From Eledone cirrhosa (taxonomy: Eukaryota), in NCBI GenBank assembly GCA_964016885.1, contig OZ024743.1, positions 364,808,001 to 364,872,000 on the forward strand: 64,000 nt of DNA, given 5' to 3'. Positions 1 through 64,000 of this stretch are shown here, piece after piece. The notes under the pieces were generated by a model. That model was not told where the DNA came from and searched no databases. It saw nothing but the letters and a program-made list of their open reading frames with translations. Each line of letters opens with the position of its first letter. Positions within the stretch are counted from its first letter, which is position 1. Both the position numbers and the translations under genes were made by a program.

Positions 1-181
1 TCATACATACACACACACATATACACATATATATGTGTATATAAATACACACATACACATACATATACACATACATACGCAGATAAATATCAACACATCC
101 ATACATACACATACATATATATACAACCACATATATACACACATATATATATAGAAACATAAATATATATATATATATATA

Positions 182-647
182 TGGAAAGTTATATTTAAAA
201 TTGTTGGGTTACAACTAGTAAATATTTATAACTGATATAAAAGCACTCGACAAATATTTGGAGTATATTTACAATATTAAATAAATGGAAACTATATTTA
301 TAAAACCATATTTATTTCATTATATATATTTCGGGGATATCATATTAACAATATGCTATGCCTTCCTCAGACAAAATACAATATAAACAGTTTTATAGAT
401 AAATAGATTCGACATACCGTAACAACACCGACTTGCATTTGGAGAGGTTGAGCTGGCAGCTGACTGCCAGCTCAACCTCTCCAAATGCAAGTCGGTGTTG
501 TTACGGTATGTCGAATCTATTTATCTATAAAACTGTTTATATTGTATTTTGTCTGAGGAAGGCATAGCATATTGTTAATATGATATCCCCGAAATATATA
601 TAATGAAATAAATATGGTTTTATAAATATAGTTTCCATTTATTTAAT

Positions 648-653
<6 letters not shown>
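182..653. mobile_element. PLE-type terminal fragment with 190-bp fold-back palindrome, between (TA)n tracts
   Basis: 270-459 is the exact reverse complement of 464-653 (loop CTGA); contains an HHR fold in each arm; homologous to 13013-13200. Confidence 0.7.
545..610 (+). ncRNA. type I hammerhead ribozyme (mirror copy 313-378 on minus)
   Basis: TATTTTGT-CTGAGGA-[imperfect stem II]-GAAA-TATATA-TA-ATGAAATA; stem I pairs with two G.U; palindromic stem III as in PLE HHRs. Confidence 0.65.
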
Positions 654-1468
<815 letters not shown>

Positions 1469-1560
1469 CTCAATCTTAGATAATTCATAAGAACCTTATA
1501 TAACTCCAAAATATACATATACATATATATAGTAATGTAATAAACAACATAAGACAATTA

Positions 1561-1621
1561 TTCCATTCACCAGTGGTTTCTTAAAAGCAAAAAAATGTTG
1601 CCTTCAATCATCAGAATGAAA
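1561..1621 (-). ncRNA. hammerhead ribozyme fold downstream of PLE endonuclease
   Basis: minus: TTTCATT-CTGATGA-TTGAAGGCA..TGCTTTTAA-GAAA-CCACTGG-TG-AATGGAA; all three stems pair; cleavage-site base is G, so likely inactive. Confidence 0.7.
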
Positions 1622-1653
1622 AAAACCTGGTCTATCTACATATATATATATAT

Positions 1654-1716
<63 letters not shown>

Positions 1717-1901
1717 TACACATACATACACATACATTTTGGTATGTGAAGAGTAAGGCAAAAAAATATATGGGGGGGGAAAGGAGACATAGGAAAAGGT
1801 GAAATATAAGGGGAGATAAGGGAGAAAAAGAATACAAGGGTACAGAACGTGGATTCAGTAAATAAAAAAACCGTAGTAGAAGTAAAGAGCAGAGAAGGAG
1901 T

Positions 1902-2392
1902 TCAAGGCGGTTGATTTATCATAGGAGTGTCAATCCAGTTACAGATCAGATGTGATTTCAGATGAGGACAACATCTGAAGATCTCGGTCTTTGAGTTTAG
2001 GCAAGCAGAAGTGGCTCTCAAGTTTAGCAAAATCCTATATTTTTCAGTGGTACACAAAGAACAATTCTTTGTGCCCCTTTGGTACTCCCTCGAATGGTCT
2101 AAGATAGACCAATCGATAGAGTACGGGATGTTACTATCCTTGAATTCCCACACCTTACTTGCGAGGGCCGTTGATGTTCGTTTATCGGAGTGCTTAAAAG
2201 AAGCGACATGTGAGTAAAATCTGGTTTTAAACCTGTCCTGGGTCATGCCGACATATCGCTCACACATGGCTGGCTATTTGTTGATTACCGGTGTTATTCT
2301 AGCCTCATAAACAACAGATTTGGTGTTACATTTACCCTGCAATGGGCATTCATCCGGCTTCCTGCAACTGCATCCTGGATTTGTTCTCGTAT
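1902..2392 (-). pseudogene. Penelope-like element C-terminal GIY-YIG endonuclease fragment (Naiad-like)
   Basis: CSCRKPDECPLQGKC..VVYEA..(in-frame TAG at 2274-2276)..YVGMT..FKTRFYSH..W.I..CSLCTTEK..LNSKTE..CPH; ORFs 2274-2465 and 1902-2267 are the same frame. Confidence 0.8.
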
Positions 2393-2429
<37 letters not shown>

Positions 2430-2431
<2 letters not shown>

Positions 2432-2603
2432 CGAAGGAAATGTGGTAAGGAACCAGGTGGACCATAACGCACCAAAGTACTCAATACTTGAGGTAGTAGA
2501 GTGGGTAATAGGAACCAGTAAGACCCCGACAGCTGAGCTCAAGCCGTTTCGACGAATTAGCCGTCGAAACGGCTTGAGCTCAGCTGTCGGGGTCTTACTG
2601 GTT

Positions 2604-2608
<5 letters not shown>
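2430..2608 (-). mobile_element. non-autonomous hairpin element (PLE-type end), copy 1 of 3
   Basis: 47-bp arms 2508-2554/2562-2608 plus about 80-bp unique tail; (TA)n on both sides; near-identical to 43049-43243 and 49835-50052. Confidence 0.85.
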
Positions 2609-2698
<90 letters not shown>

Positions 2699-3149
2699 GT
2701 TTACATAGTTAATAACACAGCCATATAAATGCAAAAGGTAATTCAAAGCGCAAATGTGTTTGTATAGTCCTCAGCAAGATAGGTAAAAGACAGTTTAGAG
2801 TTTAATCAAATCGGTAAATTTCCAATTCAGAACATATATATAAATGAATAAAACTAACCATGATTAAATTACATTAAATTATTTAATTGATTTACGAACG
2901 TTTCAATGAATATAACAGGAATATTCATTTCTTCTGTATTGGTCTCTTCAGAGTCTATTAAACAACATAAATAACTTAAATATTTACCAAATACATGTCT
3001 GGATATTGTATTTTTAATTTGTTTACGTTTTCGGAATTGAGATATTCGGATATGTGTTTGGTAAATATTCATGTTATGTTGTTTAATAGACTTGGTAACG
3101 CCGTCGCCTGGCTGACGACATAAATATGATTCGATTCCTTTTTGTCAAT

Positions 3150-3480
3150 GCAAGCAGTTACGAAATTTGTTCTGCAATCACGAGGGTCCGGTCCTGTCGC
3201 ATGGCTTCTTGGATGAATGTCTTTTGCCATAGCCCCATAACGACCCGAGCCTTATGAATGAAATGTGGCTAGACAGAAACTACGTGGAAGCCCATCGAAT
3301 GCGCTGTACCTGTGGTTCAAAGGTCCAGCCTTGTCATATGTTGTATCAATCTGATTCGGCATGGGAATTATGTTAAGGGTACAAGAGTCTGTGGTATACT
3401 CAGCTAAGCTAATTTAACCAGTAAATATTTCAGTTGATCATACAACTGAATGTTCATTAACGAAGGATTCATCATGAGCA
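3150..3480 (+). mobile_element. degenerate tRNA-derived SINE, family 2
   Basis: shares the motif ..TATAGCCTCG..CGACCCAAGCCTT..GAAATT..TAGACAGAAAC.. with 16920-17060(-), 17110-17450(-), 39900-40200(+), 41650-41740(+). Confidence 0.55.
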
Positions 3481-6364
3481 CTTACATCATAAGTATAAGT
3501 GAATAAGAATCAAAACTAAACTGAGACCCCCCACTCCCTATATTTATCATGATCCTTTTCATGGTCTCGGAGACTGGTGAGATAAAGAAGGAGAATTATC
3601 TTAATACTGGTGAACTAACCCGAATGTTTGCAACAAAGTATAATTCGTTAAAAGTATCATAAGCTAGATGATTGTTTTATACCAGGCTTCTAGTTAAGTC
3701 TGTTATGCACTTATTCCACGGTGTAATTATTTCCAATAACATAGATTCAGATGTATATATGGGGACATTTTATTATGTAATAGCTTCCAAGGTACCAATA
3801 TAGCGTGAGTTATGATTAAATAGACTCATTGATATCCATTAGTATTTAGTCTCGTCAAAATTCTAAAATCTTTAGAGCGTAGTTCAAAAGCATTTGTTGT
3901 GACTCTCTACGCTCTGAGTTCAAGTCCTTCTTTAATCAATTTTATCTCTTATCCTCTCGAGATCGATAAGATATAGTACGAGCCTAGAGAGGTGAAATTG
4001 TGGGAGCGTGAAACGAGATACCTGAGATATTTGTTCCGACATTTTAAGTGGTTGACTTAATCCGTCATGCAGTTTAACACTGTTATCTGCTCCTTGGGTA
4101 AATTTAGTTATATCTACTCTGTTGCAAGCATTTAGGTTAGACTTTATCTTTCTTTACATACTTCTTTACGTCCACAAATCTCGGAAGTCCTGAGAAAATA
4201 AAAATCATGAGCGCTTCCTTTCTTACTGTGACTAAACTGTAAAATATATATCTCACTGTGAAATTGGGTCCCACATATGGAAATCATTCTATATATTTGT
4301 TCATAACCATGGAGTGTTTGTTTACATTATGTGAATGAGCTATGTCTGAAATAATTTATGTAAACGTTTTAATAGACAGTCTTGCGTTACTTTATGTTTT
4401 GAGATGGAGATGTGAGCAAATGTCAATAGGTTGTTAAATAACTTGGAAACCATTCGGGTCAATCCTCATTCCAAGCTACCGAAAGGGGTAAAATCAGGAG
4501 TTTGAGGAGTCTGAAACACAAACATGGTAATTATATCCCAAAGAATTTGTAGATGTTAATGCGTGTAGTTCTGGTAAGGTAACGACAAATCTGACGCTTT
4601 CGATAAAGGTCCTTCGACGGAGTGCTGAAAAGGCCCTCGTGGGGCTTGATTTCACAGTAAAACAAAATACATCAGACTATGACTCCGTATATTTATTTAT
4701 TAAGTGATTGTGACAGAAAATTCTTTCAGCCAAGATTCGAACCGCGTTTACGCCCTAAAATTACCAGGAACGTCTATACAAGGGCTTTCGGTGCAGTGAA
4801 TCTAGACATAAGGGCGTAAGTAACTGTCTGAAATATATTATTTATTTTTTATATATATATATCTTCCTTTAAAAGGATGCTAATTTATTTTTGTTGCTTT
4901 TTTTCTAAATAATTTGTTTACTATTGTTTCCTGTTAAAGGTTAACTGTACTAAAGGTGTTTGCCAAGGGGTTAACTTTTGAGTTGACATGAAATTCCTAG
5001 CGCTACTCTTGTTTAAGTGTTAAAATCAGTTTAAGCTGAATAAGTAAATGCACTTGACAAGATACTTATTGACACCAGAGCAGATGTTAGAGGGAGAGAG
5101 GGCATCACTTCAGAATTATCACCGTTCCATGAACTATTTATGTAGGCTAAAAGGCTGAGAAATGTAATGCTGAAAAATAAAAATAATAAATATTAGGTTC
5201 CAACTATCTTTAGTATATATTTTTTCTCTTACCTTCTAATGTATAAAATAACATCGGTTTCGCAACATATCATAATGCCAAAGTGTTTTGCCCAATTGGT
5301 TTTCATTTGCCTTTTCTCTCCAGGTAGGGGCCTAACACATTTAAAAGAATGAAAATGAGGCAGTAGAGTTCATCCATCCGTCCGTTCTTCCATAGTCCCT
5401 GAATTCCTGAGATCGTTGTAAGGTTGTTCTAGTGACATACGAGGTGTCTAGGGCATTTAAACCTGACGGAGCTCATCCCTCTCCAAGGCTGAACATAGCC
5501 GATTACTTAAAGGGAAGGAGAGAGGGGTGTATGAAGAATTGATTCCAGAACTGCATTTAAACTTTATTTATCGGACTCGAATGGATGAAAGAGAAAGAGG
5601 ACCACAGATGAATTTCATTTCAAGGCACAGGGAGCCAGAACTAATACCGCAAAACGTTGCCCGACTCTCTAACGACACTGCCAATTTGCCACCAAAAGCT
5701 CTCTTTCTACTTCAAATGTCTACAAACGAGGGACCTGCATTAGTCTCTTTCAACAGAGCAAAGAGACATAGTGAGTTAGATATATATCTCAACTTTAGTA
5801 GTTATTATCAATACCGAAAATCAGTCGAAACTATTAAAGAGAGTAAATAACATGATTGATAATAACAGCCGGTCTCTTTCCTTGACCGACGCAAGGATTT
5901 CAATCACACAATACTATGTGCTTGTCTATCTGGAGTACACTGTAAATAGTCATTTAAAGAGTATTGTATAACTCCTCTTTTTCACCACCACAGTTCATCA
6001 TGGTACAGGCGTAAACACTGAACAAGGTAGCATAGCATCGTTTATTTTCCGACGGTAACTCTCAAACACATAATCTCGTTATTGATAATAGTTGGTTTTT
6101 AGTCTAATTTAGATTTGTTTATGACCAAAGCAATAGCAGACATGCACTTCGTCTCTGATGGTTTCCCACTCCAAAAGAATGTATCTTACCAGCTCCAATG
6201 GTACCAGTGTGCTACGCCTCTCTCCCCATTTTTCTCTTTTCTTTCTTTTGTGTCGTTTTAAAAGTTAAATAGATAAAATAAAGACTCAATTTCTTTCGAT
6301 GCTGTCCGACCGATATACATTCACTTGTTGACATTATGTTTAGTTCTATTTCTCCCGTAGTAGT

Positions 6365-6394
6365 GAGGATGATGATGATGATGATGATGATGAC

Positions 6395-6453
<59 letters not shown>

Positions 6454-6489
6454 CGATGATGACGGTGATGATGATGATGGTGGTGGTGG

Positions 6490-6525
<36 letters not shown>

Positions 6526-6531
6526 GGTTGG

Positions 6532-6571
<40 letters not shown>
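6365..6571. repeat. (GAT)n microsatellite
   Basis: direct inspection. Confidence 0.95.
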
Positions 6572-6572
<1 letters not shown>

Positions 6573-8140
6573 CCTTCCCCACCACCATCTTCCCCAACAC
6601 CATCTTCCCCATCACCATCTTACCCATCACCATCTTCCCCATCACCATCTTCCCCATCACCATCTTCTCCATCACCATCTTCTCCTTCACCACCTCTCCC
6701 ATCACCATCTTCCCCATCATCATCTTCCCCATCACCATCTTCTCCACCATCTTCTCCATCACCATCTTCCCCATCACCATCTTCCCCACCACCATCTTCC
6801 CCATCACCATCTTCCCCACCACCATCTTCCCCTTCACCATCTTCCCCATCACCATCTTCCCCACCACCATCTTCCCCTTCACCATCTTCCCCATCACCAT
6901 CTTCCCCACCACCATCTTCCCCATCACCATCTTCCCCACCACCATCTTCCCCATCACCATCTTCCCCACCACCATCTTCCCCATCACCATCTTCCCCATC
7001 ACCATCTTCCCCATCACCATCTTCCCCATCACCATCTTCTCCATCTTCCCCATCACCATCTTCCCCATCACCACCTTCCCCATCACCATCTTCCCCTTCA
7101 CCATCTTCCCCATCACCATCTTCTCCATCACCATCTTCCCCATCACCATCTTCCCTATCACCATCTTCCCCATCACCATCTTCCCCACCATCATCTTCCT
7201 CATCACCATCTTCCCCTTCACCATCTTCCCCATCACCATCTTCTCCATCACCATCTTCCCCATCACCATCTTCCCCATCACCATCTTCCCCATCACCATC
7301 TTCCCCATCACCATCTTCTCCATCTTCCCCATCACCATCTTCTCCATCACCATCTTCCCCATCACCATCTTCCCCATCACCATCTCCCCCATCACCATCT
7401 TCCCCACCATCATCTTCCCCATCACCATCTTCCCCTTCACCATCTTCCCCATCACCATCTTCTCCATCACCATCTTCCCCATCACCATCTTCCCCACCAC
7501 CATTTTCCCCACCACCATCTTCCCCATCACCATCTTCCCCACCACCATCTTCCCCATCACCATCTTCCCCATCACCATCTTCCCCATCACCATCTTCCCC
7601 ACCACCATTTTCCCCACCACCATCTTCCCCATCACCATCTTCCCCATCACCATCTTCCCCATCACCATCTCCCCCATCACCATCTTCTCCATCACCATCT
7701 TCCCCATCACCATCTTCCCCATCACCATCTTCCCCATCACCATCTTCCCCATCACCATCTTCTCCATCTTCCCCATCACCATCTTCTCCATCACCATCTT
7801 CCCCATCACCATCTTCCCCATCACCATCTCCCCCATCACCATCTTCCCCACCATCATCTTCCCCATCACCATCTTCCCCTTCACCATCTTCCCCATCACC
7901 ATCTTCTCCATCACCATCTTCCCCATCACCATCTTCCCTATCACCATCTTCCCCATCACCATCTTCCCCACCACCATCTTCCCCATCACCATCTTCCCCA
8001 TCACCATCTTCCCCATCACCATCTTCCCCACCACCATTTTCCCCACCACCATCTTCCCCATCACCATCTTCCCCATCACCATCTTCCCCATCACCATCTC
8101 CCCCATCACCATCTCCCCCATCACCATCTCCCCCATCACT
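6572..8140. repeat. 15-bp minisatellite (CCATCACCATCTTCC)n
   Basis: about 1.57 kb with SPSSP periodicity in translation; variant blocks are re-duplicated. Confidence 0.95.
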
Positions 8141-8250
8141 ATCACTAACATCACCTGTCTACCTATCATTTACCCCCATCAACACCACTACCAATACAAC
8201 TACGTTCTTGTTATATCCTTTCACATCCAGGCCATCTTAATGTTTCTTTC

Positions 8251-9589
8251 GTTCTATGGTTATTAAGTAGCATTTAGGTTAAAGTAGTTCGATGGCTATT
8301 AAGTAGCATATAGGTTAAAGTAGTTCGATGGCTATTAAGTAGCATATAGGTTAAAGTAGTTCGATGGCTATTAAGTAGCATATAGGTTAAAGTAGTTCGA
8401 TGGCTATTAAGTAGCATATAGGTTAAAGTAGTTCGATGGCTATTAAGTAGCATATAGGTTAAAATAGTTCGATGGCTATTAAGTAGCATATAGGTTAAAG
8501 TAGTTCGATGGCTATTAAGTAGCATATAGGTTAAAGTAGTTCGATGGCTATTAAGTAGCATATAGGTTAAAGTAGTTCGATGGCTATTAAGTAGCATATA
8601 GGTTAAAGTAGTTCGATGGCTATTAAGTAGCATATAGGTTAAAGTAGTTCGATGGCTATTAAGTAGCATATAGGTTAAAGTAGTTCGATGGCTATTAAGT
8701 AGCATATAGGTTAAAGTAGTTCGATGGCTATTAAGTAGCATATAGGTTAAAATAGTTCGATGGCTATTAAGTAGCATATAGGTTACAATAGTTCGATGGC
8801 TATTAAGTAGCATATAGGTTAAAGTAGTTAGATGGCTATTAAGTAGCATATAGGTTAAAGTAGTTCGATGGCTATTAAGTAGCATATAGGTTAAAGTAGT
8901 TCGATGGCTATTAAGTAGCATATAGGTTAAAATAGTTCGATGGCTATTAAGTAGCATATAGGTTAAAGTAGTTCGATGGCTATTAAGTAGCATATAGGTT
9001 AAAATAGTTCGATGGCTATTAAGTAGCATATAGGTTAAAATAGTTCAATGGCTATTAAGTAGCATATAGGTTTAAATAGTTCGATGGCTATTAAGTAGCA
9101 TATAGGTTAAAGTAGTTCGATGGCTATTAAGTAGCATATAGGTTAAAATAGTTCGATGGCTATTAAGTAGCATATAGGTTAAAATAGTTCAATGGCTATT
9201 AAGTAGCATATAGGTTAAAATAGTTCGATGGCTATTAAGTAGCATATAGGTTAAAGTAGTTCGATGGCTATTAAGTAGCATATAGGTTAAAATAGTTCGA
9301 TGGCTATTAAGTAGCATATAGGTTAAAGTAGTTCGATGGCTATTAAGTAGCATATAGGTTTAAATAGTTCGATGGCTATTAAGTAGCATATAGGTTAAAA
9401 TAGTTCGATGGCTATTAAGTAGCATATAGGTTAAAATAGTTCGATGGCTATTAAGTAGCATATAGGTTAAAATAGTTCGATGGCTATTAAGTAGCATATA
9501 GGTTAAAATAGTTCGATGGCTATTAAGTAGCATATAGGTTAAAATAGTTCGATGGCTATTAAGTAGCATATAGGTTAAAATAGTTCGAT
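8251..9589. repeat. 36-bp minisatellite, about 37 copies
   Basis: unit AAA(G/A)TAGTTCGATGGCTATTAAGTAGCATATAGGTT head-to-tail, no spacers. Confidence 0.95.
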
Positions 9590-9786
9590 AAACTAGACTA
9601 AAACTATTGAGAACTGTATCCCAGTGTAGCATCAGTCATTAACCTGAAACTACTGTAAGAGTAAAACTTGTACAACAATTCTTCCACCAACCAATCACTT
9701 GTTACTCTCATCCATACCAGTGTTTAAGTTTCTTTGGTTATTTTTGGCACCCTCTGGAGCATTGGGCGATAAGAGATATCCATCCT

Positions 9787-9963
9787 GCACAGTCGCTTGT
9801 CCCGAGCCTGCTCCAAGTTCAGAGCCATATCTGCAAAGTCTTACTCCACAGACCTCAACCAGATCTTGCCAGATCCAGCACAGTCGCTTGTCCCGAGCCT
9901 GCTCCAAGTTCAGAGCCATATCTGCAAAGTCTTACTCCACAAACCTCAACCAGATCTTGCCAG
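9787..9963. repeat. 91-bp tandem duplication
   Basis: GCACAGTCGCTTGTCCCGAGCC..CCAGATCTTGCCAG at 9787 and 9878. Confidence 0.9.
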
Positions 9964-10312
9964 GTTTGCCTTGCCATCTACGCCCCTCATTTTTTTCTGA
10001 TTTCGACGCGACATGAGATAAACTCTCACTGGTCTTCAAATTTTACTTATCCATAATTATTTTCATAGGTAAATCTCTTCCTAACTATCTGAACATGAAG
10101 TAAATTCAATTCTGTCCTTTATTTCTTGTACAACAATACCTGTGTCATTTTGCTGTGTTCTTCTGCACGAAATGGCTCCGATGTCAGCCAATAGTTTACT
10201 GAGAGATTTTCTCGGCTTAATTATGATCCTGCCTGATAAAAGCCGATAAATTTTGTAGCGATTTAAGGAATTAAGAAATAGCAGATATGAAAGAAGAAAA
10301 AATAAGATAGGG

Positions 10313-10435
<123 letters not shown>

Positions 10436-10738
10436 CTTAAAACAGTAAAGGTTAAGACAGAAAAAAAGAAGAGAGTTGACGAAACGAAGAGAACAGAAAC
10501 AGAAGAAAGAAAGAAAAAGTGCATTAAAATAATGGAACAAAAGAGGAATAAATACGGAATAAAAGGCAAAAGAAAAGAAGGTTAGAATAAAAGAAATAGA
10601 TGGTGATAGATCTTCCTTTCGTTTCCATGTATATATCTACCTATCTTTCTATCTTTCTATATTTCTATTTATCTATTAAAGCTATTTTATCTATCTTATC
10701 TTTGTCTATTTATCTATTTACATACATACATACATACA

Positions 10739-11346
10739 TGGTGGCTGCCAACTCGTTTTCGAGTACGGCCACTACTTTATATCCATGTAGGAGAACCCCT
10801 ACCGATGCGCTGAACGAGTGTGACTTTTTAGTCCAGCCAGCGACTTGAAAACTCTGGTACAAACACTACACTTGTGACAATTATTGACACATAGTGCTGG
10901 GCCCATGGTACCATGTGACGACAAGTGCAGAGAGATCTCCAGATATAAAGCAATGCCTGTGCCGTGAAGCTTTTATAGTGAGCAAAGGCACTGCACAAAG
11001 CCAGTCCCACTCTCTTAACCAAGATGATATTTACCAAAAAGAAGAACAAGTCAACATCATTGGATACCATCAGGGTTGCAGGTGTTATATCAGAGTTTTC
11101 CTTCTCCTAGAATTCTGCCTTGACAAAGGCTAAGGGGTCATCTCTCCCGGTGATTTTGGATGGCCATTGACTCTTAAGAGCTCCTTTGCCCTTTGACAGG
11201 TTTTGTTTTTAGTCCTGCAGGATGTCCAAAGTCACCCTCCTCACCAAGAAACCTTGGTGGGGTTGCCAGTTTAGTCGCCAACGACCCGACCATGAGACAG
11301 GTTGTACTGGGATACATGTTACCAGTAGCACCAACTGGTGACCTGA
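10739..11346 (-). mobile_element. non-autonomous RTE derivative (5'UTR + last C2H2 finger + 3' end), subfamily B
   Basis: RTE-type 5'UTR motif CTAGGAGAAGGAAAACTCTGA; encodes HKCSVCTRVFKSLAGLKSHTRSAHR*, matching the LINE C-terminus; (TACA)n on both sides. Confidence 0.85.
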
Positions 11347-11392
11347 CATACATACATACATACATACATACATACATACATACATACATACA

Positions 11393-11423
<31 letters not shown>

Positions 11424-11447
11424 CTATCTACCTGCATACATATATAA

Positions 11448-11482
<35 letters not shown>

Positions 11483-12335
11483 GCTAGCTATCTCTCTAGT
11501 CCTTAGAAATTATTTCTTTTACTTCTTAATCCATTTTAATCATTCGCTTATTCTTTCTTTATTTATTTGTTTCTTTCTTTGTGTTTGTTCACTTGTTTCG
11601 TTCTTGTTAGTATTTTAAATCACTACAAAATTGATCAGCTTTTATTGGGGGGAGGGGGTGAATGGGGGAGGAGGAGGAGAAGAAGAAGAAGAAGAAGAAG
11701 AAGAAGAAGAAGAAGAAGAAGAAGAAGAAGAAGAAGGTGGTGGTGGATGGTGATGCTAGTGGTAATCCTGCTGGTAGTGGTGGTGGTGAATGGAAAAGAG
11801 TACCAACAAAAAAAGGGGGAACGAAGTCGATTTATACGAGAGACGACGACTACAACAACAACAACAACAACAACAATAATAATAACAGCATCATCAATAC
11901 AGAACAGCAATGTTAACAACAGCAACAACAACAACGATAAAGCGGTGAAAGTATGAAAAGTATTGAGGGGGACACAATGAATGTATGGACAGACAAGCAA
12001 GCCAACAAATGCCAGAATGGTTTTCTTAGAAACTTTTATCCGCGAACGTTTGACAACAGTTCAATATGAGAGACAAATAAATAAATAGAGAAATAAAGAA
12101 ATCATTATATGAGGGACATACGACATCTAATCCTACCGATTATCAATTTCTTCCACTCTAAGCACGTCTCCAAACAGATGCATTGAAGAATGGGGAGCAT
12201 ATTTGACTAGTATTGCTTGATATTTAACTGAAACGACTTCCTTGCGACAGAGATTAAGATGGTGTGCTGGGTTTTCTTTATTTCGCAGTCAATGAAACAC
12301 AGAGCCTCCATTAGGCCTTTTAACACACACACACA

Positions 12336-12417
<82 letters not shown>

Positions 12418-12683
12418 TACATACACATACACTCACACACACATGCCCTTACACATACACACATACACACTCACACACACTCACACATACACATACATAT
12501 ACACACATACATACACATATACTCACACACACATACCCTTACACATACACACACACACACTCACTCACACACACTCACACACACACACTCACACACATAT
12601 ATATATATATACACACATACATACACATACACTCACACACACATACCCTTACACATACACACATACACACACTCACACACACT

Positions 12684-12735
<52 letters not shown>

Positions 12736-12889
12736 CACATACATACACATACATTCACACACACATACCCTTACACATAATACACACACACTCTCACACA
12801 CACACATACATATATACATATATATATACACACACATACATATACATACACTCACACACACATACACACACACACTCACACACACACAA

Positions 12890-12928
<39 letters not shown>

Positions 12929-12971
12929 CACCCACACATACATACACATACACTCACACATACCCTTACAC

Positions 12972-13002
<31 letters not shown>

Positions 13003-13085
13003 CACACATATAAAGCACTCAACAATTTAGTGGAGTAAATACACAATATATTAATAAATGGAAACTATATTTATAAAACCATATT

Positions 13086-13151
13086 TATTTTATTATATAT
13101 ATTTCAAGGGCGACCTAGGTAAATTATGGTGCGCTTTCATCAGATAAAATA
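13086..13151 (-). ncRNA. hammerhead ribozyme (same family as 545-610)
   Basis: TATTTTAT-CTGATGA-AAGCGC..CGCCCTT-GAAA-TATATA-TA-ATAAAATA; perfect 8-bp stem I. Confidence 0.7.
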
Positions 13152-13214
13152 CAGATTTGCTTTATAAATAAATATTGACATACCCGGAAAAAAGACAACC
13201 TCAACGGTTGAAAT

Positions 13215-14950
13215 TCGCTGGATAGTCATACTATCAGGGTCCTTCATCATCTCCTCTGTGAGCTTCAGCCATCTGTGGACAGCTCTCACCACCAACCCAT
13301 GTTTTTCGTGGTCTTCCTCTACTGCGTCTTCCTTCCATTGGGATTTCTTGGCACTTCTTTACTCAACGGTCATCCTCCATGCGCATCACATAGCCATACC
13401 AACGCAGTCTTCTTTCCCGCACACCACAACTTATCCCTCTTATACACAGTTTCACACTCAACTCGTCTATGCTTGGTCATTCACGCATTGACATTGCACA
13501 TCCAACGGAGCATGCTTGCTTCAATTCTCTCCAGCTGTCGCATATCCTTCGCAGTTGCTGCCCATGTCTCACTACCATGCAGTATCGCGCATCTCACACA
13601 TGCATCATATAACCAACCTGTCGTACGCAGGGAGAAACCCTTCGTTGTCAACAGAGGAAGCAGCACCCTAAACTTCTTCCATTCTGTCCTTATTCCAAAT
13701 ACTATGGCCTCGGAGCTTCCTCCTCCCTTACTAATCGGATCACCTAGATATCGGAAGCTATCAACCACCTCTATAGATCCTACCTGCATTTGAAAATGTG
13801 CCTATCACTGACACTTCTACTATCAATTTTCTCTGAACATCTATTACATATGAAGTTTTCCCTTCCTGTTAGTTTGCCTGCTTTTCCACTACACCTCTTG
13901 TGTACCCAAGATCTGCATTGTGTACATTCTATAGAGTTTATGCCAACTCCGTTTCTACATATCGAACATAGCCATTTCCCTGATGGAATCAGAGTGTTGT
14001 CCTCTTTCCTACTTATCAACACTTCAGTCTTTGCTAGGTTCACTCTCTCAGTTCTCTTGATTCCAATTACGGAATTTATTCGCTAGCTTTCTACTGATTC
14101 TGCTATAAGTATCAGATCGTCAGCAGAGAGAAGTTCCCATGGCCAGCCAGTCATAAACTCCTGTTATGGCTTGGAGAACTATAAGGAATAAGAGTGGGCT
14201 GAGGACCGAACCTTGATGAACTCCTACTTGTTTCTAGAATTCCTCACTAAACTCCATTCCTACTCTCAGTTTACTGACAGCTCCTCGGTACATAACTTGC
14301 AATGTCCTCACAAGCCATTCCTCTACATCTAGTTTCCTTAAGAACCACCAGATGACAGATCGGGGTACTTTATCAAAGGCCTTCTCTAGGTCAACAAAAA
14401 CTAAATATAGTGGCTTAGTCTTCTCTGAGAACCTCTCTTGTAGTTGTCTCACTAAGGAGAGGGCTTCTGTTGTACTTTTCCCAGGCACAAAACCAAACTG
14501 CATCTCATCTAATTTGCTTTTCTCTAATTAATTATGCTGAACCAACAGAGGGACCACTCTCTCTTTCTGTCACTTTCATAACCTGATCCATCAGTTTTAT
14601 ACCCCTATAATTGCTCCTCTCCAAGGCATCCCCTTTACCTTTGTAACAATTAACAAGTATATTGCTGCACCAGTCTTTGGGTATGACTCCGCCATATATA
14701 ACTTAATTGACTCTGCGTGCAACCAGTTTAGTTCTTACTTCTCCTGATGCCTTCAGCAATTATCCCTGACGGTCCAGCGGCCTTACCACTTTTCATTTCC
14801 TTAATTGCCTCTTTGGTCCTATAGTCGTCAATCTCAATAGCTGGTCCCTCTGTTGGATCTGTTGGGGGTAGTTTCTCTCTCTCCCATTCTTTCTCAACAT
14901 TCATCAGTCTGTCGTAAAGACATTTTCCAGGCCTCCTTTTTCTGAGCATC
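13215..14950 (-). pseudogene. RTE-clade LINE RT fragment with PHD-like finger inside RT
   Basis: MKSGKAAGPSGI; QFGFVPGKSTT; FVDLEKAFDKVPR; CSIC..CTQCRSWVHKRC..CNRC; FRYLGD; LHGSETW; multiple frameshifts. Confidence 0.9.
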
Positions 14951-15663
14951 AATATAATATATATATGTGTGTGTGTGTGTGTATGGATAAATGTGTGTAC
15001 ATACGTGTTTATGTAAGGTTGTATGTGTATATATGTATGTGTGTGTGTGTGTGTCTGCTGTATTCCTAGTTCCAGTCCAGTAGACTGTGGTTGTGTTGGG
15101 CCACAGAATTACTGTTGCAACTGTTTTATACGCTTCTGTAGATGGTTTTGCTGAATGAAAGATTCTGACATAGCTGCCCATAAATGTTGTTTCCTTGGGT
15201 GTCGCTGACAGTATAATGCCCCGGTGTCTCTTAAATATATTTATATTCTCTTCATCTAGATCAGGCAGTTAATTTACAGAATTGTTCGGGCCTCGAATTA
15301 AGAATACACCGGCATTTGTTCCTACTTACCACGCTCTGATTTCAAATCCTATCGTAGTCAACTTTGTTTTTCATCCTTTAAAATACCAAAAATAACGCCA
15401 TGGTTCAGGATGGCACCACTACGATTTCATCATGAATAAAGGGCCATTTACTTTTATTATACCTCTATGATGGTAAGCTGTGGGCTTTTACACTCTAAGC
15501 TATTGCAGTATCTGGTCCTAACGGTAAATAATGAGACTGGGCACGTGATGTCTGGTTGGGAGATTGGTTTAGCTCTCAATGCCAAAGTTAGGTGCTAGTC
15601 CTTCGAAAATGTTACACACCACACACACAAAGACACACACACATATATATATATATATATAAA

Positions 15664-15784
15664 CAGTGAAATTCTTTATAACGAGATCGACCTAACACAT
15701 CGAGCATGTGTCCGGGATTGAAAAAAATTTCGTTATAATGAAAAATTCGTTACAATGCTATTCGTTATAACGGAATTTTACCTG
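15664..15784. mobile_element. Tc1/mariner-pogo type MITE
   Basis: imperfect TIRs CAGTGAAATTCTTTATAACGA / TCGTTATAACGGAATTTTACCTG embedded in (TA)n. Confidence 0.6.
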
Positions 15785-16452
15785 TATATATATATATAAT
15801 GCACTGCGTGTATTGACTTCAATAAAACAACACAAGTAATTAATAGGGTCTTTTTATTCATTTTAGAAAAATAACAAGTCGTATTGTCTTCTAAAACTAG
15901 ATATATGTGGCAATTCACGTAAATCTAAAGTAAATAAATAAATAAAAGCAAGAACCATTTTCTTAACTCAGAATGTTAACCCTTCTGACCTGTAATTCCC
16001 CTGTAAAGGTAAACAGAAATGGTATTTAAGACATGATAACCTAAAGGGAGAGAAATTGGATATATTTCGGATAGAACAAAACAAACAAAAATATTTGAAT
16101 CTATAATGGCCGCCCTCAGCAATCTCAACTTTCAAATCTGATAAATGAATATCATTTGAAGGTTATGTGATATTGATTACATGACCTTCAAATGATATTC
16201 CTTTTCTCATCTTTATGAAGAATAACAGTTTCAAGCCAACGAGGGAGCCTCATTGTGGTCGCTTATTCTGCTAGAAATAGCAACCAAACCTTCCAAAAAT
16301 TACGCCGTATCTTTTATTTAAGAAAAGGGCATATTTGTTGATGTTGACCAACGTATACTATGAATGAAATAAAGTCGGGATTGTCATGATTGGAATGTCT
16401 TTAGTTATTGGTTACCTGTTCGATCAGGACAAACTTGGAGCTAAATAACAAC

Positions 16453-16920
16453 AATAGTTTCTACTTTTGGCACAAGGCCAGCAAGTATATCAGTGCATTA
16501 CTGGTACTTTATTTTATCGACCCCGTAAGGATGAAAGGCAAAGTTAACCCCGGCTGGATTTGAACTCAGATCGTAAAGGGACGTAACTATGCTGGAAAGC
16601 ATGGCGTCCGACCCCCTACCGATACTGCCAATTCACCGTCTTACAATAATAATTGTTTCTACTTTAGGCACAAGGCCAGCAATTACCCAGTGCATTACTG
16701 GTACTTTACAATAATAATTGTTTCTACTTTAGGCACAAGGCCAGCAATTACCCAGTACATTACTGGTACTTTATTTTATCGACCCCGTAAGGATGAAAGG
16801 CAAAGTTAACCTCAGCGGGATTTGAACTCAAACCGTTGTACTTTACAATAATAATGATTTATAATTTAGGTACATGGCCTACAATTTGTGGGGGTGTGAA
16901 AAGTCAACTATATCGACCAT
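16453..16920 (-). mobile_element. cluster of tRNA-derived SINE family 1 (one full copy 16453-16640 plus tandem partial copies)
   Basis: A box TGGCAGTATCGG, B box GAGTTCAAATCC, Nin/Deu-like core CTTTGCCTTTCATCCTTACGGGGTCGATAAAATAAAGTACC. Confidence 0.85.
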
Positions 16921-17747
16921 GCAGTTTTCGTCTACTAAAATTTCGTTATTCATGCTTCGGTTGATCAAATGCTATAGAAAAGACACTCCCATAATATGTC
17001 CTCAATAACTGGGATGGCACCCGGAACCTCGTGATGGTGAAGCGAATTTCTTAATAACTCAGGGAAAACTGTGCAATATTTGAATGAAACAGTTGGCTTG
17101 AATAAATGGTGATGGGTCTTCCTCGGTTTCACGATGAGCGCTCAGTCATTCGATCAACTGAACATCCAAATCGTGAATTAACCTATAAATGGTTGGATAT
17201 TCCACAAACACGTGTACTCTTAACGTAATTCCTAAACCAAACCAGCGTGACACATGTGACAATGCTGAACATTGGAATTACAGATACAATCCATCCGATG
17301 GTTTTCCACACAATTTCCATCCACCTGATTTCACTCACAAGGCTAGGGTTGACCCAAGGCTGTGATAGAGATACTTACACAAAATGCAACTCAGTGGGGT
17401 TGAACTCGTAGCCTCACGATTATAAAGCTAACTTCCTAACAACTCAGCGAAAATGTGCAATATTTCAATGACACATTTAAATGTAAAATTAAAGGACTTT
17501 AAAAAAATCACTAAACGTTTTCAGATCTTTCCAAATGATTTATATGATTATGTGATCAGACACTTCTTTTGTTTTCTATATTGTGTATGGCGTTTCTTTT
17601 GTTGTTGTTGTTGTTGTTGTTGTTTTTGAAACAACAACAAACAACAAGATAAACAACACATTCTTAGAATTTTGTAATCGCCCAACGTAGGTATGCATGA
17701 GAGTAGATTAAATTTTGTCTAGCAGATGTTTGTTTGTGTGTGGTTGC

Positions 17748-17773
<26 letters not shown>

Positions 17774-17795
<22 letters not shown>

Positions 17796-17948
17796 AAATA
17801 TTTACATGTGTACGTACATACACATACACACAAAACATACACATATATATATGTATGTGTGTGTTTGTGTATGTTTTGTTTGTGTATGTTTTGTGTGTAT
17901 GTGTATGTACGTACACATGTAAATATTTGTACACACACACACACACAC
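17774..17948. repeat. inverted repeat within CA/TG microsatellite
   Basis: TGTACAAATATTTACATGTGTACGTACATACAC.. mirrored at 17881-17948. Confidence 0.85.
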
Positions 17949-18002
17949 GCGCGCACATATATATATATAGAGAGAGAGAGATATATATATCTGCTTGTGT
18001 TA

Positions 18003-18115
<113 letters not shown>

Positions 18116-19648
18116 TTTGGGTACGTGTTTGTATTTAGGTATAAAACAGCTGAAATCAGCATTAAATATGATAGTGGGTGGTATAGTACATCGATTAACT
18201 TTCTAGCCAAATCTATTTTAAATTCTCATTTAGTAGTAGTAGTAGTAGTAGTAGTAGTAGGAACAGCAGCAGCACGAGTAGTGGTGGTGGAGGTGATGGT
18301 TCTTGTTTTTTTGCAGCAGCAGCAACAACCTCGTTTCCCAATCTATAAGACTGGTCTAAAAACACCACACCATATAAGGAAGAGGCCAGCGAAGCAACTA
18401 GAGTCCTTCGAAAAAGATGTGATGGATAAAAGGACCTCTTTGTTTTGTCCATTTAATGCATATTTTTTAATAATGTACTGCCAACGTATTGTTAACCAGA
18501 AAAAAGCAGTAAAAGATCCTTAACTGCAAATGGAGTTGTAGAAGTGCTGTCTTAACTAACGGTGAATCTTTCAAACCTGGCAGAGCTTATCTCTCTCCAA
18601 GATCAGAACACGGTCAATTTCTTCCAGTGATAGAGAGAGAAAGAGAGAGAGGGAGAGTGGAGGGTTACTTTATTTATTGGCCTCGAAAGGATAAAAGGCA
18701 AGGTTAATCTTGGAGAAATGTAAATTCAAGGCGCAGTGAACTGGAAAAATTATAGAGGCATTTTTAATCCGAAGTTCTAACGATTCTTCTCATTTGCCAC
18801 CTTGTTGTTAACCAGCCACAGGATAAACATTCAAACTCAACGGTTCCCAGTCTGAGGGCCGTGAGCTAAGTTCAAAATTTCAAGTACTTTATGAAAGGCC
18901 TAATATATACACACTATTGAACAAACATTTCTTTCTTTCGGTTGTTATTCTCGCTGTATAGGAATCTAGGGGTGGAATGATTGTAACGTGGGATCTGTGG
19001 GGAAATTCATTTAAATAGAAAAGGACTTTCGTCATAAAAATGTTTAGAATCACTGTTTTAACAGAATTATTTCTAATTATATTATATGACTATTTTCATA
19101 TGGTCACTATCTGGAAAATAGTTTCACCGTTTGTTTGTTTGTTTTTGTTTTTGGTTTTTGTTTTTCGTTATATTTTAAACTCCACACCAAAATAGATTGT
19201 CTTTCTTTTAGAGCAGATAGTAAATGACCTTCGAGTGTTTCACCAGTTCTTTATGTGCAGGAGCTTCTGAATCTGCCAGGGTTGATATAAATAATTCCAA
19301 CATTTAGCCATTCATACACATGGGTGTCAGAAATACAGCCTTTATATATTTCTGTGTTTTCAAATGAATGTTTTATTCTTTATGTTCTGAACTCTAAAAT
19401 CCGGGCAAGCTAAGTCTGTGACATTCTTTTTCCTAATAACTTTGATTACCAGTTGTACTTAATAGCTTGGGATATTAAACTTATTTGCCCTTTCTACGGG
19501 GTGATTCAATAGGCAATTCTGTGGTCTAGGAAATCTTTGCACGTGCATAATGTGCACACACATTTACACCCGCTCACTTACACACACACACATACACACG
19601 CACATACATACATACATACATACATACATACATACATACATACATACA

Positions 19649-20255
19649 TGGTTGCTGCCAATTCGTTTTCGAGTATGGCCACTACTTTATATCCATGTAG
19701 GAGAACCCCTACCGATGCGCTGAACGAGTGTGACTTTTTAGTCCAGCCAGCGACTTGAAAACTCTGGTACAAACACTACACTTGTGACAATTATTGACAC
19801 ATAGTGCTGGGCCCATGGTACCATGTGACGACAAGTGCAAAGAGATCTCCAGATATAAAGCAATGCCTGTGACGTGAAGCTTTTATAGTGAGCAAAGGCA
19901 CTGCACAAAGCCAGTCCCACTCTCTTAACCAAGATGATATTTACCAAAAAGAAGAACAAGTCAACATCATTGGATACCATCAGGGTTGCAGGTGTTATAT
20001 CAGAGTTTTCCTTCTCCTAGAATTCTGCCTTGACAAAGGCTAAGGCGTCATCTCTCCCGGTGATTTTGGATGGCCATTGACTCTTAAGAGCTCCTTTGCC
20101 CTTTGACAGGTTTTGTTTTTAGTCCTACAGGATGTCCAAAGTCACCCTCCTCACCAAGAAACCTTGCTGGGGTTGCCAGTTTACTCGGCAACGACCCGAC
20201 CATGAGACAGGTTGTACTGGCATACATGTTACCAGAAGCACAAAAGGTGACCTGA
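19649..20255 (-). mobile_element. non-autonomous RTE derivative, subfamily B, second copy
   Basis: near-identical to 10739-11346 with the same ends; (TACA)n on both sides. Confidence 0.85.
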
Positions 20256-20321
20256 CATACATACATACATACATACATACATACATACATACATACATAC
20301 ATACATACATACATACATACA

Positions 20322-20352
<31 letters not shown>

Positions 20353-20555
20353 GTATGTATATACACATAGATACATACCATATATCGTCAAATATACATT
20401 GCGTTCAAGCATAAATATTTATTTATTTATGCCAGCAAACCCATGTAATTCGTGCAAACTAGACTGACAATTTCATGTATTTTCTATATGTTGTATGACA
20501 AATTGCATTGCTATATTTTCTTCTATACACGGAATCAAAATAATATCATAGGTTT

Positions 20556-20688
<133 letters not shown>

Positions 20689-20795
20689 CATGCGTGCAGA
20701 GGAATAGGTGAAAGAGTTTACACTACAGAAATCATTCTTTTCAGAATGTTTCTAGTTCAAAACAGTTGTTAATTATATCTTCCTAAATGTTCATG

Positions 20796-20881
20796 TTTGC
20801 GTGCATGTTTGTGTGCGTGTTTGTGTGCATGTTTGTGTGCATGTTTGTGTGCATGTTTGTGTGCATGTTTGTGTGCATGTT
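20796..20881. repeat. 12-bp minisatellite (GTGCATGTTTGT)n
   Basis: direct inspection. Confidence 0.85.
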
Positions 20882-21302
20882 CACTGTCATGCTCAGGAAA
20901 TAATACAGAAATCGGAGCCTGCTAAATAACAAATAGAGAATGAGTGACAAGTAAAATGAAATGAGTGGGAAAATGAGGAGTTTATCATCCTGTCCTCAGT
21001 GGCAAACAGGGAAAGAGTGAGTGAGAACTTACAGCTTTACTATGATAAAGAATTTCTAGAATAACCGTAATTACATGCAAATCATTCCTTGTTTTGCAAA
21101 TAATATTTTGTTTTATAAATATATAATCCTCTTGTAACAATCATTAAACCTTTATGCACTGTCAGTGAATACGAGTCGTATCGATTTAATGTCACCAATC
21201 TTATCTGTCGAAGTATATCGAAGACAAAATCGAGAATGTAAATATTTTCATTGTGGAATAGTTGCGTTCGTTAATTATTTTCAATATTGAATGTCAAGTG
21301 TG

Positions 21303-21523
21303 ATGGATTGATTGGCAGAATCGTTGCAGCGCCGGACAAAATGCAGTGTAGCATTTAGTTACGACCTTTTAAGTTCTGAGTTTAAATCCCACCGAGATCA
21401 ACTTTGTCTTTCATCCCTCCAAGGTCGATATAATAACTTACCAATAAAGTACAGGGGTCGATATAATCAATTTACCACCACCCCAAAATTGCTGGCCTTG
21501 TTCCAAAATTAGAAACAATTATT
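21303..21523 (+). mobile_element. older tRNA-derived SINE family 1
   Basis: TGGCAGAATCG A box, GAGTTTAAATCC B box, tail GGCCTTGTTCCAAAATTAGAAACAATTATT. Confidence 0.75.
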
Positions 21524-21874
21524 GAATGTCAAGATAAAATGATAAAATAATCAATAAGGATAATATAAATGTAAAGGGTTGGAGTTGGATACCACTGGAA
21601 AATAGGTTAAATATTGTCAAATATACATCACTAGCAGTCCAACGAAATAACCAACGCCACATAAACTCTAAATACTTTGGAGAAAGTGTGTATTAATAAA
21701 TTTACTGGTCTATCACGTTAATTCTAAGATATTCATATCTTAGTGCATATGTTTGTATTGAAAGAATGAAAGTATTTATAGAACAAAAATATTCGATATT
21801 GAAACTATTTGCATATATTCTTCAGTTGTTGCACACATATACATTCGTACGTATGTGTAAAATGCATACATACA

Positions 21875-22420
21875 GGATGACTGCAACTCAATTTCGAATA
21901 ATGCCATCGCTTGATACATGAGCATCACGGACGCGGCTTTGTAGTCCTGCTAGAGACTTGCCTATGGCCAGCAATACCATGCATAATACATACATGATGG
22001 TTGCAAACTCTGCTAAGATTACTGGAATTACAGCCACACGAACCTGTAACATATCCTAAACAAGCAATGCCTGTGCTTTGAAAGTTTTTTAAGTGAAGAA
22101 AGGCCTTGCACTCGACCAATCCCGCTCTCTGAGCATCGAAAACACTACCCGAAAAGGAGAACTGGTCAACATCATCGGATGCTTCTGATGCCGCAGGGTT
22201 TTTTTTTTCAGAGTTTCCCTCTTTTAGAAAGGTGATCTGACAACAACTGGGGGCCTTTCACTACCAGGTAAAAAAAAATGTTTAATACTATTTGGATCGC
22301 CGTTGACTCTGCCGAGTTCCTCCACCCTTTGCTGGGTCTTGTATTTCATTCCACAGGGTGTCCACATTTCACCCTCCTCCCCAAGCAAGCTTCGTGGAGT
22401 TGCTGGTTTAGTCGCCGGGG

Positions 22421-22422
<2 letters not shown>
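21875..22422 (-). mobile_element. non-autonomous RTE derivative, diverged subfamily C
   Basis: 5'UTR homologous to 10739-11346; zinc-finger remnant KSLAGLQSRVRDAH; TACA flanks. Confidence 0.7.
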
Positions 22423-22451
<29 letters not shown>

Positions 22452-22550
22452 CATACATACATACATACATACATACATACATACATACATGATGATGGCT
22501 GCCCCCTCGTTATCGAGTATGGCCATTGCACGATGAGACAAAAAAAAATA

Positions 22551-22588
<38 letters not shown>

Positions 22589-22607
22589 AAAAGAAAATAA
22601 AAATTTA

Positions 22608-22666
<59 letters not shown>

Positions 22667-22857
22667 CATACACATATACACACACACACACACTCACACA
22701 CATATACACACACACATACATTAATAACAATAATAATAATAATAATCATAACAACAATAATAATAACGACAACAACAATAATAATATACATATACATATA
22801 TATATACACACACACGCACACACATAAGCATATCTACACACACACACACGATAGCAA

Positions 22858-25209
22858 CTAACAGCTCTGCGATCGAATGTGGCTTTTTAGCCCAGCCAAT
22901 GATCTAAAATCTCTTGCACAGAGTCGGCAACCAAAACATTCACTGGGAATAGTCGGCTGTGGTTGGAGTTCGTGTACTTTTGCATGTCGCTTGAGCCCTC
23001 CTGCTGATTTACATTCTCTACCACATGTTTGGCAAGCATGATGAGTAGCATCTCCAACAGCAGCCTGGTAGTCAACCAGTGGTCTTACTTTATGACTGCG
23101 AAGATGACTTTCGAGTCCAGCTTTGCTTAGGCAGAGTCTCGCACATACGCTGCATGTCAGCACCATAGGAGGACCCTCGCCGTCTGAAAGTGCAACAGCA
23201 ATGCCCTTCCTCACATCCCGCTTTACTTTCTCGTATGCGATTCGAGATGCCTCAAAGGCAACTTTTCCCTCATATACAGTCTTTCTCCATTTATTACGAT
23301 CAGCAGCAATATTCTCCCATGTATCAGCAGAGATGTTAGCGTCTTTTAGAGAGGCTTTCAAGGAATCCTTATACCTCTTTTTTGGTTTATGTGGCGGTCG
23401 TTTTCCTTTAACCAACTCTCCATAAAAGAGTTGTTTTGGTATTCTAGAATCCTTCATCCTGGCAAGGTGACCACTCCAACGGAGTCGTTGCTTAAGCACA
23501 AGAGCTTCTATACTGTCACACAGAGAGCTTTCCAAAATCTCGACATCACTGATGTGGTCCCTCCAGTGAACGCCATGGATCTGTCTGAGACACATCTGAT
23601 GGAAACGCTCCAATTGCTTAAGGTGGTGTCGATATGTGACCCAGGTCTCGCAGGCATAAAGAAGACAAGAGAGCACACATACCCTGTACACCTTTACCTT
23701 TGTACTCCTGCATATATCTCGCCGACCCCAGAGTCGCCTTTCTAGCTTTCCGAAAGCATCACTTGCTTTCCTAATCCTAAGTGAGATTTCACTGTCAAGG
23801 TTGCTGTATCGATTGACAGTGCTTCCCAGGTAGACAAACTGATCAACTACTACAAGTCGTTTGCCATACACATAGATGTTTGGTTCAGTGTACAGCTTAC
23901 CAGGGGCAGGTTGGTACATGACGACGGTTTTCTTGAGACTGACAGTCAAACCTAGGGCAGTGCAAGCGTCAAAAAATGTATTCAAAATGTGCTGTATATC
24001 ACTCTCTGTGTGCGCTACAAGATCGCAATCATCTGCATACAAGAGGTCTCTTATGATTGATGTAAATACGTTTGTCTTCGCAGCAAAGCGCCTGATGTTA
24101 AATATGCTGCCTGAGGTTCGATATCGGATGTAAACACCATGCTCGCAATTCCTGAATGCAATACAGAAAACCATTGCAAAGTATATGGCAAACAGGGTCG
24201 GTGCTGGAATATCCCCCTGTTTCACTCCATTTTTTACTGAGATAGACTCCGACATGTTACCCCCGACATTAACCCAAGCCTTCATGTCGTCATGGAAAGA
24301 CCTAACTAAAGCAAGGAACTTATCAGGGCAACCAAGTTTCTGGAGAACCTTCCATAATGCATCTCTGTTAACAGTATCGAAAGCTTTTGTCAGATCGACA
24401 AAAACCTGATACAGATCCAAGCCTTGTTCCATGCATTTTTCCTGGAGCTGTCTAGCTGAGAAGATCATATCAGTAGTGCCGCGTCCAGCACGAAAACCAG
24501 ATTGACTTTCAGGAAGAACACAATCTGCAATGTGTGTCAGCAGACGGTCCAGAAGCACCCTACATAAAACTTTCCCTACGACAGAAAGCAATGATATACC
24601 TCTGTAGTTCCCACAATCGTTCCTGTTACCCTTTCCCTTGTACAAGACCACCATTACTACATCTCTCCAGTCCTCAGGTACGGATTCATTAGCCCATATC
24701 CTGCCAAACAAAGAGTGAAGATGTTGCAGGAGTCTCTCACCACCATATTGTAGGAGCTCAGCATGTATGCCATCCATACCTGGAGATCTTCCACTGTTCA
24801 GCTTCGAAATAGCCACTGCAACCTCCACAAGCGTCGGAGGTTCTGCGAGAGCTACTTTCACAGGACTTTCTGGAATGAGATTGAGGAAATCTTCACTGAC
24901 GACAGACGGCTGATTCAAAAGATCATCAAAGTGCTCTCGCCACCTTCGTAGAATTCCTTGTGAGTCACGAAGAAGTTCTTTGCCATCCTTGCTGCGAAGC
25001 GGTGTCACCAGAGAAGAATACGGTCCATAAACCTCACGCAAGAGACTGTACAACAGCTTTGTGTTATTGGAATCAGACGCAGTTTGTATCTCACCAGCCT
25101 TCTCACTCCACCACTGATCCTTCATCTGAGAAAGACTCCGCCTAACACGTGATTTTACATCCCTGAGTTCCTCATGCAACGTATTCCTCTCCTGTGGTTT
25201 TGCCGTCAA
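22858..25209 (-). CDS. RTE LINE reverse transcriptase plus three C-terminal C2H2-type zinc fingers
   Basis: NYRGISLLS, QSGFRAGRGTTD, FVDLTKAFD, GVKQG, LLYADD, FVYLGS; CSVC..H, CQTC..H..H, CRLC..H. Confidence 0.95.
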   Translation of the reverse strand: MTAKPQERNTLHEELRDVKSRVRRSLSQMKDQWWSEKAGEIQTASDSNNTKLLYSLLREVYGPYSSLVTPLRSKDGKELLRDSQGILRRWREHFDDLLNQPSVVSEDFLNLIPESPVKVALAEPPTLVEVAVAISKLNSGRSPGMDGIHAELLQYGGERLLQHLHSLFGRIWANESVPEDWRDVVMVVLYKGKGNRNDCGNYRGISLLSVVGKVLCRVLLDRLLTHIADCVLPESQSGFRAGRGTTDMIFSARQLQEKCMEQGLDLYQVFVDLTKAFDTVNRDALWKVLQKLGCPDKFLALVRSFHDDMKAWVNVGGNMSESISVKNGVKQGDIPAPTLFAIYFAMVFCIAFRNCEHGVYIRYRTSGSIFNIRRFAAKTNVFTSIIRDLLYADDCDLVAHTESDIQHILNTFFDACTALGLTVSLKKTVVMYQPAPGKLYTEPNIYVYGKRLVVVDQFVYLGSTVNRYSNLDSEISLRIRKASDAFGKLERRLWGRRDICRSTKVKVYRVCVLSCLLYACETWVTYRHHLKQLERFHQMCLRQIHGVHWRDHISDVEILESSLCDSIEALVLKQRLRWSGHLARMKDSRIPKQLFYGELVKGKRPPHKPKKRYKDSLKASLKDANISADTWENIAADRNKWRKTVYEGKVAFEASRIAYEKVKRDVRKGIAVALSDGEGPPMVLTCSVCARLCLSKAGLESHLRSHKVRPLVDYQAAVGDATHHACQTCGRECKSAGGLKRHAKVHELQPQPTIPSECFGCRLCARDFRSLAGLKSHIRSQSC

Positions 25210-26393
25210 GTAGCACGCCTCTTATCAGCCAACAAGTCTTCTATATGTACATCATTCTCATCAAACCAGTCCTGATGTTTCCTCTGCGCCAATCCCAGAA
25301 CACGCCTGCCTACATCATAAACCGACTTTTTAAGGGTCGGCCAATCCTCACCAAGATCTGCAGCCTGCATCTCTTCTTCCAATGTCCTCTTCACATGTTT
25401 ATCCTTAAGACGAGCAGCATTCAATCTTTTGAGCAGGGCAACACCTGGAGCCCGGATTTTACGTTTAGTGATTAGTTTCACTTTTGCGCGTACCAGGCGG
25501 TGGTCCGTCCAGCACTCAGCTCCACGAAGAACACGAACACACTGCACATCCTGTCTGTCACGCATCCTGACTAGGACGTAGTCCAAAAGATGCCATTCCT
25601 TAGATGCAGGATGCATCCATGTGGTCTTGAATTTGTTCTTTTGTTGGAACATGGTGTTGGTAACACACAGATCCAGCTCCTCGCACATCTGCAGCAGGAG
25701 CATACCATTGCTGTTACACTTTCCCACCCCATGCCTTCCGATTACATTCCATGTGTTAAAATCCCTACCCACTCTAGCATTAAAGTCACCAAGCACGATG
25801 ACTTTGTCTGCCTGAGGGATATTTCTTAAAACACCTTTCAAGGCATGGTAAAAGGACACCTTTTCCTCATCGACAGAACTCATAGTTGGAGCATACACAC
25901 TCACCAGGGTAGCATATCTTCCCTTGTCCAGCGGAACTCTCATGGACATAAGACGCTCACTAATCCCTACTGGGAATTCTTCTAATTTGTTCACAAGCAC
26001 AGTCTTAACAGCAAATCCTACCCCAGCCTCTCTTCTGGTTCCTTCATCTCTTCCTTTCCAGAAGAATGTATATTCTCCACAAAATTCCGTAAGATGACCA
26101 TCTCCAGCTAGCCTCGTCTCAGATAAAGCGACGATGTCAAGATCGTAACGTCGAAGCTCCTTTGCAACAAGAGCGGTCCTTCGTTCAGGACGCCCCAAGG
26201 AATCCCTGTCAAGCAGCGTCCGTACGTTCCAGCAGCCAAGACTAAATGCCTTGTTTGGCTCTATTACAATGGCACGAGGACGAGCGGGCCCAGGCTGTGA
26301 TAACCTGGGGCCCCTGCCCTTATTGCCAATGATCTTTTTTGTTCCAGAACCTAAATTGCCAATTATCTCTTTTATATTGTTCTGGAACATCAT
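25206..26393 (-). CDS. RTE LINE apurinic endonuclease domain (N-terminal part of the same ORF; 1-nt frameshift near 25208)
   Basis: WNVRTL, ALSETR, GVGFAV, YAPT, LGDFNARVG, LDYVL, TDHRLV. Confidence 0.95.
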   Translation of the reverse strand: MMFQNNIKEIIGNLGSGTKKIIGNKGRGPRLSQPGPARPRAIVIEPNKAFSLGCWNVRTLLDRDSLGRPERRTALVAKELRRYDLDIVALSETRLAGDGHLTEFCGEYTFFWKGRDEGTRREAGVGFAVKTVLVNKLEEFPVGISERLMSMRVPLDKGRYATLVSVYAPTMSSVDEEKVSFYHALKGVLRNIPQADKVIVLGDFNARVGRDFNTWNVIGRHGVGKCNSNGMLLLQMCEELDLCVTNTMFQQKNKFKTTWMHPASKEWHLLDYVLVRMRDRQDVQCVRVLRGAECWTDHRLVRAKVKLITKRKIRAPGVALLKRLNAARLKDKHVKRTLEEEMQAADLGEDWPTLKKSVYDVGRRVLGLAQRKHQDWFDENDVHIEDLLADKRRAT

Positions 26394-26427
26394 TGAATTG
26401 GGGAAAAAAAAAAAAAAAGTAATAATA

Positions 26428-26458
<31 letters not shown>

Positions 26459-27146
26459 TAGTACACTATTAATAATTATTAATGCACTCGTGCAATGCCT
26501 GTGCGTGACGAATATTTTTAAAGTGAGGAAAGACTGTGCACTGAGCCAATCCCACTCTCTGAGCGATAGTAGCTATAACCCGAAAAGAAGAAAAGATCAA
26601 CATCATCGGTAACTACTGAGCCGCAGGTTTTATGTCGGAGTTAACCCAGTTTCCTGAGATGCCTTCTCCTAGAAGAATGCCCTGACAAGGGCTAGGGGTT
26701 CTTCACTCCCAGTGGTTTAACTGCGCGATCGGGCATCCAGCCCGATTATTTCTATGTCCCCGTGCAAAAAAAAAAAAAAAAAAAATCACTATTGACACTT
26801 ATACGTACGACATACACACACGCGCATACATATGCGCGCACACAGCAACACTCATACATACAAACAAACACACACACGCTACTCTACTCACTTACACACA
26901 CACACACATATATATATATATTACCGTCATTACTGATACAAGATTACAAGATTATGTCAACTGTTGACTTTCAAGAGTTTGTATAGTTGAAGCCGATCGT
27001 ACTACAGTCCAGTATTATTATAATTGCTTTACAGCATAGAGTCACGGCCCTCCACGCTCTGAGCTCAAATCCCGCCGAGGTCAACTTTGCCTTTCATCCC
27101 CACGGAGTCAACAAATACATACATACATACATACATACATACATAC

Positions 27147-27418
27147 ATGATGGCTGCCCCCTCGTTATCGAGTATGGCCATTGCACGACGTACCATTATT
27201 AACAATTATTAATTAATTCTATCGTGCAATGCCTGTGCGTAAAGATATTTTTTAAAGTGAGGAAAGACTGCACTGAGCCAATCCCACTCTCTGAGCGACA
27301 GTAACTATAACCCGAAAAGAAGCAAAGATCAACATCATTGGTAACTACTGAGCCGCAGGTTTTATATCGGAGTTATCCTAGTTTCCTGAGTTGCCTTCTC
27401 CTAGAAGAATGCCCTGAC
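27147..27418 (-). mobile_element. non-autonomous RTE derivative, subfamily A (5'UTR fused to 3' end)
   Basis: 27147-27188 matches 22492-22533 and 27190-27418 matches 26461-26688; in (TACA)n that interrupts a SINE at 27000-27115. Confidence 0.85.
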
Positions 27419-27582
27419 ATACATACATACATACATACATACATACATACATACATGCCCAGACATACATATATGCATGCATACATACATACATACATAC
27501 ATACATACATACATACATACATACATACATAGATACATACATACATACATACATACATACATACATACATACATAGATACAT

Positions 27583-30500
27583 AAAATGGCGACCGTTGTG
27601 GTCAGTGTCCGATAATCGGACGTGTGTAATTACGGCTTACATGAAGGCAACATACCATATATTGGAAAAAGTTGAGCTACATTACGCGGTAAGATTACAT
27701 ACAATAATTCTACATAAGTGTTTGAACTGTAAGTGTGTTGTAAAACACCTATTTATATGAACGATACATACACTTATGATATATGAACAATACATACACT
27801 TTAACATATAAATGCAACGTTGTTATATTACATTTATAAAGAAATATACAAGTAACGTTTTCGATTCAGAAACAAAAATATAAGTGTTTGAACTGTGAAT
27901 ATGTTGTGAATAGGTTGTAGAACACCTATTTATATGAATGATACATAAACTTTAACATATAAATACAGCGTTGTTATATTATATTACATTCATAAAGGAA
28001 TATACTAAGTAACGGTTCTTTTTGTTCTCGATTCAAACGATTCAAGAACAACGTTTAAAACACAGTTGTAGAATTAAAAACTAACTGAAAAGAAATATTA
28101 CCCAAGCTGTGAATAACTTTAAATTTGATTCTGACAGAACTTTGTCGTAACTTTTAAAGAAGATCATCGACTATTTTGAAAAATAAATACGAAATATTAG
28201 TGAATAGACGAACTCATCATGGCAAAAAGTACAAGTCTCCTTCGACCAAATCGCAATTACAACCGTTGTACACAGTGGAGCTACGAGCTTAACAAAGTAT
28301 TATATGAAGCATACAAACAATCTGAACCCCAAAAGTTCGGTTTTATGCAAAGGCTAAAAACTTTATGGAATTCCAAACACCCAGAATTAGACTTTTCTCC
28401 AAAGGATTTAAATGAACAGGCAAAACGTATCATTTGATGTAAATTGATACATCTAACGGAATTGAGTGATACTACAAATACAGCCCTTGTAGACAACCAC
28501 ACCACCTCCGCTGACAGACAAAGAGAATGGCCAGCTAAATCTAACAGTGAACAGCTCATCAACAATTTTGCTGAAATCCATCCCACTTCCACTGAAGAAC
28601 AGCGAGAAAGGTCAGCTGACTCTAGTAGTAATTGTCACCACATCAACAACGAGTCTGAAATGCATGACTCTACTGAACAAACAGAGCACCAAAAACTTGT
28701 GGACTCCCTACAAGTGATATGGAACGATATGTTTCAAGAGATACACAGCCTTAATGTGAGTGACAGACCATACAACACTAGAGTCAGTAAAGAACCCACT
28801 AAATTGGAATTGGAAGCGGTGAACGAAATAGCTGGCAGTTATCTGAAGGCTATACGATCTAAAGGTGTAGAAACGACATTTGAAACGCTTAATGTTTTGT
28901 TATATGTTTCAGCTGTCACATTGCTATCATATAACACACATCTAAAACCACGCAATCAAGATACAAGCAGAAAGCCTGAACCAGCGTGGATGCGAAATTT
29001 AAAATCCAAAATTTTGTCCCTGAGACGATGTATCTCACACATCGCAGTCGTTATGAAATGCAACATAGAGAGCAACTTCACACGACACCAGGAAGACCTA
29101 AAGAAAAAGTTAGAGAGACGATTTGGAGATACAAAATTTAAAACTTTGAACTCCAAATTACACTAGTTGAAACAACAACTCACAGCTACAACAGAAAGAC
29201 TGAAATATAAGTCAACAGCACATAAACGACAAGTGCTAAATAGATTGTTTGCCAGAGATCCTAAATCAGTTTATCGCAGCTTCGGTGGCAAAAGCTCAAT
29301 CTCTGTAAATGACACCCCTTCAAAAGAACAGGTTGAGAGCTACTGGAGATCTGTATGGGAAACGGATGACGGATTCAACAGACAAGCTAATTGGCTAAAA
29401 GAACTGGAACAGGACTACTGCCAACATGTCCAGACAAAACAATATGACATAGATGGGTCAATACTGGAAACAGCTCTACAGAAAATGTCGAATAGGAAAT
29501 CGCCAGGCCCAGACCTCATTACAGGATACTGGTTGAAGAATTTCACTTTCTATCGGCAAGATCTCATACGGCTGTTTACAGAAACCATTAAGGGCACACA
29601 AGAACTGCCCAGATGGTTATCAACTGCCTCTACTCTCCTCATTCCCAAAAATAGCCAAACCACCCTTGCTAAAAATTACCGCCCAATAGCCTGCCAAAAC
29701 ATCATGTATAAATTATATACTGGGTGCCTTAACCTGTTCTTACAGGATCACTGTGCTACCAACAACATCATAACACCTGAGCAAGCTGGTGGAAAGAGGG
29801 AGGTGTGGGGTTGCATAGATCACCTACTAACTAACAAAATGATTCAGGAAAAAACAACAAAGAATCGCAGAAACATGACTGTCGTGTGGCTGGACTATCA
29901 AAAAGCATTTGATAGTGTACCTCATGGGTGGATTGTTAAGGCTTTACAGTTAGCTAAAGTCCCACAACCATTGGTAGCTGCTGTTGAACGCCTGACCAAG
30001 AACTGGTACACCAGTTTGATCCTTAGAGGTGAGAAGGAGCAGGTTAAGACTGATAAGATACATTACCAGAAGGGCATCTTTCAGGGTGATAGCTTGTCAG
30101 TACTACTCTTCGTTCTCTCACTGAATCCACTATCTTACCTACTCAGGAAACAAGGTGGACAAAGAAGTGGGCCCAGAAGTATCTCCCATCTTTTCTTTGT
30201 TGATGACCTGAAGTTGTATGGGCCAAATATCAATGACATCAAGAAACAATTGGACCTCATTACACAATTTTCAACCGACATCAAAATGAAATTTGGTGAG
30301 TCCAAGTGTGCATATTTGGAAGTAAAACGTGGAAGAGCTGTGCCCACGTCTAGAAATCTAGAGATGAACGGCCTGACAATACAACCTCTGCAGTCAGGTG
30401 ACAACTACAGATATCTTGGACAGGATGAGAATGTCAGATATGATGGACCCATAAATAAGGAGAGAACCAGAACTGAATACCTCAGAAGAGTAAAGAAAAT

Positions 30501-31808
30501 ATGGTCATCAGAACTGTCAGCATACAACAAATACATTGCCCACAATACTTATGCTGTGCCAATTCTAACGCCAACATTTGGCCTACTGAACTGGTCATTG
30601 CAAGAACTAAGTGAGATGGATGTTAGAACTCGAAAACTTCTCAGTGTTACTGGCAACTTTAACATCAATGGTGATGTGGATAGGCTATACTTCTCACGCA
30701 AGGAAGGTGGCCGGGGTCTAAAATCAATATTAACAACATATGAGACCCGGATAGTAACACTGAAGCAACACCTTCAACAGAGGAAAAAGGTTGGCAACCA
30801 TCTTGCCCAGGTTTATGACCATGAAAAAAGAAATATCATTAGAATAGCGACTGATCTGGAGGAGAGATATGGAATAAAGCCTGATATAAATCTCTCACCC
30901 AGAGAAATCGGAAGATCCTATTCAATATTCAAACAAGATAAAAAAATTGACCAATTTACAGAAAAAGTTGTGCATGGATACTTGAGGCGTAAAACACAGA
31001 CCATAGAGGGGATAAACCACTCAAAAAGCCTGGCATGGAGTTCCGACAAGTTTATGACATCACACCTTGAGGGATATCTCTATGCAATACAGGAACAAGA
31101 ACTCCCTACCAAATATCTACTGCACAAAAGAGGAGGGCCAGCAGCTGACAATAAATGTAGGCTATGTAAAACAAAGATCGAGGATGTAAGCCACATTGTT
31201 GCCAGCTGCGAAAGAATGTCATCTCGCTACTACCTCCCATGAGATACGATGGGATAGCTAGAACCATCTGGAATGCACTTCGGAAAACAAAATTAACAAC
31301 AAACGAGGAAGAATATATTGAGACAGATGGCACTAAGGAATACTGGTGGAACCTGAAAATAAAAACTGCCACCAAATTAAAGCACAACCGGCCTGATATT
31401 GTAGTTTGGGACCACACATTGAAAACGTGTTCTGTTGTGGAGATCAGCTGCCCACTTGATGTAAACGTTGTCAGAAAAATACAGGAGAAGGAGGACATCT
31501 ACGGACCATTGATGAGGAGTTTACAAATCCAGTATCCAAGATACACCTTTAGCTTCATACCCATCATTATTGGTGCTACGGGTTATATAGCAACCCGCTT
31601 GGATCAAAGTATGACTGAACTTGGATTTGCGGACAAAAAGCGCAGCTCCCTAATTCATAGTCTACAAATGGCTGCGATAGCTGGCACCTTCAAAATTTGC
31701 AAAACATTCTTGCGATTCAAGGGATGACAATTTCTTTTCTTTTACAACCTTGCCACCAGGAAGGTGGCCGGTCAAAAAAATATACTCGAAATTAAGAGAA
31801 AGAGAAAA
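27583..31808 (+). mobile_element. full-length R4/Dong-type non-LTR retrotransposon in (TACA)n
   Basis: long ORF with RT and restriction-like endonuclease; (TACA)n at both ends; about 165-bp duplication in the 5'UTR. Confidence 0.85.
28219..31727 (+). pseudogene. R4/Dong-type RT - CCHC - PD(D/E)xK endonuclease polyprotein
   Basis: KSPGPD, NYRPIAC, WLDYQKAFDSVPH, GIFQGDSLS, FVDDLK, CRLC..H....C, RPDIVV..VEISCP; frameshifts near 28400 and 31240, TAG at 29164. Confidence 0.9.
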
Positions 31809-31863
31809 CATACATACATACATACATACATACATACATACATACATACATACATACATACAT

Positions 31864-32310
31864 AGAAAAGAAGGGGATACATACATACAGACCTTTAATG
31901 AGCAATTTGGAAATCCAGACCCAAGAAGCACGTTCAGTTTCATACTTATTATTATCGGAAATACATGTTATATACCAACCTACCTGGACCATAGTATAAC
32001 TGAACTTGAATTTAAGGAGAAAGAACGTAGCTTCTTAATTCATAAGCTACAAATGGCTGCGATATCTGGAATCTTGATCAAGTGATGCATGTGCTTGAAG
32101 CTTTTTTAGGTGAAGAAACGCCTTGCACCGGACTAATCCCACTCTCTGAACAACAATAACAGGTATCCAAAAGAAAGGAATATGTCAACATCATTGGCTG
32201 CCATTGTGTAGCAGGTTTTACATCATACTTTTCTTTCTCTTTGAATGATAACCTAACAAGAACTAGTGGTATCTCACTCACGGTGGGCTAACCGCGCGCT
32301 AGGGCACCAA
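31864..32310. mobile_element. degenerate R4-type 3' fragment (+, 31864-32080) abutting an RTE 5'UTR fragment (-, 32081-32310)
   Basis: TFSFILIIIG..LQMAAISG matches 31540-31690; AATCCCACTCTCTGA..GTCAACATCATTGG matches the RTE UTR. Confidence 0.65.
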
Positions 32311-32354
32311 ACATACATACATACATACATACACACATACATACATGCGTACGG

Positions 32355-32433
<79 letters not shown>

Positions 32434-32797
32434 CAACGCGATCAGTCGCACATTTTGCCATGGGAGACTATTCTTTAAATTTAAGGTGAATACTATTTCC
32501 GACAGTAATGCCACAACTACCATCGAGCTGGCTAACTGGATATTCTTCTAACTATATCTACTGAAGACACCTTTTATTCGAATTCGTAGAGATATCCGAC
32601 TAAATACATAATTCATTGTACAAGGATTTGCTACAAACAGTATGGCCGGACACAACAACAACTTATCGAACACAAGTAACCAGGACAATCTACCGAAAAA
32701 AATCAATGAGAAAGGTAAACAAAATGTATTTAGTTGAAGCTTCGGGAGAAACTGAAATTATAAATCGCTTTTCTCTTGGAGTTGCGAACTTAATAAT

Positions 32798-32981
32798 TGT
32801 TTCTACTTTTGGCACAAGGCCACCAATTACCCAGTACATTACTGGTACTTTATTTTATCGATCCCGTAAGGTTGAAAGGCAAAGTTAACCTCGGTGGGAT
32901 TTGAACTCGGACCGTAAAGGGACGTAACTGAGCTAGAAAGCATGGCGTCCAACCCTCTACCGATACTGCCAATTCACCGCC
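32798..32981 (-). mobile_element. tRNA-derived SINE family 1 with target-site duplication
   Basis: A/B boxes; AGTTGCGAACTTAATAAT duplicated on both sides. Confidence 0.9.
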
Positions 32982-33094
32982 CTCTTAAGTTGCGAACTTA
33001 ATAATGATTTATTTAATTGTTATGAAATGGCAAAAAAATTCCCTCCGTATTTAAGCTTTGTGTGTTTATTTAATTTTTTATCGAGAAAAAATAA

Positions 33095-36000
33095 CATGGC
33101 TGACCCACGCTCCCCAACTGTATGTCTGCTGTCGTGTGACAGCAGCTTAAACTTTGAGAGGAGGCTATACAGCAAACACAAAAACTTATACCACAAACAC
33201 AAACACATTTAGCAACACCATCACAAACAACATGAACAACGACAGCAACGACAGCAACAACAGCAACAGTGAGAACACTAACCTAAAAAAAGGAATAACA
33301 ACACCAACCACAGCAGTAACAGCGACAACCAAAAGACAGGCAACAGAAACAATGACAACAAAAACAACGAAATTAACACCACCAACAAGAACATGAACAG
33401 CGACAGCACCAACAGCAACAACACCAACTGCACCGAAAACAACAGCGGCACAAAAGATATAACCAACAAGAACAGCGACAACAGCAACAACAACGACAAC
33501 ACCAACGACAAGAACATTACCAACAACAAGAACACTTTTGCTGCGGCTGCAGCCAAAAGGAGGTCATGCTTCAGCATGGACCTCACGAATAAAGATGAAA
33601 AGTTGGACCAGGCCTTGAAGCTCATCAAACAAGAGCAAACTTGGGCCAACTTAACTGTCCCGGCAGAAGACATTGAAGCGGTGGAGCGTAGAACAGTGCA
33701 TTTCAGCAGAGACAAAGAGGGCGGCTTTAATTGTCCAGACAGATATTGAAGCTGTTCTGAGGTCCATCAGGGATGACACCGAGTACATAGCGAGAGACAG
33801 ACAATACGGCACTATTTCGGTGCTGTTTAAGTCGGAAGCCCTCGCTATGAAACATGCGATGACACCTTGCAAACCAGCAAGGTCATCATGTACCCCTCCC
33901 ACATGGGAAATAGGAATACTCGTGTCCGCATTCCCGGGATTCCCCCAGGACTAGACATGTGGTGGCTCCAGGGATACATGATCGTGGAGGGGACGAATAT
34001 CGTCCCGATAGAGGTTACGAGACCTGGAGATACTTCTCCAAATCAGACCCGAAGATGTAAAAGGAATACTGGACCACATACGCCTCCAAAACGGCATGGT
34101 GTTACATATAATGACGGAGGGTAAAAGGCCGCATTGTTTCGTTTGCGGGCAAATAGCCCAATTGCGAGTCTTCTGCCCTCAACTGCTGAAAGGTGCAAGG
34201 GGTCGAAGGTCTCCACTGCAGCCGACGCCAAGGACCACCACCAACACCAGCACCGGGAAAACCACCAGCAACAACACCAACGGAAAAGCCACCAACAACA
34301 ATGGCCACCCAGGGGGTGGATGGGTGAGTAAAGCTCTCACATTCCCCCTCCCCCCAAAAATATATACATGGACAAAAACATAAACACACACACAAACACA
34401 CAGCCACAGACCCTTCATTTTCCAGTAGTGAAGATGAGGGAAAACCCAAATCCCCTAAAAAGCAAAAAAGAAAACACATTAAGAAAAAGCACAAAACACC
34501 CACAACAAAAAATGAAGACACCACCCACGCAAACACTTCCCCAACAACACCGACACCACCACCTTCACTATCACCACAATCCTCCAAATGCAAACAACCT
34601 AAATAGACACAAAAATAAATAAACACACAGACACCTGAAATTGCAGACACCACTCCTACAACAAACAAAGACACCCGAAACAACACCAACAAAACCATCA
34701 CCACCACAGTCACGCAAACACAAACAAATAATAACACCAACAAAACATAAAAAACTTCGTGCTTGTCAGAAGAGCCAACGAGAAATTGATGGCCTCCGTA
34801 GCAAGAAGAAAAGAAATCCAAACAGAGGGGGAGAATTTTTAATCGAGCACGTTTCGCGTGCCAGATTTGTTTCTGGTGTGATTGTTGCTCGATTCCTACA
34901 AAGAAATTCGAGAGAGCTTTCCTCGGGACATTGGGAACCCTGAACAGGAAACCCTCATCGAGACTTTTAAAGGAGTTCCCAAAAGAAACCCCATCAACTA
35001 TGGAGGTCGAACCACCCGACCTCCACAAGACCCCGGGAGGTAAGTAAACCTTTCCTGACTCTCTTTTAGCCTGCCAACATAGCCATATTAAGAGTAGGAA
35101 GTTTGAATGTTCGTGGCCTGGGGTCGCTCTGGAAGCAGGGTCACCTGCTCAACGACCTCAGGTCTCTAGAGATGGATGTAATTGCCGTCAGCGAGACCAA
35201 GATTTCTGATACCCACGCACCAGCCCCCATTTTCGACGACTATCAGATCTTCGCATCTGTTACTCAACCGGCCAGACTTCTTTAGGCACCTGAAACCTTT
35301 TCTGGGTACATCTCACACTTTACTGTTTGAGGGGGATTGAAACGGCATCTTAGACGCTCACTGAGATTGTAGAGGGGTGCAAAAGCCTCAAATACCTGAT
35401 CAGCCAGTTCTAACTGTCTGACAAGTACCGACAAGAATTTCCTAATACGCCGTGTGGACCTGGACCAACCTCATAGGGTCATCTAGATCGTATATAGATA
35501 GGATTCTCGTTAGGAAAATAGATAGAAATAGCTTAGGTAGTCTACTTTTTAAAACGGTCGCCTATTCAGATCACAAATTTGTGATCTGAATAGGGTTTAG
35601 CAAAGAAGTAGCGTTAGAGAAAAATAGAAAGGAGGGGGAGCTGGTAGCTAAGTTAGACGAGGCTGTTTGTGGCAGCATTGCAACTGACGTGATTGCAGCG
35701 AGAATGGCATTAGAGCACTTCTTCAATGCGAAACACGAAGGTTGCATTGTTAGAGCTAAGGCGTGTGCTATGAGAAACGAGGGAACCAAAGCTGTTCGAT
35801 GAGCCCGCGTGGCGGAGGGGCAGCGTGGCAATAAAACCACAATTCGGTCTTTGGCCGACCGAGACGGACACGAGCTGAACGATTCCAGTCGGATGTGTGA
35901 GCCCTTTCACCAGCACTTTGCTCGGTTGTTCGGGGGTAGTGGCGCGTCAGAGACAGTAGCAGACTTCAGTCCCTACTTCGACAGCTTACCGCGTTTTCAG

Positions 36001-37545
36001 AGTTTACGATTTGGGTCAAGGTGTTAGCGAAGAGGTTCGCGCTTGTTGTCGAGGATTTGGTGTGGGGAGGGCGCAAACTTGCGCAATCTCGACCAGGTCC
36101 ATACACGACAACCTCCACCTCGTGCGATACATCGTAGAGAGGGTAGGGTGTAAACCTGGCTTCGGTGGGGCTCTGATTAATTTAGATCAATCGAAAGCAT
36201 TCGATAGAGTTGACCATTGATACCGGGAGGCTGTCCTCAGGCAGCTGGTTTCGGCCCCGTCTTCAGAGACTGGATCGCTGAAATGCACAGCGGCATTTGC
36301 TCGGTGGTCAAAATTAATGGCCACCTTTCGGAACCGTTTCAGGTCTCCCGATCGGTCCGTCAAGGGTGCCCTCTCTCCTCCCTTCTGTACGTATTGACTC
36401 ACGAAGCTTTATTGCGGAAGCTGGAGCTGTTGCAGGGCATCCCGCTCGAACCGGGACGCGGAAAGGCAATGGCGGCTTATGCGGAAGACATCACCGTGAT
36501 GGTGTGTCGGACACCTCGGAAATCGTGGTGGTCGGCACCTTATTGGAGGGATATGAAAGGTTGACACGAGCGAAACTTAATCCAGAAAAGTCGGTGGGCT
36601 TGCAGCTCAGCACCTGGAGAAGCAAGCTCATGCCATCCAACAGCGTCGTGGGGCGCTGGACGAACCTGTAAAGTTGCTCGGGGTTTAGTTCAGACCAGAC
36701 CTCCAGATGGATAAGAATTGGGACGTTGGGACGATCAGAGTAGCCAGTCTCACCCAGAAATGGGGACAGATTCCGTTGGTGAGGTGGTCCATCTGGTACC
36801 AGAACCCTCTATGTGGAGGGCTGGGCATGCCGTGGCTAATAATGCGCAGACATGCGCTGAGGCTGCAGCATCTCAAGATATTCTGCCTAAACGGTGAACA
36901 GGTGTGGTCGCCGTTTTTCAGATGGTCCTTTCCGCAGCTCGTCCCTTTGACTGAGCTGCAGTCCTGGGCAAAGAAGAGACCAACCAAGACTGGGTGCCTG
37001 GCATCGGGAATGTTACCACGTACTCACTGCCCTCTACCAGGCGGGCAATGTGGTCAGTGGAACATCGACTCTCGAGTTCTATAGAGGATTAGTGGTGCGC
37101 AAGAGTGATGACGCACTCGGAGAGTCTCTGGGCGTCGACGAAGTCGAACTAACCAGTGTGTTCCGGTGGACATTCGAGCCGAGGGTGATGGATAATTTCT
37201 TGTAATTTCTCGCCTAGAAGTGCTACCGGGGTGGGGGGAACTGCCGTTTCAAGATAAACTCTACAGGCACGGAAATGCTGTCTGACGGACCTGTCCGAGA
37301 TGTGCGCAGAGCGACGAAACCGTTCTGCACGCACTCGTTCAGTATCCGTGTATTACTGACTTGTGGGGTTATGTCGAACAGCTGTTGTCGCGTGCAGAAC
37401 GGATCCGGCTATCGGCAGAGTCTATAGTGAATATCGACCCACCGCCTTCTTTTGGCCAGGAAGGGCAGGCAATTTTCCTTTGGCTGGTGGCAGTAGCGAA
37501 ATAGGTTGTATGGTGGACCAGGTTGAAAGAACTGAAGACAAGGAA
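33095..37545 (+). pseudogene. degenerate Tx1/L1-type LINE (ORF1 with zinc knuckle, ORF2 APE-RT)
   Basis: CFVCGQIAQLRVFC; SLNVRGL..VSETK; LDQSKAFDRVDH; VRQGCPLS; 3' part homologous to 62830-63990. Confidence 0.85.
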
Positions 37546-39620
37546 GTAACAAAGTCCACTCATATAAAAATGATTATACTACTGACAGTATCCTAAACGG
37601 TCCGATGAACTGTACGGCAAATAAAGCATAATATGAAGATTAAAGGGTCATTTATTAATACGAATTCTAAGTAAAGAGAAATGAAAAAGAATAGTTTATT
37701 AATATTTTTCTTTAGACTGAGCTTTTTAGGGCTCTTTACTTGAAAAATGTTATGATGAACTGATATATTTTCAATAAAAGATCACTATTATGTAACTCCA
37801 GTACAAAGCAAATCTTGAAATGCCCCTTCTTCGTGTGAACTGCAAATATTTCGGCATACAATTTGCAAGTTTATCCGGTCTCCTTTGAGATTGCATCTAT
37901 TTCGATGCATGCGCACATCAGATTTTTTTTTTTTTTTATTTTTTGAATTTACAACAGAGAACCCGGTCCTATCTAGTTACGTACTCTAATCTCCAGGATA
38001 CTGTCAAACTGAAACAATTAGTAAAACCCTAAAATAATAATGTAACGAATGGTTTTATTTCAGACCTTTACAGACCTTTACAGACCTTTACAGATTCCGG
38101 AGTAGACACTTACTGAATTTTACGTGTGCAATTTAGACGGTTAATCCGCTAAATACTTGCTTTCAAACCCTTCCCAGTTTAGTGGTGTTGGTGCCACAAC
38201 GAGGGGATAGAGAAGATAGTTTTTCCGGTCGAGTGGATCAGTTTACACGTGCCATATGGAACCATTTTATTTGAAAATGTGAGATCTTCCCCGGCTGCCT
38301 AGCTCCGACTATTCCGAACCTAAGCATCATGTTCTTTGAGATCCGATATTTCCTTATCTAAGAGACGGTTGTATAGTAAAAGGCAAGCTACGCTTGACTT
38401 GGAAAAACCTAGTGACATACATGAATGGCTGACAAATATTAAGCAATAGTTGACTTATTTAATAATTTGAAATGACTGCTGTTGATTTACTTTGACTATT
38501 GAAGAAAGGAGAGCTTGAGAGGTGTGAAAAAAAGAAGTTCACACGAAGTAAATGCTTCACTGATAAAACTGAAGATGATATGTTATGCAGTGATGCATTA
38601 CAAATCGTGCATAATGCACAGCAGCATTTATGCTTAATAGGTTACTTGTTCCAGTCATGTGGACTTTCTTGTAACTAGGTGAATAGGCAATAATGTGTAA
38701 GAAGTGTGCAACGAGACATTAAAAGTGAATGAGGTGAAATTGGGTAGAAATAATTATAAGACAGAATGACGATGAGAAAATGTACAATGTAAATTAAGAG
38801 TCAAAGGTGAATAATGTAGGTCTGAGTGAGATTGAAGTCATCGGGTTTCACACGAAACACGTTATTTCATTGAGAACGATTGTTCAGTGAAATATAAAAT
38901 GTGCGAGGGCTGGTGAAGCAAACGAATTCACATAGCTCTGTATGTATATTCGAGTTGACTGAAACCCTCCTAACCTGGTCATGTGTTAATAAGTTCACTT
39001 CGTAATCATGTCGTTCCGGGCTCAAGCCGGTTTATCACTACCTGATCCTCAGATAGATTCAGTGAAGTTTATTTTGTTGAAAGCGTTCAAACCAGATCTC
39101 AATACTGAGAGTATCAAGATATTCCATCCACACACAAAACTCGGAGGACTTTCATGAAGAGCAAGATTATATCTGTAAACATTTGTATACATTTAATAAC
39201 AAATTAACTTGCTTTTATTATTTTATTTTTGTCACTGACTTCAGTCATTGGGGTGCGGCTATAATGGGCTGTCACCTTCAATGGTTTTAGTTAGATCACA
39301 TCAACCCTGGTATTTTTTCAGTTTGGTAATTGTTTTATGCATCTGTTTGACTAATGTCTATTTTACCTTTACAACAATCATCAGTTCATCCACCATCTTT
39401 TCGGGTAGGCTGTCAGTAAATCTTATGTAACTACAAAAGACATGTTGTAGGACAGTATGAACAAAATAAGCAGAGAGAGATGATATAACAAACTAATATT
39501 GATTTCTAACACTGGCACTAGTCCACAGATTTTGGGAGAGGATATAATCAATTAAAGGAAAGATGAAAGTTAAAGTTGGCCTCGGAGTATTTGAACTCAG
39601 AATATAAAGGGTTGTAACTA

Positions 39621-39810
39621 AATAATTGTTTCTACTTTTGGCACAGGGCCAGCAATTATCCAGTACATTACTGGTACTTTATTTTATCGACCCCGTAAGG
39701 ATGAAAGGCAAAGTCAACCTCGGCGGGATTTGAACTCAGATCGTAAAGAGACGTAACTATGCTGGAAAGCATGGCGTCCGACCCTCTACCGATACTGCCA
39801 ATCCACCAAC
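39621..39810 (-). mobile_element. tRNA-derived SINE family 1 inserted in an older copy (39490-39620)
   Basis: near-identical to 16453-16640. Confidence 0.85.
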
Positions 39811-41910
39811 TAAATAATGAAAGGTATTTTTGGTCGATACTCGGCCAAATCTGCCAATTCATTGCCCTGTATAGCACTAATATTGAAAGAACAAGATGTT
39901 TGGTACTTACAGTACGTAGTATGGCCAAATAGCTTCATTTTACAATCATGAAGTTCGGGTTCGATATCACTTCGAGGTTACATAGCCTTGACTTGTGAAT
40001 AAACTTGGATAAAAGGAAACCGTGGAAGCCTATCGGGTGGAGTGTATCTGTAATTCAAAGGACTAGCCATGTCACTTGCTGCCACGCTGAATCTCCTTGG
40101 GAATCATAATAAAGGTGAACGTGCCTTCGAATTACTCTTAATGCGTAGGGTGATCTATTGATCGAACAACTGGAATACTCATCGTCGAAACTGACGGGTA
40201 TCCATTTACTTACTTTACTTTGATACTTACAGCTAATTTTCTCTTTCATTAAAAGAAACCCTATTAAAGAGAAGTATTTTAATTTGTTAATGTAAGACTG
40301 GTGGATGAATTATTTTTTTAGAAGCAGTGTAAATATATGTTGATAATTGAGCTGAGTGATTTCCGTTGATTAGTTTAAGTTAATTCCTAAATCTTAGATT
40401 GATGGAAAGAATATTTTGATACTGTTAAATACATTAGGCTATTGTAAACAAATTGAATACTTCATTATACTCTTTTGAACGATAAACATCTTAATCGAAT
40501 AAAGTATATGTATGGTTAAGAAATTCGCTTCCAAATTGAGTAGCTTCGGGTTTTGTTTGATTGCGTGACACTTCCAGCAAATGTTCTCTATCAAGTCTCA
40601 AGTATCATATATCTTAAGGATGAAATTTCGTAACTAGAAACTGAGGGGCAAAAACCATTTTTAAAATCAGAAGAAACTTCTCTTCTGATTTTCGGATAAG
40701 TTTTTTTCTGATTCCTCATTTTTCTTTTGGATTTCCCTTCGTTATATTCCTTGGGTTGACACGTTTTAAATAGAAGCTCCATCTTACAATTATTACCAGT
40801 TTGAAAAGTGTCCTCAGGTACAAAACTCCCAACCGTTCAATCATCAGTGTAGCTTTACAACTATGGTAACATATATCATTCTACTCATAAACTGAGATTA
40901 TACAAAAGGACAGAGTTTAAAACATGATAAACAAGAAACGAAAACAAGGCATGTTTGACAAAATATATGCACAAAATATAAGCAATGTGTGTACAGTAAA
41001 AATATTTACGCCGAACAGAAATATTTGATGTTTCGTGTTAAAACCTTTATCAAAATAGACAAAGAAAAGTAAAGTATAAGAAATAAGGAAAAGTGTAGGG
41101 ACTTTATTGTTTTTATCATTTTCATTGTAATTCTTTTTATTAAAATAAGCACTGAAAAAATTTCGTAAATATCTATTTCCCACTCCCCCAAACAATTCGT
41201 AGCTCAATAACTACGCGTTCTTGTCGCTAATATCGTATTATCAGCAAGGAAAACTGATATAGTAGGGGTTGTGTGTCCGTAACCAGATATAAATTTCCGA
41301 CCCGTGAATTAAGAGGGCGACACCTTACTCGTAAAGCCTTTTAACTGCAGTTTACATTCACTGACGTAGAAAGAAACGCATAGTATATCTGAAAGAGAAG
41401 AGATAGAAAAACGATCACTTACATTTGGAAATTAGAGTTTAGGTCGAGGTGAATCTTAACCTCCACTAAAATATCAATGAAAGAGAATCTTTTGAATCAA
41501 CTTTAGTTACAACTGGCTATAGTATATCTATATCTTTCGCGCAACATGTTTTGTATATTAATGTATGCATTTGTTGGTGTTTCTGTCTATGTGTGTGTTT
41601 GTGTGTGCGTGTATCTGTGTGTGTGTGGTTCACTCTTTAATCATATATCGTCTCTGGTCCAATCCCACTGCGTAGCCTCGAGTCGACCCAAGCCTTCAGA
41701 GTGAAATTGAATAGACAGAAACAGCATGGAGACCTGATGGATTGATCATAGCTGTAATTAAAGGGTCTCGTCTTTTTACACACTGACAGAAATTGCAAAA
41801 TAAGGCGAGAGATTAGATGGTGGAAAAATACATTCCGCTCAAAAACAAAAACGATGTTAAGTATTAAGGCGGTTGATTGCGCGCCAAAATATTTTGGTAC
41901 GTGTTTGGTA

Positions 41911-41946
<36 letters not shown>

Positions 41947-42075
41947 CATGTGTGTGTGTGTGTGTGTGTGTGTGTATAAGATAATAGTTTAACAATGATA
42001 ATAATAACAAATATAGACCCTACCACGAAAGGTAGACCACATTGTATATATTTATTCAATGTGGTCTACCTATAT

Positions 42076-42150
<75 letters not shown>

Positions 42151-42733
42151 TATATATATATAGGTATATATATGTGAATGTGTGTGCATATTGTATGAGG
42201 TTTTTCATCTATCTACATGACTTACCACCACACACTCATACAATCACACAATTTTTTTCAAGTAATTACGTCCTTACTGACTGGCACCCCTTGTTCACCT
42301 TACCACAACTCACACATCGCCTCATACATCTCCATGCACCCATCCGGCCCGTCTCGCCCAATCCCGCCCCATCCCGTCCCGTCTCAGTCACTGTCCCGAG
42401 TAAATAAGACGACGTAAGTCATTTCTTAGAGAATAGAGAAGCAAACGAGCCTCAGTTTGGTTAAGTGAAGCAAGTCTTAACGTTGTCCACATCAATCAAT
42501 CATTATTTTGCGTGTTTCTTGTCAGCTGTGAAAGAACTTTGAAGAGAATTTAATTGGAATGAAGAAGACACAGAAAAGAAATGTGACAATTCACGCATAT
42601 GCGTGCGTGGACAATGTACACAGTACATATTGTACACATACTACACATATACACTTATATACATAATTACACACATATACGCTCATATATGTATGCATGT
42701 GTGAATGCAAATATGTATATATGTTCATATATA

Positions 42734-42815
<82 letters not shown>

Positions 42816-42966
42816 ATTCCCTTTCCCGCTCTTTACGTATATACGTGTGTCTGTGTGTGTACATGAGTGATATTACACGTTATATACACATAACTATGTC
42901 TACAAAGTTACACGTAGACCGTTGGAAAGGACACAAATCTATCTATTAATCTAGCTTATCGTTGCA

Positions 42967-43000
<34 letters not shown>

Positions 43001-43003
43001 TTA

Positions 43004-43048
<45 letters not shown>

Positions 43049-43053
<5 letters not shown>

Positions 43054-43241
43054 AACCAGTAGGACCCCGACAGCTGAGCTCAAGCCGTTTCGACGGGGTT
43101 AATTCTATTGAATTAGCCGTCGAAACGGCTTGAGCTCAGCTGTCGGGGTCCTACTGGTTCCTATTACCCACTCTACTACCTCAAGTATTGAGTACTTTGG
43201 TGCGTTATGGTCCACCTGGTTCCTTACCACATTTCCTTCGT

Positions 43242-43243
<2 letters not shown>
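43049..43243 (+). mobile_element. hairpin element copy 2
   Basis: same arms and tail as 2430-2608 in opposite orientation; different apex; (TA)n flanks. Confidence 0.85.
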
Positions 43244-43340
<97 letters not shown>

Positions 43341-43865
43341 ATACACACGCGCGCGCACATATATGTACATAGAACGAGGGAGAGGAGAAGAGAGAAAAGC
43401 GACAAATAGGGAGAAGGCGATAACGCATACATAACACATACAGACAACAGTGTGAATATGAGTCAGTATTTATACATTTGTAGGTACGTTTGAGAGTTTT
43501 AGAGGTCGTGTTTGTGCGCGTGTGTGCGTCTGTATGTAACCATGGTTGGATAAACACACACATTCACACACTTGTGTAAGAGTATTTGTATGTGCGTGTC
43601 CGCCTGTTTACATATAATTGTGACGGTTTTTTGTAATTGTACTTGTATATGAACACCTGTTATTTTGTGTTTATGTATGTGTTTTCCTTTTGCTCTGTGT
43701 TTTCCTTTTTCATTGTTATTAATAATCTTCCTATAATAAAGTCACAAATATGTATGTGGATTTCGTATATCTAAAGAAATACGGTATGTTTATAAATAAA
43801 CATTCTGAGAACCATAGCTATGAATAGAACAATGGCGGAGTCCGGCAGAAGCATGGGGGACAACC

Positions 43866-43903
43866 GTCAATGCATTTCGAACTTAAATGGTTCTCTTCAA
43901 GAC
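43866..43903 (-). ncRNA. minimal hammerhead ribozyme (U3 variant)
   Basis: GTC-TTGAAGA-GAAC-CATTTAA-GTTC-GAAA-TGCA-TT-GAC. Confidence 0.65.
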
Positions 43904-44486
43904 TCGCTACTACCGGACATTGAAACAGGCGAAAATATGTAGCTTTTTCGTCCGTGTAAATGGGCTGATTAGCCTCATTTGCATACGAAGCTGTATAAGT
44001 TGGCTCAACTTAAAATAGAATTAGAATTTAGCTTCGACATAACTGTATACAGATATGTATGGGAATTTCGTATATCTAAAGAAATACGGTATGTTTATAA
44101 ATAAAACTGTGGCTTTCAGAAGGTTTTTTTTTATAAACATGCCGTATTTCTTTAGCTATATCCACATACATATTTGTATACAGCTATGTCGAAGCTAAAT
44201 TCTAATTTTACAAATATATAGTTTTAATGTTAATTCTTATTTTCATTGTGATATTTTAATGAGTGGTTTATGTTTTATATGCTTTATTTGTTCTAAATAT
44301 TATTTTGGGTGGATTCTATTTGCATTTTAATAAACTCCGACGACACCCGTGGAATAGTTAATTCTTTGGTTTTATGTATAAACTTTGCATGACCCTCATT
44401 GAATTGAGCTAAATAACATCCTGTAAAGGAGTATACTTACTCTCATTAATATTATAATCATGTTATAATATTAGTATGCATTTAGA

Positions 44487-44673
44487 GGGCGGTGGATTGG
44501 CAGTATCGGTAGAGGGTTGGACGCCATGCTTTGACGTATAGAATTACGGCCCTTGCCATTCTGAGTTCAAATCCCGCCGAGGTTGACTTTTCCTTTCATC
44601 CTTACGCGGTCGATAAAATAAAGTACCAGTAATGCACTGGGTAATTGCTGGCCTTGTACCAAAAGTAGAAACA
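44487..44673 (+). mobile_element. tRNA-derived SINE family 1 with TSD
   Basis: A/B boxes; AATATTAGTATGCA at 44467-44480 and 44674-44687. Confidence 0.9.
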
Positions 44674-45042
44674 AATATTAGTATGCAAAATCATTTTGCT
44701 AATTTGGGAGCTGTTGAATGTAAAGATGTGCGTGTGTAAATTTGTCTTCCTTCTTCCAGTCATTTCTGAGTGCCGGCGCACTTATCCTTGTTCTCCTCCT
44801 CTTTCAATCTTTTATGTATTTCATCTGGTTGTCATCCACCTTGAGGATTGTCTCTCTGTTGACCACTGGCTGCTGGTCTCTGTCTTCTGAGGCATTTTTG
44901 GCCATCGCTGTCTGTGACAGCATTTGGCTGTTTTAAGGGCTGTTCTAGAGATGAGGTTTCTCATTTTATATGTATTCAATCAAATACACTCTCTCTTAGT
45001 CTCGATCAGAGACAACGTTTTAAATATATATGTGTGTGTGTG

Positions 45043-45077
<35 letters not shown>

Positions 45078-45250
45078 AGTAATGTGTATGTGTGTGTGTG
45101 TCTATAAGCACATGCTTTCATGCACGGAAATTAAGGCAAGAATATAATTGCATATCTTCTTTTGAGTATATGTCAGAATAATACTAAGAGTGAATGAGTA
45201 TATACGTCCATCAAATGAGTGCTTTGTTGTGGTTGTTTGGATGATATACA

Positions 45251-45297
45251 CGCCTTCTGAAGAGGGTCCAACTAGGTCCGAAAATCGATTAAAGATA
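45251..45297 (+). ncRNA. decayed hammerhead ribozyme
   Basis: CTT-CTGAAGA-GGGTC..GGTCC-GAAA-ATCGAT-TA-AAG; palindromic stem III, weak stem I. Confidence 0.5.
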
Positions 45298-45482
45298 TTT
45301 ATCATTTTTTTATTTCAATATACAAGGAAATTCGTTTTGTCTGGTTTGTTTACATGCCTACATTTTTATATACACATTGGTGCAGTCATGGTTACCCACT
45401 CTATATGTATCCAGATATAACTTTATCGTGCACTTCGGTTGCTAGCGCACTTATACACACATACACACACTCATACACACAC

Positions 45483-45538
<56 letters not shown>

Positions 45539-45680
45539 AAGGGTGTTTGTGAGAGAGAGAAAGTGTGTGTGTGTGTATGTGCGTGCGTGTGTGTGAGAAA
45601 GACAGAGAGTTAGAGAGAGGGTGTGTGTGTGTGTGTGTACATTTTGTATGAAAGTTTTGCATATATTTGCCTCGTGGACC

Positions 45681-46526
<846 letters not shown>

Positions 46527-46529
46527 AAT

Positions 46530-47420
46530 CAACCACCGCCGCCATCATCATTGCGTCATCATCATCGCCATCATCACCATCATCATCACAACCCCCACTA
46601 TCGTTATCTTCATCCCCCACCACCAACATCACCATCATCATCATCGCTTCCACCATCACCACCATTAATATCAACGTTTTCCTTGCCGACGTCATTACCA
46701 CCGTCATCCCCGGCACATCATCATCATCAGCAGCACCGCCGCCATTAGTATCATCATCATAATCATCATCTTTACCATTGGTATCATCATTATCTCTGTT
46801 ATCCCACCACCAACACCTTCATCATCATCGCCATCATTATCATCATTGTCGTCATCATAGTCGCTGTCGTCGTCATCATCTCCACTTTTATCATCACTAC
46901 CGCCGCCGCCATCATCATCATCATCATCGACATTACCACCGTCATCCCGCCACCATCGCCATCATGATTATAATCATCATTATCATTATTATCATCATCA
47001 TCATAATCATCATCGACATTACCACCGTCATCCCGCCACCATCGTCGTCATGATTATAATCATCATTATCATTATCATCATCATCATCATCATCATCGAC
47101 ATTACCACCGTCATCCCGCCACCATCGCCATCATGATTATAATCATCATTATCATTATTATCATCATCATCATCATCGACATTACCACCGTCATCCCGCC
47201 ACCATCGTCGTCATGATTATAATCATCATTATCATTATTATCATCATCATCATCGTCATCATCGTCACCATCGTCACCACCATTAGTATCATCATTATTA
47301 CAACTTTTATCCCCACCACTACTACTACTACCACCATTATTATCATCGACATTACCACCGTCATCTCACCACCATCTTCCTTATCATAATCATCGTCATC
47401 CTTATTACTATTATCGCCAT
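46530..47420. repeat. CAT-rich low-complexity region with 60-80-bp tandem units
   Basis: CGACATTACCACCGTCATCCCGCCACCATCG repeated at about 46927, 47012, 47097 and 47177. Confidence 0.9.
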
Positions 47421-48283
47421 CATCACTGCCATTAGTGTTATATTTTCCCACTGCTTCTTCGGCTGATGTAATGCTATTCATTAGCGCCATTACAAAACAT
47501 CCACCATTAGCGCCATTACAAAACATCCACCTACCCTTACAGTGGTACCGACATTACGCCATGGAATTAGCTCCATAACGTCTGACAAAGTATTGTTTCA
47601 ATGCCAAGACAATATTTATCAAAAAATAAACCCAAAACTCTTGTTCCCAGGAGAAACAAATATCTGTCAAAATATATAGTAAATATCTTTCGTTTCACAG
47701 TAATTCTGATGATGAAGTCAGTGACGATGGTGACCGCAGTTGCATGGTGGTGTAGGTTTTGGTGATATTACTGTTGGTAGTGATGCTGAATGTGGGGGTG
47801 TTGTATTTGATAATGTTATTGTTGTCATTGGTGTTACTATCGTTGTTTCTTTGCAGCCCTGCTTTGCTGTGTGGGCTTTACCCATGGGATGATGAGAACT
47901 CGGCAATGAAAAATAACTCACCATTTCTTAAATATTCCCAGTTTCCAAATCACGCAGTATTTAACTCTCACCGCTTTATCCCTCTTTTCTCCAGGGTCAC
48001 ATTTTACTCGGAAAGAAAAAAGGGTGGATTTGTATTGCAACTGCTTGGTTTTGTTTTGTATCATTGTTGGTATGAATACTTATTCGGTTAATATTTTTGC
48101 TGTTTCATTCTATGATTTTATATAAAGAATCTCCATTGATATAATCTCAACTCTTTGGGACTCTATTCAAATTGTCCCTTAGATTCTTCAGATTTTTATC
48201 TTGTGTGGCGTAAGCCCCACTTCAGAATCACTTGTATACAGCCTTTGAGATTATCAATAGGTCACACGAGCCATCATTTAATA

Positions 48284-48452
48284 ATTGTTTCTACTTTTGG
48301 CACAAGGCAGCAATTACTTTATTTTATCGACCTCGTAAGGATGAAAGGCAACGTTAACCTCGGCGGGATTTGAACTCAGAATGGCAAGAGCGGTAACTCT
48401 ATGCGTCAAAGCGTAGTGTCCGACCCTCTACCAATACTGTCAATCCACCTCC
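48284..48452 (-). mobile_element. tRNA-derived SINE family 1
   Basis: B box and core motif; ATTTAATAA on both flanks. Confidence 0.8.
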
Positions 48453-49007
48453 GTGTGTATTTAATAACACACACTATGTACCTCTGTCAAAACTAGCATT
48501 CAGACAAGAGCAGTATTTTAACTACAAATCAAATATCAATGTAATTTCAGTTGTTGAAAAAATGCTTATTGTTAGAAGTGGATTTACAACTATTCAATCT
48601 ATTTATCTATCTATATACAACTAAAACTCTGTGATTGTTTGCTTGCTTGTCTGTAATGTAATACAGCCAAAACGGCGCATAATGGGAAAATACTTTGAAA
48701 GGCAGTTGCCACTGAAATGGGGATAGAAACGGAATAAAACAAGTTTGGCGTAAATCGAAGCACGAGTTCCCGAGATACGGGGCTTTTCCTGGTACCTTCA
48801 TAAATAGAGAGAGAGAAGGATAAAGAGAAAGAGATAGTGGTTGTGAGAGAGTAGATTGAAAGAGAGACATAGAGAGAGAGAAGAGGACAGAGAAGGAAAA
48901 TGAAATAGAGGGAGAGCTGGTGGTGTTGTTGAATAAAATTACAACCAGTGACTTCAAAGAAACGAATACAGCATTACTGTATCCTACTAAATAGAAAGGG
49001 TTTCTAA

Positions 49008-49149
<142 letters not shown>

Positions 49150-49220
49150 CCGGTGTATATAGGTCACAGACACCCGCATATATATATACACACACATATA
49201 TATATATATATGTATACACT

Positions 49221-49253
<33 letters not shown>

Positions 49254-49344
49254 GTATATATATTATATTATATTTAGAGTTATAAACTCAAACAGTCCTT
49301 TACAATTAATTAGCTCAAAGAAAGAAGCATTTCTGAGCCGTGAA

Positions 49345-49650
49345 ATACAAGTTAATATAAATTAATATATGATAAACACACAAGTGTTTGTATTGTAAAA
49401 GACGAAGTTAGCTAGAATGAAATAAACTAATTCAAATAAATATAGTTTGCCTGTCTCGATTTAAAATAATAAATCAATAAAAACAAACCCACGGTTATTG
49501 CCAATATGGGTTTGTTTTTATTGATTTATTATTTTAAATCGAGACAGGCAAACTATATTTATTTGAATTAGTTTATTTCATTCTAGCTAACTTCGTCTTT
49601 TACAATACAAACACTTGTGTGTTTATCATATATTAATTTATATTAACTTG

Positions 49651-49653
<3 letters not shown>
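49345..49653. repeat. 147-bp-arm perfect inverted repeat
   Basis: 49345-49491 is the reverse complement of 49507-49653; ends at (TA)n. Confidence 0.95.
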
Positions 49654-49716
<63 letters not shown>

Positions 49717-49795
49717 GGAGGTGATTTTTATTGTAGTACAATAAAGCAATGCACATAATAAAATACATGGAACTCTTTTAACCATCTTTTGTTCT

Positions 49796-49834
<39 letters not shown>

Positions 49835-49838
<4 letters not shown>

Positions 49839-50051
49839 AACCAGTAAGACCCCGACAGCTGAGCTCAAGCCGTTTCGACGGCTAATTCTGGACTAAATGA
49901 AAATTTTCATTTAGTCCAGAATTAGCCGTCGAAACGGCTTGAGCTCAGCTGTCGGGGTCTTACTGGTTCCTATTACCCACTCTACTACCTCAAGTATTGA
50001 GTACTTTGGTGCGTTATGGTCCACCTGGTTCCTTACCACATTTCCTTCGTT

Positions 50052-50052
<1 letters not shown>
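49835..50052 (+). mobile_element. hairpin element copy 3
   Basis: arms extended to a spacerless apex GGACTAAATGAAAATTTTCATTTAGTCC. Confidence 0.85.
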
Positions 50053-50115
<63 letters not shown>

Positions 50116-50218
50116 GCCTTCCAATTTCATTTTACATTATATACATGTCTGTGTATATTTCAATTATTTAAAAATTATTTTGAAGTGAACGTGACCCAAC
50201 GGGTCACGAGTGATCTAG

Positions 50219-50579
50219 TATACTACTAAAACTCTGTGATTTCTTGCTTGCTTGTCTGTAGTGTAATACAGTCAAAATGGCGCATAATGGGAAAATACTT
50301 TGAAAGGAAGTTGTCCCTGAAATGGAAATACAAATGGAATAAAACAAGTTTGGCGTAAATCGGAGCACGGGTTCCCGAGATATAGAGTTTTCTGGGTACC
50401 TTCATGATTAGCCAAAACGGTGCATAATGGGAAAATCTCCGAAAGTAACATAACTCTGAAATGGGAATACAAACAGAATAAAACAAGTTTCGCGTAAATC
50501 GGACCACGGGTTCTCGAGGTACGCGGTTTTTTCGGGTACCTTGAACTATTGGTGACCCGACGGGTCACGGGTAGTTTAG
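50219..50579 (+). mobile_element. second head-to-tail Helitron-like unit
   Basis: start matches 48615-48800; two internal repeats of about 140 bp; hairpin GTGACCC-GAC-GGGTCAC then TTAG|T. Confidence 0.65.
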
Positions 50580-50724
50580 TATTTCTATAAATATATAGAC
50601 ATTTTAAAAAATAAAATAGGGATAGAAAAACTAAATTATTGCCATTGATATTATTTTTCATTCAATTAGTTTTATATGTATGTCTTGTTTCTTTCTGTTT
50701 ATATATGAATGTGTATATTTATGC

Positions 50725-50849
<125 letters not shown>

Positions 50850-51119
50850 TGCGTGTGTGTATGTGTGTACATATGTTATATGAGTACTGGATGCGAGGTT
50901 AACGACACTTCGGACCAGTGGCATATCAATGGGAAATACATCTCGATTCGTCTGAAGAAACGTTTAAAGTGGTTATTATATAACTACCTTACATCCTTGA
51001 AATACGTATAACGAACTAGATAGTAAAATGAAAATGTACGAAGAAAACCGTCTCTCTTATTTATTATAAACATATATATATGGAAAACCGTCTCTCTTAT
51101 TTATTATAAACATATATAT

Positions 51120-52066
51120 ATGGTCTTTCGTCTCTTGTTCACGATTTCACAGAGTTTATATTCATAGAGATCTGGGACTTGTCTATTTCTACTCACTTTC
51201 CGTTGCTTAAACCCTTTTGTTGTTACTCTAGCGTCCCCCTTTATTTACGTGTCCCAACGACTTTTTTTTAGCCTTTGTTCGCACCAACCTGAGGCATATG
51301 GCCCTTAAAGCGATGAAATGCCGAGGACGGTTGGAGGGTCACTGATGAAGGACTCACTTTTTCATATGTATCCCATTTGCAACGCCGCAGCTCCATTATT
51401 ATCATCATATTTACACATATTACTTTTCCATGCTGCCTGTCTGTTTCGTTCCTTGTATCTTTACCACTTCTAGCAGTCTCCCTCTCTGTTACCTTCTCCT
51501 CAACTTTCACTCACTCATTCTCTGTCACTACCTCTCCTCCTCCTCTTTCCTCCTCCTCCTTCAAGTTTGACCTGTGTGTAATTCTTTTCTCGCGCAGTCT
51601 TGACCGAGCTGGTATGAAATTTTTTTCTCTCTCTCTTTCGTCTGCGACTTCACAAAACTTGCGTTTACCGAATTCGTAGACCAGACCACCTTATCCTCTT
51701 CTTCTTCTTCTTCTTCTTCTTCTTCCTCTTCTCTCCTTTTTCTTTCTCTCTCTCTCTCTTTTTCCCCCCCGTCAAACTTGGGCGAAATTCTTTCCTTGCT
51801 CACATTTCTACCAGGTTCGATGGTCTTTCGTCTCTTGTTCACGATTTCACAGAGTTTATATTCATAGAGATCTGGGACTTGTCTATTTCTACTCACTTTC
51901 CGTTGCTTAAACCCTTTTGTTGTTACTCTAGCGTCCCCCTTTATTTACGTGTCCCAACGACTTTTTTTAGCCGTTGTTCGCACCAACCTGAGGCATATGG
52001 CCCTTAAAGCGATGAAATGCCGAGGACGGTTGGAAGGTCACTGATGAAGGACTCACTTTTTCATAT
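51120..52066. repeat. about 248-bp direct repeat (51120-51367, 51820-52066)
   Basis: near-identical copies, both ending CTGATGAAGGACTCACTTTTTCATA. Confidence 0.9.
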
Positions 52067-52160
52067 ATATATATATATATATATGAAAGTAAAAAAACAA
52101 CACAGATGGGTACAAGTTATGAAAGGTATTAGGTTCACGCTTAGTGAGAGTAGGGGGCGC

Positions 52161-52200
52161 GGGTGTGACGTTTCGAGCATAAGCCCTTCATCAGGAGAGT
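52161..52200 (-). ncRNA. hammerhead core (stem I disrupted)
   Basis: CTGATGA-AGGGC-TTAT-GCTC-GAAA-CG-TC; flank resembles the 59570-59680 family. Confidence 0.5.
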
Positions 52201-53326
52201 GGTGGGAAGGAGAAGGAGGAACTCCGAAAGGAAGTGAGGGGGAGTTAGTGGGGGGAAATGAAAATAAAAGTTAAAATCAAGTGGTGAAAAGATGTGAGGC
52301 GTCTAGAGGTGGTGGTGCGTGGGGGTGGATGGAGGGGAAGAGAGGGGGAGGAAAAAAGGAGGCCGGGCGGGGAGGGTGGAAGGCGAGGTGTGTGAGTGTG
52401 TGTGTAGGTGTACGTGTATGTGTGTGTGTGCGCGTAGGTGTACGTGTGTGTGTGTGTGTGCGTGGTGTAAGTGTGAGAGTCTGTGGGCGAGAGCGGGGTT
52501 GCATTCTTGGATTTTTGAAAATTGTCCACGTTGGGGTGGTGTGTAAGTCTGTGTATGTGTGTGTGTGTGCGTGTGGATTGAGAGGGGTCGGATGGGGTGG
52601 GGGAGAGTGTGCGAAATCCGGAGCCGGAGTAGGTGTATGTGAGGATACAGACGTGTGTGTGTTTTTTGTGTGGTGTGGATACGTGGGAATGTATCGTTGC
52701 GTGTGTGCGAAAATGGTGTAAGTATTTCTGTGTTTGTGTTCCTGAATGGTTTTCCGGTGTGTGTGTGTGTGTGTGTAGAATGATGGCGCAAATCCGGGTA
52801 GTAATCCATAGATAGTCGAACGTGTAAATGTAGTGGTAGGATCCGTGGGAATGGTGAGGAGGAAGTAGAAAGTTGTGGGGTGCGCGCACATATATATATA
52901 TATACAGAGAGAGAAAGAGGGAGTGAGAGATAGAGGGGGAGTGAGAGAGAGATAGGGAGAGGGAGGGAGAGAGAGAGAGATTGTTATATTTGAGGACGGT
53001 CATTTTTGCCAATATTGCCAATAGAAAAAAAGAAACACATTCACCATATATATAATTTTCACTTTATTTTTTATTGTTCGTTATTCATTTGTTTATCAAA
53101 GTTATTTCGTCACGCATTCTGTGACCTCTTCAATTATTATCTGTTTTGTGCCTCTTCATTTTCCTGGTCTTATATATATATAGAGAGAGAGAGGGATGGA
53201 GTCTGTAGGACTGAGACCTGGAAGACCACTAATCATTAGTACTTAATGCATGGGAAGATGCAGAACGGGTATAAAGAAAGGTGGGAACCCGACCGCGACG
53301 CCAAGCGAAACCGCTTGGCGTCGTCG

Positions 53327-53416
<90 letters not shown>

Positions 53417-53655
53417 GTCTCGGTTACCCACTCTGTATATTTACAGATATGTCTATCGAACATTTCGGCTGCTTGGCGTATTTCAGACCATACGCTTTCC
53501 AAAGCAAACCGAAACCAACCCACTTTTTGAAAAAAAATTGGGATCTATCTTACATACGTTAAGCTTCTACTACCTTATCGCAAGTAAGTTGAATTTCATA
53601 GTCCTATATCTCTCATCTGCAAACTAGAAAATAACCCCGAATTTCCCAATGATGA

Positions 53656-53712
<57 letters not shown>

Positions 53713-53715
<3 letters not shown>

Positions 53716-53830
53716 TCATCATCATCATCATCGTTCAACGTCTATCATCCACGCTAGCATTGGTTAGACGGGTTTGTCCCATTTAGAGGCAAGTTGGGTC
53801 GGGTGACCGTGTCTCGCTCGTATAGGACTG
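53713..53830 (-). mobile_element. RTE/SINE-type 3' end with (GAT)n tail
   Basis: CGTCTAACCAATGCTAGCGTGGATGATAGACGTTGAAC(GAT)n on minus. Confidence 0.5.
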
Positions 53831-54128
53831 TTTCTGTCTGGTTTTAATATTCGAAAAACTCAGATTACATTTATTGTATTCAGCCATGTTGAGCGAAAAA
53901 AATTTTTTTTAATTTGAATATGGCAAAGCCGGCCATTGATCGCTCGTATACAGGAAACTGACAGGTCAGTCTGCTGATATGCAAATCTGGCTGATCAGTG
54001 GATCTGGTAATATGCAGATCTAACTGATCAGCCAGTCTGCTAATATGCAAATCAGGCCGATCAGTCACTGTATATTTTAGAAAATATCATATATTTTCAC
54101 TAGCTCTCACAGTTGGCAAGTGAACAGT

Positions 54129-54178
54129 GAACTGTACTGATGAAGGGTAATACCCAGAAACATTAGTGTCTGCAGTTC
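54129..54178 (+). ncRNA. hammerhead ribozyme with canonical GUC site
   Basis: GAACTGTA-CTGATGA-AGGGTAATACCCA-GAAA-CATTAGTG-TC-TGCAGTTC. Confidence 0.8.
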
Positions 54179-54776
54179 TGTTTACATGCATTTACAAGAG
54201 CAAGAATGAGGGGCTCAGTCTACTGACATGGCTTTAAAAATGAGGCTTGTTTGCATAATTGCAAGCGAATCGAAAATTATTATTAATATTCGAAAAACTC
54301 AGATTACATTTATTGTATTCAGCCATGTAGAGCGAAATCGTTTTTTTTTATACACTAAACAGAAAACACACGAAAACACATATGCAAACATATTTTTCAC
54401 TCATAACATCTCTGGCCGATGAACAATCCAGACATATATTAATATTGTCTAGGATTCAGAAACCTTTGGTAATACAGTAGTTTTATATTGTGTTGTTCAC
54501 TTTATAATTAAATAGCTCTATTCTATACATAGAGCACTCTTTTTTCCTTTGCTTTTTCTTCGGAATTACCTAACATATATATGTATATATTGTTATATTT
54601 GGGGAGGATCATATTGTTATAATATTGCCAGAAATAATAATAAAGCATCACTGTTTAGTTTGAATTGGTTTTCGCTTCTGTGTCTTTTATATCTCCATAG
54701 TTAATTTATCTGGCAATCAATGTTTATCATTGATTGACCAGCGGTTAAAAATATAGATATAAATATTTATATATAT

Positions 54777-54827
54777 AGTCTATCAAAGTTCTTTCGTCAC
54801 ACATCTGTGACATCATCAGTGGTACTA
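54777..54827 (-). ncRNA. hammerhead fold at the 3' end of the Neptune-like PLE
   Basis: CA-CTGATGA-TGTCACAGATGTGTGAC-GAAA-GAAC-TT-TG; stem I partly decayed. Confidence 0.6.
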
Positions 54828-55089
54828 TTATGCTTCCTTCCATTATATTGTAATGTCTACGCCATTTTTATTTAATATATTTATTTATTTATTATTGTCT
54901 CTGTCTCTGTCACGTATGTGTTTTCTGTTTGGTGCATGTGTTCGTGTTTGAGTCTATGTGTTTTTGTATTCTATCTTTGTTCACTAGTGTGTGTTTATGT
55001 GTGTTTGTTGTTATTGTACTTGCGTATATATTTATTTATTTATTTATTTTTCCCTTAGGTCAGTATTGTGTGTTTGGGTATGGGTGTTG

Positions 55090-57330
55090 TTGTTATTCCA
55101 TTCTTTTTTTTTCTGTTTAACTTCGGTTTTCTTAGTTCTATTTCAGTTGCTTCTCTGATTTGCCTACCTGTTGAGTCATTTCTATGTTTAGATATCATTT
55201 TAATTTCTATGTTGTCTGTATTAGCATCATGTCTTTGTCTGGCGTGTTCATATAGTACCAAACCGTTTTTTGTTTGTTTTTTTTGTCCTTTTAGCCCCCC
55301 CCCCCCCCCCCCCCCCCCCGTGTGGTCTATTCTTCGAACTGTCTCACCTATGTTTGTCGTTTATGCAACTACCCTCTGTACATCTTATGCTATAGACTAC
55401 ATTTCTAGTTTTACAATTTATTTGTGGGTTCATTCTACATATAACACATTTATTTGTACAGTGGGTTTTCTTAAAGGGGTGTGTTTTGCTGATCAGTTAG
55501 TTCCTGGCTTTTCTACCACTTTAATCTTTAAATGGGTCTTTTTTAGGGCCTTTCTACATTGCTTAGCTAATTTTCCTCCAGGAGTAGCATCCACGAACAT
55601 GACACTCTGGTATCTCTGGTTGGTGTACCATGAAATGGTTTTCCCTATCTTATGTTTAGTCCTATCTAAGCTATTCCATGATTTGCCCCTGTACAACGGG
55701 AAAATTCCTTTCATGTCCATTTCTATGAGGGTCTTATACTTCTCCGTGGCTCCTTTTTATACTCTGATTCTGTCTCTTTGGTTGTAACCAGAGAACTGCA
55801 TGCGATTTATGAAGTGTTGGATGTGCTTTCCATTTCAGTTGGGTCGCACATGCGGGACACATTCTTTATCGTTCTTTCCAAGTCTGCGATCAGAATATTA
55901 AACTTAGCACTATTGGACATTGCTGAATTTTTTAGTATCAGGTATTTGGAGGCCATGGGTCTAGCATAATGTGAGTGGAGAATTTGGTCCCTCTCGTTTA
56001 TAGTGTTTAACCAGAGTTCCGTGTCTAATACTGGTAGTCTATTGTTAGGGTGTTTGGAAGGGTAGTCAATAGTTACAGTTATATTCTGGAGTTAGCTATC
56101 TGCTGGATGCTCTCCCTTGTGCTATTTTCTAGTTCAGGTTTATTGGTACTGTCTTGTGGGGGTGTTCTTATTATTATATTAATATCGTCTACGTAACGAG
56201 AGTACATGACGAGAGCTATGGAGTCCTCTGCTAGGAGTTTTCTGAGTCCCCTTTCCCACCATACCATAAATAGGTTGGCAACATCGCCAGCTATGCTGAT
56301 GCCAATGACTGCTCCCTCATTCTGGGTGTAGATTTTCTCATTACATTTAAACATGTGGCCCTTTGGGGTAGTTTTAATACTTGCCCCTACTGCATGTGCG
56401 ACCATTTTTCTCACCTGAACGTTGTTTTGGGGTGTCCGTATGGATTTGTTCTATGCATCCCATCTTCCTATGAGAGTCTTTTCAGCCATTGAGGTTATTG
56501 GGGTCTACTTCTTATAGCTCTACTAGAGCAAAATCAGCTAAGGTCATGATTATCTAGGTATTCGGTGTCATAAGTAAGTCTACGTAGGAGGCCCAGTTCA
56601 TCTGTGTCAACGTCACAGAACTCCACCTCACTCTCTCTGATTATTTGCACACATTTTTCCACAGCAAAATCAATGTTAATGGATGGGTACAGAGATACTA
56701 CATCCATACTGCCTATTATGCAGTTAGTTAAGTTTTCGTTGTTGTTGCATTCATTGATTCTACTGAGGAAGTCCTCTGTGGTGTCGCATATATCTGGAGA
56801 CATCTTAATTATGGGGCGTATAACCATAGAGAGGAAGTTGGAGATCCTGTAGTTACTAGCAATATTGACTCCGCTTACAGGTCTTGTTGGTGGTCCTATC
56901 ATAGAGTTGTTAGTTGTTTTATGGTCTTTACGGAGTCCATATAAGGTTGGTATGTCGTTGTTAGACGCTCGGAAGTTATTGGCTGTGTGTCTACTTGGCT
57001 TTAGGATGTCGGTCCACGTCATCATATGAGCATTGAGGATCTTTTCTCTTTCCTCATATGTCTGTTGTGTTGTTTTGCTCGTGTTGATGATGTGGGGTTG
57101 CATAGCCTTGATATAGTTCGGCATGCTGTCTATTGACATCCTACCAGATTTATCTGTGGGTAGACACACTATCCCACCATACCTTCTGCGCTGCATGAGG
57201 CTAAGTAGGCCTTCTACAGGTTTTCTTCCAACTTGTTGAACTTCTGGTCTGTTTTGTCTCCTAGTATATTGTTCTACTACCTGTCTAAGTTTATTTCTAG
57301 CTATGGTAGACTGTGCCTCTGTTTGGTCAT
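55090..57330 (-). pseudogene. Penelope-like element (Neptune-like) RT + Zn finger + GIY-YIG, degraded
   Basis: PTDKSGR, LYGLRKDHK, TRPV, SMDVVSLYPSI, YSRYVDDI, FVDATPGG, CVIC..CKTRNVVYSIRC..IGET, RQIREA..LNRK. Confidence 0.85.
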
Positions 57331-57394
57331 CTATTTGTTGAGGTATACAAACTCTTTTATTAAAAGGTATACAAACTATTTTAATAAAAGAGTT

Positions 57395-58737
57395 ATCATA
57401 ATCTATAAAGCTCAGTGTATGGTCATGTTTCTTTGTTATAGAAATCTACGATATAGAATTTCTTCAATTGAAATTTACAATTCAGTATTCAAAATAGCTT
57501 CGATTGGGTCATGGCACATATATTGTTTTCAATTTCACCCACAATTACGCAAAAAATCGATAAAACTCAATATTTTACGATTTACCTCTCTCATTTCAAC
57601 TGCTAAACCCTTTCCATTACCCTTCAAAATCTATACAACTTCATACTTTCTGCTACTTTCTCTTTCCAAGCTGAAACAACTATTCTTTTCATTTTACATT
57701 GTTCATGTTGATGGTGATACTGTCCGTTTTACTCTCTCACTCATACACTTTACAGACTAAACAGCAAAAACATTAGCCACATTAACGTACAATTTCGTTT
57801 ATTCTAAATGTTAGTCTTCAAACTGATTTATTTATTTGCAAACACATACAAACACACACTCACATCAAATGAATAATTAAACTTTAAATCAATTTAACCA
57901 CGTGCCGGATTTCTAACCACACATACACACTTCATTAACAAATAAAAATGCTAATTTGCGACAATTATTTTCTTTCAATCGTAAAATCAAACGACATAAT
58001 TATTTTCATTTTCGGTTGTTAATCTTCATGGCGATAATACTACCCTTCCATTTCACATCATGTGAGTTAACAAATATTTTTTTAAAACACTATTCGCAGA
58101 CTTCCTTAAACAACAAGATCAATTGCGTAGCCGGTATTCATTATGTAGCCGGTAAAGCTATGTAGCAGGTAAAAGGCTATGTAGTCAGTACGATGTTATA
58201 TAGCATGAAAAGTTTATATAACCGGTAAATGTTATGTCGCCGTTAGCATGTGTGTGTGTGTGTGTGTTACCGTCAATACACACGTGTGTGTGTGCGTGTT
58301 TCAATGTAGTTTTCGTTAACAATGACAAGAGTACAATCGCGCCAGAAACAACTAAATTTCTCATTTTTAACTGCTAGGAACGTTCACAGGTTCATTAAGT
58401 ACTTTCAGTAAGGAATAAAAAAAATTAGGGATTGAACCCAAAACCACGACATAAACAGGCACCAACAGACGTTTTCTTTGTCCTGTCAAAAAGTGATTGA
58501 TCCTATCCCTTTCACCTACGACCTCAGTTAGGTCAGGCGAAAGTTAAATAGACAGGGGATCACCTATGTAGGTACAAACCCTGCTGCGGTATGTTTATTT
58601 TTCTAGCTGCAACCAGATTATATATACCGTAGTTAACAGAGACCATGACACACCAGGCCTGCAAACCAAACGAGATGGAATATTCATTATAATACATCAG
58701 TTCCTCAGCCCCGAGCAACGCCGGGCACTTCTGCTAG
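57395..58737 (+). mobile_element. probable non-autonomous Helitron (5' end uncertain)
   Basis: 3' CCCGAGCAACGCCGGG hairpin + CTAG|T at 58734-58737; internal degenerate 17-19-bp TATGTAGCCGGTAAA repeats at 58125-58245. Confidence 0.5.
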
Positions 58738-58740
58738 TAT

Positions 58741-58818
58741 ATAATAAAAGGACGATTTGTTATGTCTTCATTACGTTTATAAACGTAATGAAGACATAAC
58801 AAATCGTCCTTTTATTAT
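58741..58818. repeat. 78-bp spacerless perfect palindrome
   Basis: centre TACGTTTA|TAAACGTA at 58779/58780; followed by about 100 bp of tail to (TA)n. Confidence 0.95.
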
Positions 58819-58919
58819 TATAATTACACTCTGTTTAGTTCCACACCTCTTTATCGACTGGAAACTATGCATCGAGTGCTCACTCGGGTGAACCTATAGT
58901 AACTGCACGTTTCATTCTA

Positions 58920-58951
<32 letters not shown>

Positions 58952-58963
58952 CTGTATATATAC

Positions 58964-59007
<44 letters not shown>

Positions 59008-59018
59008 TGTATATATAC

Positions 59019-59105
<87 letters not shown>

Positions 59106-59488
59106 TATATATATACATATATATATATACTTCATTCTTCTATTGGCCTGATTTGTGATTTGACCGATTCCTACATTCGAAAATCGTCTGTAAACCAGTT
59201 TATATTTATTTTTAACAATCTTAATAGAAATAGTTTTAAGAGACTAGCTTTCTTTTATTTACATATTTATTTATTCTTACACACACACATTTATGTACAA
59301 AAAAAAATCGTATGCACCGTGTGCGGTGAAATGTTGCGCATATAACATTTCAAATTACTATGAACGCAGTTTCAAATGTCTTTGTTTCACGAATGGGTGT
59401 GTGTGGGTGTGTACAGTTATACATACATGAAAATATGTACGTATGTATATATATGTGCGTGTGTGTGTGTGTGTGCGTGTGCGCGCGC

Positions 59489-59556
<68 letters not shown>

Positions 59557-59640
59557 AAATGTAAACAGAAATAACAACACAATCCGTAGAATATGTGGAA
59601 GGAATATATTAGTTTAACGCTTGAAATAGCAGGAAGAGGG

Positions 59641-59676
59641 TCTTAACGTTTCGGACGCTAGTCCTTCATCAGAAGA
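59641..59676 (-). ncRNA. minimal hammerhead ribozyme
   Basis: TCTT-CTGATGA-AGGAC-TAGC-GTCC-GAAA-CG-TT-AAGA. Confidence 0.75.
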
Positions 59677-59887
59677 AAGAATGAGAAATTAGAAAGATTG
59701 AAGGGACGGGCAGGGTGGAATCGGAATAAATGTTTTGGGGGAAAATAACTGGTTCATTCATGTTACCATCTTGGAAAACTGTTGATGCTGGCGTTTTGTG
59801 TATGATATACTTTTTTTAGAAAAGTGTATGATGGACCACTTCTACCTGAAATGGAAAAAAAAACATTTTGTATAGAGAGCTATAATT

Positions 59888-59943
<56 letters not shown>

Positions 59944-59974
59944 CATAGTACCTGTCAAAAATGACGGGAGTTAT

Positions 59975-62365
59975 AGTAAAAACAAATTACCATGTACAAA
60001 ATTAGCAAGGACAGCGTATACATGTACAGCTGTGGGAAGACATCATAACAGATGATGTGTCTAGCACACTAAAAAAAAGCAAGCAACTGGGAGCACCAGG
60101 ACATGACAAGATCCCCAAGTTTTGGTTAAAATATTTAACAGGATCACATGGAGCATTTGCAAGGGGTTTTAATGAGATACTGACTAAGTAAAAAAAAACA
60201 TCTGACTGGCTCAGTAAAGGGAAAACCACCCTGATCCCCAGGAATAATGACACAGCAAGCCCAAAATTTACAGACCCGTAACAATCTTGCCTACAATATA
60301 TAAAAACCTAACTGCAATGATATCGTAGAAATTAACTAAACACCTGGAAAAAAACAACCTGCTTCCAGAAGAACATAGGCTTCTACGGCTATAGAGACCA
60401 GCTACTAATAAATAAATCCATTATCAAAAACTGTAAAAACAAAAAACTCAGCATGGCGTGGATCGACTACCAAAAGGCATTTGATAGTGTTCCCTATACA
60501 TGGATATTGAACACACTAGCCATGAATAAGGCAGCACCAACAATAAAAACATTTATTGAACATGCCATTAGTGGCAAGCAGAAACGAAAGATGAAACTAT
60601 AAAAACTGAACCCATCCCAATAAAAAGAGGGGTATTTCAAGGGGACTCCCTATCACCACTGCTCTTCTGCTTAACACTAAAACCATTAACTGGGACAATT
60701 GACCGAACTGGACTAGAGTATAAATGCTACAAGAAAATTAATCATCTCTTATAGATGGATGATCTAAAACGGTATGCTGCAAACGAAAGACAATTCAAAA
60801 CACTGCTACATACAGTACATGGGTTGACAAAATAAATAGGCATGGAATTTGGACTAGAAAACTGTGCCAAGGCAACTCTGAAGAGAGGAAAACTAACGAA
60901 AAACATTAATATAATGTTATATAGAGAAACTGAGATAAGATAATTAGATCAAACACATACAACGAATTAGGTAGGGTTCAACACACATAGATGAAAGAGA
61001 TGATTAGAAAGGAACACTACAGACGGATTAGACTTTTACTTTAAACTGACTAAATTGCATTGCCCCAATACCCTAGCGATCCCAATAGTAAACTACAGTT
61101 TCAATATTCTGAACTGGACAACAAAATAACTAGCTGGAATAGACAGAAAACAAAAACGTAATGACTGCATTTAGAATACACCATCCAAAATCAGACGAAG
61201 AAAGATTATACCTACCACGAACACATGGAGGAAGGGGCAACTAGAAAACTGTTATGAAATAACTTCTGTGGGACTTTAAAAAATATCTAATGAAGAACAA
61301 AGGAAAATTAATAGAAATAGCTACAAAACACGAACAAAACAAAAATTTGCACTGTGTTCAAGGTAGTCAATAACTACAAAATAGAAACCAAACTAACATA
61401 TAGTTGTGAGGAAAAAATTGTAAAAAACAGCAGAAATTGTAAAAAACTTAAAATCCAAACTGAAAATAAACCTCCAGAGTACCATGTTAAAAAGTTGGCA
61501 AGAAAAACCCTTACATGTCCAATACCTGAAAAGGTTGAATAGAGAAAAAGTAGACAAACAAAACACACAAAACTGACTATGAAGCACTGGATTAAAAATC
61601 AAGACAGAAGGATTTCTATTTGCAGCACAAGGCCAAAGCCGCCCAAATAGAAACCACCAGAAATACATAATTGTTTCTACTTTTGGCACAAGGCCAGCAA
61701 TTACCCAGTATATTACTGGTACTTTATTTTATCGACCTCCGTAAGGAGGAAAGGCAAAGTTAACCTCGGCGGGATTTGAACTCAGACTGTAAAGGGACGT
61801 AACTATGCTAGAAAGCATGGCATCGAACCCTCTACCGATACTGCCAATTCACCAGAAATACATAATGAAGCAGAACATAGTAAGTAACTGCAGAATGTGT
61901 AGAAGTACGGAAGAAACAATAAACCACCTTATCTCTGGCTGCTCAGTCCTAGCCAAAAAGAAATACCTCCATAGACATGATAGAGTAAGGACCTATATAC
62001 ACTTGAAATTATGCCAAAATTATGAAATACCAACAGACAATAGATGATACAGACCTACACCAGAAAGGTATCAGAGAATAACAAAGCAACCATTCTCTGG
62101 GTTATGCCAAGACATACAGATAGGTAGATCAAAGCCAACCAACCATATATTATAGTGAAAGACTACAAAGAAAAAAATGTTTTCTAATTGACGAATACAT
62201 AACCAAAACCCCAGGACTTACAGCATACAAAAAATAGTACTACTAGGCACCGTCTCATATTACGAAGAGTACTCTCAATACAATAAAAATAACAGCACCA
62301 AAAATCACACTGCACATACCCAAGGCACACAGACCTACGCTCGGTAATACAGAGGTAATGCGCAA

Positions 62366-62407
<42 letters not shown>
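59975..62407 (+). pseudogene. degenerate 5'-truncated Dong/R4-type LINE with (TAA)n tail
   Basis: APGHDKIPKFWLK, WIDYQKAFDSVP, GVFQGDSLSPLLF, MDDLK, CRMC..HLISGC..RHD. Confidence 0.85.
61672..61849 (-). mobile_element. tRNA-derived SINE family 1 nested in the LINE
   Basis: perfect 17-bp TSD CACCAGAAATACATAAT (61655-61671, 61850-61866). Confidence 0.92.
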
Positions 62408-62409
<2 letters not shown>

Positions 62410-62670
62410 TTTCTTTATTAACCACAAGGGTTTACATAAAGTAGACATTAAGGACAGTGCAGGACAATGCAGGACGGTACAAATGGGCATTTCTGCGTGT
62501 AAAAAAAACAAAAACAGAGGATGTAACAAAAATAACAATGAAAATAACAATGAAAAATTCCCCAATAGGGGGGAGACTTCGGAGGGACATTTGTGGAGAA
62601 AGCCCAGTAAAAAGCCACAATGACCCTGACCACCAAGGCAAGTGCCCTCTCCCAGTTTTCCACCTTTAGT

Positions 62671-64000
62671 TTACAGATATATACTCAGAGTCGGCCCATT
62701 CACTCGGGCCATTCTTGCTTCTCTCACCCATCTTTCAACAAAATGCTGGGAAGAGAGCACTTCCTTCTCTACTCTGATTTTCCTTTTCAAATGAAATTTG
62801 AAAAAGTCAATCAGAGCATCACCGAAGAGGTAAGTGCTCGTCTTCAGCCCTTTCAAACGTGTCCACCATACTATCTCTTTCGCCATGGCCACCAGACAGA
62901 TAAAAACTGCCTGCCCTTCCCGGCTAAAGGAGGAGGGCGGGGCAATCCTCACAATAGACTCAGATGATAGCTGGATCCGTCCTAAACGCGACAGCAGGTG
63001 TTCGACATAAACCCACAAGTCAGCAATTTTCGGACACTGGACGAGTGCGTGCAGGACGGTTTCGTCGCCCTGCGCGCATCTCGGACATGCCCGGCTGACG
63101 GCACCTCCATGCCTGTAGAGTTTATCCCGAACTGGCAAGGCTCCTCGGTAGCACTGCCAGGCCAGAGATTTCTGGAAGTTGTCCATAGGCCCTGGCCCGA
63201 AAGTTCTTCCGAAGAGATTGGCTAGTTGATTTTCGTCGACGCCTAGAGTTTCCCCAAGTACGTCGTCGCTCTTCCCCTCCACTAATCCTCTATAGAACGC
63301 CGAGGTGGAGTTTCCACCGATCACATTGCCCGATTGGTCGAGGGCTGTGAGCGCCTGAAGACATTCCAGTCTCCAGGCGCTCCCTCTCGGTCTTCGCTTG
63401 ACCCAGGACTGCAGCTCCGTCAAGGAAACGAGCTGGGGAAAAACGCGTCTAGCAAACGGCGACCACACCTGATCACCGTCGAGGAAGAGGTGGAGATGTC
63501 GTAGCCTGAGCGCGTGCCTGCGCATCATCAGCCACGGCATGCCCAGCCCTCCACGTAGCGGGTGTTGACAACAGATGGACCGCCTGACCATCGGAGCACG
63601 TCCCTTCCACAAAAAGCGAAAGAGCAAACGCTCCAGCGCAGTCAGGCGAGGCTTAGGACAAGGTACGACGGTTAGGCGGTAGCAGATGACAGACGCGATG
63701 TACGCGTTAGCCACCTCCGCTCGACCTTTCAGGGATAGCTTCCTCTCCGCCCATTTCTGGGTGAGAGAAGCCACCCTGCTCGTCACCTCGTCCCAGTTTT
63801 TGTCCGTCTGGAGGTCCGGACCGAACCAGACCCCTAGCAATTTAACCGGTCCGTCCGTCCAGCGCCCGACGACGCTGTTGGACGGCATGGACCTGCCTCT
63901 CCAGGTGCCGAGCTGCAGGCCCACTGACTTTTCCTGGTTGATCATTGCTCCTGTCACCGCTTCGTATTCTCTTAGTGTAGTGCCGATCGCCTCGATGTGT
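62671..64000 (-). CDS. Tx1/L1-type ORF2 C-terminal part (RT thumb, CCHC), open to the window edge
   Basis: INQEKS, KLLGVWF, LSLKGR, GGLG, CPRC..ETVLHALVQC; no stops; 3'UTR to 62408 with AATAAA and (ATT)n. Confidence 0.9.
   Translation of the reverse strand, partial: HIEAIGTTLREYEAVTGAMINQEKSVGLQLGTWRGRSMPSNSVVGRWTDGPVKLLGVWFGPDLQTDKNWDEVTSRVASLTQKWAERKLSLKGRAEVANAYIASVICYRLTVVPCPKPRLTALERLLFRFLWKGRAPMVRRSICCQHPLRGGLGMPWLMMRRHALRLRHLHLFLDGDQVWSPFARRVFPQLVSLTELQSWVKRRPRGSAWRLECLQALTALDQSGNVIGGNSTSAFYRGLVEGKSDDVLGETLGVDENQLANLFGRTFGPGPMDNFQKSLAWQCYRGALPVRDKLYRHGGAVSRACPRCAQGDETVLHALVQCPKIADLWVYVEHLLSRLGRIQLSSESIVRIAPPSSFSREGQAVFICLVAMAKEIVWWTRLKGLKTSTYLFGDALIDFFKFHLKRKIRVEKEVLSSQHFVERWVREARMARVNGPTLSIYL

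Follow-up and report, generated by a model that had tools for sequence, protein, structure and literature searches.

Covarying complementarity of 5′ UTR and 3′ end in RTE-clade LINEs and its retention in amplified short copies

RTE-clade LINEs carry two short arms, one in the 5′ untranslated region (UTR) and one near the 3′ terminus, that sit at fixed positions, are complementary to each other, covary and are both retained in amplified short copies. Sequence comparison indicates that this end-to-end complementarity is real, spans some 3.5 to 4 kb and extends beyond the genome in which it was noticed to RTE elements that include cattle BovB. A predicted H-type pseudoknot lies directly 5′ of the 5′ arm and a terminal stem-loop directly 3′ of the 3′ arm, and the interpretation toward which we lean is that pseudoknot, helix and 3′ hairpin form one element recognized by the reverse transcriptase (RT). 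The predicted pseudoknot and the clade-wide reach go beyond the original prediction, which had proposed a selected long-range helix.

An RTE element and its relatives in the window

The window is a 64,000-nucleotide stretch of Eledone cirrhosa contig OZ024743.1, to which all coordinates refer. It contains a full-length family-A LINE with an (ATGT)n tail (22421 to 27115, minus strand), and most of 20 long family-A copies start at the same position, near 27115. The ORF (22858 to 26393, minus strand) encodes an endonuclease (PF03372), an RT (PF00078) and three C2H2 fingers and has a frame break near 25206-25221 in this copy. A single ORF with AP endonuclease and RT, together with a microsatellite 3′ tail and no poly(A), places family A in the RTE clade; its conserved 5′ domain and tails resemble by eye those of named RTEs in the supplement entries of PMC5786205 that were compared, and the RT tree held no named reference. 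RTE-2_OV from Octopus vulgaris is described as having a C2H2 finger, a 5′ UTR of about 600 nt and a microsatellite-rich 3′ UTR (PMC9115989), a likeness to family A in description, and the portion of that text covered describes no RNA structure.

The extreme 5′ end of the family-A element is an antisense piece of an abundant, unrelated SINE-like repeat (27040 to 27115, plus strand; 102 matches in 950 kb of random genome), and the family-A short form begins about 350 nt inward of it. Further in, a long hairpin is predicted at 26558 to 26625 (minus strand), with stems that vary by family around a conserved ATGATGTTGA...TTTT internal-loop region in families A to E and without an Rfam match; it folds in families A to D, has a predicted analog in F and is weak in a decayed E copy. 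Stem 1 of the predicted pseudoknot spans 26520 to 26560, with the loop GTGC at 26538-26541, and the GCAC of the anchor GCACAGG (26498 to 26504) is the predicted partner of that loop in stem 2. The 5′ arm follows at 26488 to 26497 and pairs with the 3′ arm at 22524 to 22533. The terminal stem-loop (22495 to 22526) consists of a CTCG/CGAG hairpin (22506-22517) on a basal stem ATGGC/GCCAT; all of these features lie on the minus strand.

The last three bases of the 3′ arm are contested by the basal stem, which covaries in family B (A-U to G-C). The distance from arm end to tail is 22 to 40 nt, and all families have a terminal hairpin and a repeat tail. The conserved CTCG-N4-CGAG hairpin that had been described after the helix held for families A, B and D; the hairpins of C and E are variants of it, and that of F is of another kind. 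The 5′ arm had also been placed at the end of the 5′ UTR, a position that did not hold, as 95 nt separate the arm from the ATG in family A, and in foreign elements it is a few hundred nucleotides upstream of the endonuclease match.

Several shorter relatives lie in the window, all on the minus strand. The four motif pairs named in the original prediction are all present where they had been placed. Besides the full-length pair, the family-A short copy at 27117 to 27420 has correctly paired arms (27222-27231 with 27179-27188), and its 3′ piece starts at the 3′-arm edge. The family-B short copy at 10725 to 11345 also pairs as proposed, and its helix is longer than had been described, at 16 bp (10940-10955 with 10770-10785); a second family-B short copy (19640 to 20254) is 97.5% identical to it. 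The remaining pair proved to be a chimera, with a 5′ arm (22061-22069) from a family-C short copy and a 3′ arm (21905-21913) from the neighboring family-D copy. That family-C copy (21995 to 22420; 5′ arm 22055-22069) carries a separate hairpin and tail (about 21995-22020), its own 3′ arm is deleted, and the deletion junction is single-copy in the genome. The family-D copy (21870 to 21985; 3′ arm 21905-21916) is 5′ truncated, and a family-E 5′ piece (32077 to 32270) has the 5′ arm without the 3′ part.

The A short, A full-length, C and D copies follow one another in head-to-tail order between 21870 and 27420, set in one another's (ATGT)n tails. The same tail nesting is seen at 10725-11345 and 19640-20254, and family-B arrays occur at three further loci (L382 to L384). 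Such nesting suggests a target preference for the elements' own tail repeat. The window also contains a near-complete LINE of another clade with RT and zf-RVT domains (28438-31727, plus strand), alongside which lies the E-type piece at 32077-32270; decayed RT-bearing LINE fragments only about 30 to 47% like family A (13168-15268, minus strand); a tandem array of about 100 15-bp units adjoining a 36-bp array (6282-8266 and 8274-9044); and near-perfect long inverted repeats with spacers of 4 to 15 nt (264-659 and 49345-49653).

Covariation of the arms and of the predicted pseudoknot

Families were defined in the 3.0-Gb genome by searches with the 5′ cores that precede the arm and by sampling 950 kb of evenly spaced genome stretches. 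Six families resulted, with 19 complete copies of A, 80 of B, 32 of C, 4 of D and 8 of E. The majority arms are CATTGCACGAT/ATCGTGCAATG in family A; in B, each pair of the 16-bp helix, four of them G.U, is present in 76 to 80 of the 80 copies. The true partners in the two families joined in the chimera are CATTGCTTGTTCAGG with (C/T)CTGACAAGCGATT in C, forming 13 bp with one bulge and a terminal C.U, and CATCGCTTGATA with TATCAAGCGATG in D. Family E pairs CATCACTTGATCT with AGATCAAGTGATG, and family F pairs TCTTCTTTA with TAAAGAAGA; the F arms are unrelated to those of the other families yet complementary to each other, and both are found, 3.0 to 3.5 kb apart, in four of five fetched near-full-length copies. 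The claim that every non-Watson-Crick position is G.U was not borne out, given the terminal C.U of family C (25 of 32 copies) and its bulge, an A.G at pair 5 in four of the eight E copies and a U.U in F.

Covariation was tested on 13 chosen copies from families A to E, aligned by sequence only. In this alignment 94.5% of cells were paired, compared with 27 to 46% in slid-register controls, and two-sided changes occurred at 6 of 12 pairs. The covariation score was reached in none of 500 shuffles, which ignore relatedness, and unguided RNAalifold recovered eight helix pairs. The majority helices of the six families contain eight G.U pairs (plus one split column) and no A.C, and in family B both shared arm variants become G.U. 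Whole-sequence folding was uninformative (z-scores of −0.38 for A short, −2.38 for B and −1.22 for F). The covariation on which the predicted selected helix depended was thus found, and the 5′ and 3′ sequences, being complementary and covarying, have the features of a candidate RNA cyclization element of the Ty1 CYC type.

Full-length elements from other organisms were collected by protein search and an alignment-driven scan. This gave 85 foreign loci, and the 5′ domain and the 3′ end were both present in only 12; five loci that passed the length filter (L178, L183, L198, L229 and L243) lacked a recognizable 5′ domain and were dropped. Viral contigs yielded no relatives, and none of five genome-contig loci had both ends usable. 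RTE-like sequence also appeared in contigs filed as bacterial genomes (L241 to L245), probably as eukaryotic contamination. The 12 foreign elements are 42 to 50% identical to the window RT, are spread over all branches of the RT tree and form, with two elements from this genome, a test set of 14. The 5′ search interval begins after a CAGG/CAAG-type motif and the 3′ interval lies 20 to 55 nt before the tail; both were set by eye, and the foreign anchors, though placed on the pseudoknot motif and the tail, were chosen with the pairing already seen.

Cognate arms in the 14 elements had a longest Watson-Crick run of 7.8, compared with 4.4 for non-cognate arms, and a duplex energy of −17.8 compared with −8.8 kcal/mol, neither of which was matched in 20,000 permutations. 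When family F was left out, the cognate advantage of the remaining 13 was matched in none of 200,000. All 17 shifted interval pairs were null (the lowest at 832 of 20,000), and composition is therefore not the cause of the cognate excess. Scans within each element gave a combined P of 5e-11. The helix was rejected as a unique best site within 4 kb, because the best duplex within an element was the cognate site in only 3 of 13, and in four elements (L161, L164, L166 and L180) the Watson-Crick runs were as short as 4 to 6. Together, the slid and shifted controls and the permutation tests place the complementarity beyond chance, as had been proposed.

The strand argument fared differently. G.U pairs on the sense strand had been offered as a sign of selection on RNA, and the absence of A.C is true only of the six short families; in the 14 full-length elements there is no such bias (16 G.U against 24 A.C beside the helix) and antisense duplexes are equally stable, so strand asymmetry was abandoned as proof of RNA-level selection. 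As a separate observation, the second-last G of the anchor (GG at 26498-26499) faces, in most elements, a C two bases past the 3′ arm (base 22522 in the window) and adjoins a G.G, G.U or G.A pair, which may be a junction motif.

In the predicted pseudoknot, the anchor motif is the complement of a hairpin loop, with an A-rich linker between them in most elements. Loop and partner are invariant within families A to E and change together across elements, as GTGC/GCAC, TGCGC/GCGCA, TGCAC/GTGCA, TGTAC/GTACA and TGGGC/GCCCA, the foreign elements included. The Watson-Crick covariation was equaled in 92 of 100,000 permutations and, with G.U included, in 1,270 of 100,000; the signal was weak in three elements (L166, L172 and L180). 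This loop, complementary to a downstream strand and covarying with it, is consistent with an H-type pseudoknot. Rfam scans returned only microsatellite noise below gathering scores and, in 15 elements, nothing, with no match to known self-cleaving ribozyme families. A search for a solved RTE structure found none, the nearest being those of L1 and R2.

Published elements, inspected by eye and unscored in part of the PMC5786205 supplement, show the same arrangement. BovB 769-824 and 3769-3835 give a predicted 10-bp helix, in which BOVA2 has G-C in place of one A-U as a compensatory change; another such change, A-U to U-A, distinguishes RTE-3_AMi (11 bp) from RTE-1_PSi (10 bp). Arms are also visible in RTE1_LA, WALLSI, SINE2_Gav, AFROSINE3, MonoRep87A/B and CoeSINE4/5, and the BovB-type sequences inspected have a matching pseudoknot loop and partner. 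SINEs headed by tRNA or 5S sequence, separately promoted and without an ORF, include an internal 5′-UTR piece that ends at the arm.

Deletion and amplification of short copies

Short copies of families A and F, mapped on full-length copies, are bipartite non-autonomous RTEs that join a 5′-UTR piece to the 3′ end, with the ORF interior gone. Full-length parents of B, D and E were not recovered; zinc-finger remnants were seen. Two copies of a zinc-finger 3′ fragment from the family-C parent precede an E copy at L104:900-1400 and L120:900-1400. Both follow the same, presumably transposase-like sequence, perhaps reflecting carriage by a DNA transposon. In A short and C copies the start of the 3′ piece is no more than about 2 nt from the arm edge; a further 100 to 150 nt are retained in B, D, E and the main F form.

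The short copies were amplified as units of uniform structure, with 24,690 exact B tails and 4,963 exact A tails in the genome. Among copies selected by their tails, the 3′ arm was kept in all 30 A and all 30 B copies examined. Both arms were present in 28 of these B copies, the other two being 5′ truncated, and the A copies comprised 13 of the short type and 17 LINE ends; no family with a foreign head appeared in these two samples. Thirty family-F copies selected by their core included 23 short copies with a tail, two without a tail and five long copies. The 23 showed about 14 distinct junctions, all inside the arms, one of which clips about 2 nt.

Deletions had been expected to fall solely inside the helix, and they do not. 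Shortened A copies numbered 209, and among the first 100 listed about 30, judged by eye, miss three or more arm bases. Their junctions are mostly separate, the largest shared one occurring in about six copies on different backgrounds. Ten of 32 matches examined were B-type and four of those lacked an arm, compared with the 24,690 exact B tails, and the 3′ arm is missing from 3 of about 33 C copies in which core and tail are both present. Arm-damaged copies are thus scattered and mostly single, the amplified short copies retain both arms, and no amplified derivative missing an arm was found in this genome, in keeping with the original prediction. Since arms are lost and yet are held by the copies that amplified, deletion ignores the helix and amplification seems to require it. 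We conclude that deletions unbounded by the helix are indicative of selection, with the helix filtering what amplifies and not what is deleted.

Proposed template recognition and its alternatives

In the mechanism we propose, the arm that follows the 5′-UTR pseudoknot would pair in the RNA with the arm that precedes the terminal stem-loop, and the resulting two-part structure would be recognized by the element's RT, upon which target-primed reverse transcription would start. The helix would form in vivo across 3.5 to 4 kb, probably with help from protein because the cognate site is rarely the strongest. Pseudoknot, helix and hairpin would stack about 25 nt from the tail, RT would bind at their joint, and RNAs missing either end would be poor templates. 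Internal deletions would arise frequently and anywhere, and only those retaining both arms would amplify; a need for both arms would allow bipartite SINEs to arise and keep 5′-truncated copies from spreading. We regard it as an even call whether, throughout the RTE clade and in BovB as well, one part of the RT-binding element lies in the 5′ UTR and the other at the 3′ end, the two being assembled only by the long-range helix and the RNA circularized for priming. If so, circularization would act as a check for a full-length template and account for the bipartite SINEs.

The helix might instead serve translation or RNA stability, by closing a non-polyadenylated RNA into a loop or by switching it between translation and packaging, and short copies would then retain it since ribosome association or stability raises their odds of meeting a new RT. 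The place of the arm, 95 to a few hundred nucleotides before the ORF and after the predicted pseudoknot, would suit such a role, as would the ability of the last three 3′-arm bases to switch between the long-range and the local stem. We nevertheless consider this account unlikely, because non-coding, separately promoted SINEs retain the exact unit, with an interior of only 2 to 4 nt between the arms in SINE-1_Pmo and EbuSINE2 (by eye, in the part of the PMC5786205 supplement inspected). Arm retention in such SINEs speaks for template recognition and against a role as promoter or coding sequence.

A role late in integration, in which the helix tethers the 5′ region to the RT complex and cDNA synthesis jumps to it or finishes there, would favor full-length insertion and generate internal deletions by template jumps. 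Internal deletions are indeed common, being found in at least 6 of 20 long A copies and at the many junctions of the short F copies. As a rule, however, junctions lie away from the arms, and in many single copies they cut across an arm; many fit deletion after insertion at microhomologies, and 5′-truncated LINE ends are common in the tail-selected samples, so that late tethering appears improbable. Finally, a DNA-level or mutational by-product, an inverted repeat without RNA function kept by fold-back copying or promoting deletion, would fit the lack of strand asymmetry in the 14 full-length elements and is very hard to credit for arms of about 10 bp that lie 3.5 to 4 kb apart, contain wobbles, bulges and loops, keep fixed distances from two other predicted RNA structures and favor G.U to the exclusion of A.C in the majority helices.

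Recognition by the RT, the reading favored here, has precedents in part. Bipartite RTE SINEs and the 3′ hairpin are already known (PMC5786205, PMC6007223, PMC7245038 and PMC3747384, as far as covered). The bipartite SINEs and non-autonomous LINEs Bov-A, WALLSI, AfroSINE and CoeSINE (PMC5786205) resemble the A short and B to F copies in joining a 5′-UTR piece to an RTE 3′ end, and the covered text of that paper (Kojima 2018) describes no 5′-3′ pairing or pseudoknot and notes that few LINE groups yield bipartite derivatives "for unknown reasons". Counting against a two-arm reading, the plant Au and TS SINEs are described in the parts of PMC6007223 and PMC3747384 covered as sharing only the 3′ end with RTE. 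Stringent recognition of the 3′ stem-loop by LINE RT is established (PMC3747384 and PMC12503042, in the sections covered). In UnaL2, R2 and the RTE 3′ hairpin as covered in PMC6007223, the stem-loop or pseudoknot is local to the 3′ end, whereas here a strand supplied by the 5′ UTR would complete the terminal structure.

By analogy, the helix would work like CYC5/CYC3 cyclization in Ty1, where long-range 5′-3′ pairing is likewise found and a 5′ pseudoknot matters for reverse transcription (PMC7969010, covered in part). Ty1, however, belongs to the LTR elements, is primed by tRNA and undergoes strand transfer inside particles; the RTE elements are non-LTR, their helix is predicted from sequence, and their 3′ arm abuts a terminal stem-loop. 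HDV-like ribozymes in RTE 5′ regions (covered portion of PMC6765202) share the clade and a pseudoknotted 5′ structure, whereas the fold predicted here is a simple H-type knot deep in the UTR, retained inside SINEs and without an Rfam match. A description of the helix or pseudoknot was not found in the literature searched, and the corresponding terms were absent from the portions covered of PMC13295347, PMC13708176, PMC4324840, PMC12503042 and PMC6765202; subscription papers, patents and further supplements may hold prior notice.

A helix that likely closes an RNA loop recognized by RT would explain the short parasitic copies that retain both ends. The question of why bipartite SINEs arise from RTE elements but not from most LINEs becomes approachable by compensatory mutation of the covarying helix. 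Template recognition by LINEs is usually seen as a matter of the 3′ end, and a conserved two-ended element would alter that view for a widespread clade. RTE-1_MD has served for RNA-based gene insertion, the two UTRs flanking the templates and having been improved by screening (PMC13708176, section 5.2, as covered). For such templates the helix predicts which UTR bases matter and that mixed UTR pairs would fail, and a split RT-binding element, if true, would be a design rule for RTE-based gene writing. In annotation, helix and tail serve to identify the "unknown 3′ ends" of MonoRep87A/B, which by eye, in the published sequences inspected, close the helix and match the tail of one foreign locus (L165).

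What the first reader, a model, noticed from the sequence alone, without database searches (positions are those of the whole stretch)
43049..43243. Hairpin element family folds back inside hammerhead stem II; arms appear to be made at each insertion
Seen: three copies (2430, 43049, 49835) share arms and tail but have three different apices (AATTAGC; GGTTAATTCTATTGAATTAG; an extended spacerless palindrome). The right arm reads as the 3' half of an HHR: stem II 3' TTAGCCGTC-GAAA-CGGCT-TGAGCTC-AGCTG-TC-GGGG, with paired stem III and a GUC site. The 5' half (CUGAUGA) is replaced by the inverse copy. Copy 2 has a private substitution (AGTAGGACC versus AGTAAGACC) in both arms. Inference: nascent cDNA self-primes at the stem II hairpin during insertion, giving MITE-like palindromes from a retroelement.
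Basis: partly seen in the sequence, partly recalled or inferred. Interest (0 to 1): 0.7.

Follow-up and report, generated by a model that had tools for sequence, protein, structure and literature searches.

The report
Penelope stubs record two RNA ends
These short hairpins are cut-off ends of a Penelope-type jumping gene, likely made when two DNA copies of one RNA ran off its front end and were joined head to head; most stop at a likely promoter start inside the element's predicted self-cutting RNA, and about 180 stop at its predicted cut site, which would be rare evidence that this ribozyme cuts in a living animal.

Summary
Real, and part of a family with 5,726 exact tail matches. The parent exists: a 3.54-kb Penelope-like element (PLE) with an intact 717-719-aa RT + GIY-YIG ORF bearing Hydra-clade motifs, whose 3' end folds as a type I hammerhead with a U3-A8 core, not CUGANGA. 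Each insertion has one end at T1 and one about 80 nt downstream (the tail), in (TA)n. Arms are remade per insertion (51 different junctions in 58), but not by stem II snap-back: that product occurs once genome-wide, and copy 2's 'private' base is a subfamily allele. Inner ends pile up at -53..-64, where an Inr-like A lies 29 nt after TATTTAAA inside loop II. A second class of about 180 minis ends at the predicted cut site; mixed pairs are rare. Best reading: two cDNAs run off one RNA's 5' end and are joined. The layout is published, and this scan noted the run-off idea before on other DNA, this genome included; the cut-site class is what I add. No RNA data.

The parts
43050..43096 (-). Copy 2 inverted (tail-less) arm: element positions -1 to -47, outer end at site T1 in (TA)n
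43097..43109 (.). Copy 2 junction insert, 13 nt; its first 10 nt resemble a re-copied piece of the arm (one mismatch), as in templated end-joining inserts (inferred)
43110..43163 (+). Copy 2 forward arm: positions -54 to -1 = 3' half of the predicted type I hammerhead (stem II 3' strand, GAAA, stem III, GUC, stem I 3' strand)
43144..43145 (+). Predicted hammerhead cleavage site (C-20 | G-19); the genome's mini-hairpin class ends here
43164..43243 (+). Copy 2 tail: first ~80 nt of the next unit's 5' UTR, from T1 to T2
2429..2607 (-). Copy 1: tail 2429-2508, forward arm 46 nt, inverted arm 54 nt, 1-nt overlap
49835..50052 (+). Copy 3: both arms reach about -70, spacerless at AAATTT, tail 49973-50052; member of a minor class of about 56 loci

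Best explanation
The hairpins are short head-to-head stubs of a Penelope-like retrotransposon with Hydra-clade motifs, likely made when both ends of a cut in (TA)n prime reverse transcription on one RNA at two sites 80 nt apart, both copies likely run off the RNA's 5' end, and the two ends are likely joined face to face. Shown: parent element, two fixed outer ends (T1, T2), per-insertion junctions, sharp inner-end peaks at about -60 and -19. Inferred: -60 is a Pol II start (TATA-like box and Inr inside hammerhead loop II), so the normal transcript lacks the ribozyme's 5' half; -19 is the ribozyme's cut in read-through RNA; long copies come from uncut read-through (tandem) RNA; joining is by template jump or microhomology end-joining. 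The stubs would be dead ends: they lack the upstream promoter box and the ORF.
For: Parent: L033 and a 4.5-unit tandem with 3,542-3,543-bp units and open 717-719-aa ORFs. Outer ends: tail ends at +78..+84 in 87 of 92 sampled copies; 55 of 58 inverted arms run from T1 into TA-rich flank; both ends share TAT with the target. This fits the in vitro finding that a PLE protein extends both target strands and starts at two internal sites that bound the tail (PMC11167929, text parts 1-2 of 4). Inner ends: 49 of 92 forward arms start at -53..-64, 0 at -65..-150, 11 further up; mode -60; DNA-run contig depth falls about 20-fold past -60. The only TATA+Inr pair in the unit is TATTTAAA at -89 with the Inr A at -60 (consensus patterns recalled); 5 of 18 variants read TCAGTC there. 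Run-off signs: long A runs on inner ends (L014, L200, L216, L243); one extra C after -60 in 3 of 3 one-armed copies joined straight to (AT)n, like the cap-derived G of full-length L1 (PMC11702581, passages). Cut-site class: 183 mini-hairpins; of 49 listed loci 45 have no arm past -20, 27 have an arm ending at -19 followed by a non-parental base, 12 are blunt 19|19 (hand count); 19 of 20 fetched have T1 and the full tail. One template: at most 30 mixed -19/long junctions where independent templates would give over 1,000; 36 G/G against 12 discordant hairpins for a 1% allele, with 7 as background for a neighbouring T>C. Symmetry: inverted arm longer in 23, shorter in 25, equal in 10 of 58.
Against: No RNA evidence for either 5' end. 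The hammerhead fold is the minimum-energy fold of the 121-nt piece but z = -0.19, is not the minimum-energy fold with 200 nt of downstream sequence, shows no two-sided covariation in 18 close variants, and 4 of 18 variants have C3 opposite A8. TATTTAAA is kept in 13 of 18 variants only. The extra-C signal is modest: among 50 young arms that stop near -60 the next base is C 18, G 16, A 14, T 2, many explained by the partner arm, and the set is not random. The 12 blunt and 5 near-blunt minis could also arise from a CG microhomology. Concordance could reflect one source locus or RNA pool instead of one molecule; only 6 of 19 minis carry the window's tail allele. Copy 3's class (about 56 loci ending near -70) needs a third stop that I cannot assign.
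Confidence: 0.72

Rival explanations
1. One reading: one nascent cDNA folds back at a hairpin in hammerhead stem II and copies itself, giving the inverted arm.
For: Arms are concordant for the minority allele (36 of 48 hairpins). Two fetched loci (L103, L191) are exact snap-back products at the small hairpin. Junctions -60/-56 and -60/-57 fit a 1-bp fold-back of an added C. Self-priming was proposed for PLE inverted junctions (PMC3846280, passages).
Against: The apical stem II snap-back product occurs once in the genome. Only 14 of 58 hairpins have the geometry it needs; 23 of 58 have an inverted arm with sequence absent from the tailed arm. Zero-loop and 1-nt-loop palindromes (19|19, 19-A/T-19, 59|59) cannot be snap-back. 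It may still be a minor route for joining.
Confidence: 0.1
2. Two cDNAs are made as in the best explanation, but they stop because reverse transcriptase stalls on RNA structure (stem II, the G run of stem I), not because the RNA ends.
For: All three stops lie in or beside predicted helices; copy 3's class ends at the apical loop of stem II; no RNA 5'-end data.
Against: The -60 stop lies 11 nt beyond the 3' strand of lower stem II, in a weak hairpin; the -19 stop lies after the G run has been copied; both carry added bases typical of run-off (PMC2718515 passages); stalls would not pair 19 with 19 and 60 with 60 so strictly.
Confidence: 0.12
3. Longer inverted insertions lost their centres after insertion (palindrome instability), leaving short hairpins.
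For: Long inverted copies exist (L025/L026, L091, L100); 18 of 58 junctions have 1-6 nt overlaps; CCCCGGGG could come from a CG microhomology.
Against: The upper edge is sharp (0 of 92 at -65..-150); 20 of 58 junctions carry inserted bases, some poly(A); the family is young (18 private mismatches in 6,059 arm sites).
Confidence: 0.04
4. A DNA MITE with long terminal inverted repeats that amplifies as a unit.
For: Palindromic look, TA-flanked ends, thousands of copies.
Against: One end carries an 80-nt tail outside the inverted repeat; centres differ in 51 of 58 copies; sequence is continuous with a PLE ORF; none of 18 private mismatches is shared by both arms.
Confidence: 0.01

Closest known systems
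Hydra clade of C-terminal-endonuclease Penelope-like elements (Craig et al. 2021, PMC8557442; section 11, passages and supplement hits seen)
   Same: Single ORF with RT then GIY-YIG; RWR (paper: RWK), DKT, CxCX5C linker, no CCHH between GIY and YIG, CxxC and CxH either side of E and N; (TA)n targets; hammerhead near the 3' end; inverted 5'-truncated copy and one-sided tail.
   Different: Unit is 3.54 kb (paper: generally under 3 kb); hammerhead is U3-A8 with a 39-nt loop II and a 6-bp stem III; tail about 80 nt (paper: 30-40 nt); most copies are stubs under 230 bp.
Anole Poseidon element PAc in vitro (Frangieh et al. 2024, PMC11167929; text parts 1-2 of 4 seen)
   Same: Both target strands extended, two internal start sites that bound the tail, AT-rich target, hammerhead upstream of the start sites.
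   Different: PAc starts without homology to the target, here 3 nt (TAT) match at both sites; that paper found no RNA-seq reads ending at the ribozyme cut and did not address inverted arms; here genomic copies end at the predicted cut.
PLE hammerheads, including the U3-A8 variant of Schistosoma Cercyon elements (Cervera and de la Pena 2014, PMC4209133; text parts 1-2 of 4 seen)
   Same: Type I, U3-A8 core, G10.1-C11.1, long stem II with a bulge, palindromic stem III loop; pairs of motifs on opposite strands were noted there.
   Different: Full stem III and a large loop II that holds a TATA-like box and Inr.
Adineta vaga Penelope pLTRs (Arkhipova et al. 2013, PMC3846280; passages seen) and D. 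virilis Penelope promoter (PMC2377424; passages seen)
   Same: Inverted pLTR, optional tail, putative TATA plus Inr in the pLTR.
   Different: Self-priming on an antisense template was proposed there; D. virilis has a TATA-less internal promoter; the junction counts here favour two sense-templated cDNAs.

Membership tests
EN+ Penelope-like element | Single ORF with RT core and GIY-YIG endonuclease | tested here: met
   717-719-aa ORF with FDIESYY, SMG, YRDD and VIY..YIG; 2,031 homologues, top hit with Pfam GIY-YIG aligned over that part. Pfam and PDB give no direct hit.
EN+ Penelope-like element | Tandem units / pLTR, inverted 5'-truncated copy, tail on one end | tested here: met
   Tandem of 4.5 units with inverted arm ending at T1 and 3' end at T2; L033 has the tail on the inverted arm instead.
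EN+ Penelope-like element | RT phylogeny with PLE clades | not tested
   No tree was built; no labelled reference proteins were held as sequences.
Hydra clade | DKT, RWK-type motif, CxCX5C linker, CCHH absent, CxxC and CxH around E and N | tested here: met
   SDKTGN, RLRWR, CNCPDRSIC, one Cys only between GIY and YIG, CNLC-SEE..LNK..CKH against the paper's list; K of RWK is R here.
Hydra clade | (TA)n insertion preference | tested here: met
   55 of 58 inverted arms and nearly all tails run into TA repeats.
Hydra clade | Canonical hammerhead; length generally under 3 kb | tested here: inconclusive
   Hammerhead present but U3-A8; unit 3.54 kb. The paper gives both as tendencies, not rules.
Neptune / Nematis / Poseidon | CCHH zinc finger between GIY and YIG, DKG motif | tested here: not met
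   No Cys pair between GIY and YIG; DKT.
Type I hammerhead ribozyme | Three helices around the core C3/U3-U-G-A-N-G8/A8-A, GAAA, NUH | tested here: met
   Fold; position 7 varies G/T between subfamilies, U4, G5, A6, A8, A9 do not; 92.9% of cells paired. 4 of 18 variants have C3 with A8.
Type I hammerhead ribozyme | Covariation support | tested here: inconclusive
   0 of 26 pairs change on both sides; sequences 93% alike. Rfam gives no hammerhead hit at the window's copies, which hold only the 3' half.
Type I hammerhead ribozyme | Self-cleavage | not testable with these tools
   Indirect only: the -19 class.
DNA MITE | Terminal inverted repeats at both ends and uniform interior | tested here: not met
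   Tail lies outside the inverted repeat; 51 distinct centres in 58.
Non-LTR retrozyme | Tandem non-coding monomers each with a whole type I hammerhead | tested here: not met
   Stubs are single and hold half a hammerhead; tandems carry the ORF (definition from 10.64898/2026.07.22.740005, part 1 of 5).

The most novel reading that the evidence does not exclude
The element hides its Pol II promoter inside loop II of its own hammerhead, so the normal transcript starts within the ribozyme and cannot cut itself while read-through RNA is cut 41 nt further down; thousands of genomic stubs are 'strong-stop' pairs copied from both RNA ends, giving a DNA record of in vivo cleavage by an animal PLE hammerhead and of two-ended priming on one RNA.
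Probability: 0.5. Interest if true: 0.7.

Novelty: new variant of a known kind. Interest (0 to 1): 0.55.

Why it matters
How PLEs form inverted arms, and whether their hammerheads cut in animals, are stated open questions (PMC8557442, PMC4209133, PMC11167929, parts seen). This young, very abundant family turns both into sharp tests: a capped 5' end at one base, a 5'-OH end at another, and a rule that both arms come from one RNA. It also warns that such palindromes will be annotated as MITEs or miRNA hairpins. The overall layout and the U3-A8 core are already in print. Searches for a prior report of genomic copies ending at the cut site, or of MITE-like PLE palindromes, found none (titles and abstract starts only, open-access library only).

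Tried and rejected
Rfam scan of the window: only low-score miRNA-type hairpin matches, no hammerhead. Pfam and PDB sequence searches of the ORF: no hit. Sequencing runs: no RNA holder listed; only DNA-type contigs could be laid, and the best holder may be the assembly's own sample. My first idea that discordant arms prove two templates was dropped: 9 discordant tailed arms against 7 background T>C changes at the next base. My first label 'Neptune' was dropped for Hydra. A 3' splice site at -59 was considered and rejected because arms include the AG and share no upstream exon. The 7,042 arms are not a clean count of -60 stops: an older subfamily has C at -61, and 5 of 40 fetched were long copies. 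A genome search with another window hairpin returned nothing, not even itself, so generality to other families is untested. The bacterial promoter scan was uninformative. Genome-wide counts of allele pairs across whole hairpins were not obtained as one search; they come from fetched loci. Rows dropped before the count of 58: long-armed L091 and L100, L109 (204-nt gap), L097 (indel mis-scored), and copies without a scored partner, among them the minis L067, L069, L122. The bioRxiv retrozyme preprint's supplements were not seen; they may list related motifs.

Full report
Numbering: -1 is the last A of GGTTCCTA (site T1, window 43163 in copy 2); +1 is the first base of the tail.

Observation. The three copies, their apices and the half-hammerhead reading are as described. 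A 29-nt tail pattern matches 5,726 times in the 3.0-Gb genome, the reversed control 0 times. The A>G difference in copy 2 is not private: 33 of the 40 scored hits are 100% identical to copy 2's arm and tail, and the allele is in 56 tailed and 49 tail-less arms.

Parent. Loci L025, L026 and L028 continue upstream without inversion. The sequence there folds as a type I hammerhead: stem I of 11 bp with a 6-nt bulge, core UUGAGAA, stem II of 8 bp with one bulge and a 39-nt loop, GAAA, stem III of 6 bp with a palindromic loop, GUC, predicted cut between -20 and -19 (pair probabilities 0.6-1.0 for most pairs). The 5' half has 2,151 exact matches. The core is the U3-A8 variant reported for Schistosoma PLEs (PMC4209133, parts 1-2). 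Position 7 varies between subfamilies and the G/A allele lies in the stem I bulge. Against: z = -0.19, no two-sided covariation, 4 of 18 variants with C3 opposite A8. Downstream of the tail lies an ORF. A tandem on contig C1 has four whole units of 3,542-3,543 bp with open 717-719-aa ORFs; equal-length units differ at 2 and 4 sites. The motifs match the Hydra clade list of PMC8557442 (section 11). There are 2,031 homologues at about 40% identity. No tree was built.

Anatomy of insertions. I fetched the first 92 of the 100 places listed. The tail ends at +78..+84 in 87 of 92. Of 58 short two-armed hairpins, 55 have the inverted arm running from T1 into TA-rich flank. Long copies also have one T1 and one T2 end, with the tail on either arm. 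T1 and T2 both end in TAT, matching the target. This agrees with the in vitro work on an anole PLE: both strands cut and extended, two internal start sites bounding the tail (PMC11167929).

Inner ends. 49 of 92 forward arms start at -53..-64, none at -65..-150, 11 beyond -150, the rest are shorter. Among 116 arms of the 58 hairpins the mode is -60 (19), then -59 (14) and -54 (13). Junctions: 20 blunt, 20 with inserted bases, 18 with 1-6 nt overlap; 51 are distinct. Contigs from a public run show depth from +81 to about -60 and a fall of about 20-fold beyond (possibly the same sample). At -60 lies the A of TTAGTCC, an Inr-like word, 29 nt after TATTTAAA; this is the only such pair in the unit, which has 2 TATA-like and 60 Inr-like words (consensus patterns recalled). 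Five of 18 variants read TCAGTC. Some inner ends carry A runs up to about 20 nt. Three of three one-armed copies joined directly to (AT)n have one extra C after -60; over 50 young arms the next base is C 18, G 16, A 14, T 2 (non-random set). An extra G marks capped full-length L1 ends (PMC11702581, passages) and non-templated bases mark run-off in R2 (PMC2718515, passages). I infer a transcription start at -60. TATA plus Inr in a pLTR was proposed for a rotifer Penelope (PMC3846280); D. virilis Penelope is TATA-less (PMC2377424).

A second class ends at the ribozyme cut. Three of the 92 (L067, L069, L122) had both arms ending near -19. A genome search that admits up to 14 nt between two anchors gave 183 loci. 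Of 49 distinct loci listed, by hand count: 45 have no arm past -20; 27 have an arm ending at -19 followed by a base not in the parent, mostly A; 12 are blunt 19|19; 5 are 18|19; none has both arms at 21-23, which the pattern admits. 19 of 20 fetched have T1 and the full tail; 6 of 19 carry the window's tail allele. This is what run-off from the 5'-OH product of self-cleavage would leave.

One RNA, two cDNAs. If arms drew on independent RNAs, about 170 pairs of 19/19 among at least 4,000 hairpins (an estimate and the 58-of-92 share, before older subfamilies) would imply over 1,000 mixed pairs. One search found 93 long/short junctions, of which 15 start exactly at -19, 6 at -19 or -20 and 9 are ambiguous: 30 at most. 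In the sample, 0 of 58 are mixed. For the 1% allele, 36 hairpins are G/G and 12 discordant (all 56 and 49 sites examined), and a neighbouring T>C occurs 7 times as background. So the arms share a template, or at least a source locus.

Not snap-back. The tail must be copied from RNA, so snap-back must start from the tailed arm and leave the inverted arm at least 3 nt shorter: true in 14 of 58; it is longer in 23, equal in 10. Zero-loop palindromes exist. The predicted product at the apical stem II hairpin occurs once in the genome, the one at the small hairpin in 2 of all fetched loci and 1 of the 58. Copy 3 belongs to a minor class of 55-56 loci with both arms ending near -70; this third stop is unexplained and may be a stall or a minor start.

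Mechanism. Shown: parent, two outer ends, per-insertion junctions, two sharp inner-end classes, arm concordance. Inferred: the endonuclease cuts (TA)n; each 3' end pairs over TAT at T1 or T2; both cDNAs run to the RNA's 5' end (-60 capped start or -19 cut); they are joined by template jump or microhomology end-joining with trimming; long copies come from uncut read-through RNA. A transcript starting at -60 has T1 and T2 only near its 5' end, which would explain why stubs outnumber long copies.

Novelty. The inverted-arm-plus-tail layout, the two start sites and the U3-A8 core are published. Earlier notes of this scan reach the run-off reading for other DNA, two of them in this genome (I held that reading before the look-up); a look-up by sequence returned nothing. 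The short texts shown do not mention a class ending at the cut site or a promoter inside loop II. Literature searches listed no such report; I saw titles and abstract starts only, apart from the papers cited above. Interest 0.55.

Noticed in passing
G000:C1 about 91,489,200-91,492,700 (L202/L203), inversion junction of the 4.5-unit tandem: About 64 head-to-tail copies of a 55-nt piece of the ORF (unit 1695-1752) fill the junction between the forward array and the 1.1-kb inverted arm; L099 has a smaller 4-fold repeat at its junction. Looks like repeated re-copying of one template stretch.
   Followed up: no
window 264-659: Another near-perfect hairpin (196-nt arms, 4-nt spacer) ending in (TA)n, with a hammerhead-like CTGAGGA..GAAA in each arm; likely a second PLE family. 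The genome search with it returned nothing.
   Followed up: partly
window 49345-49653, 58741-58818, about 44030-44210: Further AT-rich hairpins (138-, 39- and about 85-nt arms) unrelated in sequence to this family.
   Followed up: no
window about 45256, 54136 (plus); about 59670, 52190 (minus): Compact canonical hammerhead cores (CTGANGA, short stem II, GAAA), probably ends of other PLE families.
   Followed up: no
window about 6,500-8,000: Tandem array with a 15-bp period, about 100 copies.
   Followed up: no
L033, L025 versus L028, L046, L075, L121: Some G-allele long copies lack about 715 bp of the 1.2-kb 3' UTR; L033 also has one frameshift in the linker.
   Followed up: partly
L254 (G000:C1:146,437,650-146,438,050): Flanks of this mini-hairpin are inverted with respect to each other (ATG repeats left, CAT repeats right).
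   Followed up: no
many loci, e.g. L042, L049, L067, L086, L095, L111: Young copies often lie within 0.1-3 kb of older-subfamily copies, probably because both target the same TA-rich patches.
   Followed up: no
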